In this document: positions 1 through 45,783 of the stretch, piece after piece
Position numbering within the stretch: the first letter of the stretch is position 1
Layout: every line of letters starts with the position of its first letter
DNA from: Minisyncoccia bacterium
GTDB lineage: Bacteria; Patescibacteriota; Minisyncoccia; Phycocordibacterales; Zambryskibacteraceae
NCBI GenBank assembly: GCA_038212375.1
Contig: JBBQUO010000002.1
Span: 1 to 45,783 of the forward strand
Direction of reading: 5' to 3'
DNA length: 45,783 bases
Made by a program: the position numbers and the translations under genes
The notes under the pieces: model-generated
What the model saw: the letters and a program-made list of their open reading frames with translations, nothing else
Told to the model about the DNA's origin: nothing
The model's database searches: none

Positions 1-1
1 G

Positions 2-3000
2 TTGTCAACATCATGGACAGTTTCCGGAGGTATTCAAAGTCCAAACCCAACTTCTGGTTCAGGATCGAGCCTAACTCATACGGTATACCCAAGCTCATCA
101 GGTTCAACAATCTCTGTTGGAGGTTATCCCGCAACACTACCTGGAAATTATAATTTTTTTTCAGTTACAAATTCTGATGGAGGCGGATCTTCGGTTTTTA
201 TAACATCAGGTCAAAGTAAGTCAGTGACTATTGTGTATAGGAATAACTTAACGCCACTTTGTATTATTTCTCTATCTGCAAACACAACAAATGTAAACTC
301 AGGTTCTCCGGTAACTCTTACGTGGAGTTCGACAAATACCACCTCAATCTCTAGTACTGGATTTAATGCAAATGGAGCTTCACAAAATTCTGCAGGAGTC
401 GTTGTTAATCCGAATACCACCACCACCTATACAATTAACGGTACTGACTCAGGTGGTGGGTGTAGTAGTTCGGTAACAGTTACAGTAACTTCTGGACCAG
501 TAACGCCATTTGTAAATTTGTACGCAAATGCAAATCATCCATCAATTACCATTGCAAGTGGACAGTCGGTGACGCTTTCATGGAATGCGGGGAATGCTAC
601 AAGTTGTACAGGGAGTGGGGGTACGCTTACCGGCGATCGTTTTGTAGGAGGTGGATCACTTTCGAGTGGGCCGCTTAGTAGTTCTATTACCTACAGTATT
701 ACGTGTGTAAATGGTGGTCAAAGTGCAACTGATGCAGTCACGGTAAACATTGGAGTTGCCACGCCACCACCAACGGTCAAACTTACTGCAAATCCAAACT
801 CAGGAACTGTAAATGTTGTGAACCCTACTCTCACTTGGACGGTAAGTGACGCATTAGCGACATGTAATGCAGGTGGAGATTGGACAGGAAGTGGATGGCT
901 TGGGGGAGGGTCACAGTCACAAGGTGTACTTACTCAAGTAAAAACGTATAGCTATACGTTAACCTGTACTAATAGCGGTGGATCAAACTCCGCAAATGAA
1001 ACTGTTGTGGTCAGTTCTGGACCCCCAAGTAATGGTATCACCGTTAATCTCAGTGCAAATCCTACATCAGGTAATGCGGGTGTAGTAAACCCGACACTTA
1101 CATGGACATCAAGTGATCCATCTGCGAGTTGTACTGCTGGTGGCGACTGGTCAGGAAACAGATCTACATCAGGATCGCAGTCTCAAGGGGTACTCAATCA
1201 GGTGAAGGTATACAACTATACGATGAACTGTACTAATGGCGGAAACTATGGAAATGGATCTGCATCGGTTACGGTAGGAAGTGGTGGACTAGGCTTTTCA
1301 GTACAGCTGACTCTCACTCCATCAAGTGGAGCTGCGGGGTCTCTTGATTCAAGTATTTATTGGACTTCTTCTGGAGGTTTTGATTATTGTCTAGCATCAT
1401 TCAGGAGTACTGGAGGAGATAGTGCTGGAGGATGGAATGGATTTGTAAATGTCTTCGGCATGCAGCAGACAGGGATAAGAATGAATCCAGGAATTGATAC
1501 CTATACTCTTACTTGTTACACCGGATCAACTCCAGTTTCAGTCTCTAGAAATCTTAATATTTCAGGGGGAAGTCCTACGGCAACCGTTACGGTAAATTCT
1601 AATCGCCCAAGTGCATGGACTATAAGTCCAAACACGAGTCCATCTTCTGGTTCTGGAACAACACAGAATCATACCGTTGATACTACTTATGGTCCTGTAA
1701 ATGTCACACTGTCCGGAATAACAGATATCCCTGGGTATTCATATGCAGTAACAAACTCAACAGGATCGGGCGGTAATACTATGAGTGTTGCTGGTGGAAC
1801 AAGTAAAACATTTACCATTACATACACGCAGATAGCGCCTCAAGTTTTCCTATTTGCGAATCCTTGGACTATTAATTCTGGAGATCAAGTTACATTTACC
1901 TACTTATATGCATACGCAACATCTTGTACGTTGGTAGATAATGCCACCGCAGCAACACTTGCTTCATGGTCAGGTGTATCATCTCCGACACAGGCATCAG
2001 GTTCATTTACTACTGCAAATGGTCAAGTTACGTCGACTCGACTTTTTACGTTCACTTGCGTTGGACCTGGAGGCACAACACCAGCTCTCACTCAGGTGGT
2101 GGTAAATCCCGTAGCGGCTTGTGTGGCCCCAGCTACAAACGGATTTACCGGTTGCTACTACAATGGCATGGCATTCGATACATTTAAACTCTCTCGTGCC
2201 GATGCATACCCACTGAACTTCAATTGGGGTACCGGATCTCCTGATCCATTAGTGAACGTTGATAATTTCTCAGCAAAATGGAGTGGAAACTTTACCTTTA
2301 CGAACAACACATATCGATTTACCACAACAGCAGATGATGGGGTAAGAGTATATGTCGATGGAGTGCTCAAGATAAATCAGTGGATAGATCAAGGACCTAC
2401 GACATATACTGCTGACGTAGCTATGTCTGCGGGAACTCATCTCATCACCATGGAGTATTACGAAAGAGGGGGAGGGGCAGTCGCAGCACTCTCTTGGGCA
2501 CCACTTGCTGCTACAAATGCGAATGTTACTGTAAACTCAAATCTCAGTACATCGTGGACACTTTCTCCAAACGCTAGTCCAGTAAATGGATCAGGAACTT
2601 CACAAGTTCATTCTATTTCGAACGCTCAGGCGGGTGTACTTGAAACAATCTCAAGTATTCCTTCTATTGCTGGGTATACCTACACTGTCACCAACTCACA
2701 AGGAGGCGGGTCTTCGATGACTGTGTTTGGAGGCAATAGTGAGTCGTTCACTATTGCGTACACGTCTTCAAGTGTATTTGACTATTCACTTTCAAATAAT
2801 GGAAATGTAATTGTTACAGAAAATGCTGGAACCGCAAATGGTCAGTCGGTAGTAACTGCGAGCCTTGTATCAGCACCAGCGAATGCAGTAACCTTTACCG
2901 CGACTGGAATGCCTTCTGGTGTGACCGTTTCATATGCGAATCAAGGATGTAGTCCGACATGTTCAGCTACTATTCAATTTGCAGTACCTTCATCAGTTAC

Positions 3001-3373
3001 TCCAGGTACCTATGCCGTTACAGTGACAGGAGTTGCAGGGGGGATCACTCGAAGTACGAACTTTAATCTTGTCATCAACCCTTCCCCGGTATTTACTGGC
3101 GCAATGTCAGTTAATCCCCCCGCAGGAGTTATTGGTCAAACGGTAACATGGACCTGTTCTGCAAGTGGTGGAACTGGGCCATATACGTACACATGGAATG
3201 GTACTGATTTCCCAGTCGTACCGCTGACACAAAATACTGTAAGTATTACCTATCAAACTGTAGGTACGAAGACTGCGAGTGCAACGATCACAGATACAAG
3301 TGACGGAAAAACAACTCAATGTGCGCAGAAATCTGTAATCGTCTCTATTAATCCAGTGTATAAGGAGTTCTAA
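2..3373 (+). CDS. Large surface/adhesin-like protein, 5'-truncated at window edge, with repeated two-Cys Ig-like modules, a PA14 domain and a C-terminal PKD-like domain
   Basis: Frame is open from the window edge. PA14-like block GFTGCYYNG..FSAKWSG..DDGVRVYVDG..MEYYERGG at nt ~2141-2505. PKD-like GQTVTWTC..GGTGPYTYTW at nt ~3100-3345. Six LxANP..TLTW..C..Y.LTC modules. A strong terminator follows. Confidence 0.8.
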   Translation: MSTSWTVSGGIQSPNPTSGSGSSLTHTVYPSSSGSTISVGGYPATLPGNYNFFSVTNSDGGGSSVFITSGQSKSVTIVYRNNLTPLCIISLSANTTNVNSGSPVTLTWSSTNTTSISSTGFNANGASQNSAGVVVNPNTTTTYTINGTDSGGGCSSSVTVTVTSGPVTPFVNLYANANHPSITIASGQSVTLSWNAGNATSCTGSGGTLTGDRFVGGGSLSSGPLSSSITYSITCVNGGQSATDAVTVNIGVATPPPTVKLTANPNSGTVNVVNPTLTWTVSDALATCNAGGDWTGSGWLGGGSQSQGVLTQVKTYSYTLTCTNSGGSNSANETVVVSSGPPSNGITVNLSANPTSGNAGVVNPTLTWTSSDPSASCTAGGDWSGNRSTSGSQSQGVLNQVKVYNYTMNCTNGGNYGNGSASVTVGSGGLGFSVQLTLTPSSGAAGSLDSSIYWTSSGGFDYCLASFRSTGGDSAGGWNGFVNVFGMQQTGIRMNPGIDTYTLTCYTGSTPVSVSRNLNISGGSPTATVTVNSNRPSAWTISPNTSPSSGSGTTQNHTVDTTYGPVNVTLSGITDIPGYSYAVTNSTGSGGNTMSVAGGTSKTFTITYTQIAPQVFLFANPWTINSGDQVTFTYLYAYATSCTLVDNATAATLASWSGVSSPTQASGSFTTANGQVTSTRLFTFTCVGPGGTTPALTQVVVNPVAACVAPATNGFTGCYYNGMAFDTFKLSRADAYPLNFNWGTGSPDPLVNVDNFSAKWSGNFTFTNNTYRFTTTADDGVRVYVDGVLKINQWIDQGPTTYTADVAMSAGTHLITMEYYERGGGAVAALSWAPLAATNANVTVNSNLSTSWTLSPNASPVNGSGTSQVHSISNAQAGVLETISSIPSIAGYTYTVTNSQGGGSSMTVFGGNSESFTIAYTSSSVFDYSLSNNGNVIVTENAGTANGQSVVTASLVSAPANAVTFTATGMPSGVTVSYANQGCSPTCSATIQFAVPSSVTPGTYAVTVTGVAGGITRSTNFNLVINPSPVFTGAMSVNPPAGVIGQTVTWTCSASGGTGPYTYTWNGTDFPVVPLTQNTVSITYQTVGTKTASATITDTSDGKTTQCAQKSVIVSINPVYKEF
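776..1285 (+). repeat. Tandem pair of ~83-aa two-Cys Ig-like modules inside the adhesin gene
   Basis: VKLTANPNSGTVNVVNPTLTWTVSD..CNAGGDW..GSQSQGVLTQVKTYSYTLTCTN aligns with VNLSANPTSGNAGVVNPTLTWTSSD..CTAGGDW..GSQSQGVLNQVKVYNYTMNCTN. More diverged copies lie at nt ~260-490, 510-750, 1295-1560 and 1840-2105. Confidence 0.85.
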
Positions 3374-3418
3374 GGAAACACTGAATCGAGAATATAAGAG
3401 TTGTACAGAAAAAGAAAT

Positions 3419-3453
3419 GAAAACCGCATCGCCTTTCAGGCGATGCGGTTTTC
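3419..3453 (+). terminator. Rho-independent terminator after the adhesin gene
   Basis: gAAAACCGCATCGCC tttc aGGCGATGCGGTTTTc: GC-rich ~13-bp stem followed by a T run. Confidence 0.85.
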
Positions 3454-3552
3454 TGTGCACAACAATTTATCGTAACTTTGTTACAATACAGTGAAAGAAC
3501 ATTGTAATTACGAATCCGATCATCATTCGTTATTTTCACATTCTTCTCCACT

Positions 3553-5313
3553 ATGCACATCGAAGAAAAACAGTTAAAAGAATTTATCCTCGACTCAGGT
3601 CTTGTGTCGCGCGCAGACCTCACACTTGCGCTCAAAGAAGCAGAAGAAAAGGGAAGTAGTGTTGGGACTATTCTAGTGAATAAGGGAAGTCTCACTGAGG
3701 ATGACCTTCGTCGTATGCAAGCTTACATACTGGGAATTCCATTCGTTGATCTCAAGAGTCAGCGAATGGATTTCGATGTACTCTCACTTATTCCAGAACC
3801 AATCGCACGAAATCACAATATCGTAGCGTTCCGTAAAGTAGGGGAGACTCTTGAGGTCGCAATGCTTGATACCGAAGATCTTGCTGCAATAGACTTTGTT
3901 CGGAAGAAAACAGGACTCAAGATATCTCCTCGTCTTACTGACGGAGAGAGTATGAAGCATGCGCTTCTCAATTATCAAAAGAGTCTCAAGGCTGAATTTG
4001 GAGACATCATTCAAAAAGAAGCTGGAGCAATCAAGGCGGTGGCTGAGAAGAATGGTGATGAACCAGCGAGTGAAGAAGATCTCAAGAAACTCGCAGAAGA
4101 TGTACCAGTGGTTCGTATTGTTGATACACTCCTCAAGCATGCGATCATTCAAGATGCATCCGATATTCATATCGAGCCTGCTGAAACGCAGGTGATCGTG
4201 AGGTATCGTATCGACGGGATTCTTCACGATGCGATGGTATTGCCGAAAAATGTAGCAAGTGGCATTACAGCACGTATTAAGGTGTTGTCGAATCTCAAGC
4301 TTGATGAAAAGCGTATTCCTCAGGACGGACGTTTTAAGATAGACATGAACGGAGAAAAAGTATCGTTCCGTGTCTCAACGCTTCCTGTCTATTACGGCGA
4401 AAAGACAGTTATGCGTTTGCTTCGAGAAAGTGTCTCAGGATTTTCACTCGAGAGTCTTGGTTTTCATGGGGAAGGGCTGGAAAAGCTTCACCGTGCAACC
4501 AAGCTTGCGACCGGTATGATTCTTACCACAGGTCCTACTGGATCTGGAAAGACGACCACCCTCTATACGATGCTCGATATTTTGAATACTCCAGACGTAA
4601 ATATTTCGACCATTGAAGATCCTATTGAATATCAAATGAAACGGGTGAACCAGACCCAAGTAAAGCCAGAAATTGGATTCACATTTTCTTCTGGACTTCG
4701 AACGCTCGTGCGTCAGGACCCAGACGTAATTATGGTAGGAGAAATTCGTGATGGTGAAACGGCGTCTCTTGCGGTGAATGCGTCGCTTACGGGTCACCTC
4801 GTGCTCTCCACGCTCCACACAAACTCTGCAGCAGGAACCATTGCACGACTTGTCGATATGAAGATCGAACCATTCCTTCTTACTTCAACACTTTCGGTTA
4901 TTATCGCTCAACGCCTTATCCGTAGGCTCGCAGACAATAAAGAAAAGTATTTTTTAACAAAGGAAGAAATTGCTCAGCTTGAAAAAATCGTAAACCTCGA
5001 TCGCGTTATGGAATCGCTTGTAGAAGAGAAAATTGTAGAAAAAGGCGCGACTTGGGAAAAGATACCAATGTACAAACCAAAGCCTGGAGCAGATACTGAA
5101 GATGGATATAAGAGTCGTATCGGTATTCACGAAATTTTGCGCGTGAGCCCTGCAATTCGTGATCTCATTATGAAAGGTGTTCCTACTCAGGAGCTTGAAG
5201 ATCAGGCAAAGAAAGAGGGGATGCTTACCATGCTCGAAGATGGCGTGTTCAAAGCAGTGCAAGGTATTACAACGGTCGAAGAGGTGCTCCGTGTAGTTTC
5301 TTCTGACGAATAA
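3553..5313 (+). CDS. pilB: Type IV pilus / type II secretion assembly ATPase (PilB/GspE family)
   Basis: T2SSE N-terminal domain, Walker A GPTGSGKTTT, and conserved IEDPIE and VGEIRD blocks. Confidence 0.9.
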   Translation: MHIEEKQLKEFILDSGLVSRADLTLALKEAEEKGSSVGTILVNKGSLTEDDLRRMQAYILGIPFVDLKSQRMDFDVLSLIPEPIARNHNIVAFRKVGETLEVAMLDTEDLAAIDFVRKKTGLKISPRLTDGESMKHALLNYQKSLKAEFGDIIQKEAGAIKAVAEKNGDEPASEEDLKKLAEDVPVVRIVDTLLKHAIIQDASDIHIEPAETQVIVRYRIDGILHDAMVLPKNVASGITARIKVLSNLKLDEKRIPQDGRFKIDMNGEKVSFRVSTLPVYYGEKTVMRLLRESVSGFSLESLGFHGEGLEKLHRATKLATGMILTTGPTGSGKTTTLYTMLDILNTPDVNISTIEDPIEYQMKRVNQTQVKPEIGFTFSSGLRTLVRQDPDVIMVGEIRDGETASLAVNASLTGHLVLSTLHTNSAAGTIARLVDMKIEPFLLTSTLSVIIAQRLIRRLADNKEKYFLTKEEIAQLEKIVNLDRVMESLVEEKIVEKGATWEKIPMYKPKPGADTEDGYKSRIGIHEILRVSPAIRDLIMKGVPTQELEDQAKKEGMLTMLEDGVFKAVQGITTVEEVLRVVSSDE

Positions 5314-5319
5314 TATCGT

Positions 5320-6537
5320 ATGGCACAATTTTCATTTCGCGCACAAGGAAAAGACGGAAAAATCTATGAAGGTACCATGGAGGCGCCTGACAGATTTGGT
5401 GTGTACCACAAGATTAAAGCTGATGGCGATAGTGTCATTACTGTGACAGAGATGAAAAGTAAGACAGCGCTTTCTTTTCAGGCATTCGATGTATTTTTTG
5501 GAAAAGTAAAAACCCACGAAAAAATTATTTTTGCTCGTAACCTTGCAAGCATGCTTGAAGCAGGACTCCCGGTAACGCGTGCCCTTACTGTTATGGAGAA
5601 ACAGGCAAAAAACAAAAAACTCCAAGCGGTTCTCGGTGCACTTAATAGTGATATCAGTAAAGGAGAAAGTTTGTCTGAGAGTATGAAAAAAGCTCCTGAA
5701 GTATTTTCACCATTATTTATTTCGATGGTAAAAGCAGGAGAAGAGAGTGGAAATCTTGCTGGTGCGCTCAAGGTGGTATCTATTCAAATGGAAAAGACAT
5801 TCACGCTTACCCGTAAAATTCGCGGAGCCCTCATGTATCCAGCTGTTATTCTTTGTATTATGGTACTTATCGGAGTGCTGATGCTCATTTATGTGGTACC
5901 AACACTCACCTCGACATTCGTCGGACTTGGAGTAAAGCTTCCAGCAAGTACGCAGTTTATTATCAACCTCAGTGATTTTTTGAAAAATCACTATCTGATA
6001 ACACTTCTCGGAGTGATAGGAGCTGCAGTTCTTTTTTTGTTTGGCGCGAAGAGTCCAAAAGGAAAAAAAATGATTGATTATTCACTTCTGCGTCTTCCTG
6101 TAGTCGGCATGATCGTAAAAGAGATCAACTCAGCAAGAGCTACACGGACACTTTCTTCGCTGCTTTCTTCTGGTGTAGATATTGTTGTTGCAATTGAGGT
6201 GACTCATGATGTATTGCAGAATTTTTATTATAAGCAAGTACTTGCAGAAGCTCAGGTGACAATTCAAAAAGGTGATCCAATGTCTTCTGTGTTTATTCAA
6301 CATGAAAAACTTTTTCCGATTTTTGTCGGCGAAATGATGGCGGTAGGTGAAGAGACTGGAAAAATGGCAGAAATGCTCCTCGGGGTTGCGGTATTTTATG
6401 AAGATGAAGTTGATCAGAAGACCAAAGATATGTCGACCATCATTGAGCCCATTCTCATGGTGTTTATGGGTGTTGCGGTCGGGTTCTTTGCAATTTCGAT
6501 GATCGCTCCAACATACTCATTGGTAGACGCGATTTAG
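5320..6537 (+). CDS. pilC: Type IV pilus / T2SS platform protein (PilC/GspF family)
   Basis: 405-aa polytopic membrane protein with two GspF-type repeats. Starts 6 nt after pilB. Confidence 0.85.
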   Translation: MAQFSFRAQGKDGKIYEGTMEAPDRFGVYHKIKADGDSVITVTEMKSKTALSFQAFDVFFGKVKTHEKIIFARNLASMLEAGLPVTRALTVMEKQAKNKKLQAVLGALNSDISKGESLSESMKKAPEVFSPLFISMVKAGEESGNLAGALKVVSIQMEKTFTLTRKIRGALMYPAVILCIMVLIGVLMLIYVVPTLTSTFVGLGVKLPASTQFIINLSDFLKNHYLITLLGVIGAAVLFLFGAKSPKGKKMIDYSLLRLPVVGMIVKEINSARATRTLSSLLSSGVDIVVAIEVTHDVLQNFYYKQVLAEAQVTIQKGDPMSSVFIQHEKLFPIFVGEMMAVGEETGKMAEMLLGVAVFYEDEVDQKTKDMSTIIEPILMVFMGVAVGFFAISMIAPTYSLVDAI

Positions 6538-6548
6538 TTTTCTCTGAT

Positions 6549-8357
6549 ATGAAAATATTTTCTTTACAATTTCGGAATACTAAAAGAAACCGAGGATTCA
6601 CACTCCTTGAAGTGATTGTTGGAGCAGCGCTTTTTGCTCTCATTGCCGTTTCGGTATATCAAAGCTTTGCGACACTTACGACTCTCGTTTCAGTCGCAAG
6701 ACTCAAAATCACTGCAACCGATCTTGTAAACGAGCGTCTCGAGCTCATTCGCAATCTCCCTTTTAATCAGGTTGGAGAAGTGGGGGGTATTCCAAGTGGA
6801 GTGCTTAATCACGTTGAAACATTTGTTCGTGATAATAATTCTTTTATCGCAACAACAACGATCCGTAACCTTGACGATCCATTTGATGGAACAATCGGAG
6901 GTGTCCCGAACGATATTTCCCCAGCGGATTACAAAATGGTAGAGATTGATATCAACTGCACTTCCTGTAAAAATTTCCCCCAAATGAATGTTTCGACACA
7001 AGTTGCACCAAAAAATCTTGAAACTGCTTCAACAAATGGTGCCCTGTTTGTCAAAGCGTTTGATGCAAACGGTATTCCGATTCAAAGTGCCAATGTTCAT
7101 ATGGTCAATAATACCGTAACGCCAAATATCGTTGTTGACGATGTAACAAATGCACAAGGTGTTCTTCAAATTATCGATGCTCCACCAGGCGCTAATGCGT
7201 ACCAAGTGACCGTTACAAAGGGTGGGTACACCACTGATCAGTCCTATGCTACCTCGGTTGCCAATCCTCATCCGATCAATCTCAATCCGACTGTTGCGCT
7301 CCAGCAGGTAACACAATCAAGTTTTGTTATCGACAAAGTAAGTTCGATGAACCTTTCTGCCGTTACTGACACCTGTGAACCTGTCCCAGGTCTCACCTTT
7401 GCTGTACAAGGAAACAAGCTCATTGGTACGAATCCAAATGTCTACAAATATAATCAGAACGTTACTCTCGATGGTGCAGGAAAGAAAACATTATCAAATC
7501 TTGATTGGGATACATATGCTATGAATCTGACGAGTGCAGGATATTATCTTGCCGGTGTAAATCCGCTTCTTCCCGTCTCTCTTGCTCCAGGAGCAAGTCA
7601 GGATGTGCAACTCGTAGTAACGAATGAACCCGCATCAGTACTTCTTGTGGCAGTAAAAGATAGCGCTACAAGTCTTCCGCTTTCGGGTGCGACAGTAACA
7701 CTCTCAAAAGTAGGTTATACAGGCATCCTCACAACTGGAAGAGGGTTCCTTAGTCAAACAGACTGGTCAGGTGGCTCTGGTCAAAATGCTCTGGTGGATC
7801 AAGCAAAGTATTTTAGTTCGGACGGGAATATTGGCACCACTAATCCTGTGGGCGATATGAAGCTTAATGTCGCGTTTGGTATTTATGCTTCGAGCGGGAA
7901 TCTTACTTCATCTACGTTTGATACAGGAACAACAAGTAATTTTAATCAGATTACCTGGTCGCCAGGAAGTCAGCCTGTGCAGACAGGAACTCCTAATGTT
8001 CGATTCCAAATCGCAACAAATAATGATGCAACTACGTGGAACTTTATCGGTCCTGACGGAACAAATGGTACTTACTACACATCATCAAATGCAAATATTG
8101 CAAGTGCAAATAATGGTAATCGATATTTTCGATATAAAGCATACCTCGACACTGCAAGTACAACCTATACTCCGACTGTCTCTGATATAGCACTTACGTT
8201 TACATCGAGCTGTATTCCGCCGGGACAAGTTGCTTTCACAGGACTTTCAAATGGGACATATACACTAACGATTAGCTCTGGCGGATATACCACCTATTCT
8301 GGAAGTATTACGATATCGAGCCCTTGGCAGTCCCAGCAAGTTATCCTTTCACCATAA
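6549..8357 (+). CDS. Giant pilin-like protein (602 aa) with prepilin-type N-terminal cleavage/methylation motif and beta-sandwich (carboxypeptidase-regulatory-like) segments
   Basis: N-terminus MKIFSLQFRNTKRNRG|FTLLEVIVGAALFALIAV has Gly-Phe at the cleavage site, Glu at +5 and a hydrophobic helix. The rest is Thr/Ser/Asn-rich beta sequence. Confidence 0.75.
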   Translation: MKIFSLQFRNTKRNRGFTLLEVIVGAALFALIAVSVYQSFATLTTLVSVARLKITATDLVNERLELIRNLPFNQVGEVGGIPSGVLNHVETFVRDNNSFIATTTIRNLDDPFDGTIGGVPNDISPADYKMVEIDINCTSCKNFPQMNVSTQVAPKNLETASTNGALFVKAFDANGIPIQSANVHMVNNTVTPNIVVDDVTNAQGVLQIIDAPPGANAYQVTVTKGGYTTDQSYATSVANPHPINLNPTVALQQVTQSSFVIDKVSSMNLSAVTDTCEPVPGLTFAVQGNKLIGTNPNVYKYNQNVTLDGAGKKTLSNLDWDTYAMNLTSAGYYLAGVNPLLPVSLAPGASQDVQLVVTNEPASVLLVAVKDSATSLPLSGATVTLSKVGYTGILTTGRGFLSQTDWSGGSGQNALVDQAKYFSSDGNIGTTNPVGDMKLNVAFGIYASSGNLTSSTFDTGTTSNFNQITWSPGSQPVQTGTPNVRFQIATNNDATTWNFIGPDGTNGTYYTSSNANIASANNGNRYFRYKAYLDTASTTYTPTVSDIALTFTSSCIPPGQVAFTGLSNGTYTLTISSGGYTTYSGSITISSPWQSQQVILSP

Positions 8358-8980
8358 TGAAAATCTACCCAAGAAAAAATATGGATAGGGGATTTACTCT
8401 TGCTGAAATTTTGGTCGCCGTAGCTATTTTTGTTGTTGTTGGTCTCGCTATTGCAAACTTTGGGCAAAATATTTTCTCAATCAATACGAGTTTGCAAAAC
8501 AATCTCAGTGCGCAGCTCGATGGACGGCTTGTGCTTAAAAAGCTCATCGCAGAGCTTCGGAGTAGCTCTCCATCAAACCTCGGAGCATATCCAATAGAAA
8601 GTGCAGGGACATCGAGTCTGGTATTTTACAGTAATGTAGACTCCGATTCTTATAAAGAACGAATCCGCTACTACGTAAGTGGGAATTTTCTTATGCGAGG
8701 AGTAATAAAACCGACAGGTTCTCCTCTCACCTATTCGACGGTAAATGAAAAAATTTCAACGGTCGTGCGTGATCTTAAAAATGGAACCTCGACTCCAGTG
8801 TTCGATTATTTTAATGGAAATTATGCAGGGACTTCATCGCCACTCTCTATACCAGTAACACCTTCAGTAATACGACTTGTGCGTGTAACTGTTATCATTG
8901 ATGCAGATCCAAATAAATCTCCTCGTCCAATTATTATCACCTCACAAGGAATGCTTCGTAATTTGAAAGATAATTTTTAA
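8357..8980 (+). CDS. Pilin-like / pseudopilin protein
   Basis: Start chosen at the TAATG overlap with the upstream stop. MKIYPRKNMDRG|FTLAEILVAVAIFVVVGLAI is a class III signal motif. ATG 8381 is an alternative start. Confidence 0.75.
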   Translation: MKIYPRKNMDRGFTLAEILVAVAIFVVVGLAIANFGQNIFSINTSLQNNLSAQLDGRLVLKKLIAELRSSSPSNLGAYPIESAGTSSLVFYSNVDSDSYKERIRYYVSGNFLMRGVIKPTGSPLTYSTVNEKISTVVRDLKNGTSTPVFDYFNGNYAGTSSPLSIPVTPSVIRLVRVTVIIDADPNKSPRPIIITSQGMLRNLKDNF

Positions 8981-8981
8981 T

Positions 8982-10439
8982 ATGAACATACCTCAGCCAC
9001 AAAAAGGAGCACTTCTGGTACAAGTAATTGTATTTTCAACGATTGCTATTGTGCTCATAGAAGGACTTCTCGGATGGGCAGGGGTAAATATAAAATCCTC
9101 ACGAAACGAAATATATCGAGAACAAGCCATCGAGCTTGCAGAGTCTGGGATTGATTATTATCGTTGGCACCTCGCTCACGCGTCAAGTGACTTCCAAGAT
9201 GGTACAGGAATAGCAGGCCCCTATGTCCACCAAGTAAAAGATAAAGACGGAAATGTAATCGGATCATTTTCTCTTGCTATCACAGCGCCGACAGTGGGCT
9301 CAACAAAAGTGCACTTCGAATCTTCCGGAACACCTGTCGGATCAGCAAGTACTACTCGAACCATCGCTGTCGATATGGCTATTCCTTCACTTGCGAAGTT
9401 CGCGGTGGTGGCAAACGATAATATGCGTTTCGGACAGGGTACAGAAGTGTTCGGTCCTATCCATTCAAATGGAGGCGTTCGTTTTGATGGGCTTGCACAC
9501 AACCTTGTTACAAGTGCACAAACAAGCTACGACGACCCAGACCACAGCGGAGGGGTTGAGTTTGGTGTACATACTCACCTTCAAGCAAATGGAACGGTGA
9601 ACGATAACTTCCAGTCTGCAGAAGCTCCTCCTTCTGCAGTGCCGACGCGCGCAGACGTGTTTCTCGCAGGAAGAAAGTTTCCTGTGCCTGCAGAAGACTT
9701 TGTGGGGATTGCCACAGATCTTGCTACGATCAAGTCTTCGGCCCAATCATCCGGAAGATACTTTGCTCCATCAGGGGTTCAAGGGTACCAAATAATTTTA
9801 AAGTCTGATGATACCTTTGATGTGTACAAAGTAACTGCACAAGTTACTCCAGGAAGTTCTTGTACCGATCCTGGTCAGACAGGTTGGGGAGTGTGGAGTA
9901 TTAAAACAAAGACATTTATTGCAAACTACGCAATACCAGCAAATGGACTAATCTTCTTCGAAGATAATGTGTGGGTCGAGGGTACAATTAATTCTGCCCG
10001 TCTCACAATCGCATCAGGAAAATTCCCTGATAATGCTGCTACGCGCACAAATATCATTGTGAACAACGACCTCAACTATACAAATTTTGATGGGACAGAT
10101 TCTATCGGTCTTATCGCCCAAAATAATATTACTGTGGGAATGGTAAGTGACACAAATCTTGTAATAGATGCAGCGCTGATTGCGCAGAATGGAAAAGTGG
10201 GACGATTCTATTACACTGCGGGAGGGGGAACCAGCTGTTCTCCGTATGATACAAGAAGTTCAGTTACACTCTACGGCATGATCGCAACCAACATACGATA
10301 TGGTTTTGCATATACCGACGGAACTGGATATACCACTAGAAACATTAACTATGATGCTAATCTCCTTTACTCCCCACCACCATCTTTTCCTCTTTCTGGA
10401 AACCAATATCAAATTCTTTCTTGGGAAGAGAAGAAGTAA
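8982..10439 (+). CDS. Pilus-associated protein with PilX-like hydrophobic N-terminus (485 aa)
   Basis: N-terminus MNIPQPQKGALLVQVIVFSTIAIVLIEGLLG has no canonical Glu at +5. Starts 1 nt after the previous stop. C-terminal part looks like repetitive beta structure. Confidence 0.55.
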   Translation: MNIPQPQKGALLVQVIVFSTIAIVLIEGLLGWAGVNIKSSRNEIYREQAIELAESGIDYYRWHLAHASSDFQDGTGIAGPYVHQVKDKDGNVIGSFSLAITAPTVGSTKVHFESSGTPVGSASTTRTIAVDMAIPSLAKFAVVANDNMRFGQGTEVFGPIHSNGGVRFDGLAHNLVTSAQTSYDDPDHSGGVEFGVHTHLQANGTVNDNFQSAEAPPSAVPTRADVFLAGRKFPVPAEDFVGIATDLATIKSSAQSSGRYFAPSGVQGYQIILKSDDTFDVYKVTAQVTPGSSCTDPGQTGWGVWSIKTKTFIANYAIPANGLIFFEDNVWVEGTINSARLTIASGKFPDNAATRTNIIVNNDLNYTNFDGTDSIGLIAQNNITVGMVSDTNLVIDAALIAQNGKVGRFYYTAGGGTSCSPYDTRSSVTLYGMIATNIRYGFAYTDGTGYTTRNINYDANLLYSPPPSFPLSGNQYQILSWEEKK

Positions 10440-10462
10440 CTTCTGGGTGCTATAATAGATAC

Positions 10463-11227
10463 ATGTCAAAATATATTGTCATCGGGAACTGGAAATTAAA
10501 TCCCGTTTCACCCATTGAAGCAAAAAAATTGTACGCAGGAGTCTTGAAGGTTGCGCAGAAGATGCGCCAGACTGACGTTGTGGTGGTACCTTCTTTTATT
10601 CATATTCCACTGCTTGCTATGAAAAGTAAAAAGCTTTCTCTCGGTGCACAAAATGCATTTGATCAAGACAGTGGCGCATATACGGGCGAAGTCAGTGCGC
10701 TCCAAATCAAAAACGCTGGAGTTACCCATGTCATTGTTGGTCATTCAGAACGTAGGGCGATGGGCGAGACGAGTAATATGGTAAATAATAAAGTTGTTGC
10801 AGTGTTGAAAGCCCGCATGACGCCTATTATCTGTATTGGAGAAGAAGTGCACGACAATCATGGCAACTATCTCGCATTTCTTGAAAACGAAATAAAAATA
10901 GCACTTCGTGGAGTTACCTCAAAAGATCTTTCAAACGTCATTATTGCCTATGAACCTATCTGGGCGATAGGGAAAAATGCAAAAGAAGCGATGAACCCAA
11001 ACACACTTCACGAGACCGTTCTCTATATCCAAAAAGTCCTCGCAGATATATATGGACGCGCTATGGTCAAAAAAGTCCGTATTCTCTACGGTGGATCTGT
11101 TAATCCTGATAATATCGGAGATCTCGTTCAGTTTGGTGCCGTGCAAGGATTTCTTGTGGGCGGTGCGAGCCTATCTGCTGACACGTTTGGAAAACTACTA
11201 ACCATTATTGATACGTATCGTTCATAG
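10463..11227 (+). CDS. tpiA: Triosephosphate isomerase
   Basis: IGNWKLN, VGHSERR, YEPIWAIG and YGGSV motifs. ATG 10463 preferred over the longer track ORF start at 10421. Confidence 0.9.
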   Translation: MSKYIVIGNWKLNPVSPIEAKKLYAGVLKVAQKMRQTDVVVVPSFIHIPLLAMKSKKLSLGAQNAFDQDSGAYTGEVSALQIKNAGVTHVIVGHSERRAMGETSNMVNNKVVAVLKARMTPIICIGEEVHDNHGNYLAFLENEIKIALRGVTSKDLSNVIIAYEPIWAIGKNAKEAMNPNTLHETVLYIQKVLADIYGRAMVKKVRILYGGSVNPDNIGDLVQFGAVQGFLVGGASLSADTFGKLLTIIDTYRS

Positions 11228-11228
11228 T

Positions 11229-12356
11229 ATGAAAACTCTCACTGACCTTCCAGAAATTAAAGATAAAATCGTGTTTGTTCGATGTGATTTTAATGTGCCA
11301 ATTGTAGATAAAAAAGTCGGAGATAGTTTCCGTATCGAAAAGGCCATGTGTACTATTAATTTACTCAGGGAGAAGGGTGCAAAGCTCATCCTCGCCAGTC
11401 ATATTGAAAGCGAAGAAGGGACTCTGCGTCCAGTACTTGAATATCTCAGATCGCATTATCCTTCCCTCCCGATTACCTTTGTTGAAGACTACTTTCCCGA
11501 TGGTTTTGATGAGGTAGCAGCAGCACTTGAGCAGGGGAATATTGTCCTTCTCGAAAATCTACGTAAATATCCTGAAGAAAAAGAAAACGATCAGGTATTT
11601 GCGATGCATCTTGCACATTTCTCGCACTTTTTTGTAAACGAAGCATTTCCTGCTGCTCATCGCGCTCACGCATCGGTTGTCGGTATACCAAAGTTTGTTC
11701 CAAGTTTTGCGGGATTAGTCTTTGAAGAAGAGGTTACGACTCTTATGAGAACGTTCAGTGCTCCGCACCCTTTCGTATTCATTCTCGGTGGGGCAAAATT
11801 TGAAACAAAGCTTCCGCTTGTAGAGAAGTTTGTGAAGAGGGCAGACACGATCTTTGTTGGGGGGGCACTTGCCAATGACTTTTTCAAAGCGCGAGGAATT
11901 GCAGTGGGTTCGTCGCTCCTTTCAAAGGGAGATTTTCATCTCGAACGATTTACGGAAGAGTCACTTCGCATTCCAAGTGATGTAGTAGTAGAGGTAAATG
12001 GTAGCAAAGTTACAAAAGACGTTCATGATCTTTCTCCCGCTGATACCATTTCTGATGTTGGTCCTGAATCTATCGAGGCCCTTCGTGACAGTATCATGCA
12101 GGCAAAGTTTATTTTGTGGAACGGACCACTTGGAAATTATGAAAAAGGTTTTAAGGAGGGGACGCTTTCACTCGCGAAACTCATATCGGAAAGTAGTGCA
12201 GAATCTATTGTTGGAGGAGGGGACACTGTTGCATCTATTGCAGAGCTTAATCTTGCAGAAAAGTTTAGTTTTATTTCTACGGGTGGAGGAGCTATGCTCG
12301 ACTTCTTGGCGAATGAGACATTGCCGGGGATAGATGCTCTACACGCGAGCTTGTAA
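11229..12356 (+). CDS. pgk: Phosphoglycerate kinase
   Basis: VRCDFNVP, NEAFPAAHRAHAS and GGGDT motifs. ATG lies 1 nt after the tpiA stop. Confidence 0.9.
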   Translation: MKTLTDLPEIKDKIVFVRCDFNVPIVDKKVGDSFRIEKAMCTINLLREKGAKLILASHIESEEGTLRPVLEYLRSHYPSLPITFVEDYFPDGFDEVAAALEQGNIVLLENLRKYPEEKENDQVFAMHLAHFSHFFVNEAFPAAHRAHASVVGIPKFVPSFAGLVFEEEVTTLMRTFSAPHPFVFILGGAKFETKLPLVEKFVKRADTIFVGGALANDFFKARGIAVGSSLLSKGDFHLERFTEESLRIPSDVVVEVNGSKVTKDVHDLSPADTISDVGPESIEALRDSIMQAKFILWNGPLGNYEKGFKEGTLSLAKLISESSAESIVGGGDTVASIAELNLAEKFSFISTGGGAMLDFLANETLPGIDALHASL

Positions 12357-12392
12357 GTGGCAGCTCTAGTTTTGAGCTCACAATAACAAAAG

Positions 12393-12430
12393 AAATCGCA
12401 CACAGACCTTATGGTCTGTGTGCGATTTTT
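12393..12430. terminator. Bidirectional-looking hairpin terminator between pgk and the convergent minus-strand genes
   Basis: AAATCGCACACAGACC ttat GGTCTGTGTGCGATTT, a 16-bp perfect stem flanked by A and T runs. Confidence 0.8.
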
Positions 12431-12584
12431 ATACAAGCTCTACTCGTTTTTTGAGCCACATTAGTACTCCAAAAATTGGTATAAGTGTAACCGTGGAAAC
12501 TATCATGTACAGAATTCCAATAGATCCCAATGCAACTGCGACGATGAGGAATCGAACTGGTGAAGCTTCGTTAGCTTTACTCAC
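12429..12584 (-). CDS. Candidate small membrane protein (51 aa, GTG start), below the ORF-track length cutoff
   Basis: Translates to VSKANEASPVRFLIVAVALGSIGILYMIVSTVTLIPIFGVLMWLKKRVELV. GGAGAG lies 5 nt upstream of the GTG. Two hydrophobic helices. The stop abuts the terminator hairpin. Confidence 0.4.
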   Translation of the reverse strand: MSKANEASPVRFLIVAVALGSIGILYMIVSTVTLIPIFGVLMWLKKRVELV

Positions 12585-12612
12585 AGACACTCTCCAGGAA
12601 AAGATTCTTCAT

Positions 12613-13032
12613 TTATACTAGCAAGTTTTTGATTTCTTCTCCAATTTCTTTTATTTGACCTTCGTACTCATAGTGCGTTGTAGGGAATGTTCCATACCCA
12701 TCACTCTTCATTCGAGGTATTACATGGACATGTGCATGAAAGACTACTTGTCCGGCCGCGCTACCATTATTCATATAGATATTAATTCCTTCAGCGTTTA
12801 CCCCTTCCTTTACTGCAACTGAAATCCTTTTTGCTTCCTGAAAAAGTTTTGCTACGAGTTCGTCTGGAAGAGAAAATATATCGGAATAATGCGCTCTTGG
12901 AATCACAAGTGAGTGACCAAAGTTTGCTGGCTGGATATCAACAAAGGAGAGCGTATCTCCAGTTTCCGCAATAATTTCAGCAGGGATCTCTCCTCGCACT
13001 ATTTTACAAAAAATACAGTTTTCTTCTTTCAT
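12613..13032 (-). CDS. HIT-family (histidine triad) nucleotide hydrolase
   Basis: HAHVHVIP histidine-triad motif and N-terminal CIFCKI. Confidence 0.85.
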   Translation of the reverse strand: MKEENCIFCKIVRGEIPAEIIAETGDTLSFVDIQPANFGHSLVIPRAHYSDIFSLPDELVAKLFQEAKRISVAVKEGVNAEGINIYMNNGSAAGQVVFHAHVHVIPRMKSDGYGTFPTTHYEYEGQIKEIGEEIKNLLV

Positions 13033-13058
13033 GTCCCTAGTATAACCCTAATGCTATA

Positions 13059-14783
13059 ATGTTTGCCATGTCCGTAAAATCCTATTCCGTCCGTCCTACT
13101 GTTCCAGAGGAAGCTGCGCTCGAACTTGCCTCGTATCATCCACTTCTACAGAAACTGATGCACGCTCGTGGCATCGCTACCGCACAGGCTGCAAGCAAAT
13201 TTCTCCATCCTGACTACGATCTCGATCTTCATGATCCATTTCTTCTCCTCGGTATGGATATTGCAGTCGCTCGCATTCTGCGTGCTATTGAACAGAATGA
13301 AAAAATTTTGATATACAGTGATTACGACGCTGACGGTATTCCAGGTGGAGTAGTGCTACGAGAATTTTTTGAGAAGATTCAGTACAACAGTGTTGATAAT
13401 TATATCCCACATCGTCATGACGAAGGATACGGACTTCATCTCGAAGCTGTAGAAGGATTTGAAAAGGAGGGGGTCCGTCTCATTATTACTGTAGACTGCG
13501 GAATTGTAGATGTGGCACAAGTAGTGCGCGCTCGTGAACTTGGGATGGACGTTATCATTACCGATCACCACGAACCAGGAAGTGTTCTGCCTCCCGCGAT
13601 CGCGATTATCAATCCAAAGCAGGAAAACTGCACCTACCCTGAAAAAATTCTTTGTGGATCTGGTGTCGTATATAAACTTATCCAGGCGATACTTCAAAAA
13701 AATCGTTTCGATCTTCCTGCTGGAAAAGAAAAATGGTTTCTCGATCTTGTGGGTATGGCGACGCTTTCTGATATGGTACCGCTTGTCGGAGAAAATCGCG
13801 CACTTGCATACTATGGACTGAAAGTATTACAAAAGTCTCCGCGTCCTGGGCTCCAAAGAATGTGGAAGAAGCTCGGGATTCAGCCTTATAATATTACGGA
13901 AGATGATATTGGATTTTCACTTTCTCCACGTATTAATGCTGCGTCTCGTATGGGAAAGCCGCATGATGCATTCAAACTCCTACGAACACATGATCCTGTT
14001 GAGGCAGACGAAGCAACCGAACATTTGAGTAACATAAATGACGAACGTAAAGGTGTTGTGGCATCGCTTGTCAAAGAAATTAAAAAACATCTTCGTGAAC
14101 GTGAGCTTGCCGGACCGCTCCCAAAAGTGCTGGTCGTCGGTGATCCGCTTTGGAAACCTTCTCTTCTTGGGCTCGCCGCCAATAGTGTGCAGGATGATTT
14201 TCCCCATCCTATGTTTTTTTGGGGAAGAAATGGTGAAAATCTCATCAAAGGATCCTGTCGCTCTGAAGGGCAGACGAATCTCATCGCACTTATGGAAGCT
14301 GCAAAAGATGCATTCACACAGTTTGGCGGACACAAAATGGCAGGAGGATTTGCAGTTTCATTTGAAAAAATCCACACACTTGAAGATTCCCTCAATGTTG
14401 CCTATGCATCACTTCCTGATGTCGGGAAAAAAGAAGATATATTTCTTGATGCAGAACTCCAGCTTTCTGATGTGAACTGGAATACGTATCGACATATCGA
14501 ACAGCTCGCTCCATTCGGTGTAGGAAATCCAAAGCCGCTGTTTCTGATTCGTGGTGCAGAAGTGAACGAAGTAAAATTATTCGGAAAAGAGAAAAACCAT
14601 CTCGAAGTTTCATTTGCGGGTGAACGCAAACCAATTAAAGCTATTAGCTTCTTTTCAACACCAGAAAGTTTTGCAGTGGTGCCGGAAGTAGGGAAGAAGC
14701 TGGATATCGTGGTAAGTCTTGAGAAATCTACCTTCAGAAACTTCCCCGAGCTAAGACTCCGAATTGTTGATATTATTACATAA
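13059..14783 (+). CDS. recJ: Single-stranded-DNA-specific exonuclease RecJ
   Basis: DHH-family motifs DYDADG, DCG, TDHH and GGHKMAGG. ATG 13068 is an alternative start. Confidence 0.9.
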   Translation: MFAMSVKSYSVRPTVPEEAALELASYHPLLQKLMHARGIATAQAASKFLHPDYDLDLHDPFLLLGMDIAVARILRAIEQNEKILIYSDYDADGIPGGVVLREFFEKIQYNSVDNYIPHRHDEGYGLHLEAVEGFEKEGVRLIITVDCGIVDVAQVVRARELGMDVIITDHHEPGSVLPPAIAIINPKQENCTYPEKILCGSGVVYKLIQAILQKNRFDLPAGKEKWFLDLVGMATLSDMVPLVGENRALAYYGLKVLQKSPRPGLQRMWKKLGIQPYNITEDDIGFSLSPRINAASRMGKPHDAFKLLRTHDPVEADEATEHLSNINDERKGVVASLVKEIKKHLRERELAGPLPKVLVVGDPLWKPSLLGLAANSVQDDFPHPMFFWGRNGENLIKGSCRSEGQTNLIALMEAAKDAFTQFGGHKMAGGFAVSFEKIHTLEDSLNVAYASLPDVGKKEDIFLDAELQLSDVNWNTYRHIEQLAPFGVGNPKPLFLIRGAEVNEVKLFGKEKNHLEVSFAGERKPIKAISFFSTPESFAVVPEVGKKLDIVVSLEKSTFRNFPELRLRIVDIIT

Positions 14784-15538
14784 TGAAAGCTGAAAATACT
14801 ATTTTTACTGACGGGTCGTCTCGAGGGAACCCAGGTCCTGGTGGCTGGGGTGCGATTATCGTTTTTTCTGATGAAAAAACGATAATGAATAATGAATATC
14901 GAATGACGAATAATTCAGTCCAGGAAATCGGAGGGATGGTATCTCACACTACTAATAATAGAATGGAATTAACTGCAGTTATTGAAGCGCTAACCTTTGC
15001 ATCAAAAATTGCCATTCCTCATTCGTTATTCATTATTCATTTGGATTCCAGCTATGTCATGAACGGTGCAACAAAGTGGATCTACGGTTGGCAGAAGAAC
15101 AACTGGAAGACCAGTACAAAGGCAGATGTACTCAATGTAGATTTGTGGCAGAAGCTTGCCCGAGTGCTCCCACTCCTTACGATCGAATGGAAACTCGTAA
15201 AGGGTCACTCGGGAGTACCAGCAAACGAACGTTGCGACGCTATAGCAACAAGTTTTGCAGATGGCGACAAACCTCACCTGTACAGCGGAAATCTTGATTC
15301 CTATGAAATTGATTTACACATTCCAGTATCAAAAGCTCAGGGTTCTAAACTAAAACCTAAAAGCTCTCGAGCTCCTGCATATTCATATGTAAGTCAGGTA
15401 GATGGCGTTATACAAACTCATGGTACATGGGCAGAGTGTGAGCAGAGAGTAAAAGGAGTAAAGAAAACCAAATTTAAAAAATCTATCTCTTCAGCAGACG
15501 AGAAATTTATTATTGATTCATGGAAGACTTCTCACTAA
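14783..15538 (+). CDS. rnhA: RNase HI with an internal insertion and a C-terminal hybrid-binding (Cauli_VI-like) domain
   Basis: TDGSSRGNPGPGGWG, TTNNRMEL, DSSYV and KGHSGVPANERCD match RNase HI. C-terminal YSYVSQVDGVIQTHGTWAECEQRVKGVKKTKFKK matches the RNase H1 HBD pattern. TAATG overlap with recJ. Confidence 0.85.
   Translation: MKAENTIFTDGSSRGNPGPGGWGAIIVFSDEKTIMNNEYRMTNNSVQEIGGMVSHTTNNRMELTAVIEALTFASKIAIPHSLFIIHLDSSYVMNGATKWIYGWQKNNWKTSTKADVLNVDLWQKLARVLPLLTIEWKLVKGHSGVPANERCDAIATSFADGDKPHLYSGNLDSYEIDLHIPVSKAQGSKLKPKSSRAPAYSYVSQVDGVIQTHGTWAECEQRVKGVKKTKFKKSISSADEKFIIDSWKTSH
14884..15041. repeat. 28-nt inverted repeat (26/28 complementary) with a 102-nt spacer inside rnhA; each arm is four in-phase heptads
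   Basis: Left arm aatGAATaatGAATatcGAATgacGAAT (14884-14911). Right arm ATTCctcATTCgttATTCattATTCatt (15014-15041). Mismatches at 14899/15026 and 14907/15018. Confidence 0.9.
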
Positions 15539-17019
15539 AACACTATGGAATATTTGTGGGTGTGGCAGGATTTCTTGTTGGAGTAGCTTTCGCATCATTA
15601 GGATTATTATGGACCGCTTCTGCGGTTTTTTTGTTATTTCTCAGTGTAATCTTTGCTCTGTATATCCACTTTTTCACGTATGAGAATTCCACACCGAAAA
15701 CATATACCCTCATAATCTTTTTCTGTGTGTTTTCTGCGTTAGGGATTATTCGATTTACGTTTTCAACCCTTCCTCTTGATCCAGATCTTGTACATAGACT
15801 TGGAAGCAAAACAGAAATTATGGGAGAGGTTGTAGAAGAGCCAAGAGTGGGGGAGACGTATCGACAATATATTCTGAAAACTCATTCGGGGATCAAGATA
15901 CTTGTAAGAGCCAATCTCTACCCAGCATTTTCCTATGGCGACATTCTTTCTGGTTATGGAAAGCTTGAACAAGTAAAAGCTTTTGAAACTCCACAAGGAG
16001 TCACGTTTGATTATCCCGCATATCTCGATAAGGAGGGTATTTCGTATGTACTTTCATTTGCAACTACAAAGAAAGTCGGCGTAGAGTCTCATATAGTACA
16101 GACAGCTCTTTTTGGAATTAAAAACTATTTTGACTCTGCGTTTGAAAAAGTAATTCCGTATCCTCAGTCGGGACTTCTTGCAGGAATACTTCTGGGTGTG
16201 ACTGACGGAATGGGAAAAGATATGCTCGCGACGTTTCGTATGGTCGGCATTATTCATATCGTTGTGCTATCAGGGTACAACATTACGATCGTCGCAGAGT
16301 CCATTCGCAAGTCTTTATCTTTTCTTTCTCTCCGCAAAGGGCTCATTGCAGGGACGATCGGAATCATCATATTTTCAACAATGGTAGGATGGACTCCGTC
16401 AGTGCTCAGGGCTTCTATTATGGCTATCCTTGCGATCGTCGCTCGCGCATCGCGGAGAAAATATGATGTAGGTCGGGCGCTCGCTCTCGCAGCATTTTTC
16501 ATGGTTCTCTGGAATCCAAAACTCCTGCTCTATGATCTTGGATTTCAACTTTCGTTCCTTGCCACAATCGCGCTTATTTGGATTTCCCCTAAGGTGCTCA
16601 AAAAACTTAACAAAATTCCAGAGAAATTTGGACTGAGAGAACTGGTCGCGACCACGATCTCGGTGCAGCTGTTTGTATTACCTCTTCTCGTCTATACGAG
16701 CGGATTTATTTCGCTCGGAGGATTTATCGTCAATATCCTTGTGTTGCCGCTCGTCCCTACGATCATGATGCTCGGGTTTGTTACAGGGATTCTCGCACTC
16801 GGCAGTACTTCTCTCGGGTTTATCCCAGGGGTTATTACCTACGCACTTTTGTATTACATACTCTGGATTTCACAAATATTCTCTAAACTCCCTGGCAGTG
16901 TTATTTCTATCAATGGTGTATCTGTGTATTTCCCAGTGTTTTGTTATACGGCATTTGGATTTATCGCATTGTATATACAAAGAAAGAACTTACCTCAAAA
17001 GAAACAAGTCCCAGCTTAG
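15520..17019 (+). CDS. comEC: ComEC/Rec2 DNA-uptake channel protein (membrane competence domain only)
   Basis: Polytopic membrane protein with an N-terminal OB-like soluble insert and a Competence-domain-like core. No MBL domain in this ORF. Start overlaps the rnhA 3' end; GTG 15556 is an alternative. Confidence 0.8.
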   Translation: MEDFSLKHYGIFVGVAGFLVGVAFASLGLLWTASAVFLLFLSVIFALYIHFFTYENSTPKTYTLIIFFCVFSALGIIRFTFSTLPLDPDLVHRLGSKTEIMGEVVEEPRVGETYRQYILKTHSGIKILVRANLYPAFSYGDILSGYGKLEQVKAFETPQGVTFDYPAYLDKEGISYVLSFATTKKVGVESHIVQTALFGIKNYFDSAFEKVIPYPQSGLLAGILLGVTDGMGKDMLATFRMVGIIHIVVLSGYNITIVAESIRKSLSFLSLRKGLIAGTIGIIIFSTMVGWTPSVLRASIMAILAIVARASRRKYDVGRALALAAFFMVLWNPKLLLYDLGFQLSFLATIALIWISPKVLKKLNKIPEKFGLRELVATTISVQLFVLPLLVYTSGFISLGGFIVNILVLPLVPTIMMLGFVTGILALGSTSLGFIPGVITYALLYYILWISQIFSKLPGSVISINGVSVYFPVFCYTAFGFIALYIQRKNLPQKKQVPA

Positions 17020-17034
17020 TTTTTCTAACAAATT

Positions 17035-17628
17035 TTATTGAGCGTTCTTAAAATTCTCTTCGATGACTTCCCAGTTAAGGTTTGCGAGGAATGCTTCCAC
17101 ATATTTCTTCTTTTCTGAAGTAGGGTAGTCATAGACGAATGCATGTTCCCACATGTCGATACCCATGATCCATGTGAGACCGTTGAGCTGACCGAGATGC
17201 TGCTCGTCTACCCAGGCATAGACCAGTTGGTCAGTTTGTTTGTCGTAGTAGACTACTGCCCAGCCTATGCCGCGGGTTTGTGTAAGTAATTTGAAACCTT
17301 CAATCCAGTCCTTAAATGGAGCATCTTTTTCAATTACTTTCATGAGGGGAGAATTTTCTGGAAGAGGTTTTGGTCCACCGACGAGTGATGCAAAATAATG
17401 CTCGTGGTTGCGCATGCCATTAAACTCAAAACTAAATCGTCTGTGGAGTTCATTTGCAAGGTATAGATTTTTTTCTGGATCCTCGTGCATAAGCTCTGTA
17501 ATCTTGTCCATAATCATATTGGTATTTTTTACGTACCCTGAGTACAGCTTCAGATGTTCCGCGATATTTTTCGCTGATATGCCTTGTAATTCTGGAATAG
17601 CAAATATGTGTTCTTCAAATTTTTTCAT
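17035..17628 (-). CDS. Fe/Mn-family superoxide dismutase
   Basis: C-terminal GIDMWEHAFVYDY, NHEHYF and the N-terminal His/Tyr pattern. ATG 17628 preferred because the GTG 17706 extension would run into a terminator hairpin. Confidence 0.8.
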   Translation of the reverse strand: MKKFEEHIFAIPELQGISAKNIAEHLKLYSGYVKNTNMIMDKITELMHEDPEKNLYLANELHRRFSFEFNGMRNHEHYFASLVGGPKPLPENSPLMKVIEKDAPFKDWIEGFKLLTQTRGIGWAVVYYDKQTDQLVYAWVDEQHLGQLNGLTWIMGIDMWEHAFVYDYPTSEKKKYVEAFLANLNWEVIEENFKNAQ

Positions 17629-17705
17629 AGGGTGTAGTAAGGTTGTATCTTTATTATTGCTATTAATACGAGCTTTCAGTATACGGGCTAGACGTAAAAA
17701 TTTCA

Positions 17706-17733
17706 CCCCACCCTCTCAAAAGAGATGGTGGGG
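17706..17733 (-). terminator. Hairpin terminator (minus strand) after the 43-aa ORF
   Basis: CCCCACCCTCTC aaaa GAGATGGTGGGG, 11 of 12 positions paired. On the minus strand it is followed by tgaaattttta. Confidence 0.6.
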
Positions 17734-17738
17734 TGTGT

Positions 17739-17870
17739 TTACTTCTTTTTCTTACCTGCTCGGATCATGGTGGGTTTTTTCTTTTGGATTTCTTTCATCC
17801 CTTCAACTTGCAGAGCAAGTTTCCTGAGTCCTTCTTGGATTGTGACAATACGCTTGTAGATACTATCCAC
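17739..17870 (-). CDS. Candidate 43-aa basic protein (GTG start), below the ORF-track cutoff
   Basis: MDSIYKRIVTIQEGLRKLALQVEGMKEIQKKKPTMIRAGKKKK. GGAGGA lies 3-4 nt upstream of the GTG. Followed by a hairpin terminator. Confidence 0.4.
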   Translation of the reverse strand: MDSIYKRIVTIQEGLRKLALQVEGMKEIQKKKPTMIRAGKKKK

Positions 17871-17928
17871 GCTTCCTCCTGTAAGGGGTCTTGTTCGAGT
17901 ATAGAACACCTTGGCATATAATAAAAGG

Positions 17929-18759
17929 ATGAAATCTTTCCATGATCGCTGGAGATTCTATATTGTCAGTTTTCTTATCGTCTCTGCAACTATTATTTGG
18001 ATAGCAGCACTTCAGCATAAGCCTCGTGTAGTGGTGACCGTGTCATTCCTCGATGTGGGAGAAGGAGATGCGACTCTTATCGAAGGAATGCATGGCGAGC
18101 AGGTTCTGATTGATGGTGGTCCTGGAAGAAATACTCTTACTGCTCTTGCAAAAGCTCTTCCTTTTTTCGATCGCTCACTCGATATGGTTGTTGAAATGTT
18201 TCCAGACAAAGATAATAGTGGAGGATTACCCTATGTGCTTGATCAGTATAGTGTAGAAACTTTTATTTCTCCCAATAGACCACCACAGAATACTACTATT
18301 GATGAAGTAGATCGTATCAACATCGAGAAGCACACACGTGTTATTGAAGGAAAAGAAGGGAAGAGGTTTAATTTTCTCGATGGTTCGTATCTCAGTATTA
18401 TCTCAGCTCAGCCAGGCCAGTCTCTTATTCTCCAGTACAATTATGGTGGTACGTGCATTTTATTTATGGGAGATACTCAAAACAGAGAAGAGAGAAATTT
18501 TATTGTGCAGCACAGCAATTTCCATTGCCAAATTCTTAAAGTGGGTCATCATGGTTCAAAGAGTGCAACAAGTGATGAGCTACTCGCGCTAGTGCATCCA
18601 GAGTATGCAATATTTTCAAACTCAAAAGATAATAGGTATGAATACCCAGACAGGGAAGTCATAGACAGGCTTTCAACGTGGAAAATAGTAAGATTGGATA
18701 CTCTCGAAAAGGGAACAATCACGATTGAATTAGATGGAAAATTGGTGCAATACAAATAA
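17929..18759 (+). CDS. Metallo-beta-lactamase fold protein of the ComEC C-terminal type, with an N-terminal TM anchor
   Basis: VSFLDVGEGDATLIEG..VLIDGGP and KVGHHGSKSATS resemble the ComEC Lactamase_B domain. ATG 17929 preferred over TTG 17911. Confidence 0.75.
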   Translation: MKSFHDRWRFYIVSFLIVSATIIWIAALQHKPRVVVTVSFLDVGEGDATLIEGMHGEQVLIDGGPGRNTLTALAKALPFFDRSLDMVVEMFPDKDNSGGLPYVLDQYSVETFISPNRPPQNTTIDEVDRINIEKHTRVIEGKEGKRFNFLDGSYLSIISAQPGQSLILQYNYGGTCILFMGDTQNREERNFIVQHSNFHCQILKVGHHGSKSATSDELLALVHPEYAIFSNSKDNRYEYPDREVIDRLSTWKIVRLDTLEKGTITIELDGKLVQYK

Positions 18760-18770
18760 TATAAAAACAA

Positions 18771-18798
18771 CCCTCACCCGTTCTAAATCGGGTGAGGG
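18771..18798 (-). terminator. Hairpin terminator oriented for the minus-strand gene 18783-19097
   Basis: CCCTCACCCG ttctaaat CGGGTGAGGG. On the minus strand it is followed by ttgttttta. The ORF stop lies in the loop. Confidence 0.65.
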
Positions 18799-19097
18799 AG
18801 TAGAATCTCAAGGATCCTTTTGGTGATTGCGTCTCGATCGGCACATGGAAGCAAGGCTACACTAATCCTTCCTCCCGAAAATCTAACCGCTTCGATACCT
18901 GGGACACCAATAATCTCAGCAAGAAGAGGTGCTGCTGGCTTGCAACATCTCATCGAACAGAGCACGTCCTGGATGTATCCTTGGCTGTTGGCTTTCGGAT
19001 CCAGTGTGAACATGCAACACAAGAAAAAGGGCGGATTGAAGGTAAGTCCTCGCTCCCATCGAGTTACGAGAGCTTCCTCTGCAGTTACTCGCATCAT
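18783..19097 (-). CDS. Hypothetical Cys-rich protein (104 aa)
   Basis: GGAGG lies 4 nt upstream of ATGATG. Has its own promoter-like boxes and terminator. Cys pairs FLCC, CSMRCC and LPC. No recognisable family. Confidence 0.55.
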   Translation of the reverse strand: MMRVTAEEALVTRWERGLTFNPPFFLCCMFTLDPKANSQGYIQDVLCSMRCCKPAAPLLAEIIGVPGIEAVRFSGGRISVALLPCADRDAITKRILEILLPHPI

Positions 19098-19128
19098 GCA
19101 TCCTCCTAGAAAGAGCAGTTATGCTCGT

Positions 19129-19157
19129 ATCATCTCTCTGTTTTAGTGCGAGGTCAA
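19129..19157 (-). promoter_or_regulatory. Sigma70-like promoter for the 104-aa Cys-rich gene
   Basis: Minus strand reads TTGACC - 17 nt - GATGAT, about 30 nt upstream of the ATG. Confidence 0.4.
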
Positions 19158-19188
19158 AAAAAAGAGAGGATAACTTATATTACACAAC

Positions 19189-19213
19189 AAAAAACTCCCA
19201 AAGGAGTTTTTTT
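19189..19213. terminator. Bidirectional terminator downstream of rpmB
   Basis: AAAAAACTCC caaa GGAGTTTTTT. Confidence 0.7.
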
Positions 19214-19454
19214 AGATAATTCCTGCTTTCTTGAGGGTTCGGAATGCTCCGTTTTTGTTGATGGTCTTGATGGCTTCAGTGGAGAGAGTGAGGACCATGG
19301 TCTTTTTGAGTTCAGGAATATACACCCGCTTCTTTTGGAGGTTTGGGTACTTCCTCACTTTTCCAGTGGGGTTGAATTGGGTAGCACGAGTACGGTTACT
19401 ATAACCGCCCCCCATGATTGAACCCTTTTTTGTTACTGCGCAGACTTTTGCCAT
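19212..19454 (-). CDS. rpmB: 50S ribosomal protein L28
   Basis: MAKVCAVTKKGSIMGGGYSNRTRATQFNPTGKVRKYPNLQKKRVYIPE matches the L28 pattern. Confidence 0.9.
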   Translation of the reverse strand: MAKVCAVTKKGSIMGGGYSNRTRATQFNPTGKVRKYPNLQKKRVYIPELKKTMVLTLSTEAIKTINKNGAFRTLKKAGII

Positions 19455-19463
19455 TTAATTTGA

Positions 19464-19513
19464 GAATTATGAATGAGGAACTGTGAATAAAGCGAACCTT
19501 TGATTCAGAATTC
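19464..19513. repeat. Heptad array GAAT/GAAC x4 followed by ATTC x2, in the rpmB 5' leader / divergent intergenic region
   Basis: gaattat gaatgag gaactgt gaataaa starting at 19464, 19471, 19478, 19485. ATTC at 19503 and 19510. Confidence 0.8.
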
Positions 19514-19602
19514 ATGACCCCTTCTTCTAGACCGTCCATGCTACCACAGAGCACTAAATATGCAAGACTCTGAAACGCTTCAGTGTATGGTACTATTTCG
19601 CG

Positions 19603-20208
19603 ATGGAATTATTCTTTGAGCTCGCGGTCCTTATTATGTCAGTTGTCATCCATGAGGTTTCTCATGGATACGCTGCATATTTTCAAGGCGACCACACAGC
19701 AGAATATCAAGGTAGACTTACCCTCAATCCGTTCAAGCATCTTGACCTTGTCGGCTCAGTTATCCTTCCACTTGTCCTCGTCATAACCCATTCTCCATTT
19801 TTAGTCGGATGGGCAAAGCCAGTACCATTTAATCCCTATAATCTTCGGTTTCGAAGGTGGGGAGAAGCACTCGTTGCCATAGCAGGTCCTGTATCCAATA
19901 TCGTCATCGCGCTTATCTTCGGGCTTCTTATACGTTTTGCATCAGCGAGTCTAAGTCCTGCATTTATTCAAATATCTGTGGTTATTGTATTTACGAATCT
20001 TTTTCTGGCGATTTTTAACTTAGCTCCCGTTCCACCACTCGATGGCTCTAAGATCCTTTTTGCATTCCTTCCCAACCAAGGGGGAAGCGTAAGGATCTTC
20101 CTCGAAAAATATTCGCTTATCCTTGCATTCGCCTTTATTTTTTACCTTAGTTCGTACCTGTATCCGATCGTCCAAGCGCTTTTTACCTTTATTACAGGAC
20201 TGAGTTAG
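19603..20208 (+). CDS. Site-2 protease family (peptidase M50) membrane metalloprotease
   Basis: HEVSHG zinc motif, [12 protein letters not shown], and polytopic membrane topology. Confidence 0.85.
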
Positions 20209-20287
20209 AGCTCTGGTATCGATACTCCTATTGCAAAATTCTATCGTCTGTATTAGAGTATCCGCACTGCATCGCAGGACTACTTTT

Positions 20288-20701
20288 ATGTCTACAATCA
20301 ACCAGCTCGTAAAGCGAAAGCGCACAATCACCCGCCGAAAGTCAAAATCGGTGGCTTTGACTCGTAGTTTCAACTCAATCAACAACCGCCCTGTATACAC
20401 AGAATCTCCATTCAAGCGAGGGGTGTGTACCAAGGTGACTACCAAGACCCCAAAGAAGCCAAACTCTGCTATCCGAAAGATCGCTCGTGTACGCCTTACC
20501 AATGGTATGGAAATCACTGCATACATTCCAGGAATGGGTCACAATCTCCAGGAGCACTCAGTGGTGGTAGTGAAAGGGGGACGAGTAAAAGACGTAGGAC
20601 TCCGTTATTCTGTTGTTCGAGGAGTGCTCGATGCTACTGGGGTAGATACCCGCCGAAAAGGCCGAAGTCAGTACGGTACCAAGCGTCCAAAGGCTAAATA
20701 A
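20288..20701 (+). CDS. rpsL: 30S ribosomal protein S12
   Basis: [12 protein letters not shown]...[18 protein letters not shown]. The track ORF N-terminal extension was rejected. Confidence 0.95.
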
Positions 20702-20730
20702 TCTAAGTTTTTAATACATTCAAGAAATTC

Positions 20731-21198
20731 ATGCGAAGAAAAGTTAAAAATCGAAAAGAGGTAATGCCAGACTCACAATATGAGTCTGTAAAGGTTGCAA
20801 AGATCATCAACTATGTGATGGACTCTGGAAAGAAAAATACTGCTCGCAGTATTGTCTATGGCGCACTCGATATTATCGAGAAGGAAGCAGAAGGGAAGGC
20901 AATGGAAACTCTCGAGACTGCACTGAAGAACACTGGTCCAACTATGGAAGTACGATCACGCCGAGTGGGAGGTGCTAACTATCAGATTCCTCGAGAAGTT
21001 CGCCCAGAACGTCGTCTCGCACTTTCTATTAAGTGGATTGTTGACGGTGCTCGCGGAAAGAAAGGTAAGCCAATGGCAGAGAAGCTCGCCGAAGAGCTCG
21101 TACTTGCTTCAAAGAATGAAGGTGAGGCGGTGAAGAAGAGGGAAAATACTCATAAGATGGCGGAAGCGAACAAAGCCTTTGCTCACTTTGCCTGGTAG
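20731..21198 (+). CDS. rpsG: 30S ribosomal protein S7
   Basis: Typical S7 sequence (VRSRRVGGANYQIPREV). Confidence 0.95.
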   Translation: MRRKVKNRKEVMPDSQYESVKVAKIINYVMDSGKKNTARSIVYGALDIIEKEAEGKAMETLETALKNTGPTMEVRSRRVGGANYQIPREVRPERRLALSIKWIVDGARGKKGKPMAEKLAEELVLASKNEGEAVKKRENTHKMAEANKAFAHFAW

Positions 21199-21320
21199 TA
21201 CGCTCTGTCTTTTTCTCACATTTCTTCGTTGCACGCTCGTTTTCTCTCGCGCTGTACGAGTGTACAGCTTGATCGAAAGCCTCGCGTGCGTCTCGAACTG
21301 CAAGAAAAATCCTATCGCTA

Positions 21321-21364
21321 AAATACCCCTCCCAGTACACTAGTACAGCTCGGGGTATTTTTTT
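21321..21364 (+). terminator. Terminator-like hairpin downstream of rpsG
   Basis: AAATACCCC - 22-nt loop - GGGGTATTT followed by tttttg. The long loop lowers confidence. Confidence 0.5.
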
Positions 21365-21405
21365 GTTCCGTCTCGAGCTTGCTTAATTTCTAGGGTTTTT
21401 GAATC
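21347..21405 (+). repeat. Copy A of a ~58-nt intergenic repeat
   Basis: agctcggggtatttttttgttccgtctcgagcttgcttaatttctagggtttttgaatc. Shares the blocks GGGnTnTTTT, CGTCTCGAnCT and TTGAAT with copies B and C. Confidence 0.7.
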
Positions 21406-21444
21406 ATGTCTAAAAGAAAAGTGATATTTTTTACGTTGTAATTT

Positions 21445-21882
21445 TTGAGTTGCGAGGTAATATTTATATACTCCTGTTACTTAAAGCAATTTAATACAAT
21501 TAATCATAATCAGGATCAAACAAACAAAGCTCCTCTATTGTTACGACTCGTTACAGCAGCTGCAATACCTCTTTCTGTGGTTCTAATCGCATGGGTTAGC
21601 CTTGCATTGGAGTGGAATAGTTATAGAGGTTACGGGTATGCTCCATTTAGTTTTACAGAGCAAATTCTTCGCTTGGGATTATTTGCTATGCCCTTTTTAT
21701 TAATAGTAACCCTTTTGGGTTTAAGGAAAATGAAAAGATGGGCACTCTATATTTTAACTGGTATTTCCGTGCTCGTTGCTATCCCGTTTCTGCTCTCTTT
21801 CAATATTATCTTTATGACATTGGTTGTGATACAGATATTTTTCCTGAACTATGTTTGGTCACTGAGAGGAAGAATGAGCTAA
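21445..21882 (+). CDS. Hypothetical membrane protein (about 3-4 TM); start uncertain
   Basis: The ORF has no early in-frame ATG (track start is TTG). The hydrophobic segments look genuine. Confidence 0.45.
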   Translation: MSCEVIFIYSCYLKQFNTINHNQDQTNKAPLLLRLVTAAAIPLSVVLIAWVSLALEWNSYRGYGYAPFSFTEQILRLGLFAMPFLLIVTLLGLRKMKRWALYILTGISVLVAIPFLLSFNIIFMTLVVIQIFFLNYVWSLRGRMS

Positions 21883-21924
21883 TATAAAGGTTTATGTGTA
21901 AAACCCTCTTACTTGAAAATGGCC

Positions 21925-21984
21925 AGCTCGGGCTCTTTTCTTTTGCGTCTCGACCTAGGCTAGCTTTGAAAGTCTTTGAAATTG
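21925..21984 (+). repeat. Copy B of the ~58-nt intergenic repeat
   Basis: agctcgggctcttttcttttgcgtctcgacctaggctagctttgaaagtctttgaaattg. Confidence 0.7.
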
Positions 21985-22088
21985 CAAATCCCCTGAGCTT
22001 GAATTTCAATGTAATAAGCAAAAAAATTTCGCACATATTGCGATTTTTTTGTTGTATAATTTAAATCTTAATAGTAAGACGTAATACC

Positions 22089-22529
22089 ATGAAAGCTTTA
22101 CAGAATTATGCTGCCATCTTTTTCATTATTGCAGTTTCAGTATTGTCCTTAGTGTCTATTTTTGGAATTTGGGATATTTTTAGTGGAGACGTTGTATGGA
22201 AGTCTTTTGAAACGTTAGGCTTACTTGCGATTGTGGCATCAGTCATAATTAAAGCGGGAGCTGTTATGAAAAATGGAGATAGTGACAGTTTGCCAAATCC
22301 ACTTTTTGTTAGCATTCGAAAAATATCTTTAACTACCCTTATTGTTTCTGCTTCTTTGCTGGCTCTTTTAGGAGTTTTATCTATTTGGGATGTTATCACA
22401 GACAAGGATGCACTCTATAAATCATTAGGAACCCTCGCGGTAATTGCCTTCGGAGCCGCGATAGTTAAGGTTGTTTGCGATGAAATGGATGATTCTAGCA
22501 AAAAGATACCTGTAAAAGTTAAAGGTTAA
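22089..22529 (+). CDS. Hypothetical 4-TM membrane protein with an internal two-fold duplication
   Basis: ..LSLVSIFGIWDIFSGDVVWKSFETLGLLAIVASVIIK.. aligns with ..LALLGVLSIWDVITDKDALYKSLGTLAVIAFGAAIVK.. Confidence 0.65.
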   Translation: MKALQNYAAIFFIIAVSVLSLVSIFGIWDIFSGDVVWKSFETLGLLAIVASVIIKAGAVMKNGDSDSLPNPLFVSIRKISLTTLIVSASLLALLGVLSIWDVITDKDALYKSLGTLAVIAFGAAIVKVVCDEMDDSSKKIPVKVKG

Positions 22530-22555
22530 CAGTCTTGTCATTTTTGTATAAAAAA

Positions 22556-22613
22556 GTGCTTTGGGCTCTTTTTTACGATTCGACCTTGTCTAACTTCTGG
22601 GATTGTTGAATTC
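22556..22613 (+). repeat. Copy C of the ~58-nt intergenic repeat
   Basis: gtgctttgggctcttttttacgattcgaccttgtctaacttctgggattgttgaattc. Confidence 0.7.
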
Positions 22614-22622
22614 AAGTAAACA

Positions 22623-22647
22623 AAAAACTGCTCGACGGACAGTTTTT
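22623..22647. terminator. Weak A/T-flanked hairpin between convergent genes
   Basis: AAAAACTG ctcgacgga CAGTTTTT. Confidence 0.4.
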
Positions 22648-22723
22648 GTAGTTTCGTCCTTTTGGACTCATCAGTAAGAATTACATTCTTAAACTACAGG
22701 GGAGATTACTCTCCCCAAAGAGG

Positions 22724-23083
22724 TTAATGAAAACAACGGAATACATAGAAGGTTTTATACACGACGCCTTCATTCTCGTCGTCAAAGTAGTAGTCGCCAA
22801 CAGCTTCGGCGACAGAAACTTCGCATTCATCCCATCCGATCCGGAACCCAAGGGCAAATGATCGTGATGGGCTACGCTCTGCTTCACACGAGTCCATAGC
22901 GTACTCGCCATCTGCGTCGCAACCTCCGTAACTACCGAGGTTGTAGCCTTCCCACCATTTCGAGAGCTTGTGCCCTAGTACTGGACCAATCGGTCCAGTA
23001 AACGGACAACCATGATGGTGTCCACCATCAGGCTGTTCGTTCCTGCAGTAGTAGCATAGAAGCCTCCGGCGCGTCGCGACCAT
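22724..23083 (-). CDS. Hypothetical Cys/His-rich small protein (119 aa), possible zinc-binding N-terminus
   Basis: GAGAGGTGG lies 3 nt upstream of the ATG. N-terminus CYYCRNEQPDGGHHHGC. Looks more GC-rich than its neighbours by eye. Has its own promoter and a hairpin (GGGGAG attact CTCCCC, 22699-22716) after the stop. Confidence 0.6.
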   Translation of the reverse strand: MVATRRRLLCYYCRNEQPDGGHHHGCPFTGPIGPVLGHKLSKWWEGYNLGSYGGCDADGEYAMDSCEAERSPSRSFALGFRIGWDECEVSVAEAVGDYYFDDENEGVVYKTFYVFRCFH

Positions 23084-23087
23084 AATC

Positions 23088-23114
23088 CACCTCTCTGTAT
23101 GTACAGAGAAGGTG
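23088..23114 (-). promoter_or_regulatory. SD-sequestering hairpin in the 5' UTR of the Cys/His-rich gene
   Basis: Minus-strand RNA reads CACC t TCTCTGTA ca TACAGAGA GGTG: 12 bp with one bulge. The 3' arm contains the Shine-Dalgarno GAGAGGTGG. Confidence 0.55.
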
Positions 23115-23128
23115 AACTAGATCTAGTT
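23115..23128. promoter_or_regulatory. Perfect 14-bp palindrome AACTAGATCTAGTT (CTAG x3 at 6-nt spacing, counting 23129)
   Basis: Self-complementary on inspection. Lies between the predicted minus-strand promoter and the SD hairpin. Confidence 0.5.
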
Positions 23129-23174
23129 CTAGTTACTTTCAACCACCTCTGTAAGTGAAAAGAACAACTTCAGT

Positions 23175-23203
23175 ATTAAATCATTAATGTTTAAATCTGT
23201 CAA
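23175..23203 (-). promoter_or_regulatory. Sigma70-like promoter for the Cys/His-rich gene
   Basis: Minus strand reads TTGACA - 17 nt - TTTAAT. Predicts a 5' UTR of about 85 nt. Confidence 0.55.
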
Positions 23204-23310
23204 ATAAGCTGTAGGGTAGTATTTCTATTGCTTCTCATGGGGTTTTGGGATATTCTTGAGGGCAATTGGCAGGAGACTGCTCATTTTTGTTCAACTTTTA
23301 TTTATCAAAG

Positions 23311-23345
23311 CTAACCGCTAAAACCTAACCCCTATAAGCTAAATT
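23311..23345 (+). repeat. Five exactly 7-nt-phased CTA(A/T) heptads immediately upstream of fusA
   Basis: ctaaccg ctaaaac ctaaccc ctataag ctaaatt with CTA at 23311, 23318, 23325, 23332, 23339. ATG at 23348. Confidence 0.85.
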
Positions 23346-23347
23346 TT

Positions 23348-25501
23348 ATGGAACGAGATTATCCACTGGAAAGAGTAAGGAATTTTGGAATTGTAGCTCA
23401 CGTTGATGCAGGGAAGACCACGACATCAGAGCGTGTTCTCTATTACACTGGTGCTCAGCACAGTATTGGAGAAGTGCACGATGGAGAGACCACCACTGAC
23501 TGGATGGAACAAGAAAAAGAGCGCGGCATCACGATTACCGCGGCGGCTATTACCTGTTTCTGGTCTCCGACATATCTCGAAGCAGAATCTCGAAAGGATA
23601 AAGCAAACAAATATCGTTTCAATATCATCGACACCCCAGGTCACATCGACTTTACGGTAGAAGTGAAGCGCTCGCTTCGCGTGCTCGATGGAGCTGTCGT
23701 CGTGTTCGACGGAGTAGCAGGAGTAGAACCTCAGTCAGAAACCAACTGGCGCTACGCGGAAGAGGCAAGTGTTCCACGTATTTGCTTTATCAATAAGCTC
23801 GATCGAACAGGTGCATCATTTGAGCGTTCATATAAATCTATTCTTGATCGTCTTTCAAAAAAGGCAGTCCGTGTACAGATTCCAATCGGGGAAGAGGGAA
23901 ATCACGAAGGAGTTATTGACCTTCTCCAGATGAAGGCGTATTACTTTGAAGGAAACATGGGAGACAAGATTATTCTCAAAGAAATCCCTGACGCATTTAA
24001 GGCAGATGCAGAAAAGTATCATGCAGAGCTCGTAGAGAAAATTGTAGAGCACGATGATGCTATGATGAACGATTTCCTTGAAGGAAAAATCCCAGCATAT
24101 GCTGACCTCAAGAAAATTCTCCGAAAGGCGGTTATTGCAAATGAAATTTTCCCTGTGTATGCAGGATCCGCACTTAAGAACAAAGGAGTACAGATCATTC
24201 TCGACGGAGTGGTGGACTATCTCCCGTCTCCACTTGATATCAAAGATGTGGTTGGAGTAGATCCTCGTACAGGAGACGAGATTACTCGTGCACCATCTGA
24301 TAGCGCACCATTTTCAGCGCTTGCATTCAAACTGCAAGCAGATCCATTCGTAGGACAGCTCACATTCTTCCGCGTATATTCAGGAACTATTGAATCAGGA
24401 AGTTATATTTACAACTCAACCACTGGCGAGAGAGAGCGTCTCGGACGCATCGTGCGCCTTCAGGCAAACGATCGTGAAGAAGTGAAGAAAGTATTTGCGG
24501 GAGAAATTGCAGCAGCGGTAGGACTCAAAAATGCAAAGACTTCTCATACCTTCTGCGACGAAAATAACCCTATCGTACTTGATCAAATCAAATTCCCTGA
24601 ACCGGTTATTTCACTTCGTATTGAGCCGAAGACAAAAGCAGACCAGGAAAAGATGGGTATGGCACTCAAGCGTCTCTCAGATGAAGATCCAACATTTAGA
24701 ATTAAATCCGACTCTGACACTGGTGAAACGGTGATTATGGGAATGGGAGAACTTCACCTTGAAATTCTCGTCGATCGTATGAAGCGTGAATTCGGCGTAG
24801 AAGCAAATGTCGGCAAACCTCAAGTATCGTACAAAGAAACGATCACTGGTGAGGCAGAGGTGGAAAACAAATACATCAAACAGACGGGAGGAAAGGGTCA
24901 GTATGGACACGTCCGTATCAGTATCAAACCGCTCCCACACTATGATCCAGAAGAAAAAGTTCCAAAGAATGCTCACCGAGAACCTGGATACGAATTTATC
25001 GATTCAATCAAAGGAGGGGTTATTCCACAAGAATTTATTCCAGCTGTTGAAAAGGGAGTTCGTGAATCTATGGATCGCGGAGTAGTGGCAGGATTCAAGA
25101 TGACTGATATTTCATGTGAACTTACATTCGGAAGTTACCACGATGTGGACTCTTCAGAAATCGCTTACAAGATCGCAGCATCACAGGCATTCCAAGAAGC
25201 AGCAAAGAAGGCAAGACCTGTTATTCTCGAACCTATTATGAAGATCGAGGTAGTAGTTCCAGACAAGTTCATGGGAGACATTACGGGAAATATCTCAGGA
25301 AAGCGTGGACAGATCGATGGTATGGATGAACGTGGAGATCTGAAAGTTATTCGTGCACAAGTACCTCTCTCAGAAATGTTCGGATATGTGACCGCACTTC
25401 GCTCAATGACCGAGGGGAGAGGGTCATCAACGATGGAATTCGATCACTATGCGATCGTACCTCCAAACGTAGCTCAGGCTATTGTAGAAAGTAGAAAGTA
25501 A
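23348..25501 (+). CDS. fusA: Elongation factor G
   Basis: AHVDAGKTT, DTPGHIDF, NKLD and a full-length EF-G domain order. Confidence 0.95.
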   Translation: MERDYPLERVRNFGIVAHVDAGKTTTSERVLYYTGAQHSIGEVHDGETTTDWMEQEKERGITITAAAITCFWSPTYLEAESRKDKANKYRFNIIDTPGHIDFTVEVKRSLRVLDGAVVVFDGVAGVEPQSETNWRYAEEASVPRICFINKLDRTGASFERSYKSILDRLSKKAVRVQIPIGEEGNHEGVIDLLQMKAYYFEGNMGDKIILKEIPDAFKADAEKYHAELVEKIVEHDDAMMNDFLEGKIPAYADLKKILRKAVIANEIFPVYAGSALKNKGVQIILDGVVDYLPSPLDIKDVVGVDPRTGDEITRAPSDSAPFSALAFKLQADPFVGQLTFFRVYSGTIESGSYIYNSTTGERERLGRIVRLQANDREEVKKVFAGEIAAAVGLKNAKTSHTFCDENNPIVLDQIKFPEPVISLRIEPKTKADQEKMGMALKRLSDEDPTFRIKSDSDTGETVIMGMGELHLEILVDRMKREFGVEANVGKPQVSYKETITGEAEVENKYIKQTGGKGQYGHVRISIKPLPHYDPEEKVPKNAHREPGYEFIDSIKGGVIPQEFIPAVEKGVRESMDRGVVAGFKMTDISCELTFGSYHDVDSSEIAYKIAASQAFQEAAKKARPVILEPIMKIEVVVPDKFMGDITGNISGKRGQIDGMDERGDLKVIRAQVPLSEMFGYVTALRSMTEGRGSSTMEFDHYAIVPPNVAQAIVESRK

Positions 25502-25528
25502 TCAGTAAATAGTTTTTAGTAAAGATAC

Positions 25529-25554
25529 AAAAAACCCTCAATTGAGGGTTTTTT
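25529..25554 (+). terminator. Rho-independent terminator after fusA
   Basis: AAAAAACCCTC aatt GAGGGTTTTTT. Confidence 0.8.
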
Positions 25555-25675
25555 GCTATTTGTAAAATCTCACAGTGGATCAATTAAAGGAAATTGAAAC
25601 TCTCGTGAAATGACTAAAAAGTAAAAGTGCCACAAAAAATTTCCCAAACGGTTAAAAATATTGTTAGAGCATTAA

Positions 25676-25709
25676 AAATCTCTCGAATGCTTTGCCTTCG
25701 AGAGATTTT
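25676..25709. terminator. Orphan 12-bp terminator-like hairpin in the fusA-tuf spacer
   Basis: AAATCTCTCGAA tgctttgcc TTCGAGAGATTT with A/T runs on both sides. No convincing ORF on either side. Confidence 0.5.
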
Positions 25710-25791
25710 AGTTTACAGCGGCGGATTTCTGTGCGGAGGTCTCACCTCGGGAGACCAACCCCTTAATTGTTGCGAGTTATCTTTTTTCTTC

Positions 25792-25819
25792 TTGACTATT
25801 AGCTGCCCTTTGCTATGAT
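25792..25819 (+). promoter_or_regulatory. Sigma70-like promoter with extended -10, upstream of tuf
   Basis: TTGACT - 16 nt - (TGc)TATGAT. Predicts a ~115-nt structured leader before ATG 25940. Confidence 0.6.
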
Positions 25820-25939
25820 GTTTTTTACTTGTTTGGCAGCTGTTTTTATATGTAACAAGTTTATTATCAAATTCGTGATTCTCGCATGTGAAGCTCTCGC
25901 GCCACACGCGAATATCGGGAATATTAATCAATCATTACA

Positions 25940-27142
<1,203 letters not shown>

Positions 27143-27145
27143 AAA

Positions 27146-27193
27146 GAATACCGAATAGTGAATAGGGAATAAAGCTCAATTCACATTCATTCA
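27146..27193 (+). repeat. Heptad array GAATA x4 followed by ATTC x3, in the tuf-rpsJ spacer
   Basis: gaatacc gaatagt gaatagg gaataaa starting at 27146, 27153, 27160, 27167. ATTC at 27179, 27185, 27189. rpsJ ATG at 27199. Confidence 0.85.
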
Positions 27194-27198
27194 CGATA

Positions 27199-27573
27199 AT
27201 GGCAACCGCAAAAACAACAAAAGAAAAGAAGTCACCGAAAGCGAAAGCTGCGAACAAGGACGCAGGGGTTTCAAAGCTCCGCATCCGTGTGCGCGCATAC
27301 GAATATAAAATTCTTGATATTTCAGTGAAGCAGATTATCGATACCGCAGTACGATATGATGCGGAAGTTCTTGGACCTATTCCACTTCCAACTGAAATCA
27401 AAAAATATACCGTAAACCGCGCTTCATTCGTATACAAAAATGCGCGAGAGCAGTTTGAAATGCGAATTCACAAGCGTCTCATCGATATCGTAAACCCTAC
27501 TCCGAAGCTTATTGAGTCACTCTCAAGTCTCTCACTTCCTTCTGGAGTAAATATCGACGTTAAGATGATGTAG
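27199..27573 (+). CDS. rpsJ: 30S ribosomal protein S10, with a Lys-rich N-terminal extension
   Basis: [14 protein letters not shown]...[27 protein letters not shown]. Confidence 0.95.
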
Positions 27574-27579
27574 GGCAGG

Positions 27580-27611
27580 GAAACGCCCTCTTCCAAGGAA
27601 GAGGGCGTTTC
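27580..27611 (+). promoter_or_regulatory. 15-bp perfect inverted repeat (stem-loop) between rpsJ and rplC, with no U tract
   Basis: GAAACGCCCTCTTCC aa GGAAGAGGGCGTTTC. Confidence 0.7.
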
Positions 27612-27676
27612 GTATGTACAAAAGATAGACAAGGAAGAAAAAATCTGTAGTATAGGTGTCCACGCATAGCACAGCA

Positions 27677-28294
27677 ATGAAATTCATTATCGCAAAAAAA
27701 CATAGCATGACTCAGGTCTTCGATGAGAAAGGCGCTGTTACTCCAGTAACCGTCCTTTCTGCAGGCCCTGTTGTTGTTACTCAAGTCAAAGATCTTGCAC
27801 GCGATGGCTATAAATCTGTTCAAGTTGGATTCGGTACGAAGAAAGAAAAGAACATTTCAAAGGCACTGCTCGGTCACTACAAAGGTAAAGCGTTTGCAAA
27901 TACCAAGGAGTTCACTCCAAAAGCTGGAGAAGAAATGCCAGAGCTCGGAGCGTCTATCGATGTTTCAACATTTGCTCCTGGAGACAATGTTTCTGTCTCA
28001 GCTATTTCAAAAGGAAAAGGTTTCCAAGGAGTGGTAAAACGTCACGGATTCGCAGGAGGACCACGTAGTCACGGTCAGAAGCACTCAGAGCGTGAGCCTG
28101 GATCTATCGGAGGAGGACTTCGAAACAAAGTACCAAAAGGCATGCGTATGGCAGGAAGAATGGGAGGGGTGCGCATCACGACGAAGAATCTCAAGATTGT
28201 TCAAGTGAATGCCGCAGAGAACCTCATTCTCGTTTCTGGTGCAGTTCCAGGACGAAGAGGGACAATGGTAGAAATAAGATCAGAAAAGAATTAA
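27677..28294 (+). CDS. rplC: 50S ribosomal protein L3
   Basis: MKFIIAKKHSMTQVFDEKG and typical L3 sequence. GTG 27656 extension rejected. Confidence 0.95.
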   Translation: MKFIIAKKHSMTQVFDEKGAVTPVTVLSAGPVVVTQVKDLARDGYKSVQVGFGTKKEKNISKALLGHYKGKAFANTKEFTPKAGEEMPELGASIDVSTFAPGDNVSVSAISKGKGFQGVVKRHGFAGGPRSHGQKHSEREPGSIGGGLRNKVPKGMRMAGRMGGVRITTKNLKIVQVNAAENLILVSGAVPGRRGTMVEIRSEKN

Positions 28295-28301
28295 GACTAC
28301 C

Positions 28302-28336
28302 AAATCAAGAACAATCTAAAACATAATTCTTGATTT
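28302..28336 (+). promoter_or_regulatory. 10-bp stem-loop in the rplC-rplD spacer
   Basis: AAATCAAGAA - 15 nt - TTCTTGATTT. Confidence 0.55.
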
Positions 28337-28352
28337 ATCATTCAACAACATC

Positions 28353-29105
28353 ATGGAAGCAACCGTATACAACCAAACAGGAACTGAAGCAAAGAAGATC
28401 ACTCTTCCGGAACATATTTTCGGTTTGCGTTGGAATTCTGACCTTGTTCACCAGGTTGCTGTATCAATGGCATCAAGTGCTCGTCATTCTATCGCTCACG
28501 CAAAGACTCGTGGTGAAGTACGTGGGGGAGGAAAGAAGCCATGGCAACAGAAAGGGACTGGACGCGCTCGTCACGGATCTTCACGATCTCCTATCTGGGT
28601 TGGAGGAGGTACTACTCACGGTCCTCGCAATGACAAGAATTATGACCGTAAGGTTAATAAGAAGATGAAGATGAAGGCACTCTTTACGATTCTTTCTCGA
28701 AAGTTCCGTGAGGGCGAAGTATTTTTCATTGATTCTGTAGCATTGAAGTCTGCAAAGACGAAAGATGCAGTCGAGTCTCTTGGAACTCTCGCAAAAATCT
28801 CTGGATTCCCTACACTCAAAGGCAAGCGTGCAAACTCTATGTTCATTGCCCTTGGTACATCAGACCAGAGTATGTCTCGTGGACTTTCAAATGTGGGAAA
28901 TATTTCTGTAGAGGATTGCCGAAACATTAGTGTTCCTGCGGTACTCAAATACAAGACGATTGTATTCATCGGACCAGATGAGGTTCTCAAGACTCTTGGA
29001 TCAAAGATGGATGCCCCACTCGCTGGAAAAGTAGCAAAACCAAAAGCTTTAAAGAAAGTAAAAGCTGCTCCAAAAACGAAAGCTTCTAAAAAGGTAACTG
29101 CGTAA
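28353..29105 (+). CDS. rplD: 50S ribosomal protein L4, with a Lys/Ala-rich C-terminal extension
   Basis: KTRGEVRGGGKKPWQQKGTGRARHGS. Confidence 0.95.
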   Translation: MEATVYNQTGTEAKKITLPEHIFGLRWNSDLVHQVAVSMASSARHSIAHAKTRGEVRGGGKKPWQQKGTGRARHGSSRSPIWVGGGTTHGPRNDKNYDRKVNKKMKMKALFTILSRKFREGEVFFIDSVALKSAKTKDAVESLGTLAKISGFPTLKGKRANSMFIALGTSDQSMSRGLSNVGNISVEDCRNISVPAVLKYKTIVFIGPDEVLKTLGSKMDAPLAGKVAKPKALKKVKAAPKTKASKKVTA

Positions 29106-29115
29106 CAATAATCAT

Positions 29116-29454
29116 ATGGCTAAAGCTACTAAGAAAACTGAAAAGAAAGAACATCCAAAGGCAGGAAAGTCATCAAAGACAATGCCTGGAGTACTTTTGC
29201 GTCCTCGTATTACAGAAAAGGCAAGTGGCATGGCAATGGATAAAAATATTTATGCATTCGAGGTTGCACTCCGCGCTACTAAGAGAGAAATCAAAAAAGC
29301 TGTAGCAGATTTTTATAAAGTTACCGCAGTAAAAATCGCAATCGTAGCTATTCCATCAAAGGATGTGACTGTTCGTGGAAAGAAGGGTCACACTTCAAAA
29401 GGAAAGAAAGCATACGTATACTTGAAGAAGGGAGATACTATTGAATTCGTGTAA
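29116..29454 (+). CDS. rplW: 50S ribosomal protein L23
   Basis: Position in the operon and an L23-like core (YAFEV..KREIKKAV..FYKV). Confidence 0.9.
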   Translation: MAKATKKTEKKEHPKAGKSSKTMPGVLLRPRITEKASGMAMDKNIYAFEVALRATKREIKKAVADFYKVTAVKIAIVAIPSKDVTVRGKKGHTSKGKKAYVYLKKGDTIEFV

Positions 29455-29468
29455 TATCAACAACGATC

Positions 29469-30311
29469 ATGATTAAGAAATTCAAACCAACTACAAAGTC
29501 TCGCCGTAACATGACATCGATTGACTATGCCAAGGTAATCACTAGTCAGAACCCGGAGAAGGCCCTTACATGGGGTTTTAAGCGCCCAGTTGGACGTAAC
29601 CACCATGGCCGCATTACTACCGCTCACAAAGGAGGCGGACACAAGCGTCTTTTCCGTGATGTAGATTTTCAATACAACAAAATAAATATTCCATACACCA
29701 TTACTACGGTAGAGTATGATCCAAATCGCTCTGGATTTATCGGCTTAGCGGTCTATAACGATGGTGAAAAGCGTTACGCTCTCCTTCCAAAAGGAGTTGC
29801 TGTAGGTTCAAAGCTCATTGTCTCAGAGGCAGCTCCTCAAACTGCTGGAAACCGTCTCCTTTTAAAGAACGTAACCGTAGGTACATTTGTTTATAATGTA
29901 GAAGTAAAACCAAAAGGTGGCGCAAAGCTTGGACGTTCAGCAGGTAACTATATTGAAGTTATTGCAAAAGATGCTGGATCAGTAGACCTCAAGATGCCAT
30001 CATCTGAAGTTCGAAAGGTTTCCGAAAATTGCTGGGCTACGATCGGAGAAGTATCAAATGACGAAAATCGCTTGGTAAACCTCGGAAAAGCAGGCCGCTC
30101 ACGTTGGCTCGGTATCCGCCCAACAGTTCGAGGTACTGCCATGAACCCAGTAGACCACCCACATGGAGGAGGAGAAGGACGCTCAGGACGCGGAAGTCGC
30201 CGCCAGAAGACCAGAACTGGTCGCCCTACTGGAAAGGGACAGAAGTCGCGAAGTCCAAAGAAGTATTCGAACGTATTCATCGTTCGCCGCCGAAAGGTTG
30301 GGAAGAAGTAG
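29469..30311 (+). CDS. rplB: 50S ribosomal protein L2
   Basis: GRNHHGRITTAHKGGGHKR and NPVDHPHGGGEGR. Confidence 0.97.
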   Translation: MIKKFKPTTKSRRNMTSIDYAKVITSQNPEKALTWGFKRPVGRNHHGRITTAHKGGGHKRLFRDVDFQYNKINIPYTITTVEYDPNRSGFIGLAVYNDGEKRYALLPKGVAVGSKLIVSEAAPQTAGNRLLLKNVTVGTFVYNVEVKPKGGAKLGRSAGNYIEVIAKDAGSVDLKMPSSEVRKVSENCWATIGEVSNDENRLVNLGKAGRSRWLGIRPTVRGTAMNPVDHPHGGGEGRSGRGSRRQKTRTGRPTGKGQKSRSPKKYSNVFIVRRRKVGKK

Positions 30312-30329
30312 ACGAGCTTATTTTTTCAC

Positions 30330-30355
30330 AAAAAAGCCCTCTGTGAGGGTTTTTT
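30330..30355 (+). terminator. Rho-independent terminator directly after rplB, inside the S10 operon
   Basis: AAAAAAGCCCTC tgt GAGGGTTTTTT. Confidence 0.75.
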
Positions 30356-30426
30356 GTTTGACAAAAGAGAGGTCGAATAAGATTCTTCTTTGTGGAACGC
30401 ACAAACTCAACACATAGAGAAAGATC

Positions 30427-30753
30427 ATGTCAGCCGAAAGCGATGCCCTTAGAGAATATTTCGAATCCCAGCTCAGACAGCTTCGTGAACAAAACCGAGC
30501 AAATCGGAACGATAACTTTTTACTACACCTTGTTTCTTTGGAAGCTACAGTAAAGCAAGGAGTTGATGAAGCTATTGCCCGCCATGAAGAGAATATGAAG
30601 AGGACAAAAAACATGGTTGCATCAACCGCCACTCGTTTGGAGAAAGCGTCACTCGCCATACTTAGGGAAGCGGAGAAAACTGCAGCTATGTTAGTCTCGA
30701 ATTTTATTCGAGACTGCGCCCCTCCTGGATTTACGTTTGTACCAGAAGAATAG
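30427..30753 (+). CDS. Hypothetical helical protein (108 aa) inserted between rplB and rpsS
   Basis: The ORF is bracketed exactly by two terminators. Predicted helical / coiled-coil-like ([20 protein letters not shown]...). No recognisable family. Weak RBS. Confidence 0.5.
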
Positions 30754-30768
30754 TAATTGTAGAGACCT

Positions 30769-30802
30769 CCCCGCACCTATTCTGGTGCGGGGTTTCTGTT
30801 TT
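30769..30802 (+). terminator. Strong rho-independent terminator after the orphan gene
   Basis: CCCCGCACC tattct GGTGCGGGG tttctgtttt. Confidence 0.85.
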
Positions 30803-30815
30803 AGGGCCAAAACAT

Positions 30816-30843
30816 TTGACATTCCTTCGCATTTTGCTAGTAT
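30816..30843 (+). promoter_or_regulatory. Sigma70-like promoter with extended -10 that restarts the operon at rpsS
   Basis: TTGACA - 16 nt - (TGc)TAGTAT. Same architecture as the tuf promoter. Confidence 0.6.
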
Positions 30844-30881
30844 TTCTGCCAAGCTCTCAGTCGAGCCTATTTTTAACTGCA

Positions 30882-31226
30882 ATGACACGATCATCCAAAA
30901 AAGGTCCATACGTAGACGACCGACTCCTCAAGAAAATTGAAGGGAAGAAGCCCACTGAAACTGGTGCTATTAAGACATGGTCACGTGCGAGTCAGATCTC
31001 TCCTGAAATGATCGGATTCATTTTCGGTGTTCATAATGGGAAGGATCATATTGAGGTTCTCATTACCGAGGACATGATCGGTCACCGTCTTGGAGAATTT
31101 TCACCAACTCGAAAGTTCACCAAACACGGAGGAAAGATGCAGAAAGAACTTGAACAGGCAAAGAAAACTGCTGAGATCGCTGCTGCACAGTCTGCAAAGA
31201 CCGCAACAACCTCTCCTAAAAAATAA
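30882..31226 (+). CDS. rpsS: 30S ribosomal protein S19, with a C-terminal extension
   Basis: [32 protein letters not shown]. The track start at 30816 falls in the promoter and was rejected. Confidence 0.95.
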
Positions 31227-31235
31227 TTCACTATC

Positions 31236-31607
31236 ATGGCATCAGTAACAGCAAAACTTAGCGACTACAGACAATCACCACGAAAGGTGAGACTTGTTGC
31301 AAAGAGTTTGCAAGGAAAGAGAGTTAGTGACGCTCTCACTTCACTTGAATTTCTTGCTAAGCGTTCTGCCGATCCTCTCGCAAAGCTTATTCGTTCTGCG
31401 GTTGCCAATGCAAAAAACGCATCTGTTGAAACAGAAAACCTTATTATCAAGGAGATTCGTGTTGATGGCGGAGCGATCCTTTACAGACGCCGAAGCGCAT
31501 CTCGAGGGCGTGCACCTTCTATCCGAAAGCGAACCAGCCATATATTGCTAACTCTTGAAGAAAAGGAACCTAAGGTAAAGAGAATCAAGAAAGAGAAGAC
31601 TTCATAA
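31236..31607 (+). CDS. rplV: 50S ribosomal protein L22
   Basis: Typical L22 sequence and operon position. Confidence 0.93.
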   Translation: MASVTAKLSDYRQSPRKVRLVAKSLQGKRVSDALTSLEFLAKRSADPLAKLIRSAVANAKNASVETENLIIKEIRVDGGAILYRRRSASRGRAPSIRKRTSHILLTLEEKEPKVKRIKKEKTS

Positions 31608-31615
31608 TTATATTC

Positions 31616-32284
31616 ATGTCACACACCGTACACCCATATTCCCATAGACTAGGTATCATCAGAGATTGGAAATCTCGATGGTTTGGTGCAAAGGAAAAAT
31701 ATACCGAATACCTCCGTGGTGATATTACGGTTCGTGAATATCTTGAAAAGAAGCTTCGTGGTATGTATGTCAGTGGTGTTGAGATCGAGCGCAACGAAAA
31801 GATGATGCGTATCATTGTAGATACTTCACGTCCTGGTGTTATTATCGGCCGAAGTGGAGAGGGTGCAGTAAAACTCAAAAATGATGTACTCCGCTTTATG
31901 ACACGCCGCGGTGTCTATTCTGGAAAAACTGAACTCAAACTCGATATCAGAGAGGTAAAGTCTCCTGAAGCAAATGCTTCCATTGTTTCCCAGATGGTTG
32001 CTGAAGGGATCGAGAAGCGTATGCCTTACAGACGTGTGCTTAAGCAGACTGTAGAAAAGGTCATGGCTAATCGCGAAGTGAAAGGAGTAAAGATCACGAT
32101 CGGTGGACGTCTTGCGGGTTCATCTATTGCTCGGAGCGAAACAAAGAAGCTTGGACAGATTCCACTTCAGACATTTCGTGCAGATGTAGACTACGCTCAC
32201 TTCGAGGCTCAGATGCCGTACGGAAAGCTTGGTATTAAAGTATGGATCTATCGTGGAGAAGTGTTTGCTAAGAAGGCTGAATAA
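31616..32284 (+). CDS. rpsC: 30S ribosomal protein S3
   Basis: HPYSHRLGIIRDWKSRWF and a KH domain. Confidence 0.95.
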   Translation: MSHTVHPYSHRLGIIRDWKSRWFGAKEKYTEYLRGDITVREYLEKKLRGMYVSGVEIERNEKMMRIIVDTSRPGVIIGRSGEGAVKLKNDVLRFMTRRGVYSGKTELKLDIREVKSPEANASIVSQMVAEGIEKRMPYRRVLKQTVEKVMANREVKGVKITIGGRLAGSSIARSETKKLGQIPLQTFRADVDYAHFEAQMPYGKLGIKVWIYRGEVFAKKAE

Positions 32285-32295
32285 TATACACGATC

Positions 32296-32715
32296 ATGTT
32301 ACTCCCAAAGAAAGTAAAATTCAGAAAGTGGCACACAATGCGTAAGAACCCAAAGAAACTTGGGAACGCAAGTCGTGGCACTACAATTGCATTCGGCTCT
32401 TTTGCACTCAAAGCAACTGCACCTGCGCGCGTTCGTTCAAACCAAATTGAGTCTGCTCGAAAAGCAGCATCTCGAGCAATCGGAAAGACCGGAAAGATTT
32501 GGATTCGCATTTTCCCAGATATGCCGTATACTGCAAAGCCTGCAGAAGTAAAGCTTGGAAAGGGTAAGGGAGATCTCCAGGGTTATTGCGCACCAGTGCT
32601 TCCAGGAAGAGTAATCTTCGAAGTAGACGGTGTACCAGAGGCTGTTGCACGAGAAGCTCTCCGAAAGGCGGGTACCAAGCTTCCAGTGAAAACCAAGATT
32701 GTAGCTCGCGTATAA
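32296..32715 (+). CDS. rplP: 50S ribosomal protein L16
   Basis: MLLPKKVKFRKWH.. Confidence 0.95.
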   Translation: MLLPKKVKFRKWHTMRKNPKKLGNASRGTTIAFGSFALKATAPARVRSNQIESARKAASRAIGKTGKIWIRIFPDMPYTAKPAEVKLGKGKGDLQGYCAPVLPGRVIFEVDGVPEAVAREALRKAGTKLPVKTKIVARV

Positions 32716-32724
32716 ACAACCACA

Positions 32725-32919
32725 ATGTCTGAATTCAAAGATAAAAACGAAAAAGATTTGATAAAACTTCTTACAGAAAAAGAAGAAGGCTTGAAGAATT
32801 TTCGCTTCGGTATTGCTGGGAGTAAAGTTCGCAATGTACGAGAAGGGCGAGACCTCCGCAAGGACGTCGCACGCATCAAGACTGAGCTTACTCGCCTTAT
32901 GAAAAAGGCTTCTGTCTAA
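32725..32919 (+). CDS. rpmC: 50S ribosomal protein L29
   Basis: 64-aa helical protein in the L29 position of the operon. Confidence 0.9.
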   Translation: MSEFKDKNEKDLIKLLTEKEEGLKNFRFGIAGSKVRNVREGRDLRKDVARIKTELTRLMKKASV

Positions 32920-32933
32920 TTTTGAATATTGTT

Positions 32934-33197
32934 ATGAAAAAAACACCAGTTACAGCAGAAGTTTCATCATCACAGCCAAAAACTTTTAAAGGAGTTGTGG
33001 TTTCTACAAAGATGAAAGATACCATTGTAGTATCAGTCAATCGTCTTGTGAAGCATCCCCGCTACAAAAAGTATATTGAGCGAAGAAAGAGGTACCAGGC
33101 TCACGATGCGGGGAATACAAAGGTGATGGGAGAGACAGTTATGATTGTCGAAACAAAGCCTATTTCAAAAATGAAGAAGTATAAGCTTGTTGCTTAA
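32934..33197 (+). CDS. rpsQ: 30S ribosomal protein S17
   Basis: KTFKGVVVSTKMKDTIVVSV..HPRYKKY. ATG 32934 preferred over TTG 32922. Confidence 0.93.
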   Translation: MKKTPVTAEVSSSQPKTFKGVVVSTKMKDTIVVSVNRLVKHPRYKKYIERRKRYQAHDAGNTKVMGETVMIVETKPISKMKKYKLVA

Positions 33198-33203
33198 AAC
33201 ACC

Positions 33204-33575
33204 ATGATACAACCTCAATCAATCGTAAAAATTGCAGACAACTCCGGAGCTAAGATTGGACGAGTGTTCAAAGTGCTTGGAGGATCAAAAAAGCGTTATG
33301 CTCAGATAGGAGACATTGTTGTTCTTTCTGTACAGACAGCGCAACCTCGCAAATCTATTAAAAAGAAAGACGTGCTCTATGCAGTGGTAGCTCGTCAGAA
33401 AGTTCCATTTCGTCGTGTTGACGGATCGTATGTTCGTTTCGATGAAAACGCAGTGATTATCGTTGATAAAGTAAAACATGAGCCTATCGCAGGACGTGTG
33501 TTCGGACCAATCCCTCGTGAACTTTCGGAAAAGGGTTTCCAGTCTATTATTTCTCTTGCTCCTGAAGTGGTATAA
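33204..33575 (+). CDS. rplN: 50S ribosomal protein L14
   Basis: MIQPQSIVKIADNSGAK. Confidence 0.96.
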   Translation: MIQPQSIVKIADNSGAKIGRVFKVLGGSKKRYAQIGDIVVLSVQTAQPRKSIKKKDVLYAVVARQKVPFRRVDGSYVRFDENAVIIVDKVKHEPIAGRVFGPIPRELSEKGFQSIISLAPEVV

Positions 33576-33586
33576 CGATACGAACT

Positions 33587-33895
33587 ATGAAAATCAAGAA
33601 AGATGACAACGTTATAGTAATCGCAGGAAAAGACAAAGGTAAGACCGGTAAGGTTCTTCGCGCTTTTCCACGTGAAGATAAAGTTATTGTTGCAGGAACA
33701 AATGTTCGCAAGGTTCATAAGCGAGGAGGGAAGACAAACCAGAAAGGTCAGGTAGTAGAAAAAGCATTCCCAATGCATGTTTCTAATGTTTCTCTCGTTG
33801 ATCCAAAAAGTGGTAAAGCAACTCGCATCGCTTTCGATATGAAAGGGGACAAAAAAGTTCGTGTTGCAAAAAAGAGTGGAACCACCATTAAATAA
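33587..33895 (+). CDS. rplX: 50S ribosomal protein L24
   Basis: MKIKKDDNVIVIAGKDKGKTGKV (KOW motif). Confidence 0.95.
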   Translation: MKIKKDDNVIVIAGKDKGKTGKVLRAFPREDKVIVAGTNVRKVHKRGGKTNQKGQVVEKAFPMHVSNVSLVDPKSGKATRIAFDMKGDKKVRVAKKSGTTIK

Positions 33896-33897
33896 TC

Positions 33898-34458
33898 ATG
33901 AAAACTCCTAAACTCAAAGATCTTGTAAAAGATTCGTATAAGACACTCAAAGATACCCAAGGATATAAGAATCCTATGCAGGCTCCTCGTATTACTAAGG
34001 TTGTTGTTTCAGCAGGAACAGGTTCTTTTAAGGATAAAAAGAAACAGGCGCTCGCACTCGATAGACTTACTCGCATCACTGGTCAGCGCCCAGCTATCAA
34101 GGGAGCAAAGCAGTCAGTTGCAGCGTTTAAGGTTCGTGAGGGAGAGCCTGTAGGACTTCAGATCACACTTCGAGGAAACCGTATGTACGACTTCCTCGAC
34201 AAACTCGTCAACGTTGCACTTCCACGTACCAAGGACTTCCGTGGTATTCCAGCGCGGTCAGTCGATGATATGGGGAATTACACCCTTGGTATCAAGGAAC
34301 ATATTATTTTCCCTGAATCACCGGATGAAGAAATCAAGGATATCTTTGGGCTCGCGGTTACTATTGTAACTACAACTAAAAACAAGAGTGAGCTCAAGGC
34401 GTTTCTTGATTATTTGAAATTTCCATTCCGAAAGGATGAGGTCATTTCAAAGAAGTAA
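33898..34458 (+). CDS. rplE: 50S ribosomal protein L5
   Basis: Typical L5 sequence and operon position. Confidence 0.95.
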   Translation: MKTPKLKDLVKDSYKTLKDTQGYKNPMQAPRITKVVVSAGTGSFKDKKKQALALDRLTRITGQRPAIKGAKQSVAAFKVREGEPVGLQITLRGNRMYDFLDKLVNVALPRTKDFRGIPARSVDDMGNYTLGIKEHIIFPESPDEEIKDIFGLAVTIVTTTKNKSELKAFLDYLKFPFRKDEVISKK

Positions 34459-34479
34459 GGGCTGTATATATAGGTAAAA

Positions 34480-34508
34480 TTGACATTTCCCCTATAGGTT
34501 GATAGCAT
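34480..34508 (+). promoter_or_regulatory. Possible internal promoter in the rplE-rpsZ spacer
   Basis: TTGACA - 17 nt - TAGCAT, within an unusually long (97-nt) spacer. Confidence 0.4.
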
Positions 34509-34555
34509 TGGAAGCCAAGGCTTTTCACAGAGCTTTTTTAATTTACGCAAGAACA

Positions 34556-34741
34556 ATGGCAAAGAAATCAGTAATAGCACGATCAAAGAAGACACCGAAA
34601 TTTCCATCTCGGGCTGTTAATCGATGCTTCAGATGTGGCCGTAAACATGGCTATATGAGAGATTTTGATCTTTGCCGCATTTGTTTCCGTGAATATGCCA
34701 ACGAAGGTATGGTTCCTGGAGTAAAGAAATCTTCTTGGTAA
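34556..34741 (+). CDS. rpsZ: 30S ribosomal protein S14, type Z (zinc-binding, 61 aa)
   Basis: [23 protein letters not shown] (CxxC...CxxC). The track N-terminal extension was rejected. Confidence 0.93.
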
Positions 34742-34757
34742 TTCTTTTTTTATATTT

Positions 34758-35147
34758 ATGACCGATCCAATCTCAGACATGATTATCCGAATACAGAATG
34801 CGAGCATTGCCCGTAAGGACACGGTGCTTGTTCCATTTTCAAAACTCAAGTGGGAAATCTCATCAGTACTTGAGAAGGAAGGGTACATTAGTTCTGTAGC
34901 AAAAAAAGGCAAAAAAATCGCAAAGTTTATCGAACTCGGTCTATTGTATGAAGGTCATACTCCACGAGTCCAGGGAGTAAAGCGAGTATCAAAACCTTCT
35001 CGTCGCATATATCAGAAGTCTACTGAAATTCGTCCAGTAAAGAACGGATTTGGATCAAGTATTGTTTCAACTCCAAAAGGTATTCTTACAGGAAAGCATG
35101 CTCGGAAGGAAAAAGTAGGAGGAGAAGTGTTGTTCCAGATTTGGTAA
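34758..35147 (+). CDS. rpsH: 30S ribosomal protein S8
   Basis: MTDPISDMIIRIQNA. Confidence 0.95.
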   Translation: MTDPISDMIIRIQNASIARKDTVLVPFSKLKWEISSVLEKEGYISSVAKKGKKIAKFIELGLLYEGHTPRVQGVKRVSKPSRRIYQKSTEIRPVKNGFGSSIVSTPKGILTGKHARKEKVGGEVLFQIW

Positions 35148-35177
35148 AAAGAGTACGAATATCATATAACAAACATC

Positions 35178-35711
35178 ATGAGTCGAATCGGAAAAAAAGG
35201 AATAGCTATCCCAGAGAAAACAGAAGTTACTGTTATGGGTAATGTTGTTACCGTAAAAGGACCTCTTGGAACTTTGACTCGTTCTATAAGGGATGATGTT
35301 TCAGTAACAGTAGAAGGTTCACAGGTAACCCTTGTCCCTAATAATGATTCGATTGAATCTCTCGCTCTCTGGGGAACATTTGCTTCACACATCAATAGTA
35401 TGGTGCTTGGGGTCAATACTCCTTTTGTTGTAAAGCTTGAACTTCAGGGTATTGGATACAAGGTAGAAGTGAAGGGGACAAGTGTACATCTCGCTCTCGG
35501 CTTTTCACATCCTGTCGAAGTGCCGATTCCACAAGGGATTACCGTTGTTACTGAGAAAAATGCTATAACTGTATCTGGTATTGAAAAAGATAAAGTAGGA
35601 GAGTTTGCAGCCAAGCTCCGTTCACTGAAGAAGCCGGAACCCTACAAAGGGAAGGGTATTCGATACGCAGGTGAGCAAATCAAGATTAAGCAAGGAAAGA
35701 AATCTGCTTAA
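35178..35711 (+). CDS. rplF: 50S ribosomal protein L6
   Basis: MSRIGKKGIAIPEK.. Confidence 0.95.
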   Translation: MSRIGKKGIAIPEKTEVTVMGNVVTVKGPLGTLTRSIRDDVSVTVEGSQVTLVPNNDSIESLALWGTFASHINSMVLGVNTPFVVKLELQGIGYKVEVKGTSVHLALGFSHPVEVPIPQGITVVTEKNAITVSGIEKDKVGEFAAKLRSLKKPEPYKGKGIRYAGEQIKIKQGKKSA

Positions 35712-35722
35712 TACGTAAAACC

Positions 35723-36073
35723 ATGAAAGCAAGCAACACAAAAAAACAAAAAAGAGACCGCAGACACACTCGAATTCGTTCGAAGATTTCTGGAACTGCA
35801 GAGCGACCTCGTCTCTCAGTGTTTAAGTCAAACACAGCACTCTATGTTCAGCTCATTGATGACGAAGCTGCAAAAACTCTTGCTGCATCTTCAACTACTG
35901 TTACGGCAGGGAAAAATGGTCTTGAAAAGTCAAAGGCACTTGGTCTTGAGATTGCAAAGAAGGCAGTAGCTCTCGGAGTGAAGAAGGCAGTGTTTGATCG
36001 AGGAGGATATATTTATACAGGGAAAGTACGTGAACTTGCGGAAGGTGCACGTCAGGGCGGACTCGAGTTTTAA
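35723..36073 (+). CDS. rplR: 50S ribosomal protein L18
   Basis: RRHTRIRSKISGTAERPRLSVFKSN. Confidence 0.95.
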   Translation: MKASNTKKQKRDRRHTRIRSKISGTAERPRLSVFKSNTALYVQLIDDEAAKTLAASSTTVTAGKNGLEKSKALGLEIAKKAVALGVKKAVFDRGGYIYTGKVRELAEGARQGGLEF

Positions 36074-36081
36074 TCATCTCT

Positions 36082-36717
36082 ATGGATACCAACGAAACAC
36101 AAACAAACACAGAAGAAGCGGTAGTTGTAACTGAAAACGCAGTTGTTGCTGATGGTGCAACAGTAGCTCCATCTGCTGCACCATTAGGAGCTCCTCGCAG
36201 ATTCTCTCGCGACGCAGGTCGTGATCAAAAGAAGAATCCACGTCGTGGACCAAAGAAAGATGCTCGTGCGAAGTCAGAATTTGATCAGAAGACCGTTTCT
36301 ATTCGTCGCGTAACCCGTGTTACTTCTGGAGGTCGTCGATTTACCTTTTCTGCGACTATTGTTGCAGGAAATCGTAAGGGTATGGTCGGAGTTGGACAAG
36401 GAAAGGCAGGAGATACTCCACTTGCTATCGACAAAGCACTTCGCGATGCTAAGAAAAATATGATCCAAGTGAAAACTACCAAGGACATGTCTATACCTTA
36501 CGAGGTTGAAGCTAAGTACGGTGGATCTCGCGTAAAGATTATGCCAGCTCCTGGACGAGGTATTCTCGCAGGAAGTTCAGTGCGAACCGTTATTGAACTT
36601 GCAGGACTCACTTCTATTAATGCGAAGATTCTATCTGGAACAAAGAACCGAGCAAACAATGCGAAGGTTGCAGTCGAGGCTCTCAGAAAACTTTCACAAC
36701 TCACATCACGAAAATAA
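36082..36717 (+). CDS. rpsE: 30S ribosomal protein S5, with a ~45-aa N-terminal extension
   Basis: VRRVTRVTSGGRRFTFSATIVAGNRKGMVGVGQGKA. Confidence 0.95.
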   Translation: MDTNETQTNTEEAVVVTENAVVADGATVAPSAAPLGAPRRFSRDAGRDQKKNPRRGPKKDARAKSEFDQKTVSIRRVTRVTSGGRRFTFSATIVAGNRKGMVGVGQGKAGDTPLAIDKALRDAKKNMIQVKTTKDMSIPYEVEAKYGGSRVKIMPAPGRGILAGSSVRTVIELAGLTSINAKILSGTKNRANNAKVAVEALRKLSQLTSRK

Positions 36718-36728
36718 TTTTTACTACC

Positions 36729-37166
36729 ATGCAAAGTCACACCATCTCACGAAAAACTCCACACTATAAGTCAATGCAAGTTGGCCGAGGGGGAACACGT
36801 GGAAAAACTTCTGGACGAGGAACTAAGGGGCAGAATGCTCGTGCAGGTCGCAAGAAGCGTCCAGAAATTCGCGACACTATTAAGCGTCTTCCAAAACTTC
36901 GAGGACGAGGAAAAAATAGTAATAAAACTATCGAACTTGAAGTTCGAGCAGTAAATCTCTCAAAACTCTCAGTATTTTCTGCAGGTCAAACTATATCTCC
37001 TCAATCACTCGTAGCTCAAAAGATTGTAAGCCGTGTACATGGACTTGATCCGAAAATCAAAATCCTTGGGTCTGGAGATGTTACTATTGCTCTCACTTTT
37101 GTATCGTGTTCAGTATCAGAAAGTGCACGTAAGAAAATTGAAGCTGCTGGTGGTAAAATTGAATAA
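36729..37166 (+). CDS. rplO: 50S ribosomal protein L15
   Basis: GRGGTRGKTSGRGTKGQNARAG. Follows rpsE after only 11 nt, leaving no room for an L30 gene. Confidence 0.95.
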   Translation: MQSHTISRKTPHYKSMQVGRGGTRGKTSGRGTKGQNARAGRKKRPEIRDTIKRLPKLRGRGKNSNKTIELEVRAVNLSKLSVFSAGQTISPQSLVAQKIVSRVHGLDPKIKILGSGDVTIALTFVSCSVSESARKKIEAAGGKIE

Positions 37167-37174
37167 ACTACTAT

Positions 37175-38443
37175 ATGACCTTTCTCGATAAAGTTAGATT
37201 GGTATGGGGGGATACAACACTAAGAAAGAGAATTCTTTTCGCTCTCGGTGCTCTCGTTGTCTTTAGATTGCTTGCGACGGTTCCTGTTCCTGGAATCGAT
37301 ACTACTCGTCTTGCAAGTTTCTTTTCTGGAAACCAACTTCTTGGGCTCCTCAATCTTTTTTCAGGTGGAGGATTTTCTAGTCTTTCAATCATTATGCTTG
37401 GAGTGAGTCCGTACATCACTTCATCTATTATTATGCAGCTTCTGACGGTGATCTTCCCAAGTCTGAAGGCGATGAACCAAGAAGAGGGAGATGCTGGACG
37501 CAGAAAGTTTACTCAGTACTCTCGTATGATTACGGTGCCTCTCGCACTGATCCAAGGTTTTGCATTTCTCACACTTCTCGTTCGTCAGGGAGTTATCAAT
37601 CCACTCACTCCGATGCAGATGGGCACCAATCTCCTTATCATTACTGCGGGCGCACTCCTCGTTATGTGGCTCGGTGAACTCATTACTGAGTTTGGTGTTG
37701 GAAATGGAACTTCACTTATTATTTTTGCGGGTATCATAACCCGTCTCCCTCAGTCTATTTCTCAGCTGTATTATTCATTTGACGCTTCTCAAATCCCGCT
37801 TTACGGCGCGTTTACTGTTGCAGCTATCGCTATTATTTTTGCGGTCGTTATTATTACGGAGGCTGAACGACCAATCCCTATTACCTACGCAAAGCAGGTA
37901 CGAGGTTCTAAGGTGTACGGAGGTGTTTCTACCTACCTTCCACTACGAGTAAACCAAGCTGGAGTAGTGCCAATTATCTTTGCACTTTCTATTCTTTTGT
38001 TCCCACAGATGATTTTTAGTTTTCTTGCAAGTGTTAATAACGTTATGGTTAAGAAGGTTTCTGCATTTGTACTAGCCACTCTTGCAAATCAGTGGTTTTA
38101 CGCTGGTGCATACTTTGTACTCGTATTTCTCTTTACGTACTTCTACACCGCAGTAACATTCGATCCGGATCAAATTTCTGAGAATCTTCAGAAAAGTGGA
38201 GCCTTTATTCCAGGGGTACGACCAGGTCAACCAACATCGGAATATATTGCAAAGATTCTCACTCGTCTTACCTTAGTTGGAGCTCTCTTCCTTGGAGTTA
38301 TTGCAGTTCTCCCTCTTGTGGTAAAGGGTATTACCGGTATTGCATCACTTTCAATCGGAGGTACCGCCCTCCTTATCGTAGTGTCAGTAGTTATCGACCT
38401 CATTAAGAAGATCGAAGCTCAAATCTCAGCAAGAGAATACTAA
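37175..38443 (+). CDS. secY: Preprotein translocase subunit SecY
   Basis: 10-TM SecY pattern and operon position. Confidence 0.95.
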   Translation: MTFLDKVRLVWGDTTLRKRILFALGALVVFRLLATVPVPGIDTTRLASFFSGNQLLGLLNLFSGGGFSSLSIIMLGVSPYITSSIIMQLLTVIFPSLKAMNQEEGDAGRRKFTQYSRMITVPLALIQGFAFLTLLVRQGVINPLTPMQMGTNLLIITAGALLVMWLGELITEFGVGNGTSLIIFAGIITRLPQSISQLYYSFDASQIPLYGAFTVAAIAIIFAVVIITEAERPIPITYAKQVRGSKVYGGVSTYLPLRVNQAGVVPIIFALSILLFPQMIFSFLASVNNVMVKKVSAFVLATLANQWFYAGAYFVLVFLFTYFYTAVTFDPDQISENLQKSGAFIPGVRPGQPTSEYIAKILTRLTLVGALFLGVIAVLPLVVKGITGIASLSIGGTALLIVVSVVIDLIKKIEAQISAREY

Positions 38444-38452
38444 ACAAGTGTT

Positions 38453-38480
38453 TAGTTCGTAGGGGATTAGCTTTTAGCTT
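38453..38480 (+). repeat. TAG array (spacing 7, 8, 7 nt), including the tandem TTAGCTT TTAGCTT, just downstream of the secY stop
   Basis: TAG at 38453, 38460, 38468, 38475. TTAGCTT at 38467 and 38474. Confidence 0.75.
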
Positions 38481-38481
38481 C

Positions 38482-38511
38482 AAAAAACATCACAGGCATG
38501 TGATGTTTTTT
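38482..38511 (+). terminator. Rho-independent terminator between secY and adk
   Basis: AAAAAACATCACA ggca TGTGATGTTTTTT. Confidence 0.8.
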
Positions 38512-38523
38512 GAAATGTTTTTA

Positions 38524-38572
38524 CTAGCAATTTAACTCTAAACGCTATAAGCTATCACCTATACGCTAATCT
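38524..38572 (+). repeat. CTA heptad array (six CTA in one 7-nt phase) upstream of adk
   Basis: CTA at 38524, 38538, 38545, 38552, 38559, 38566: ctagcaa tttaact ctaaacg ctataag ctatcac ctatacg ctaatct. ATG at 38579. Confidence 0.85.
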
Positions 38573-38578
38573 CAATTT

Positions 38579-39172
38579 ATGAAACCTCATGCTTTTATTT
38601 TTATAGGTCGATCAGGATGTGGAAAAGGTACCCAGGTACAACTTCTCCGCCCCGTCATCGAAAAAGAGAGCATTCCTGTTCTCTATATTGAAACGGGAGA
38701 TATGTTTCGCAACTTCATCAAAGGAGAAGGCTATAGCGCTACACTTTCTCATAATGTATACGAGACCGATACTCGTCAGCCAGACTTTCTTGCGTGCTAT
38801 ATGTGGTCAACCTTTCTCGTCAATGATTTTAAGGGAGATTCTCATGTATTTTTTGATGGCACACCGCGCTCAATCACTGAAGCAAGACTCCTCGATACTG
38901 CCCTGAGATTTTATCAGTTTGAAAAGATTCATGTAATATACCTTAACGTTAGTCGTGCTTGGTCGGAAAAGCATCTACTTTCAAGGGGTCGTTCTGACGA
39001 TGCAAATCTTTCGAAAATTGATACAAGACTTAACTGGTTTGATACCGACGTTGTCCCGGCAATTGACTATTTCAAACAATCTGACAAACATTTTATCGAA
39101 GTCGATGGTGAGCAAAGTGTTGAAGCAGTGCACTCAGATATTGTAAAAGCACTTTCGATTGTTTCTGCATAA
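38579..39172 (+). CDS. adk: Adenylate kinase-like nucleoside monophosphate kinase (divergent)
   Basis: P-loop GRSGCGKGTQ, DGTPRS and the position after secY. Divergent from canonical Adk. Confidence 0.7.
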   Translation: MKPHAFIFIGRSGCGKGTQVQLLRPVIEKESIPVLYIETGDMFRNFIKGEGYSATLSHNVYETDTRQPDFLACYMWSTFLVNDFKGDSHVFFDGTPRSITEARLLDTALRFYQFEKIHVIYLNVSRAWSEKHLLSRGRSDDANLSKIDTRLNWFDTDVVPAIDYFKQSDKHFIEVDGEQSVEAVHSDIVKALSIVSA

Positions 39173-39186
39173 TATTGTAATTTTCT

Positions 39187-39960
39187 ATGATTTTAAAAAA
39201 AACTCCCCACGAAATTGAGCTTCTCCGTGAAGGCGGCAAGCGGCACGCTTACATTCTTGCTGAAGTTGCAAAGGCAGCGCTCCCAGGAGTGAGTACATTT
39301 GAGTTGGAACAAATAGCCCTGCGGTTGATTGCCGAAGGTGGTGACGTTCCGGCATTCCTTCACTACAAACCAGAAGGAGCAAAGCGTAAATATCCGGCAG
39401 CACTCTGTGTTTCGATTAATGACGAGATTGTCCATGGGATTCCTAACGAGGATCCAAAGATTTTAAAACAAGGAGATGTGGTAGCTCTCGATCTCGGTCT
39501 TATCCATGAAGGAATGATCACCGACTCAGCGATCACAGTCGGAATCGGCGCTATTTTGGATATTGAAAAAAATCTTATCAGTGCAACCAAGGAATCTCTT
39601 TATGCAGGGATTTCCGCAGCGCAAGGTGGGGGCCACATAGGGGACATTGGTGCTGCGATTGAAGCAGTTGCAAAGAAGGCAGGATTTGCTATCGCTGAAG
39701 GTCTCTCAGGTCATGGTGTAGGGTACGAGGTACATGAGGATCCGTATGTACCAAATACAGGGAAAGTTGGCCGCGGAGAGCTACTAGTGGCAGGAATGGT
39801 TGTTGCGATAGAACCGATGCTCATGCTCGGCACTGGAGAAATCGTACTATCAAAAGATGGATATACATTTAAAAGTGCTGATGGTAAGAAGAGCGCCCAT
39901 TTTGAACATACCGTAGCAATAACTGATGGCGAACCAATTATTCTTACAGAAGGGGAATAG
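39187..39960 (+). CDS. map: Methionine aminopeptidase type I
   Basis: Pita-bread fold motifs (VVALDLG, GHGVG, VVAIEPM, HFEHTV). Confidence 0.92.
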   Translation: MILKKTPHEIELLREGGKRHAYILAEVAKAALPGVSTFELEQIALRLIAEGGDVPAFLHYKPEGAKRKYPAALCVSINDEIVHGIPNEDPKILKQGDVVALDLGLIHEGMITDSAITVGIGAILDIEKNLISATKESLYAGISAAQGGGHIGDIGAAIEAVAKKAGFAIAEGLSGHGVGYEVHEDPYVPNTGKVGRGELLVAGMVVAIEPMLMLGTGEIVLSKDGYTFKSADGKKSAHFEHTVAITDGEPIILTEGE

Positions 39961-39975
39961 TGATATACTTTTAAC

Positions 39976-41766
39976 ATGAAATTTTCTGAATCGTACGATC
40001 CATCAAAAGAAGAGGCTCAGGGTGGAGTTTTGGTAAACGAAGGAGAAATAAGTGGAGAATATCCACCAATTAATATTGAAGATGAGTCAGAGGAAGATCT
40101 GCCGAATGAGCAAATCGACTCGAAGCGTTCTATTTACGGAGGTGAAGCGGAAGAGGGTTTTGAATCTTCGACTGAGCTTGCTCCTTCAAGTAAAAAGATT
40201 CAATCAGAGATTCAGGCTGGCATCGATACCTTAAGAGAAAAAATCGAAAAGCATACGGTTGAAAACAAAAGTGCACAAGAAGGAGAGAGGGTCAACATAA
40301 AAGAAAGAGTTTCCAAAGTGGCTCACGGAGAAGAGCAGATTGAAAGCCGAGAAGTTTCTGAGATGAATAAGCGGGTGCTGTATGAAGATGAACGAGCATC
40401 AGTATTCAATAGAATTACACCACTTGAAAAAGCTGTAGAAAATCTGAATCACACCATCACACTTGAGTCCGATGAGTTGGCATACTTGAGGAGTAAGCTA
40501 AGTGCTCTACAAGGGACGGGGAATGCATCAGAGATTGGAACTATCCAAGCAGAAGTTCAAGAGTTAGAGGAAAGGGTCCATGAAAACACAATCTTGCTTC
40601 AAAAAAGAAAGCAGTCATTGAAGTCTGTGAGTACATTTGAAGAAAAGTTATGGGGCGATGTACCAGATGACTTGTCGAATAACACCAAGGCTCTCTTTTC
40701 AAGTATTAAACAAGTAAAAAGCGCAGAAGACCTGCTCGCAGTATTTGATACATGGGGAGCGCTCCCTGGAGTTGATAGTTTAAGTAAGCCTCTTACTGAT
40801 CGGGAAACAGTAGAACACTTCCTAGAAAGTATGAATTCAGAAAGTGAAGATGAGGTAACACTAAAAGCATCTAAAATTTTTGAAAATCCCGTTCTTAGGG
40901 ATTTAGCGCTGGGTCTTCCAAGGAAACAAAAACATGAAGAGGTTGAAACGCTCTCAACAGAGCCAGAAATAAGACCATTTTCGCAGCAACCTTCTCAAGA
41001 AGAGCTAGAAATACAGCAGCAAAAAGAACTGAGAAGTTTGTATCAAGAGGAAAAAGATCTAACGAAATCAAAAGAAATTCTTTCTTCAAATATATTTCGT
41101 TTGGCTCCATTTCTTATGAAAGTGACGAAGGGGGGAAGAGAGAAGCTCTCAGTATTAAAACGGGTGGGATTGAGTCCTAATGGTGTACGAACTGGCGGGT
41201 CTGGTCTTGAATTTGCTCGAATGTTTAAGCTCAAAGCTGTTAAGGAAAAAAAGGCCCTCATCCGTGGTCACTCTGACAAAAATTTTTCTCATGATGTTGA
41301 TAAACGATTTTGGTCAGAGGATCAAATACGCCAAAATAATTTTCTTACTACGAATGATGTACGTATGGAAAGAATGAGAGACAAAGAACAGCTTGAACAT
41401 AAAGATACAAGACAAAAAAACCGGATCGCCATTGGTGAATCACTAAAGAAACAAGCTGGGAAATCCTCAATATTTGTAAAGTTATTTAGTAGATTGTTTA
41501 AGTCGCAAGAGCAAGATTCATCAATAACTCTAGATGGTATTATTATGCCAAAGAGACACGAAGTATTTGAGGATAAGGTAGCTGAAGATACTGCAGCAAA
41601 AACTTCCTTCGACACAGATAGTGCTGAAAGATCTGGTGCAGAAGAGGATCCAATTGTAGAGATATCCGAAAATCAAGAAAAAAGAAAGATACAAAAACAG
41701 CAAATTAAAAAAGTAAAAACTGACGGAAAACCTAAGGCAAGAACTAGAAAAAAGAGCAAACTATAA
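39976..41766 (+). CDS. Hypothetical highly charged protein (596 aa): acidic N-terminus, coiled-coil-like middle, Lys/Arg-rich C-terminus
   Basis: Long uninterrupted ORF tightly packed between map and ndk. No TM segment, signal peptide or recognisable motif. Confidence 0.6.
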   Translation: MKFSESYDPSKEEAQGGVLVNEGEISGEYPPINIEDESEEDLPNEQIDSKRSIYGGEAEEGFESSTELAPSSKKIQSEIQAGIDTLREKIEKHTVENKSAQEGERVNIKERVSKVAHGEEQIESREVSEMNKRVLYEDERASVFNRITPLEKAVENLNHTITLESDELAYLRSKLSALQGTGNASEIGTIQAEVQELEERVHENTILLQKRKQSLKSVSTFEEKLWGDVPDDLSNNTKALFSSIKQVKSAEDLLAVFDTWGALPGVDSLSKPLTDRETVEHFLESMNSESEDEVTLKASKIFENPVLRDLALGLPRKQKHEEVETLSTEPEIRPFSQQPSQEELEIQQQKELRSLYQEEKDLTKSKEILSSNIFRLAPFLMKVTKGGREKLSVLKRVGLSPNGVRTGGSGLEFARMFKLKAVKEKKALIRGHSDKNFSHDVDKRFWSEDQIRQNNFLTTNDVRMERMRDKEQLEHKDTRQKNRIAIGESLKKQAGKSSIFVKLFSRLFKSQEQDSSITLDGIIMPKRHEVFEDKVAEDTAAKTSFDTDSAERSGAEEDPIVEISENQEKRKIQKQQIKKVKTDGKPKARTRKKSKL

Positions 41767-41780
41767 CATTATATTTACCC

Positions 41781-42380
41781 ATGAAACCACAAAAAGAACG
41801 CAGTTTTGTCATTATTAAGCCGGATGGAGTACAAAGGACACTTATTGGAGAGATTATCAGTCGCATTGAGCGCACTGGGCTAAAAGTCGTTGCGATCAAG
41901 ATGTTTGTACCAGACAGGGCTCGTGCTACCCAACATTATGGGAAAGATGATGCATGGTGCGAAAAGGTAGGAGCTCGAACTATTGAAAACATTGAGAAAG
42001 GGGGCGGAAGGCCAGAAAAAGCTGCTATCGAATATGGCCGAGATATCATCAATGCACTGCTGAATTATATGACTTGTGGACCAGTCGTGGCGATGGTAAT
42101 TGAGGGAAACCATGCTGTTGGTATTGTTAAAAAGCTCGTAGGAGGTACTGAGCCCCTTACGTCAGACGTAGGAACGATTCGAGGTGATTTCACTGTGGAT
42201 TCGTATTCTACAGCAAATGTGGGTGGTAGGGCTGTACGAAATCTTATTCACTGCACAGATGTACCTGAAGAAGCGCAGAGAGAGATCGATATTTGGTTCA
42301 AGCCAGAAGATATTATTGATTATCGATTAGTCCAAGAACAGATTCTCTACGACGTAAATATTGATGGAATTCTTGAATAA
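41781..42380 (+). CDS. ndk: Nucleoside diphosphate kinase (long form with an internal insertion)
   Basis: ERSFVIIKPDGVQRTLIGEIISRIE, GTIRGDF and NLIHCTD (active-site His). Confidence 0.85.
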   Translation: MKPQKERSFVIIKPDGVQRTLIGEIISRIERTGLKVVAIKMFVPDRARATQHYGKDDAWCEKVGARTIENIEKGGGRPEKAAIEYGRDIINALLNYMTCGPVVAMVIEGNHAVGIVKKLVGGTEPLTSDVGTIRGDFTVDSYSTANVGGRAVRNLIHCTDVPEEAQREIDIWFKPEDIIDYRLVQEQILYDVNIDGILE

Positions 42381-42382
42381 TG

Positions 42383-42418
42383 AAAAACAAAAAACCTCGT
42401 AAGAGATTTTTTGTTTTT
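42383..42418 (+). terminator. Rho-independent terminator after ndk
   Basis: AAAAACAAAAAACCTC gtaa GAGATTTTTTGTTTTT: 16 positions, 1 mismatch. Confidence 0.7.
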
Positions 42419-42527
42419 AGCATAAGGCCAAGAATCTGTCGGTTTTTCCATCGGAGCTTTTCTTTTTATACCCTTTGTTTTCTAATGTCTTATCCACCTA
42501 CTATTCATCTTTTTATAAGACTATAAT

Positions 42528-42698
42528 CCTTTGTAGGGTTATACAGCAAATTTTCTAGGACAAATAACTATTCAGGGAATCTCATATTGTATTGCCTCTT
42601 GGGGCAATTCTGCGGATACCCACCTATGTACACGTACTAGGGAATTATGCATATAACCCTACATGAGATCCCCATTCGAATTTCGAATGGGGTTTTCG
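42528..42698 (+). ncRNA. Candidate structured small RNA of unknown class: rod-like fold plus its own terminator
   Basis: TATAAG/TATAAT boxes at 42514-42527. 12-bp closing helix 42532-42543/42652-42663. 10-bp helix 42549-42558/42637-42646. Helix 42575-42582/42614-42621. Apical hairpin 42591-42596/42603-42608. Terminator CCCCATTCGA att TCGAATGGGG tttt at 42670-42696. No ORF. Confidence 0.5.
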
Positions 42699-42793
42699 TA
42701 TGGTTTAACCTTGATAGTACGTCTATTGAGGAATGTAGCGGGGATTGATAGTTTTCAATCAAAATAGTATATACGTATCTGAAGATAACAAGA

Positions 42794-42799
42794 TATAAT
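42794..42799 (+). promoter_or_regulatory. TATAAT box 6 nt upstream of the ATG of the next gene (possible leaderless mRNA)
   Basis: agaTATAATcagtatATG, with no SD. Confidence 0.3.
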
Positions 42800-42805
42800 C
42801 AGTAT

Positions 42806-43204
42806 ATGAATTTTCGTAATACGCTTCTTCCAACGTGTATATTGGCTCTCTTTGTATATTATCTCCATATTACAGCGCTGAGAGAGCATCTCTATTTCCA
42901 TCATTGGTGGTTTCACATGATCATTCACGTTCTTACTGGTGCGGTGCTCGCTCTGGCTACCTTGTACATCTATGCTGGCATCTCTTCTCGAAAGGGGGAA
43001 AGTTTTACAAAACTTGCTGCAGTTGCATTACCGTTTGTACTTCTGTGTGCGGTAGGGTGGGAAATATTCGAACTTATGACGGGACTTATTTATATTACTG
43101 GCACTGACTATACTATCGATACAACAAAGGGAATTTTTACGGGACTTGCTGGAGGATTATTTGGTATTTCGTATGCACATTTTATTCATAAAAGAACGAG
43201 TTAA
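42806..43204 (+). CDS. Hypothetical 4-TM membrane protein with a His-rich first loop
   Basis: Hydrophobic helices plus HLYFHHWWFHMIIH and GWEIFEL. Family not recognised. Confidence 0.6.
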   Translation: MNFRNTLLPTCILALFVYYLHITALREHLYFHHWWFHMIIHVLTGAVLALATLYIYAGISSRKGESFTKLAAVALPFVLLCAVGWEIFELMTGLIYITGTDYTIDTTKGIFTGLAGGLFGISYAHFIHKRTS

Positions 43205-43209
43205 TTATC

Positions 43210-44580
43210 ATGAGTACTACCGTTACATTTTGGGGAGGAGTAGGGAGTGTGACAGGAGCAAACTTCTGCTTAGAAGGAGAAGACTTCAAAGTTCTTATTG
43301 ATTGCGGAATCCTACAAGGTTCACCTGATGCAGCAAAGGTTAATGCTTTGGAATTTCCTTACGATCTTACTACTGTCGGTTCGCTATTTATTACCCATGC
43401 TCACATGGATCATATTGGGAGAATACCTAAGCTTGTAAAAGACGGATTTACAGGGACAATATTTTCAACACCAGCAACAAAGGAACTTGCGCAACTAATG
43501 CTGGGTGACGCAGTTCGCATTCTAGACAGTGATGCACGAAAGCACGGCCTACTTCCGCCATATACCCCAGCAGATGTTGCGAAATCTTTTTCTCAATGGA
43601 AAACGATCCCTTACCACACAGAAACACAGATAACACCGCATCTTTCTGTGGTACTCAGAGACGCAGGGCATATTCTTGGGTCTTCTATGTATTTATTTAC
43701 CTGTAAAGACGCATCAGGTTCCTCAAAGACCATTTTGTTTTCTGGAGACCTCGGTAATTCTCCATCTCTCTTGTTGCCTGATACAGAATACGTAGATGAT
43801 GCAGATTATGTCGTTATGGATAGTGTGTATGGTGACAGAAACCATCCACCAAAAGGGGAGCGAGAGGAACGTTTTAAGTACGTGGTAACAAAAACTATTC
43901 ACGAAGGTGGAGCTCTCGTTATTCCGGCATTTTCTCTCGAAAGAACTCAGATTATTCTCTACGAACTGAATGAACTCATCGAATCAAAACAAATCCCGAG
44001 TGTGCCCGTGTTCCTAGATTCTCCACTTGCTATCTCTGTTACATCAATTTATGAACGTGTTCATGATCTCTATAACACTGCGATTAAAAAGGATATTGCA
44101 AGTGGCGATGATATCTTCGAATTTCCAAGACTCAAAGAAACCGCACGAGTTGCCGAATCTCACCAGATCGACAGTACACCGAATCCAAAAATTATTATTG
44201 CAGGATCCGGGATGTCGAACGGCGGAAGGGTGCTCCATCATGAGTCGGTCCATCTTCCTGATTCTCGAAGCACACTGCTTCTTATGGGATATCAAGCTAT
44301 TAATACCCTCGGAAGGCAGCTTGAAGAGGGGATGAAAGAAGTAGTAATTAATGATGAAAGAGTTGAAGTTCGTGCCCACGTAGAGAATATTACCGGATAT
44401 TCTGCTCACAAAGACTCAGATGGACTTGTTGATTTTGCTGGGCACGCACTTCCGCGATGTAAGACATTTTTTATTGTTATGGGTGAACCAAAGGCATCAC
44501 TGTTTCTTTCACAAAAAATGCGAGATACGATTGGTGCACAGACTGTCATTCCAGAAAGAGGAAAAGTGTACGAGCTCTAA
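43210..44580 (+). CDS. Metallo-beta-lactamase / beta-CASP family RNA-metabolising nuclease
   Basis: HAHMDHIG (HxHxDH), later Asp/His motifs, and a C-terminal GYSAHKD typical of beta-CASP enzymes. Confidence 0.8.
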   Translation: MSTTVTFWGGVGSVTGANFCLEGEDFKVLIDCGILQGSPDAAKVNALEFPYDLTTVGSLFITHAHMDHIGRIPKLVKDGFTGTIFSTPATKELAQLMLGDAVRILDSDARKHGLLPPYTPADVAKSFSQWKTIPYHTETQITPHLSVVLRDAGHILGSSMYLFTCKDASGSSKTILFSGDLGNSPSLLLPDTEYVDDADYVVMDSVYGDRNHPPKGEREERFKYVVTKTIHEGGALVIPAFSLERTQIILYELNELIESKQIPSVPVFLDSPLAISVTSIYERVHDLYNTAIKKDIASGDDIFEFPRLKETARVAESHQIDSTPNPKIIIAGSGMSNGGRVLHHESVHLPDSRSTLLLMGYQAINTLGRQLEEGMKEVVINDERVEVRAHVENITGYSAHKDSDGLVDFAGHALPRCKTFFIVMGEPKASLFLSQKMRDTIGAQTVIPERGKVYEL

Positions 44581-44623
44581 GTGTAACTTTTCAAAAGACC
44601 TACTTCACGCTAGAATGGGTCTC

Positions 44624-45466
44624 ATGAAATCAAACACATCAATGAATATTCGGTTTTTCAGTGCGTGCGCGGTATTGTGCGTTGCGACTTTTTTGCCACA
44701 CGGAGTTTTTGGGCAAGAGGTAGTGGTACCAAGTATCACGGCAATTACACCATCTGGAAATACGATTGGAAGTCTAGTTTCAATTGTAGGAAAAAACTTC
44801 GATATTAACTCACTTGTTTCGTTTGATGGAATCTACGGCACGTTGATCGTACCTAACCTTATATCGTCAACAGCCCTTACGTTCATGATCCCTTCTGTAT
44901 ATCCCGGAGTTCATTCAGTGCAGGTAACTCAGAAAGGGAATGTAACCACACTGAGCAATCTCTATTCTGTCGATGTTGTTGCATCATCACGTACTCCTAA
45001 ACCAGTATTTTCTGTAACTCCCCATATTTTGAATCCTGAAAGTAAAACGGGAGAGACAGATCTCGTGTATTCATTGGTTGATCCGATGAATGCTGACCAA
45101 TATCTTCTTACAGTCAATTGTCCACAAGGCATCACAGCTCGCATGAAAGACGATGTTGTGTGCGGAAATACCGTTCTGTGGAAAGGTCTCCAAACGTTTC
45201 CAATTACATTCAATAATACAAGTGGTGAGTACACATATATCTCTGTTGCAATGAGAGGTTTTGATAAAGGGGGTAACCTTGTTGGAAAGGATTCAGGGAT
45301 TGTTGGCATCGCTCCTTTCATTGGAAGCCTATCGGTGCCGACCTCAGTAGGCGTACTTCAAATTCCAATCTCTGTTCTTACTCCTGATCAAAAAAGTGAT
45401 TTAATAAAAAAAATACAAGCAGCAATTGCACTCCTAACACAACAATTACAGAGTTTAAAACCCTAG
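44624..45466 (+). CDS. Secreted protein with an N-terminal IPT/TIG-like Ig fold
   Basis: Signal peptide MKSNTSMNIRFFSACAVLCVATFLPHGVFG. PSITAITPSGNTIGSLVSIVGKNF..SFDG resembles IPT/TIG. The track start at 44420 overlaps the previous gene and was rejected; 44615 and 44642 are alternatives. Confidence 0.6.
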   Translation: MKSNTSMNIRFFSACAVLCVATFLPHGVFGQEVVVPSITAITPSGNTIGSLVSIVGKNFDINSLVSFDGIYGTLIVPNLISSTALTFMIPSVYPGVHSVQVTQKGNVTTLSNLYSVDVVASSRTPKPVFSVTPHILNPESKTGETDLVYSLVDPMNADQYLLTVNCPQGITARMKDDVVCGNTVLWKGLQTFPITFNNTSGEYTYISVAMRGFDKGGNLVGKDSGIVGIAPFIGSLSVPTSVGVLQIPISVLTPDQKSDLIKKIQAAIALLTQQLQSLKP

Positions 45467-45552
45467 TATTTTTATGTATTGATCAGCATATATGTAATTA
45501 TTTTTGAGTAAGGTGCAAAATTATGTATTGGTCTAGTTGTCAATAAACAAAA

Positions 45553-45561
45553 TGGTATACT
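45553..45561 (+). promoter_or_regulatory. Extended -10 box TGgTATACT upstream of the last partial gene
   Basis: Lies 21 nt upstream of ATG 45583. No good -35. Confidence 0.3.
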
Positions 45562-45582
45562 ATCCCTGTATCTAACCCCCCC

Positions 45583-45783
45583 ATGCCCCGCATCTCTCTC
45601 CTCGCAATCCTCACACTCTCTCTTCTCCTCGCATTTTTTGTCAGTCCGACCACATCCAGTCTCTTCTTACCAAAAGAAAGTCGTACTGCAATTGTTTTTG
45701 ATACCAGCATTCCTTCTACACCAGACTCTCTCACTGCAAACATCACCGGAGTAAACCAAATCACTCTGTCATGGAAACCTTCC
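45583..45783 (+). CDS. Secreted protein, 3'-truncated at window edge (signal peptide, then the start of a fibronectin-III-like module)
   Basis: MPRISLLAILTLSLLLAFFVSPTTS... then PSTPDSLTANITGVNQITLSWKPS. Open to the window end. Not in the ORF track. Confidence 0.5.
   Translation, partial: MPRISLLAILTLSLLLAFFVSPTTSSLFLPKESRTAIVFDTSIPSTPDSLTANITGVNQITLSWKPS

What the first reader, a model, noticed from the sequence alone, without database searches (positions are those of the whole stretch)
14884..15041. Near-perfect 28-nt inverted repeat made of 7-nt GAAT/ATTC heptads inside the RNase H coding sequence
Left arm 14884-14911 (aatGAATaatGAATatcGAATgacGAAT) is the reverse complement of right arm 15014-15041 (ATTCctcATTCgttATTCattATTCatt) at 26 of 28 positions. 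The mismatches are 14899/15026 and 14907/15018, and the arms are 102 nt apart. Each arm is four in-phase heptads: GAAT at 14887, 14894, 14901, 14908 and ATTC at 15014, 15021, 15028, 15035. The reading frame stays open. The left arm encodes MNNEYRMTNN, which sits in a segment that is extra relative to E. coli RNase HI between GAIL and TTNNRMEL. The right arm encodes IPHSLFIIH, part of the core strand before DSSYV. The mRNA should therefore carry a long dsRNA stem enclosing the TTNNRMEL codons. That stem could be an RNase III-type substrate or a protein-binding duplex. The same protein carries a duplex/hybrid-binding domain, so autoregulation is conceivable but is pure inference. Complementarity of this length is not expected by chance.
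Basis: partly seen in the sequence, partly recalled or inferred. Interest (0 to 1): 0.72.

Follow-up and report, generated by a model that had tools for sequence, protein, structure and literature searches.

The report
Inverted 7-base repeats inside RNase H gene
Two stretches of an RNase H gene in a tiny uncultured (Patescibacteria) bacterium are mirror-image runs of 7-base repeats, most likely made and kept alike by DNA copying errors in tolerant protein loops, not by a conserved regulatory RNA stem.

Summary
Arms 14884-14911 and 15014-15041 are 26/28 complementary, each is four in-phase heptads (GAATNNN / NNNATTC), and this is far beyond chance. The arms are codon-for-codon antisense (MNNEYRMTN vs IPHSLFIIH).

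I compared 63 distinct orthologous rnhA genes from Patescibacteria. Lineages with an insertion in the β2-β3 loop (site 1) nearly always carry three features:
- a 6-14 bp coding hairpin at the start of the insertion (window 14855-14886), with clear compensatory changes;
- 7- or 14-nt tandem repeats at site 1 and at the αA-β4 junction (site 2);
- lineage-specific repeat units that evolve in concert.

Lineages without the insertion have none of these. The site 1-site 2 complementarity is near-perfect only in this window. In the closest relatives only the GAAT:ATTC cores pair, four of ten have no pairing, and one lineage pairs site 1 with an upstream array instead. Period-7/14 repeats are also enriched elsewhere in these genomes.

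Best reading (confidence about 0.5): heptanucleotide slippage tracts plus template-switch homogenisation, forming a "coding quasi-palindrome" in permissive loops. A regulatory dsRNA stem or autoregulation is not supported by covariation, though hairpin 1 leaves that door partly open. This is a new variant of a known kind, of moderate interest.

The parts
14783..15538 (+). rnhA: RNase HI catalytic domain plus C-terminal hybrid-binding domain (251 aa). It lies in a conserved recJ-rnhA-comEC arrangement.
   Evidence: Pfam RNase_H E=3e-38. C-terminal profile hits 1QHK and 3BSU. AF2 mean pLDDT 90. Synteny is shared with L081-L092.
14855..14886 (+). Hairpin 1: perfect 14-bp coding palindrome ATTATCGTTTTTTC / tgat / GAAAAAACGATAAT. 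It covers the end of strand β2 and the start of the site-1 insertion, and overlaps the left arm by 3 nt.
   Evidence: the repeat finder I4/I13. It is present in the nearest orthologues with different sequences: 93.7% of cells paired, 6 of 14 pairs with compensatory change, 0/500 shuffles. It is absent from all 32 orthologues without the insertion and is at least 6 bp in 22 of 31 with it.
14884..14911 (+). Left arm: four heptads (AAT)GAAT-AAT-GAAT-ATC-GAAT-GAC-GAAT encoding (I)MNNEYRMTN. It is the site-1 insertion in the β2-β3 loop.
   Evidence: The AF2 model places residues 29-44 in a low-confidence loop. Orthologues consistently use NCG-AAT and CGA-ATG codons here.
14912..15013 (+). 102-nt spacer enclosed by the arms. 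It encodes NSVQEIGGMVSH-TTNNRMEL (catalytic Glu) and helix αA. This is conserved core sequence, not inserted DNA.
   Evidence: Alignment. Reverse-complementing 14884-15041 introduces stop codons.
15014..15041 (+). Right arm: four heptads ATTC-CTC-ATTC-GTT-ATTC-ATT-ATTC-ATT encoding IPHSLFIIH. It spans the αA-β4 loop and the start of strand β4 (site 2). It is the codon-for-codon antisense of the left arm.
   Evidence: AF2 shows a loop at 77-81 and a strand at 82-87. The orthologous site carries lineage-specific 7/14-nt arrays in 23 of 31 insertion-bearing orthologues.
19464..19516 (+). Related element: intergenic GAAT-heptad array (x4, one GAAC) followed by an ATTC x2 partner. It sits between the divergent rpmB (L28) and M50 peptidase genes.
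   Evidence: The orthologous intergenic region of L083 (15511-15577) carries GAAT x5 / ATTC x4.
27146..27194 (+). Related element: intergenic GAAT-heptad array x4 followed by ATTCAC/ATTC repeats. It lies between the tuf stop and the rpsJ start.

Best explanation
The two arms are short heptanucleotide tandem-repeat tracts in opposite orientation. They sit at two indel-tolerant places in a Patescibacteria RNase HI gene: the β2-β3 loop (site 1) and the αA-β4 junction (site 2).

Proposed mechanism (inferred):
1. In this lineage, 7-nt units expand and turn over by replication slippage.
2. The site-1 insertion was built from reverse-complement copies of nearby gene sequence and is repeatedly re-homogenised against it by intramolecular template switching (quasi-palindrome correction). 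Its first 14 nt are the complement of the preceding β2 codons (hairpin 1). The next 28 nt are the complement of site 2.
3. Protein-level selection then decides which positions may match.

In this genome the process has run almost to completion, giving 26/28 complementarity. The mRNA or ssDNA stem is then a by-product, not a conserved regulatory device.

Shown: the anatomy, its recurrence across lineages, concerted evolution of the arrays, and the lack of covariation in the long stem. Inferred: slippage and template switching as the causes.
For: 1. The whole site-1 insertion is accounted for by reverse-complement copies. 14873-14886 is the complement of 14855-14868 (14/14), and 14884-14911 is the complement of 15014-15041 (26/28). 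Together these are 39 nt, against about 42 nt extra relative to the 16-residue baseline.

2. Both mismatches sit where perfect pairing would damage the protein. At 14899, pairing would turn TAT into a TAA stop. At 14907/15018, the pair involves the middle bases of Thr (MTNN) and Pro (IPHS), residues conserved in the nearest relatives.

3. The features travel together across 63 distinct orthologues.
- 32 without the insertion: 0 hairpins of 6 bp or more, 0 site-1 heptads, 2 site-2 heptads, 0 inverted matches.
- 31 with the insertion: 22 hairpins of 6 bp or more, 14 site-1 heptads, 23 site-2 heptads, 10 inverted matches of score 9 or more, and only 1 direct match.

4. Repeat units differ by lineage: CTCATTC x4 perfect (L083), AAACTCA x4.7 perfect (L102), AAGCTAN, CTAnAGA, CAACCYA and GATTTAN. 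They evolve in concert. Between L135 and L138 the flanks are 86-88% identical but the array is 59%, and every unit has changed the same way.

5. L137 has complementary arms built from a different unit (GATTTAN / NTAAATC). L112 pairs site 1 with an upstream array. So complementarity recurs, but without a fixed architecture.

6. Period-7/14 repeats are a property of the lineage.
- 84 and 37 in 560 kb of Patescibacteria loci, against 11 and 2 after codon-block shuffling, and 14 and 11 in 460 kb from other phyla.
- Outside rnhA, 15 per 100 kb in insertion-bearing lineages against 6.4 per 100 kb in the others.

7. The left-arm peptide lies in a low-confidence surface loop.

8. The arrays are translated. 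In L154 (AAGCTAN), three of the four bases at the one variable position are constrained by stop-codon avoidance (sequence, my reading).

9. Published precedent. Heptanucleotides are the commonest long simple-sequence-repeat class in repeat-rich prokaryotes and are ascribed to polymerase slippage (Mrazek 2007, as summarised in PMC4679880). Template switching can create stems and make multi-base 'compensatory' changes (PMC8794818). Conversion has been proposed for coding palindromes (PMC6649704).
Against: - Neither slippage nor template switching was observed directly. No copy-number polymorphism turned up among the near-identical locus pairs I had.
- Hairpin 1 shows strong compensatory change. 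That is equally what selection for a structure would produce.
- rnhA carries about half of all period-7/14 arrays found while making up about 8% of the sequence sampled. 'Permissive loops' may not fully explain this. The sample is also centred on rnhA.
- The right arm runs into core strand β4, so it is not confined to a loop.
- Array length differences between orthologues are 3-9 nt, not multiples of 21, so simple unit slippage is not the whole story.
- Reverse-complement 8-mer coverage of site-1 insertions is only moderately above control (0.28 vs 0.11).
Confidence: 0.5

Rival explanations
1. Selected cis-acting RNA structure. Hairpin 1 and/or the long GAAU:AUUC stem in the rnhA mRNA is bound by the enzyme's own hybrid/dsRNA-binding domain, or cut by RNase III, to set RNase H expression.
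For: - Folding is strong and significant.
- Hairpin 1 is kept with 6 of 14 compensatory pairs across 9 orthologues, and 0/500 shuffles reach the observed score.
- GAAT:ATTC core pairing is shared by a sub-clade of 6-7 orthologues.
- Inverted similarity between the sites is much commoner than direct similarity (10 vs 1 of 31).
- In L112 the partner array covers the start codon, which could occlude initiation.
- The protein has a hybrid-binding domain.
Against: - Covariation in the long stem is weak and limited to invariant cores.
- The stem is absent in 4 of the 10 nearest orthologues and in most other insertion-bearing lineages.
- The partner position is not fixed.
- Half of the family has neither hairpin nor arrays but keeps the hybrid-binding domain.
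- There is no Rfam match.
- Non-Watson-Crick cells in hairpin 1 show no G·U over A·C bias that would point to the RNA strand (4 vs 3; my count on the alignment).
- Template switching also yields 'compensatory' changes (PMC8794818).
Confidence: 0.17
2. Periodic binding platform. The (GAAT-N3)n arrays, intergenic and intragenic, are sites for a multimeric RNA- or DNA-binding protein with 7-nt register. They would be comparable to the TAACTGA heptamer arrays or the HutP (UAG-N4) sites. The rnhA arms would be two such sites.
For: - GAAT and ATTC are the commonest heptad-phased 4-mers in the seven longest of these loci, ahead of AAAA.
- About 30 exact arrays of three or more units occur in 560 kb, against about 0.1 expected by my composition estimate.
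- Several lie just before start codons or between ribosomal-protein genes. The TAACTGA arrays are placed similarly (PMC4679880).
- The rpmB/M50 intergenic element is shared by the window and L083.
Against: - Arrays at the same rnhA sites use many unrelated units in other lineages, so no single sequence-specific binder explains the phenomenon.
- No candidate protein was identified.
- Intragenic placement inside a catalytic domain has no evident logic.
Confidence: 0.1
3. DNA-level switch. Either phase variation of rnhA by gain or loss of one 7-nt unit (a frameshift), or inversion of the 102-nt segment between the 28-bp arms (an intragenic inverton), turns the enzyme off and on.
For: - The unit length is not a multiple of 3.
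- Perfect tracts exist in relatives (L083 x4, L102 x4.7).
- Inversion would give a stop-containing null allele.
- A natural null allele of an orthologue exists: L129 is L121 with a 31-nt deletion.
Against: - The window's tracts are imperfect (2-3 variable bases per unit), so they are poor slippage substrates.
- No frameshifted heptad variant appeared among about 110 loci.
- The L129 deletion is unrelated to the arrays.
- The arms are not conserved well enough in relatives to serve a recombinase.
- No recombinase was looked for or seen next to the gene.
Confidence: 0.07
4. In-frame selfish palindromic element, in the manner of Rickettsia palindromic elements or MITEs, inserted into rnhA.
For: - The extra sequence is palindromic, in frame and surface-exposed.
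- Loosely similar GAAT/ATTC hairpins occur in intergenic DNA.
Against: - The two arms are separated by 102 nt of conserved catalytic core, so this is not one contiguous insertion.
- The 28-mer has no other copy in the window.
- Repeat units differ by lineage at the same site, which fits in-situ turnover and not insertion of a shared element.
Confidence: 0.04

Closest known systems
Coding palindromes in Nematomorpha mitochondrial genes (Mikhailov et al. 2019, PMC6649704)
   Same: - Both arms of the inverted repeat lie inside a functional protein-coding gene and are translated.
- Arms are near-perfect despite protein constraint.
- Gain and loss between species is dynamic.
- Conversion or template switching has been proposed as the maintaining force, with no function demonstrated.
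   Different: - Here the arms are only 14 and 28 nt (up to 284 bp there).
- They are made of 7-nt tandem repeats.
- They occur in a bacterial (Patescibacteria) chromosome.
- Within this window they are concentrated in one gene family, not spread over many genes.
Heptanucleotide long simple sequence repeats of prokaryotes, including cyanobacterial/Beggiatoaceae TAACTGA arrays (Mrazek et al. 2007 as summarised in PMC4679880; MacGregor 2015, PMC4679880)
   Same: - Tandem 7-nt units with 2-6 copies.
- Enriched in particular lineages.
- Often lie just upstream of start codons and within ribosomal-protein operons.
- Occasionally sit inside ORFs at tolerant positions.
- Slippage has been proposed as their origin.
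   Different: - There is no single conserved unit. Units are lineage- and site-specific, with a conserved core (4 nt in the GAAT/ATTC arrays) and variable spacer bases.
- Arrays sit inside the catalytic domain of a conserved enzyme.
- They often occur as inverted pairs.
Quasi-palindrome template-switch mutation (Ripley/Lovett model; Mönttinen & Löytynoja 2022, PMC8794818; yeast coding examples PMC8604942)
   Same: Reverse-complement copying of adjacent sequence explains three things: an insertion made entirely of complements of its flanks, perfect stems, and multi-base 'compensatory' differences between orthologues.
   Different: The mechanism is inferred here, not reconstructed event by event. 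One of the two templates is about 100 nt away, and both partners are tandem repeats.
Rickettsia palindromic elements (in-frame selfish insertions; my own knowledge, also cited in PMC6649704)
   Same: Palindromic extra sequence tolerated in frame at a surface position of a conserved protein.
   Different: It is not a dispersed multi-copy family and not a single contiguous insert. The arms flank essential core codons.

Membership tests
Heptanucleotide simple sequence repeat (slippage tract) | Head-to-tail units of 7 nt, three or more copies | tested here: met
   TRF reports period 7 at 14882-14914 (4.7 copies, 76% matches) and at 15021-15041 (3.0 copies, 92%). GAAT and ATTC are phased at 7 nt, four times each.
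Heptanucleotide simple sequence repeat (slippage tract) | Lineage-wide excess of period-7 tracts over other periods and over shuffled sequence | tested here: met
   84 period-7 and 37 period-14 tracts in 560 kb, against 11 and 2 after shuffling and 14 and 11 in other phyla. Outside rnhA, 15 per 100 kb against 6.4 per 100 kb.
Heptanucleotide simple sequence repeat (slippage tract) | Copy-number polymorphism between strains or reads | not testable with these tools
   No reads are available. Near-identical locus pairs (L081/L082, L088/L109, L085/L086) had identical arrays. Concerted evolution between L135 and L138 is indirect support.
Coding palindrome / quasi-palindrome maintained by template switching | Both arms inside one ORF and translated | tested here: met
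   The ORF is intact and homologous throughout. Arrays avoid stop codons.
Coding palindrome / quasi-palindrome maintained by template switching | Complementarity beyond what the protein sequence and codon usage give | tested here: met
   0 of 20,000 synonymous redraws reach the long repeat's score. 70 of 20,000 reach hairpin 1.
Coding palindrome / quasi-palindrome maintained by template switching | Observed conversion events (multi-base changes matching the opposite arm on a resolved phylogeny) | tested here: inconclusive
   Window-specific GCG>ATG and AAA>TAT changes in the left arm match the right arm (my reading). There is no ancestral reconstruction, and the nearest relative is only 64% identical.
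Conserved cis-regulatory RNA structure | Base pairs maintained by covariation across orthologues | tested here: not met
   Long stem: 69% of cells paired, only the cores, covariation score 0.123 vs 0.094 with 34/500 shuffles reaching it, and absent in L081, L089, L090 and L091. Hairpin 1 taken alone does meet this feature.
Conserved cis-regulatory RNA structure | Match to a described RNA family | tested here: not met
   The Rfam gathering-threshold scan of the whole window gave 0 hits.
In-frame selfish palindromic element (RPE/MITE-like) | Dispersed multi-copy family of related sequence | tested here: not met
   The arm 28-mer occurs only at the two arms with up to 3 mismatches. Only generic GAAT arrays occur elsewhere. 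Only 45.8 kb of the genome was available.
In-frame selfish palindromic element (RPE/MITE-like) | One contiguous insertion relative to insertion-free homologues | tested here: not met
   The arms flank the conserved TTNNRMEL/αA core.
Intragenic inverton | Inverted repeats flanking a segment found in both orientations | not testable with these tools
   The repeats are present. The inverted form would contain stop codons. There are no reads to look for junctions.
Phase-variable contingency locus | Long perfect tract, with on/off length variants | tested here: not met
   The window's tracts are imperfect. No frameshifted heptad alleles appeared among the fetched loci.

The most novel reading that the evidence does not exclude
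The coding hairpin and heptad arrays of Patescibacteria rnhA may be a selected nucleic-acid module and not mutational debris. One version is a dsRNA or periodic platform through which the enzyme's own hybrid-binding domain, or another 7-nt-register binder, controls RNase H synthesis. The other is a built-in repeat-driven generator of loop variants and off-states of RNase H. Either way, the GAAT/ATTC hairpins in ribosomal-protein intergenic regions would belong to the same system.
Probability: 0.15. Interest if true: 0.75.

Novelty: new variant of a known kind. Interest (0 to 1): 0.5.

Why it matters
It shows a conserved housekeeping enzyme gene in candidate-phyla-radiation bacteria being remodelled at fixed loop positions. 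The remodelling comes from 7-nt tandem repeats and reverse-complement copying, producing protein insertions whose two halves are codon-for-codon antisense.

If the mutational reading is right, this is a clean bacterial example of slippage plus template switching creating new protein segments. It also shows how such a process can mimic RNA covariation, which is a caution for structure-based RNA discovery.

If the hairpin proves functional, it would be a rare coding-region regulatory element tied to a nuclease with a duplex-binding domain.

Tried and rejected
- **Genome-collection scan with the full-length alignment.** I switched to exact look-ups and to a scan with the C-terminal domain alignment.
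- **Searches with no result.** Rfam found nothing, there are no tRNA or tmRNA genes, and there is no phage similarity.
- **Internal promoter or terminator.** Consensus matches were at background level.
- **Direct-repeat relation in L089, L090 and L143.** I first thought their two sites were related as direct repeats. Scoring did not bear this out (direct scores 4-7).
- **Inversion between the arms as a recoding device.** Rejected, because the inverted form has stop codons. Only an off-switch remains conceivable.
- **Frameshifted alleles at the arrays.** I looked among the loci where my motif parser failed. Most were parser misses, and the one real disruption (L129) is a 31-nt deletion unrelated to the heptads.
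- **G·U versus A·C asymmetry in hairpin 1, to separate RNA-level from DNA-level maintenance.** 4 vs 3 cells, which is uninformative.
- **Reverse-complement 8-mer coverage of insertions.** Only moderate enrichment (0.28 vs 0.11).
- **First AF2 job.** I reran it without that sequence.
- **Chance or codon-composition artefact.** Rejected.
Full report
**1. The observation**

Arms 14884-14911 and 15014-15041 are 28 nt, 26/28 complementary and 102 nt apart, with mismatches at 14899/15026 and 14907/15018. Each arm is four heptads in phase, GAAT-N3 and N3-ATTC. TRF reports period 7 at both places.

The arms lie in ORF 14783-15538. This is an RNase HI (Pfam E=3e-38) with a C-terminal hybrid-binding domain (profile hits to 1QHK and 3BSU). 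It sits in a recJ-rnhA-comEC arrangement typical of Patescibacteria. The nearest database protein is only 64% identical.

ATG/CAT, AAT/ATT, GAA/TTC and CGA/TCG give MNNEYRMTN on the left and IPHSLFIIH on the right.

Immediately upstream, and overlapping the left arm by 3 nt, is a perfect 14-bp palindrome with a 4-nt loop at 14855-14886. I call it hairpin 1.

**2. More than chance?**

Yes, on four counts.
- The 28-mer occurs only at the two arms with up to 3 mismatches, against 0 expected.
- All other strong hairpins in the window are intergenic terminator-like stems.
- With the protein sequence fixed and codons redrawn from the window's own usage, 0 of 20,000 redraws reach the observed complementarity (score 22, maximum 17). 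For hairpin 1, 70 of 20,000 do.
- The region folds with both structures as RNA (-54 kcal/mol, z=-4.5) and as DNA (z=-5.4).

**3. Orthologues**

I fetched ten syntenic orthologues by exact protein look-up and about 50 more by a metagenome scan with the C-terminal domain. This gave 63 distinct rnhA sequences.

The baseline family has 16 residues between GAI and TTNNRMEL and about 21 residues between TTNNRME and DSSY. About half of the lineages have an insertion at the first position, the β2-β3 loop ("site 1"). Those lineages usually also have extra sequence at the second position, the αA-β4 junction ("site 2").

The DNA of these insertions is strikingly regular.
- Site 2 is a 7-nt or 14-nt tandem array in 23 of 31 insertion-bearing orthologues, against 2 of 32 without the insertion.
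- Site 1 is such an array in 14 of 31, against 0 of 32.
- The insertion begins with a hairpin of 6 bp or more, formed with the preceding β2 codons, in 22 of 31, against 0 of 32.
- The repeat unit differs by lineage: CTCATTC x4 perfect (L083), AAACTCA x4.7 perfect (L102), AAGCTAN (L154), CTAnAGA (L156), CAACCYA (L135), GATTTAN (L137) and ACGAAAG x3.7 (L089).
- Close relatives differ by the same change in every unit. Between L135 and L138 the flanks are 86-88% identical and the array 59%. This is concerted evolution, so the arrays turn over in place.
- A third hot spot is the linker before the hybrid-binding domain.
- In rnhA genes of other phyla, period 7 is not enriched.

**4. Is the long stem conserved?**

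Only in part.
- Cognate site 1-site 2 complementarity scores 22 in the window. It scores 14, 13, 11 and 10 in L085, L087, L084 and L083, and 11 in L137 with a different unit. It is at background in L081, L089, L090, L091, L102 and L143, among others.
- On the protein-guided alignment of nine orthologues, 69% of cells pair. These are the invariant GAAT:ATTC cores. The 3-nt spacers mostly do not pair, and covariation is barely above the shuffled control.
- In L112 the site-1 GAAT array pairs with an ATTC array lying over the start codon, not with site 2.

So complementarity between site 1 and some nearby array recurs. Inverted matches of score 9 or more occur in 10 of 31 orthologues and direct matches in 1 of 31. 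But there is no fixed architecture.

Hairpin 1 behaves differently. Across nine orthologues, 93.7% of cells pair, 6 of 14 pairs show changes on both sides, 0 of 500 shuffles reach the observed score, and slid controls give 39-62% pairing.

**5. Protein context**

The AF2 model has mean pLDDT 90.
- Residues 29-44, which include the left-arm peptide, form a low-confidence loop between β2 (18-28) and β3 (45-56).
- The right arm covers the loop at 77-81 and the start of β4 (82-87).
- The arrays are translated. Frames are kept in all orthologues, and in L154 three of the four bases at the one variable position are constrained by stop-codon avoidance (sequence, my reading).
- Both mismatches in the window's repeat fall where perfect pairing would hurt the protein. 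TAT would become a TAA stop, and the other mismatch involves the middle bases of a conserved Thr and a conserved Pro.

**6. Genome context**

Period-7/14 tandem repeats are enriched throughout these Patescibacteria loci: 84 and 37 in 560 kb, against 11 and 2 after codon-block shuffling, and 14 and 11 in 460 kb of other phyla. Outside rnhA they are 2.3 times denser in the lineages that carry the rnhA insertion.

GAAT and ATTC are the commonest heptad-phased 4-mers. Arrays of them, often as inverted pairs forming hairpins, occur in intergenic regions:
- window 19464-19516, in the rpmB/M50 intergenic region, also present in L083;
- window 27146-27194, between tuf and rpsJ;
- L002 579-655.

Still, about half of all arrays found lie in rnhA, which is about 8% of the sequence sampled. 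The sample is centred on rnhA.

**7. Mechanism**

The best-supported account is mutational. Heptanucleotide tracts are the commonest long simple-sequence-repeat class in repeat-rich prokaryotes and are ascribed to polymerase slippage (Mrazek 2007, as summarised in PMC4679880). Template switching at quasi-palindromes copies the complement of nearby sequence. It can create perfect stems and multi-base "compensatory" changes in a single event (PMC8794818).

In the window, the whole site-1 insertion (about 42 nt) is accounted for by two reverse-complement copies. One is of the 14 nt before it. The other is of the 28 nt at site 2, matching 26/28. That is the expected footprint. Protein selection then fixes which positions may match.

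The closest described case is the coding palindromes of Nematomorpha mitochondria, for which conversion without function was proposed (PMC6649704). I put this reading at about 0.5.

**8. Rivals**

- A selected RNA structure (0.17) keeps some weight because of hairpin 1 and the excess of inverted over direct similarity.
- A periodic protein-binding platform (0.10) keeps some weight because of the intergenic GAAT arrays, which resemble the TAACTGA arrays (PMC4679880).
- DNA switches (0.07) and a selfish in-frame element (0.04) are less likely.
  - The inverted form has stops.
  - No frameshifted heptad alleles were seen.
  - The arm has no further copies.
  - The arms flank conserved core codons.
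- Chance is excluded.

**9. Verdict**

I classify the feature as a new variant of known kinds (heptanucleotide repeats, coding quasi-palindromes).

Two things remain unexplained: why rnhA is so heavily loaded with these arrays, and why hairpin 1 is so well kept. For that reason I score interest at 0.5 and not lower.

Noticed in passing
window 14855-14886: Perfect 14-bp coding hairpin (ATTATCGTTTTTTC tgat GAAAAAACGATAAT) directly upstream of the left arm. It is present with different sequences and compensatory changes in the nearest orthologues, and absent from all orthologues that lack the loop insertion.
   Followed up: yes
window 19464-19516 and 27146-27194: Intergenic GAAT-heptad arrays followed by ATTC partners. 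One lies in the rpmB/M50 divergent region and one between tuf and rpsJ, ending a few nt before the rpsJ start. The first is also present at the orthologous site in L083 (15511-15577).
   Followed up: partly
window 23307-23342: Period-14 tandem array (AAAGCTAACCCCTA x2.6) ending 5 nt before the fusA start codon. Related loci have heptad arrays at S12-S7, before fusA and after fusA (L083 18085-18118 and 20072-20105; L081 18533-18575).
   Followed up: no
L112 678-709, 788-812 and the site-2 array: The GAAT array at site 1 pairs with an ATTC array that covers the rnhA start codon (fold -68 kcal/mol). Separately, the site-2 CAATTTT array is interrupted by a perfect 13-bp palindrome, CCAACCGAAGCCG caa CGGCTTCGGTTGG.
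   Followed up: partly
L088 20622-20699: About eleven CATNNNN heptads immediately upstream of a bAvd gene (accessory gene of diversity-generating retroelements). The same locus has ATGTTCT x6.4 at 13085-13129 between convergent genes.
   Followed up: no
L129 vs L121 (about 2330-2600): Two otherwise identical peat-metagenome contigs differ by a 31-nt deletion that removes the TTNNRMEL catalytic codons and shifts the frame. This is either a natural null allele of rnhA or an assembly error.
   Followed up: partly
rnhA linker in L001 3511-3544, L091 985-1017, L087 10572-10598, L085 1864-1899, L092 2910-2944: A third heptad/14-nt repeat hot spot in the linker between the RNase H domain and the C-terminal hybrid-binding domain (for example AAAGCTA x4.9 in L001).
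   Followed up: partly
L135 vs L138, site 2: Concerted evolution of a coding array: (CAACCYA)5 in one and (CAAGTNA)5 in the other, while flanking codons are 86-88% identical.
   Followed up: partly
window 14781-14785 and 15520-15538: The recJ stop overlaps the rnhA start (TAATG), and rnhA overlaps the comEC start by 19 nt. This suggests translational coupling of recJ-rnhA-comEC. In L083 a GIY-YIG ORF is inserted between rnhA and comEC (10769-11041).
   Followed up: no
window 42383-42700: A cluster of hairpins and a 30-nt imperfect inverted repeat (42532-42561 / 42634-42663) in the 425-nt gap between ORFs ending at 42380 and starting at 42806. There is no Rfam or tRNA hit.
   Followed up: no
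L002 1749-1779: (TTCGAAA) x4.4 array, nearly self-complementary, inside a 591-aa ORF upstream of rnhA (probably recJ, by synteny). This is another heptad array in a genome-maintenance gene.
   Followed up: no

What the first reader, a model, noticed from the sequence alone, without database searches (positions are those of the whole stretch)
23311..23347. Five exactly phased CTA heptads directly upstream of the fusA start codon
CTA occurs at 23311, 23318, 23325, 23332 and 23339 (ctaaccg ctaaaac ctaaccc ctataag ctaaatt). The last one starts 9 nt before ATG 23348. No Shine-Dalgarno sequence is present. The same design occurs before adk and shares the string CTATAAGCTA. Ring-shaped RNA-binding regulators read trinucleotides at fixed spacing: HutP reads UAG every 7 nt, and TRAP reads GAG/UAG every 5-6 nt. 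On the sense strand the repeated triplet here is CUA, and UAG would be on the antisense strand. Any binding factor would therefore be of unknown type. Alternatively the array could be an unstructured standby or enhancer site for SD-independent initiation.
Basis: partly seen in the sequence, partly recalled or inferred. Interest (0 to 1): 0.62.

Follow-up and report, generated by a model that had tools for sequence, protein, structure and literature searches.

The report
Seven-base CTA repeats at gene borders
The five evenly spaced CTA triplets before the fusA gene are real, but they are one copy of a repeat class that lines gene starts and ends across these ultrasmall (Patescibacteria) bacteria, and they look like a structure-free lead-in to the start codon, not a fusA-specific switch.

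Summary
CTA sits at 23311, 23318, 23325, 23332 and 23339, and the fusA ATG at 23348. No shuffle of the window reproduces the pattern.

It is not a fusA-specific leader. The genome (a 657-kb Paceibacteria MAG) holds about 30 arrays with the consensus (G/C)CTA(A/T)(A/C)A, usually 4-5 units long and almost all intergenic. They follow one rule: reading outward from a coding region gives TAGNNNN. So CTA arrays abut start codons and TAG arrays abut or overlap stop codons, often as inverted pairs around a terminator.

- The rule also holds in three other families.
- Five-copy arrays occur in 89 of 301 sampled Patescibacteria genomes.
- Arrays recur before fusA, adk and trxB in some relatives and are decayed or absent in others.
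- A second heptad family (ATTC/GAAT) obeys the same rule.

The closest known class is the intergenic heptamer repeats of Xanthomonas, Nostoc and Beggiatoaceae. These show the same polarity and a preferred unit number, and their function is unknown.

Context: this order's 16S rRNA lacks the anti-SD, MutS is absent, and most transcription units start leaderless. Array-bearing genes are leadered exceptions.

I found no HutP, TRAP or Hfq. Cold-shock proteins do not track the arrays. The arrays are not promoters and cannot pair with the 16S tail.

Best reading: a repeat born by replication slippage that supplies a G-poor, unstructured lead-in to the AUG.

The parts
23311..23341 (+). CTA heptad array: 5 phased CTAs, i.e. 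4 heptads plus a terminal CTA. TRF calls it as a 14-nt super-period over 23307-23342.
23342..23347 (+). A/T-only spacer AATTTT between the last CTA and the fusA ATG. The typical spacer in this class is 3-7 nt.
23348..25501 (+). fusA (EF-G), 717 aa
23246..23256 (+). Best candidate promoter for fusA: extended -10 TGGGATATTCT. It scores 6.3 bits on the genome's own promoter model. The block TAT(T/C)CT...GCAATTGGCAGG is conserved in G024 and G019. The predicted transcript start near 23263 is an inference.
23268..23289 (+). Hairpin GGCAGGAGACTGCT plus T-run, conserved in G024 and G019. It is either a weak terminator of upstream transcription or a 5' hairpin of the fusA leader.
25485..25519 (+). Period-7 stop-triplet run across the fusA stop codon: TAG 25485, TAG 25492, TAA 25499 (the stop), TAA 25506, then TAG 25510 and TAG 25517. 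This is the stop-side counterpart of the array.
25529..25554 (.). Bidirectional intrinsic terminator (A-run, CCCTC-AATT-GAGGG, T-run) ending the single-gene fusA unit
38453..38485 (+). TAG-oriented heptad arm after the secY stop codon (spacings 7, 8, 7), followed by a terminator hairpin
38538..38568 (+). Second 5-copy CTA array, ending 10 nt before the adk ATG at 38579
27146..27192 (+). Second heptad family with the same layout in the tuf-rpsJ spacer: GAATAGT GAATAGG GAATAAA after the tuf stop, and ATTC repeats before the rpsJ ATG

Best explanation
The fusA-proximal CTA heptads are one gene-proximal arm of a Patescibacteria-wide class of short, degenerate heptamer arrays (about 4-5 units, consensus (G/C)CTA(A/T)(A/C)A).

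Origin. The arrays arise by 7-nt replication slippage in a lineage that has no MutS.

Placement. They persist only at the edges of coding regions and in one polarity. The C-containing, G-poor strand is the sense strand just before start codons. Its complement (TAGNNNN) is the sense strand just after stop codons.

Role at fusA. The array forms the last ~35 nt of a leadered mRNA. This stretch is G-poor, has no start codons and cannot fold. In an organism whose 16S rRNA has lost the anti-SD, it most likely acts as a permissive landing (standby) region for S1-type, pairing-independent initiation.

It is not a gene-specific regulatory site, a promoter or an alternative Shine-Dalgarno sequence.

Shown: the existence, statistics, placement rule, phylogenetic spread and turnover of the arrays; absence of the anti-SD; the leaderless norm; lack of structure.
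Inferred: the slippage origin, that the array is transcribed as 5'UTR, and that it helps initiation.
For: Reality and class:
- Period-7 specificity and intergenic restriction.
- A census finds 31 arrays. Of 22 intergenic ones, 20 hug the coding-region boundary on their 3' side; 11 abut starts and 10 abut stops.
- The same rule holds in G049, G041 and G039 and for the independent ATTC/GAAT heptads (7 of 7 intergenic arrays).
- The pattern occurs in 33 of 61 genomes of the order and 89 of 301 of the phylum.

Slippage origin:
- A 14-nt super-period lies inside the fusA array.
- 7 of 16 TRF rows in the window have period 7 or 14, including inside coding sequence.
- Perfect long arrays occur in G004 and G039.
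- MutS is absent in all 61 genomes.

Turnover and persistence:
- The orthologous fusA array in G024 sits at the same junction.
- adk arrays of 5 copies occur in G003, G004, G013 and G051, although adk is only 40-60% identical.
- In-phase decayed remnants are seen in G024 (adk) and G002 (fusA).

Translation context:
- 16S tails across the order lack CCUCC.
- There is no pairing trough with either the canonical or the lineage tail.
- G drops to 13% at -10..-1.
- S1-like proteins are present in 61 of 61 genomes.
- About 100 genes are leaderless, with TGnTATAAT-N6/7-ATG.
- Array junctions score -13.6 to +1.2 bits against the promoter model, whose true sites have a median of 8.7. The best fusA promoter lies 91 nt upstream.
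- The fusA initiation region folds at -5.6 kcal/mol against -7.7 for shuffles.
- All five start-side arrays lie on the weak-structure side of the genome median and contain no ATG, GTG or TTG.
Against: - There are no transcript data, so it is not shown that the array is in the mRNA.
- The accessibility advantage is modest: 17th-40th percentile, and most genes are unstructured anyway.
- The standby idea explains only the start-side arrays. The mirror arrays after stop codons and the strict polarity there are not explained by it.
- The fixed copy number (18 of 23 arrays in G049/G041 have exactly 5 CTAs, none has 6 or more) and full conservation of CTA beside diverged filler (0/15 against 6/16 differences, Fisher p = 0.018) hint at tighter constraint than a generic filler needs. 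That comparison is biased, because arrays were found by their CTAs.
- Many relatives do without an array before fusA.
Confidence: 0.55

Rival explanations
1. The arrays are neutral slippage debris with no function. Heptamer arrays arise anywhere and survive only where, and in the orientation in which, they do least harm. The TAG orientation is impossible inside genes, and G-rich leaders are selected against. Under this view the fusA array contributes nothing to expression.
For: - Distribution is patchy even within genera.
- Remnants have decayed by point mutation.
- The array is absent from most orthologous fusA leaders.
- MMR is lost across the order.
- Period-7 repeats also occur inside coding sequence.
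- The genes behind arrays share no functional theme.
- In-gene arrays are 7 of 8 sense-CTA, as expected from stop-codon avoidance.
Against: - The copy number is sharply peaked at 5, not geometric.
- Arrays persist at the same junction (secY-adk) across genomes whose adk is only 40-60% identical.
- CTA is conserved where filler has diverged.
- The strict polarity after stop codons has no obvious 'harm' explanation.
- The same vocabulary recurs in distant families.
Confidence: 0.2
2. The arrays are binding sites for a dedicated lineage-specific factor that reads one heptad per subunit or domain. It could act on double-stranded DNA, like the omega ribbon-helix-helix repressor on 7-bp heptads in direct and inverted orientation (my recollection, not looked up). 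Or it could act on RNA, like HutP on UAG-N4 repeats for the stop-side arms. Such a factor would mark or insulate the borders of coding regions.
For: - There is an invariant trinucleotide at exact 7-nt phase with a defined flanking preference.
- The unit number is fixed at about 5.
- Arrays occur in direct and inverted arrangement.
- The two arms at one locus do not co-vary (-22.0 against -21.4 kcal/mol for non-cognate pairs, p = 0.31). So unit identity, not pairing, is what is kept.
- The vocabulary is shared across the phylum.
Against: - No HutP, TRAP or Hfq is present.
- Cold-shock-domain proteins do not track arrays. The array-rich genomes G003, G019, G041 and G051 lack them.
- S1 is universal and so uninformative.
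- A second heptad family (ATTC/GAAT) and the Xanthomonas and Nostoc heptamers obey the same placement rule with different sequences (PMC4692102). That would need several readers.
- Filler differs between lineages.
Confidence: 0.12
3. The function lies in RNA-RNA pairing. The CUA leader arm pairs with a UAG trailer arm. In cis this would form an intercistronic hairpin that a terminating ribosome opens (translational coupling), or an RNase III site. In trans, 3'-end fragments made of a UAG array plus terminator would act as anti-leader RNAs on fusA, adk, clpP, trmD and trxB.
For: - Any TAG arm can pair with any CTA arm at about -21 kcal/mol.
- In G003, G004 and G049 the arms are adjacent with no terminator between them and reach to within 3-5 nt of the AUG.
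- UAG arrays sit directly upstream of terminator hairpins, the layout of 3'UTR-derived small RNAs.
- The 5' and 3' arrays of trxB are complementary at 15 of 17 positions.
Against: - There is no locus-specific covariation.
- For fusA the long-range fold is not better than shuffles (z = -0.74), and its upstream partner is degenerate.
- In convergent and divergent gene pairs the two arms are never on one transcript.
- G051 has a CTA array with no TAG arm.
Confidence: 0.08
4. The array is the fusA promoter. Repeated TAAGCT-type -10-like boxes would drive a leaderless or near-leaderless transcript.
For: - The T of the last CTA lies a median of 6 nt from the ATG. This equals the -10-to-ATG distance of about 100 leaderless genes.
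- TAAGCT keeps T-12, A-11 and T-7.
Against: - Junction windows score -13.6 to +1.2 bits, against a median of 8.7 for true promoters. They lack the TG extension and A-9.
- Vocabularies in other lineages, such as CTACTCA and CTAGAAG, are not -10-like.
- Half of all arrays point into the 3' ends of genes.
Confidence: 0.03

Closest known systems
Intergenic heptameric repeats GGGAATC (Xanthomonas) and GGGGA(C/T)T (Nostoc; the cyanobacterial STRR type), Rehm et al. 2015, PMC4692102. These belong to the 'long simple sequence repeats' of Mrazek et al. 2007, as cited in PMC4679880.
   Same: - The unit is 7 nt and the repeats are strongly intergenic.
- The G-rich strand is sense within 50 bp of, or overlapping, the stop codon, and antisense within 50 bp upstream of ORFs. 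This is the polarity seen here.
- A unit number is preferred (4 there; here 5 CTAs, i.e. 4 full units plus CTA).
- Convergent (inverted) pairs are frequent.
- Associated genes are housekeeping genes with no theme.
- Length and sequence vary between relatives at the same loci.
- The function is unresolved and a slippage origin has been proposed.
   Different: - There are no G-tracts here, so G-quadruplexes, the explanation offered there for the unit number, cannot form.
- The units are degenerate: an invariant CTA with variable filler, not near-identical copies.
- The host is Patescibacteria, with no anti-SD and mostly leaderless mRNAs.
TAACTGA direct repeats of marine Beggiatoaceae, some Cyanobacteria and Bacteroidetes (MacGregor 2015, PMC4679880)
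   Same: - They are heptamer direct repeats of 2-6 copies, ending a few nucleotides before start codons.
- They overlap the expected ribosome-binding site in SD-poor spacers.
- They occur before ribosomal-protein and other essential genes with no functional theme.
- A role in SD-independent initiation has been proposed but not tested.
   Different: - The unit differs and is exact there.
- They are almost all in forward orientation before starts (one indirect repeat), whereas here half are mirrored after stop codons.
- The candidate readers proposed there (S1, Csp, CsrA) were partly tested here. Csp does not track the arrays and S1 is universal.
HutP and TRAP binding sites (UAG-N4 x3 x2; (G/U)AG every 5-6 nt)
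   Same: Both have a trinucleotide read at fixed spacing. The stop-side arms here do read UAG every 7 nt just upstream of terminators.
   Different: - At fusA the sense triplet is CUA.
- No HutP or TRAP gene is present.
- There are dozens of sites per genome at both ends of unrelated genes.
- A second heptad family has the same layout.
REP/BIME-type intergenic palindromic elements of enterobacteria (from my own knowledge)
   Same: They are short intergenic inverted repeats, often just after stop codons and between convergent genes. They are dispersed over many operons and affect mRNA ends.
   Different: REPs are about 35-nt imperfect palindromes with a conserved sequence, mobilised by RAYT transposases. 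Here the arms are heptad arrays with no conserved interior, and no transposase link was looked for.

Membership tests
Gene-border heptameric repeat arrays (Rehm 2015 / Mrazek LSSR class) | Tandem units of 7 nt, far in excess of chance | tested here: met
Gene-border heptameric repeat arrays (Rehm 2015 / Mrazek LSSR class) | Strong bias to non-coding DNA | tested here: met
   period 7 appears only in intergenic DNA; 23 of 31 arrays are intergenic, in a genome that is about 86% coding.
Gene-border heptameric repeat arrays (Rehm 2015 / Mrazek LSSR class) | Polarity: the G-containing strand is sense at or after the stop codon and antisense just upstream of ORFs | tested here: met
   (20 of 22 arrays). 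One search shows the same for the ATTC/GAAT family (7 of 7). Compared with PMC4692102.
Gene-border heptameric repeat arrays (Rehm 2015 / Mrazek LSSR class) | A preferred unit number and frequent convergent pairs | tested here: met
   18 of 23 arrays have exactly 5 CTAs and none has 6 or more, in G049/G041. Searches show the pairs.
Gene-border heptameric repeat arrays (Rehm 2015 / Mrazek LSSR class) | G-quadruplex-forming G-tracts (specific to the GGGNATC subclass) | tested here: not met
   The sequence itself: no GGG runs in CTA(A/T)(A/C)A(G/C) units.
TAACTGA-type start-codon-proximal repeats (MacGregor 2015) | Direct heptamer repeats ending a few nt before the start codon, in a spacer without SD | tested here: met
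TAACTGA-type start-codon-proximal repeats (MacGregor 2015) | The unit is TAACTGA, with essentially only forward orientation before starts | tested here: not met
   (different unit; half of the arrays are mirrored after stops)
HutP-type antiterminator site | UAG triplets with 4-nt spacers on the sense RNA, in a leader upstream of or overlapping a terminator | tested here: not met
   the sense triplet is CUA; the array lies downstream of the hairpin.
HutP-type antiterminator site | HutP protein encoded in the genome | tested here: not met
   (PF09021, no match at E <= 1; the genome is 92% complete)
TRAP binding site | 9-11 (G/U)AG triplets with 2-3 nt spacers, and a TRAP protein | tested here: not met
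Shine-Dalgarno-type element (pairing with the 16S 3' tail) | Complementarity to the 16S rRNA 3' tail at -5 to -12 | tested here: not met
   tails of 30 relatives read GGA(G/A/T)TAATTCAA-type, with no CCUCC and no UAG; no pairing trough. The 16S of G000 itself is not in the assembly.
Sigma-70 extended -10 promoter of this genome | Match to TGnTATAAT placed 6-7 nt before the transcript start or ATG | tested here: not met
   (junction scores -13.6 to +1.2 bits, against a median of 8.7 for true sites)
Omega/ribbon-helix-helix heptad operators | 7-bp units in direct and inverted orientation, bound by one dimer per unit | not tested
   The unit geometry fits. No search for an omega-like protein was made, and binding cannot be tested with these tools.

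The most novel reading that the evidence does not exclude
The heptad arrays are directional border elements of coding regions in Patescibacteria. They would be read by a still unknown conserved factor, or would act through generic CUA-leader/UAG-trailer pairing. Together they would form a genome-wide post-transcriptional layer that stands in for SD-based control in a lineage that has lost the anti-SD. The same logic would then explain the unexplained heptamer repeats of Xanthomonas, Nostoc and Beggiatoaceae, which share the polarity and unit-number preference but not the sequence.
Probability: 0.12. Interest if true: 0.8.

Novelty: new variant of a known kind. Interest (0 to 1): 0.5.

Why it matters
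Bacterial heptamer repeats that hug gene borders have been described in a few phyla and never explained. For the G-rich ones the favoured idea is G-quadruplex formation.

Here the same architecture appears in a sequence family that cannot form quadruplexes. It shares the 7-nt unit, the about 4-5 units, the G-containing strand pointing outward from the gene, and the inverted pairs. It also appears twice over in one genome (CTA/TAG and ATTC/GAAT).

That points to a cause independent of the particular sequence. It also gives small, simple genomes in which to test the question.

The host lineage adds interest. Its 16S rRNA has no anti-SD, its transcription units mostly start leaderless, and it lacks MutS. 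So it raises the question of how the few leadered genes are translated, and these arrays sit exactly there.

For the finding as stated, the practical result is negative: it is not a fusA-specific riboregulator.

Tried and rejected
- **Ring-protein readers.** HutP, TRAP and Hfq families are absent.
- **Cold-shock domain as a 7-nt reader.** It is present in 26 of 61 genomes. It is not associated with arrays and is absent from array-rich G003, G019, G041 and G051.
- **S1 as a discriminating factor.** It is universal, so it gives no information.
- **Alternative SD.** The 16S tails have no UAG, and there is no pairing trough.
- **Promoter.** The arrays score poorly on the genome's own model.
- **Locus-specific RNA stem.** Cognate arms pair no better than non-cognate arms, and the fusA long-range fold is not significant.
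- **'Stop codons in all three frames' as a general design.**
  - Only fusA's array has sense stops in all three frames.
  - There is no genome-wide +7/+14/+21 phasing after stop codons.
  - CTACTCA-type arrays have no sense stops.
- **Rho-loading (rut) insulator**, an idea prompted by the C-rich, G-poor strand pointing inward. No Rho signature motifs occur in any ORF of at least 150 aa (motif scan only). Cyanobacteria, which show the same polarity, lack Rho (my knowledge).
- **MMR loss as the cause of the patchy distribution.** MutS is absent everywhere, so its loss is permissive but does not discriminate.
- **Transcript evidence.** No RNA runs exist for this MAG or for two array-bearing relatives.
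- **Copy-number polymorphism from reads.** Only about 3x contig depth was available, which is uninformative.
- **Rfam and tRNA scans of the window.** Nothing was found.
Full report
**Observation**

The last one starts 9 nt before the ATG at 23348. The ORF 23348-25501 is EF-G (TIGR00484, 1036 bits). The adk leader carries the same 5-copy design at 38538-38568 and shares CTATAAGCTA.

The 31-nt pattern occurs twice in the window and in none of 100 dinucleotide-preserving shuffles. TRF calls the fusA array as a 14-nt unit repeated 2.6 times. That is a footprint of tandem duplication.

**The organism**

The window is contig C2 of a 657-kb, 92%-complete assembly. Its EF-G is closest to those of Patescibacteria MAGs labelled Zambryskibacteria, Nomurabacteria, Paceibacterota and Minisyncoccia.

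**A genome-wide repeat class, not a fusA leader**

In the whole genome, phased CTA arrays are specific to period 7:
- There are 17 arrays with at least 3 copies and 8 with at least 4, against 0-5 and 0-2 at periods 4-12.
- CTA is the trinucleotide with the strongest period-7 excess in intergenic DNA (z about 9.4). It is followed by AGC, GCT and TAG, which belong to the same AGCTA core.
- CTA-CTA distances peak at 7, 14 and 21 in intergenic DNA only. Coding DNA shows just the codon period.

The unit consensus is C-T-A-(A/T)-(A/C)-A-(G/C), drawn from a small vocabulary: CTAAAAG, CTAACAC, CTATAAG, CTAAAAC, CTATCAG.

A chain search with this matrix finds 31 arrays. In a 4-unit chain scan, reversed sequence gives no hits at 16 bits or more, against 57 in the real genome. 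The 31-array census used a looser 3-unit chain at 14 bits, where reversed sequence still gives 10 hit positions against 62. So a few of the 31 may be false.

**The placement rule**

Of 22 intergenic arrays with two neighbours, 20 lie close to the coding-region boundary on their 3' side. That distance is typically -7 to +13 nt, against about 100 nt on the 5' side.
- Eleven abut a start codon on the same strand. These include fusA, adk, a ClpP-like gene, a TrmD-like gene and a TrxB-like gene.
- Ten abut or overlap the stop codon of a gene on the opposite strand. On that gene's sense strand they read TAGNNNN, and the gene's own TAG is often the first unit.

Several spacers carry both arms in the order stop - TAG arm - terminator hairpin - CTA arm - start. 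The secY-adk spacer is one example.

A [TAG arm ... CTA arm] inverted repeat looks the same from both strands. So 'CTA before starts, TAG after stops' collapses into one rule: reading outward from a coding region gives TAGNNNN.

Arrays inside genes are sense-CTA in 7 of 8 cases. This is trivial, because the other orientation would put stop codons in every frame.

fusA itself is bracketed:
- Its 3' end reads TAGAAAG TAGAAAG TAAtcag TAAa TAGTTTT TAG. The TAA at 25499 is the stop codon.
- A strong bidirectional terminator follows at 25529-25554.

**Relatives**

The fusA-specific idea fails its own test in most genomes. None of the 80 species recovered with EF-G has the array in its fusA leader. 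Among 30 array-positive relatives, 24 lack it there.

The class itself is widespread:
- The 4-copy pattern is present in 33 of 61 genomes of the order, with a near-zero reversed-pattern control.
- The 5-copy pattern is present in 89 of 301 genomes sampled across the phylum, and the same vocabulary appears in distant families.

In G049, G041 and G039 the arrays again end -1 to +12 nt before a same-strand ATG, or abut an opposite-strand stop codon. From their N-termini, the genes behind the start-side arrays are dnaJ, serS, trxB, fusA, ftsE, nusA, rnc, murG, ftsX and ftsZ. These are housekeeping genes with no common theme.

Arrays recur at the same junctions:
- Before fusA they occur in G024, G028, G049 and G041, with a decayed one in G002. 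G024's array is at the same position, behind the same conserved hairpin.
- Before adk they occur as 5 copies in G003, G004, G013 and G051, although adk is only 40-60% identical.
- Before trxB they occur in G049 and G028.
- Elsewhere there are in-phase remnants decayed by point mutation, for example G024 adk with CTT-CTA-CTT-CCA.

The copy number is peaked. In G049 and G041, 18 of 23 arrays have exactly 5 CTAs, 5 have 4, and none has more. Only G039 shows long arrays of 11 and 16 units, like simple sequence repeats.

Between the orthologous fusA arrays of G000 and G024, all 15 CTA positions are identical while 6 of 16 filler positions differ (Fisher p = 0.018). This comparison is biased, because arrays were recognised by their CTAs.

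**A second heptad family**

ATTC/GAAT heptads follow the same rule:
- All 7 intergenic ATTC arrays hug the boundary on their 3' side.
- ATTC is sense before starts. Twice it lies directly upstream of a leaderless promoter.
- GAAT is sense after stops, as in the tuf-rpsJ spacer.

Period 7 or 14 accounts for 7 of the 16 TRF rows in the window, including rows inside coding sequence. MutS is absent from all 61 genomes of the order. So heptamer slippage is a general property of this lineage.

**Translation and transcription context**

- No gene in the window has a GGAGG-like element upstream.
- G falls to 13% at -10..-1.
- The 16S 3' end is not in this assembly. In 30 relatives of the order, helix 45 is followed by GGA(G/A/T)TAATTCAA-type tails in place of GGATCACCTCCTT, so the CCUCC anti-SD is gone. 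This holds in array-positive and array-negative genomes alike.
- Upstream regions show no pairing trough with either the canonical anti-SD or the lineage's own tail.
- TATAAT-like hexamers end exactly 6 nt (64 genes) or 7 nt (33 genes) before the ATG, against a background of about 7.
- The promoter model built from these 97 sites is an extended -10, TGnTATAAT, with no -35 information.

So the normal start of a transcription unit here is leaderless.

The array junction windows score -13.6 to +1.2 bits on that promoter model, against a median of 8.7 for true sites. They are therefore not promoters.

For fusA, the best promoter is TGGGATATTCT at 23246-23256 (6.3 bits, top 0.15% of genome positions). 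Its TAT(T/C)CT...GCAATTGGCAGG block is conserved in G024 and G019. This predicts a leader of about 85 nt made of:
- a 5' hairpin at 23268-23281 with a U-run;
- a short A/U stretch;
- the array;
- AAUUUU and then AUG.

In G019 the same hairpin is followed by ordinary A/U-rich sequence in place of the array.

Array-bearing genes are thus leadered exceptions. Their AUG-proximal 35 nt are G-poor and contain no ATG, GTG or TTG. They fold weakly: the fusA initiation region folds at -5.6 kcal/mol against -7.7 for shuffles. All five start-side cases fold at -3 to -5, against a genome median of -6.0. S1-like proteins with about four S1 domains are present in all 61 genomes.

**What it most likely is and does**

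I read the array as a slippage-born border repeat. At this position it forms a non-folding, G-poor approach to the fusA AUG in an organism that cannot use SD pairing. That makes it a permissive standby region, not a regulatory site.

The data do not explain why the mirror arrays after stop codons keep strict polarity, or why the unit number is so constant. I therefore put only 0.55 on this reading.

**Rivals**

- **Neutral debris (0.2).** This fits the patchiness and decay, but not the peaked copy number or the persistence at the same junctions.
- **A dedicated reader protein (0.12).** This fits the invariant triplet, the fixed number and the lack of arm covariation (cognate -22.0 against non-cognate -21.4 kcal/mol, p = 0.31). 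Against it, HutP, TRAP and Hfq are absent and cold-shock proteins do not track arrays. Two unrelated heptads in this genome, plus those of other phyla, also obey the same rule.
- **RNA pairing between CUA leaders and UAG trailers (0.08).** This is energetically possible for any pair of arms. It has no locus-specific support.
- **Promoter (0.03).** The genome's own model rejects it.

Two further ideas were discarded:
- **General 'stops in three frames' design.** The data do not support it.
- **Rho-loading insulator.** No Rho motifs were found. The Nostoc repeats show the same polarity, and cyanobacteria lack Rho (my knowledge).

**Comparison with known systems**

The closest described class is the intergenic heptamer repeats GGGAATC of Xanthomonas and GGGGA(C/T)T of Nostoc (Rehm et al. 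2015, PMC4692102). Those repeats share several features with the arrays here:
- They prefer four units.
- They often form convergent pairs.
- They sit next to housekeeping genes.
- They vary between close relatives.
- Their function is unknown.

The authors linked the unit number to G-quadruplexes. The arrays here obey the same rules without any G-tract.

The TAACTGA repeats of Beggiatoaceae (MacGregor 2015, PMC4679880) share the position just before start codons in SD-poor spacers, and the untested translation hypothesis.

My literature searches found no description of such repeats in Patescibacteria. They also found no report of anti-SD loss or leaderless dominance in this group. The library is limited, so this is not proof of absence.

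An earlier agent of this scan reached a compatible view of the secY-adk spacer.

**Verdict**

The feature is real and highly non-random. It is a new sequence variant, in a new phylum, of a known but unexplained kind of gene-border heptamer repeat. It is not a fusA-specific riboregulator.

Noticed in passing
L181-L210 (16S rRNA 3' ends of 30 relatives in the order); not present in this assembly: After helix 45 the 16S tail reads GGA(G/A/T)TAATTCAA-type in place of GGATCACCTCCTT. The CCUCC anti-Shine-Dalgarno is missing across the whole order. This matches the total lack of SD motifs and the absence of any pairing trough upstream of genes.
   Followed up: partly
genome-wide; in the window e.g. 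10443-10465, 17909-17931, 42786-42808: About 100 genes have an extended -10 box (TGnTATAAT) ending exactly 6-7 nt before the ATG, with no -35 signal. Leaderless mRNAs therefore appear to be the normal way a transcription unit starts in this genome.
   Followed up: partly
61 genomes of the order (G000-G060): No MutS (TIGR01070) in any of the 61 genomes, while 11 of 14 control genomes have it. Mismatch repair seems lost across the order, which would favour repeat slippage.
   Followed up: no
window 27146-27192, 14882-15041; also C3:25787, C7:4163, C14:4227, C15:9241-9304, C36:754: A second heptad family (ATTC/GAAT) follows the same border and polarity rule as the CTA/TAG family. Twice it sits directly upstream of a leaderless promoter.
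   Followed up: partly
window 25502-25939: The fusA-tuf spacer is 438 nt long, and no ORF of 80 aa or more, Rfam family or tRNA was found there. It holds a strong terminator (25529-25554) and a second hairpin with a T-run near 25676-25710. fusA is therefore a single-gene unit, cut off from tuf.
   Followed up: no
window 21199-23347: About 2.1 kb lies between rpsG and fusA, which are adjacent in many relatives. It holds three ORFs without NCBIfam matches (21445-21882 +, 22089-22529 +, 22724-23083 -).
   Followed up: no
G039 (L132, L147): A relative in another family has long, perfect arrays: CTACTCA x11 and a 14-mer CTACTTACTACTAT x8. These are true simple-sequence expansions of the same CTA-phased type.
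   Followed up: no
window 27199-27573: The rpsJ ORF is 124 aa, but the S10 models match only residues 25-123. So the called start may be about 24 codons too early, or the protein has an N-terminal extension.
   Followed up: no
G000 C15:4127-5116: The S1-like gene match is reported with one in-frame TGA. This could be an assembly error, a frameshift or a recoding event. A TAG-oriented heptad array follows its 3' end at C15:5133-5153.
   Followed up: no

What the first reader, a model, noticed from the sequence alone, without database searches (positions are those of the whole stretch)
38453..38578. secY-adk spacer: TAG array, terminator, then a complementary CTA heptad array
After the secY stop, TAG occurs at 38453, 38460, 38468 and 38475, including the tandem TTAGCTT TTAGCTT. 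A strong terminator follows at 38482-38511. Then CTA occurs at 38524, 38538, 38545, 38552, 38559 and 38566, all in one 7-nt phase, ending 13 nt before the adk ATG. The two arrays carry reverse-complementary motifs and can pair across the terminator in more than one register: GATTAGC 38465-38471 with GCTAATC 38565-38571, and TAGCTT 38475-38480 with AAGCTA 38549-38554. This layout suggests a switch between termination and read-through/translation of adk, or a repeated-triplet binding platform. Both ideas are speculative. The (UAG-N4) geometry upstream of the terminator is the one recognised by HutP-type antiterminators.
Basis: partly seen in the sequence, partly recalled or inferred. Interest (0 to 1): 0.65.

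Follow-up and report, generated by a model that had tools for sequence, protein, structure and literature searches.

The report
Inverted seven-base repeats around a terminator
The secY-adk spacer of this candidate-phyla-radiation bacterium holds an ordinary transcription terminator wrapped by two mirror-image arrays of degenerate 7-base repeats, one example of a repeat class common in this lineage and known elsewhere, and not a regulated on/off switch.

Summary
TAG occurs at 38453/60/68/75, a hairpin with a T-run lies at 38479-38514, and CTA occurs at 38524 and then five times in strict 7-nt phase (38538-38566), ending before the adk ATG at 38579. Shuffles give about zero such arrays.

The switch interpretation is not supported. 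The two arrays pair with each other outside the terminator stem, and that stem keeps pair probability 0.93-0.98 in every context. There is no second UAG site for a HutP-type protein.

The arrays belong to a wider class. The window (Ca. Zambryskibacteria) has other 7-nt-periodic arrays: CTA x5 before fusA, GTAR x6 after fusA, and a GAAT/ATTC hairpin between tuf and rpsJ. In relatives period 7 dominates, arrays are mostly intergenic, and heptad-rich spacers fold into long hairpins with lineage-specific units. The nearest relative keeps the terminator but lacks the arrays.

Metagenome CTA arrays with a TAG partner show TAG-then-CTA order in 13 loci against 1, and the first TAG is often the flanking gene's stop codon.

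Best reading: slippage-derived inverted heptanucleotide repeats form a passive outer stem and stop-codon pad around a terminator. Closest precedents are the Xanthomonas GGGAATC and Beggiatoaceae TAACTGA heptamers. Function is untested.

The parts
38441..38443 (+). secY stop codon TAA. The first TAG (38453) is an in-frame back-up stop four codons later.
   Evidence: ORF 37175-38443; frame table.
38452..38481 (+). Left arm: degenerate heptad array with TAG at 38453, 38460, 38468 and 38475 (spacing 7, 8, 7), including the tandem TTAGCTT TTAGCTT.
   Evidence: Sequence. Pairs with the right arm with mean probability 0.73. Arm-arm duplex -24.1 kcal/mol against -11.3 for full shuffles and -17.8 for core-kept shuffles. 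The TAGs cover reading frames 0 and 1 only.
38479..38514 (+). Intrinsic-terminator-like hairpin. The order is A6, then a core stem with loop GGCA (38495-38498), then T6. It is symmetric, so it could in principle act on both strands.
   Evidence: Consensus scan: 16 pairs, 4 G-C, loop 4, T-rich tail. Stem pair probability 0.93-0.98 in five transcript contexts. The closest relative L081 has an equivalent A6-stem-T6 hairpin at the same place.
38524..38527 (+). Isolated CTAG in phase with the right-hand array, two heptads upstream of it.
   Evidence: Sequence; pattern match with 2 mismatches.
38536..38572 (+). Right arm: five heptads CTCTAAA CGCTATA AGCTATC ACCTATA CGCTAAT, with CTA at 38538/45/52/59/66. 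On the bottom strand this gives TAG in all three frames.
   Evidence: Found independently of motif by lag-7 autocorrelation (38532-38569). Alignable with the adk-upstream arrays of L084, L083 and L001 (z 5.4-6.0, shared CTATAAGCTA).
38567..38572 (+). TAATCT, a TAnnnT hexamer exactly 6 nt before the adk ATG. It is a candidate -10 box of a leaderless adk promoter (inference).
   Evidence: In this clade TAnnnT peaks sharply at exactly 6 nt before ATG: 73 of 344 genes with long upstream spacers, against a background of about 12. TATAAT/TATACT gives 28 against about 1. No TG extension or -35 match here, and the consensus scan found no + strand promoter.
38579..39172 (+). adk (adenylate kinase, 197 aa). 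It has no Shine-Dalgarno sequence.
   Evidence: PF00406.
23311..23341 (+). Second CTA-N4 x5 array of the window, ending 6 nt before the fusA ATG (23348). It has no convincing inverted partner.
   Evidence: The fold of 23190-23360 is not better than shuffles (z -0.37). Orthologous arrays with changed unit number occur in L210 and L207; the array is absent in L208 and replaced by CAATT/AATTG heptads in L209.
25484..25521 (+). Heptad array GTAGAAA GTAGAAA GTAATCA GTAAATA GTTTTTA GTAAAGA spanning the fusA stop codon. A terminator-like hairpin follows.
27146..27192 (+). tuf-rpsJ spacer: GAATnnn x4 followed by an inverted ATTC arm. The hairpin leaves only 9 nt of the 56-nt spacer unpaired.
   Evidence: (-11.3 kcal/mol, z -1.9).

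Best explanation
The spacer is an operon-punctuation module. It holds an intrinsic terminator that ends the S10-spc-secY transcript, followed by the start region of adk. The module is wrapped by two inverted arrays of degenerate 7-nt repeats, TAG-N4 on the left and CTA-N4 on the right.

These arrays are a local member of a class of intergenic heptanucleotide repeats. The class is abundant in this Parcubacteria/Zambryskibacteria lineage and is known, as more perfect repeats, in Xanthomonas, Nostoc and Beggiatoaceae.

Proposed origin (inferred): slipped-strand replication of 7-nt units, seeded next to or on a stop codon where extra copies cost nothing, together with copying between the two arms of the hairpin. 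That copying would keep the arms complementary.

Proposed action (inferred): passive, not regulatory. In RNA that reads through the terminator, the arms zip into an outer stem of about 22 bp nested around it. The stem starts 8 nt after the secY stop and ends 6 nt before the adk AUG. The arms also place stop codons in front of the hairpin, in two frames on the top strand and all three on the bottom strand, so that ribosomes cannot melt it. They supply a G-poor leader or promoter-proximal stretch without a Shine-Dalgarno sequence. Its last unit, TAATCT, sits where this clade puts the -10 box of leaderless genes.

Shown here: the anatomy, its non-randomness, the nesting, the lack of a competing fold, the recurrence in the window and in relatives, the polarity, and the stop-codon anchoring. 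Inferred: the origin by slippage and every functional consequence.
For: 1. The arrays are non-random.
2. The arms are nested outside the terminator. The stem keeps probability 0.93-0.98 in every context, so no alternative fold exists.
3. The window holds other 7-nt arrays with different cores: five arrays at lag 7 against 0.00 in shuffles, and none at lags 8-12.
4. In 86 related loci plus the window, lag-7 arrays number 94, against 6 at lag 8 and 1 at lag 10. Of 68 merged arrays, 53 are intergenic, although only 17% of the DNA is non-coding.
5. Heptad-rich co-directional spacers fold into spacer-spanning hairpins. In 12 of 21, at most 20% of the spacer lies outside the widest helix. Median energy z is -3.7, against -1.7 for heptad-poor spacers. 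The complementary units are lineage-specific: TAG/CTA, GTAT/ATAC, CGAAATT, CAATT/AATTG.
6. The arrays behave like simple-sequence repeats. They are present in L001, L020, L024, L052, L054 and L083, partial in L084, and absent in the closest relative L081 and in L086. The terminator recurs in L081 and in many other relatives, and a -10 box close to the adk ATG recurs in many. Unit number changes between near relatives: the fusA array has 5, 4, 4 and about 1 units, and L020 differs from L024.
7. A metagenome scan found CTA heptad arrays in contigs of 21-71% G+C. Where a TAG x3 partner lies within 120 nt, the order is TAG then CTA in 13 loci against 1. The first TAG is often exactly the stop codon of a long flanking ORF: L122 on both sides, and also L129, L134, L173 and L185.
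8. Literature. Heptamers are the most over-represented long simple repeats in prokaryotes, and polymerase slippage has been proposed as the cause (Mrazek 2007, as cited in PMC4679880 and PMC4692102). Xanthomonas GGGAATC repeats are 89-93% intergenic, lie on average 28 nt from the upstream ORF, form 70-75 convergent inverted pairs, and vary between close relatives.
Against: - The arrays are degenerate. Only the CTA/TAG core and weak flanks are shared between units, unlike classic near-perfect simple repeats.
- The adk-upstream array is alignable across four lineages with a conserved CTATAAGCTA block. This suggests constraint rather than fast neutral turnover.
- Top-strand TAGs cover only frames 0 and 1, so the three-frame stop-pad idea fails on the strand where it should matter most.
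- About half of the arrays in relatives, and 87 of 105 scored metagenome arrays, have no inverted partner. Pairing therefore cannot be the whole story.
- Seven of nine TAG/CTA-type spacers fold better in the sense direction, through G-U pairs. This hints at RNA-level selection, meaning a more active role than 'passive'.
- No transcript data exist for this organism.
Confidence: 0.5

Rival explanations
1. The arrays are a binding platform for an oligomeric protein that reads one unit per 7 nt. The protein could act on RNA: ribosomal protein S1, a cold-shock protein or another single-strand binder on (CUA-N4)n just upstream of start codons, replacing the missing Shine-Dalgarno interaction or regulating it. 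It could instead act on double-stranded DNA: a ribbon-helix-helix repressor of the omega type polymerising on 7-bp units over the promoter.
For: - CTA-sense arrays end 4-10 nt before ATG at many genes that lack a Shine-Dalgarno sequence: adk and fusA in the window, and genes in L001, L014, L020, L024, L052, L054, L207 and L210.
- The core is conserved while the spacers vary, and a CTATAAGCTA block is conserved across lineages.
- The same proposal was made for TAACTGA repeats, which also precede fusA and ribosomal protein genes without ribosome-binding sites (PMC4679880).
- Omega protein binds 7-10 contiguous heptads in direct or inverted orientation (PMC9499535 and PMC4627068, listed; the binding details are from my own knowledge).
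Against: - Several unrelated heptad cores coexist in the same window and clade, so no single sequence-specific reader explains them.
- Array orientation relative to the ATG is not fixed. In L048 and L055 a TAG-sense array lies upstream of a leaderless -10 box.
- The distance to the ATG varies from 4 to 10 nt.
- The closest relative expresses adk without any array.
- None of the 20 window proteins scanned matched a Pfam family with an evident heptad-reading candidate; four of them had no Pfam match at all. The window is only a small part of the genome.
Confidence: 0.2
2. The outer stem is an active RNA device on read-through polycistronic mRNA. It brings the secY stop (8 nt from the stem) next to the adk AUG (6 nt from the stem), so that terminating ribosomes re-initiate or unmask the start. 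Alternatively, it is an RNase III site that cuts adk free with a very short leader, in an organism that translates leaderless or leader-poor mRNAs.
For: - Operon-internal genes here have 5-17 nt G-poor spacers and no Shine-Dalgarno sequence, as expected for termination-reinitiation.
- The two zipped spacers of the window leave only 9 nt unpaired, against 24-39 nt in shuffles.
- An alternative register sequesters the AUG.
- Seven of nine TAG/CTA-type spacers fold better in sense, through G-U pairs. For example, the CTA-to-TTA changes in L083 keep pairing with UAG.
Against: - Across all 147 co-directional spacers of 45-200 nt, end-to-end zipping is not more frequent than in shuffles (33% against 29%, p = 0.06).
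- Over all heptad hairpins there is no sense-strand bias (10 of 17, p = 0.46).
- A strong terminator sits inside the stem, so few transcripts should carry both arms.
- Many arrays are unpaired.
- adk may have its own leaderless promoter.
Confidence: 0.15
3. One reading: a regulated switch between termination and read-through, with a HutP-like protein bound to the (UAG-N4) array or alternative arm pairing deciding whether the terminator forms.
For: Four UAG triplets with 4-5 nt spacers lie immediately 5' of a terminator stem. The arms pair in more than one register.
Against: - No fold competes with the terminator, which keeps probability 0.93-0.98.
- The CTA arm is made after the terminator.
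- HutP needs a second XAG site 3' of the stem on the same strand. That site is absent.
- There is no Rfam match.
- None of the 20 window proteins scanned against Pfam matched a HutP family.
- The arrays are missing in the closest relative, which keeps the terminator.
- Identical architecture occurs with non-UAG heptads.
Confidence: 0.05

Closest known systems
Intergenic heptameric simple-sequence repeats of Xanthomonas (GGGAATC) and Nostoc (GGGGAYT), including convergent inverted pairs (Rehm et al. 2015, PMC4692102)
   Same: 7-nt tandem units. Overwhelmingly intergenic and close to the end of the upstream ORF. Frequent pairs in convergent orientation, able to form stem-loops or cruciforms. Length and sequence vary between close relatives. 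Function unknown.
   Different: Those repeats are near-perfect, G-rich and can form quadruplexes. Here the units are degenerate, A/T-rich and share only a TAG/CTA core. They flank an intrinsic terminator and abut a start codon. The host is a candidate-phyla-radiation bacterium.
TAACTGA direct repeats of marine Beggiatoaceae, some Cyanobacteria and Bacteroidetes (MacGregor 2015, PMC4679880)
   Same: Heptamer direct repeats of 2-6 copies ending within a few nt of start codons. [quoted passage not shown] The unit carries stop codons in the forward orientation.
   Different: That case has one fixed heptamer per genome and almost no inverted pairs (one indirect repeat in 170 sets). Here there are several heptad families, many of them in inverted pairs.
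STRR heptanucleotide repeats of heterocystous cyanobacteria (Calothrix PCC 7601; cited as ref. 39 in PMC4692102; details from my own knowledge)
   Same: Tandem heptanucleotides dispersed in intergenic DNA.
   Different: Different units and near-perfect copies. Not tested here.
HutP / hut terminator of Bacillus subtilis (PMC2425495)
   Same: UAG triplets separated by 4 nt just 5' of a terminator stem.
   Different: HutP uses two XAG sites on the same strand on both sides of the G-C stem, and binding disrupts that stem. Here the 3' array is the complement (CUA) and pairs with the 5' array outside the stem. No hutP gene was seen.
Omega (ribbon-helix-helix) heptad operators and parS of pSM19035 (PMC9499535, PMC4627068)
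   Same: Arrays of contiguous 7-bp units in direct and inverted orientation over promoters.
   Different: That system has a fixed consensus WATCACW, is plasmid-borne and has a cognate protein encoded alongside. Here the cores are diverse and no cognate protein was found.
REP/BIME/REPIN-type extragenic palindromes (my own knowledge)
   Same: Intergenic inverted repeats right after stop codons that form hairpins and can act as terminators or RNA stabilisers.
   Different: REP arms are unique 20-40 nt sequences spread by a RAYT transposase, not internally 7-nt periodic arrays.

Membership tests
HutP-type antiterminator target | Site I: three or more XAG triplets with 4-nt spacers, single-stranded, 5' of the terminator stem | tested here: met
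   UAG at 38453, 38460, 38468 and 38475, with spacers of 4, 5 and 4 nt. The last one ends 1 nt before the stem.
HutP-type antiterminator target | Site II: a second XAG-rich region on the same RNA strand, 3' of the G-C-rich stem segment (about 17-nt linker) | tested here: not met
   The downstream array is CUA-N4. Only one UAG (38525) follows the stem. Requirement taken from PMC2425495.
HutP-type antiterminator target | Binding sites flank or overlap the stem, so that occupancy disrupts the terminator | tested here: not met
   Arm pairing is nested outside the stem. Stem pair probability is 0.93-0.98 with or without the arms.
HutP-type antiterminator target | A hutP gene in the genome, classically just upstream of the terminator | tested here: inconclusive
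   The upstream gene is secY. None of the 20 window proteins scanned against Pfam matched a HutP family. The rest of the genome is not available.
Intergenic heptanucleotide simple-sequence repeats (LSSR / GGGAATC / TAACTGA / STRR kind) | Four or more head-to-tail units of 7 nt | tested here: met
   Five CTA units in strict phase and four TAG units. Detected without a motif by lag-7 autocorrelation.
Intergenic heptanucleotide simple-sequence repeats (LSSR / GGGAATC / TAACTGA / STRR kind) | Perfect or near-perfect identity between units | tested here: not met
   Per-phase conservation in 38532-38569 is 1.00, 0.83, 0.50, 0.80, 0.60, 0.60 and 1.00. Only the C, T and A phases are close to invariant. 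TRF did not report the adk array.
Intergenic heptanucleotide simple-sequence repeats (LSSR / GGGAATC / TAACTGA / STRR kind) | Strong preference for intergenic DNA next to ORF ends | tested here: met
   None of the 25 strict CTA/TAG arrays lies inside a long ORF. Of 68 lag-7 arrays, 53 are intergenic, against 17% non-coding DNA.
Intergenic heptanucleotide simple-sequence repeats (LSSR / GGGAATC / TAACTGA / STRR kind) | Convergent inverted pairs able to form a stem-loop | tested here: met
   Metagenome polarity of 13 loci against 1.
Intergenic heptanucleotide simple-sequence repeats (LSSR / GGGAATC / TAACTGA / STRR kind) | Unit number and presence vary between close relatives | tested here: met
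   The fusA array has 5 units in the window, 4 in L210, 4 in L207 and about 1 in L208. L020 has 4 CTA units and L024 has 5. The arrays are absent in L081.
Intrinsic (Rho-independent) terminator | G+C-containing hairpin followed by a T-run, downstream of a stop codon | tested here: met
   38479-38514, 16 pairs, T-rich tail. Whole-spacer fold z = -6.0. An equivalent hairpin is present in L081 and in many other relatives. Actual termination is not testable with these tools.
Omega-type ribbon-helix-helix heptad operator | One conserved heptad consensus, recognised by a cognate protein encoded nearby | tested here: not met
   At least four different heptad cores occur in one window. None of the 20 proteins scanned matched a ribbon-helix-helix family. 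Small ORFs were not scanned exhaustively.
Known RNA families (Rfam 15) | Match at gathering score | tested here: not met
   No match at gathering score in the whole window. The best E-value in 38350-38650 is 0.08, for unrelated families.

The most novel reading that the evidence does not exclude
Heptad-repeat hairpins would be a functional punctuation device of bacteria that lack Shine-Dalgarno sequences and rely on leaderless mRNAs. Their TAG-first polarity would stop ribosomes in any frame before the hairpin on both strands. The zipped stem would hand terminating ribosomes, or an RNase III cut, directly to the next start codon. Unpaired CUA-N4 arrays would be the landing site of a protein that reads one unit per 7 nt and replaces the Shine-Dalgarno interaction.
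Probability: 0.15. Interest if true: 0.75.

Novelty: new variant of a known kind. Interest (0 to 1): 0.45.

Why it matters
If the best reading holds, this spacer is not a new regulatory switch.

The evidence extends the poorly understood class of bacterial heptanucleotide repeats to the candidate phyla radiation. It also adds three observations that I did not find in the papers I read:
- The arrays can be degenerate, with only a 3-nt core kept.
- In this lineage they typically occur as complementary arms of hairpins that span the whole spacer.
- TAG/CTA pairs have a strong TAG-first polarity anchored on stop codons, across unrelated bacteria.

With the sharp TAnnnT-N6-ATG signal, these points make gene-boundary logic in Parcubacteria testable. 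That logic covers leaderless promoters, the absence of Shine-Dalgarno sequences, and hairpin punctuation.

Tried and rejected
- Transcript evidence. Only DNA metagenome runs hold the window. They confirm the sequence without variants. RNA runs from the study of relative L001 are tiny and hold none of it.
- Known RNA families: none.
- Close relatives for covariation. The nearest Adk is 73% identical and the nearest SecY 77%, so base-pair covariation of one orthologous structure could not be done. I compared architectures instead.
- 'All spacers bridge stop to start': rejected clade-wide (33% against 29% in shuffles, p = 0.06). It holds only for heptad-rich spacers.
- 'G-rich arm near the stop, C-rich arm near the start': only a weak trend (16 to 11 and 10 to 5).
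- Three-frame stop pads: complete on the bottom strand, but only two frames on the top strand in this spacer.
- CTA as part of a fixed -10 box: rejected, because the distance from the last CTA to the ATG varies from 4 to 10 nt.
- Pairing beyond the cores. Arm duplexes beat core-kept shuffles in all 8 cases, but weakly each time (z -0.5 to -3.4). Shared flanking preferences of the unit could explain this.
- General sense-strand (RNA-level) bias of the hairpins: not significant.
- A consensus sigma-70 promoter on the + strand between the terminator and adk: none found.
Full report
**Observation.**
- secY (37175-38443) ends with TAA.
- TAG occurs at 38453, 38460, 38468 and 38475, spaced 7, 8 and 7 nt, and includes the tandem TTAGCTT TTAGCTT.
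- A hairpin with a T-run lies at 38479-38514. It has 16 pairs, 4 of them G-C, and loop GGCA.
- CTA occurs at 38524 and then five times in strict 7-nt phase at 38538-38566.
- adk starts at 38579.
- The quoted complementary heptamers are exact.

The 4-unit CTA-N4 pattern has 4 matches in the window against 0.00 in 100 dinucleotide shuffles. The 5-unit pattern with up to 2 mismatches has 7 matches against 0.06. All matches fall at two places only.

**Context.** SecY relatives place the window in Candidatus Zambryskibacteria (Parcubacteria/Paceibacterota, candidate phyla radiation). The best SecY identity is 77%. The gene order is:
- type IV pilus genes, tpiA, pgk, a HIT gene, recJ, rnhA, comEC and sod;
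- then rpsL-rpsG-fusA-tuf and the S10-spc ribosomal protein genes;
- then secY, adk, map, an unknown 596-aa gene, ndk and a beta-CASP RNase.

Most genes here, including every ribosomal-protein and translation gene, have no Shine-Dalgarno sequence; a few minus-strand genes are preceded by G-rich stretches. Operon-internal spacers are 5-17 nt and G-poor, with 9% G in 333 short spacers.

**Structure.** The spacer folds to -43.4 kcal/mol (z = -6.0). The terminator hairpin sits inside a second, imperfect stem of about 22 pairs made by the TAG arm and the CTA arm.
- The arm-arm duplex alone is -24.1 kcal/mol. Full shuffles give -11.3, and shuffles that keep the TAG/CTA cores give -17.8.
- The outer stem starts 8 nt after the secY stop and ends 6 nt before the adk AUG.
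- A register shifted by 14 nt (two units) lies 1.6 kcal/mol higher and covers the AUG.

The decisive point for the switch idea is that the two helices are nested, not alternative. The terminator stem keeps a mean pair probability of 0.93-0.98 in five transcript contexts, including RNA that ends at 38514, before the CTA arm exists. No sequence can act as an antiterminator. Rfam has no match.

**The motif is not unique to this spacer.**
- A second CTA-N4 x5 array ends 6 nt before the fusA ATG (23311-23341). It has no convincing partner.
- A motif-free scan for 7-nt periodicity finds five arrays in the window, against 0.00 in shuffles and none at periods 8-12.
- These are the adk array and GTAR x6 across the fusA stop, followed by a terminator.
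- They also include GAATnnn x4 with an inverted ATTC arm that fills the 56-nt tuf-rpsJ spacer as a hairpin (-11.3 kcal/mol, 9 nt left unpaired).
- The last two form a GAAT/ATTC pair inside the RNase H ORF.

Several different cores therefore share the 7-nt period and the inverted layout.

**Orthologous spacers.** The secY-adk spacer ranges from 8 to more than 2000 nt in relatives.
- Many relatives carry the same layout, with TAG heptads after the stop and CTA heptads ending 4-10 nt before the ATG: L001, L020, L024, L054 and L083.
- L052 and L014 use CTAG units. L048 has the reverse order. L055 has only TTTAGGN x4.
- L006 and L015 use GTAT/ATAC and AAAGTT/AACTTT units.
- The closest relative (Adk 73%, L081/L082) keeps an A6-stem-T6 terminator and a TGgTATAAC box but has no arrays.
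- L086 has a 27-nt spacer with TGtTATACT-N6-ATG.
- The window's CTA array is alignable with those of L084, L083 and L001 (z 5.4-6.0), sharing CTATAAGCTA.
- The fusA array is orthologous in L210 and L207 with a changed unit number. It is almost gone in L208 and is replaced by CAATT/AATTG inverted heptads in L209.

The arrays are thus old enough to align, yet gained, lost and resized like simple repeats. What recurs instead at this junction, including in relatives without arrays, is a terminator hairpin and a -10 box close to the adk ATG.

**Clade-wide statistics.**
- In 86 related loci plus the window (778 kb), period-7 arrays number 94. Period 8 gives 6, period 9 gives 13 and period 10 gives 1.
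- Of 68 merged arrays, 53 are intergenic, although only 17% of the DNA is non-coding.
- None of the 25 strict CTA/TAG arrays lies in a long ORF.
- Among co-directional spacers of 45-200 nt, the 21 heptad-rich ones are mostly zipped from end to end. In 12 of 21, at most 20% lies outside the widest helix. Median energy z is -3.7. The 105 heptad-poor ones are not zipped, with z -1.7.
- Zipping is not a general rule of all spacers.
- Over all heptad hairpins there is no sense-strand bias (10 of 17, p = 0.46). Seven of the nine TAG/CTA-type spacers do fold better in sense, through G-U pairs. This is a hint only.

**Leaderless promoters.** In these loci TAnnnT peaks at exactly 6 nt before the ATG. 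The count is 73 of 344 genes with long upstream spacers, against about 12 at neighbouring offsets. TATAAT/TATACT gives 28 against about 1. Window examples are TATACT-N6-ATG before the HIT gene (13032, minus strand), TATACT-N6-ATG before 39976, and TATAAT-N6-ATG before 42806. The last CTA unit of the adk array gives TAATCT at exactly this position (38567-38572). It is a weak box with no TG extension or -35 match. I treat a leaderless adk promoter as plausible, not shown.

**Beyond this lineage.**
Most of these are near-perfect simple repeats.
- Of 105 non-CTAG arrays far enough from contig ends, 87 had no partner.
- Sixteen arrays, in 13 loci, had a TAG x3 partner upstream. One had it downstream.
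- Several of the paired elements enclose a G+C hairpin with a T-run, for example L122.
- The first TAG is often exactly the stop codon of a long flanking ORF: L122 on both sides (507 and 603 codons), and also L129, L134, L173 and L185.

The TAG-then-CTA order reads the same on both strands. Whichever gene runs into the element therefore meets TAG units first.

**Literature.**
- Heptamers are the most over-represented long simple repeats in prokaryotes. This has been ascribed to polymerase slippage (Mrazek 2007, as cited in PMC4679880 and PMC4692102).
- Xanthomonas GGGAATC repeats are 89-93% intergenic and lie on average 28 nt from the upstream ORF. They form 70-75 convergent inverted pairs and vary between close relatives.
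- TAACTGA repeats of Beggiatoaceae end a few nt before start codons, including fusA and ribosomal protein genes, where ribosome-binding sites are rare. S1, Csp or CsrA were proposed as readers.
- HutP needs two XAG-rich sites on one strand flanking the G-C stem.

**Interpretation.** I commit, at about 0.5, to the following. The spacer is a terminator plus start-region module wrapped by slippage-derived inverted heptanucleotide repeats. The repeats make a passive outer stem and stop-codon pad. It is not a switch.

Shown: the anatomy, the non-randomness, the nesting without competition, the recurrence with different cores, the lability, the polarity and the stop-codon anchoring. Inferred: the origin by slippage and arm-to-arm copying, and any effect on termination, ribosome exclusion or adk expression.

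Points against this reading:
- The units are degenerate and only the core is kept.
- A block is conserved across lineages.
- Top-strand TAGs cover only two frames.
- Many arrays are unpaired.

**Novelty.** This is a new variant of a known but functionally unexplained kind, the intergenic heptanucleotide repeats. No RNA data exist for this organism or its relatives in the runs I could reach, so every functional statement remains to be tested.

Noticed in passing
window 13033-13044 (minus strand, before the HIT gene ATG at 13032), 39964-39975 (before 39976), 42794-42805 (before 42806); loci L001-L086: TAnnnT, often TATAAT or TATACT, sits exactly 6 nt upstream of the ATG in 73 of 344 genes with long upstream spacers, and in 82 of 614 with short ones. 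This is a sharp single-offset peak and implies widespread leaderless mRNAs in these Parcubacteria.
   Followed up: partly
L009, L010, L011, L012, L014, L019, L025, L026, L029, L034, L039, L044, L050, L052, L076 (for example L014:2096-2130): A conserved spacer motif of about 26 nt, TAG-TTCGAC(A/T)nGCTCACTA(T/C)AA(A/G)TA, lies between a TAG stop codon and the next ATG. It recurs in successive operon-internal spacers of ribosomal protein genes in many relatives. It is not present in the window, where only TAGTTCG at 38453 resembles it. Its CTCACTATA part resembles a T7-type promoter core, probably by coincidence.
   Followed up: partly
window, all gene starts (for example 29116, 31236, 36729, 37175): Nearly all genes lack a Shine-Dalgarno sequence. 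Operon-internal spacers are 5-17 nt, 9% G, and usually TAA...ATG, which suggests termination-reinitiation. A few minus-strand genes (22724-23083, 17035-17706) do have GAGGTGG-like sequences upstream.
   Followed up: partly
window 14874-14918 and 15005-15048: An inverted pair of 7-nt-periodic arrays (GAATnnn / nnnATTC) lies inside the RNase H coding region (PF00075 match over residues 5-157). Heptad arrays are therefore not strictly intergenic.
   Followed up: partly
window 13033-13058: Only 26 nt separate the divergent start codons of the HIT gene (minus strand) and recJ (plus strand). Both promoters must overlap the start region. TATACT-N6-ATG serves the HIT gene. TATAAT overlaps the first recJ ATG and lies 7 nt before a second ATG at 13068.
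   Followed up: no
window 1-45783: No Rfam family reaches its gathering score anywhere in a 45.8-kb window that holds the str, S10 and spc operons. None of the known ribosomal-protein leader RNAs is detectable.
   Followed up: no
window 39976-41766; L081, L084, L085, L086: A large protein (596 aa here) rich in charged low-complexity sequence has no Pfam match. A Pfam-less gene of 470-643 aa holds the same place between map and ndk in the relatives, and here it is preceded by TATACT-N6-ATG.
   Followed up: no
window 36082-37166: rpsE is followed directly by rplO, with no rpmD (L30) gene between them. The same holds in L083-L086. This fits the known loss of L30 in candidate-phyla-radiation bacteria (my own knowledge).
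   Followed up: no
window 22724-23083 (minus strand): A 119-aa ORF without a Pfam match sits between rpsG and fusA on the opposite strand, in an 818-nt gap that relatives fill with only about 160 nt.
   Followed up: no
L093 (metagenome contig Ga0209511_1000033): One 2-kb stretch carries many different heptad arrays side by side (CTATAAA, CTAAGCC/CTAAACC, TTGACAG). This shows that some genomes accumulate several heptamer families in one intergenic region.
   Followed up: no
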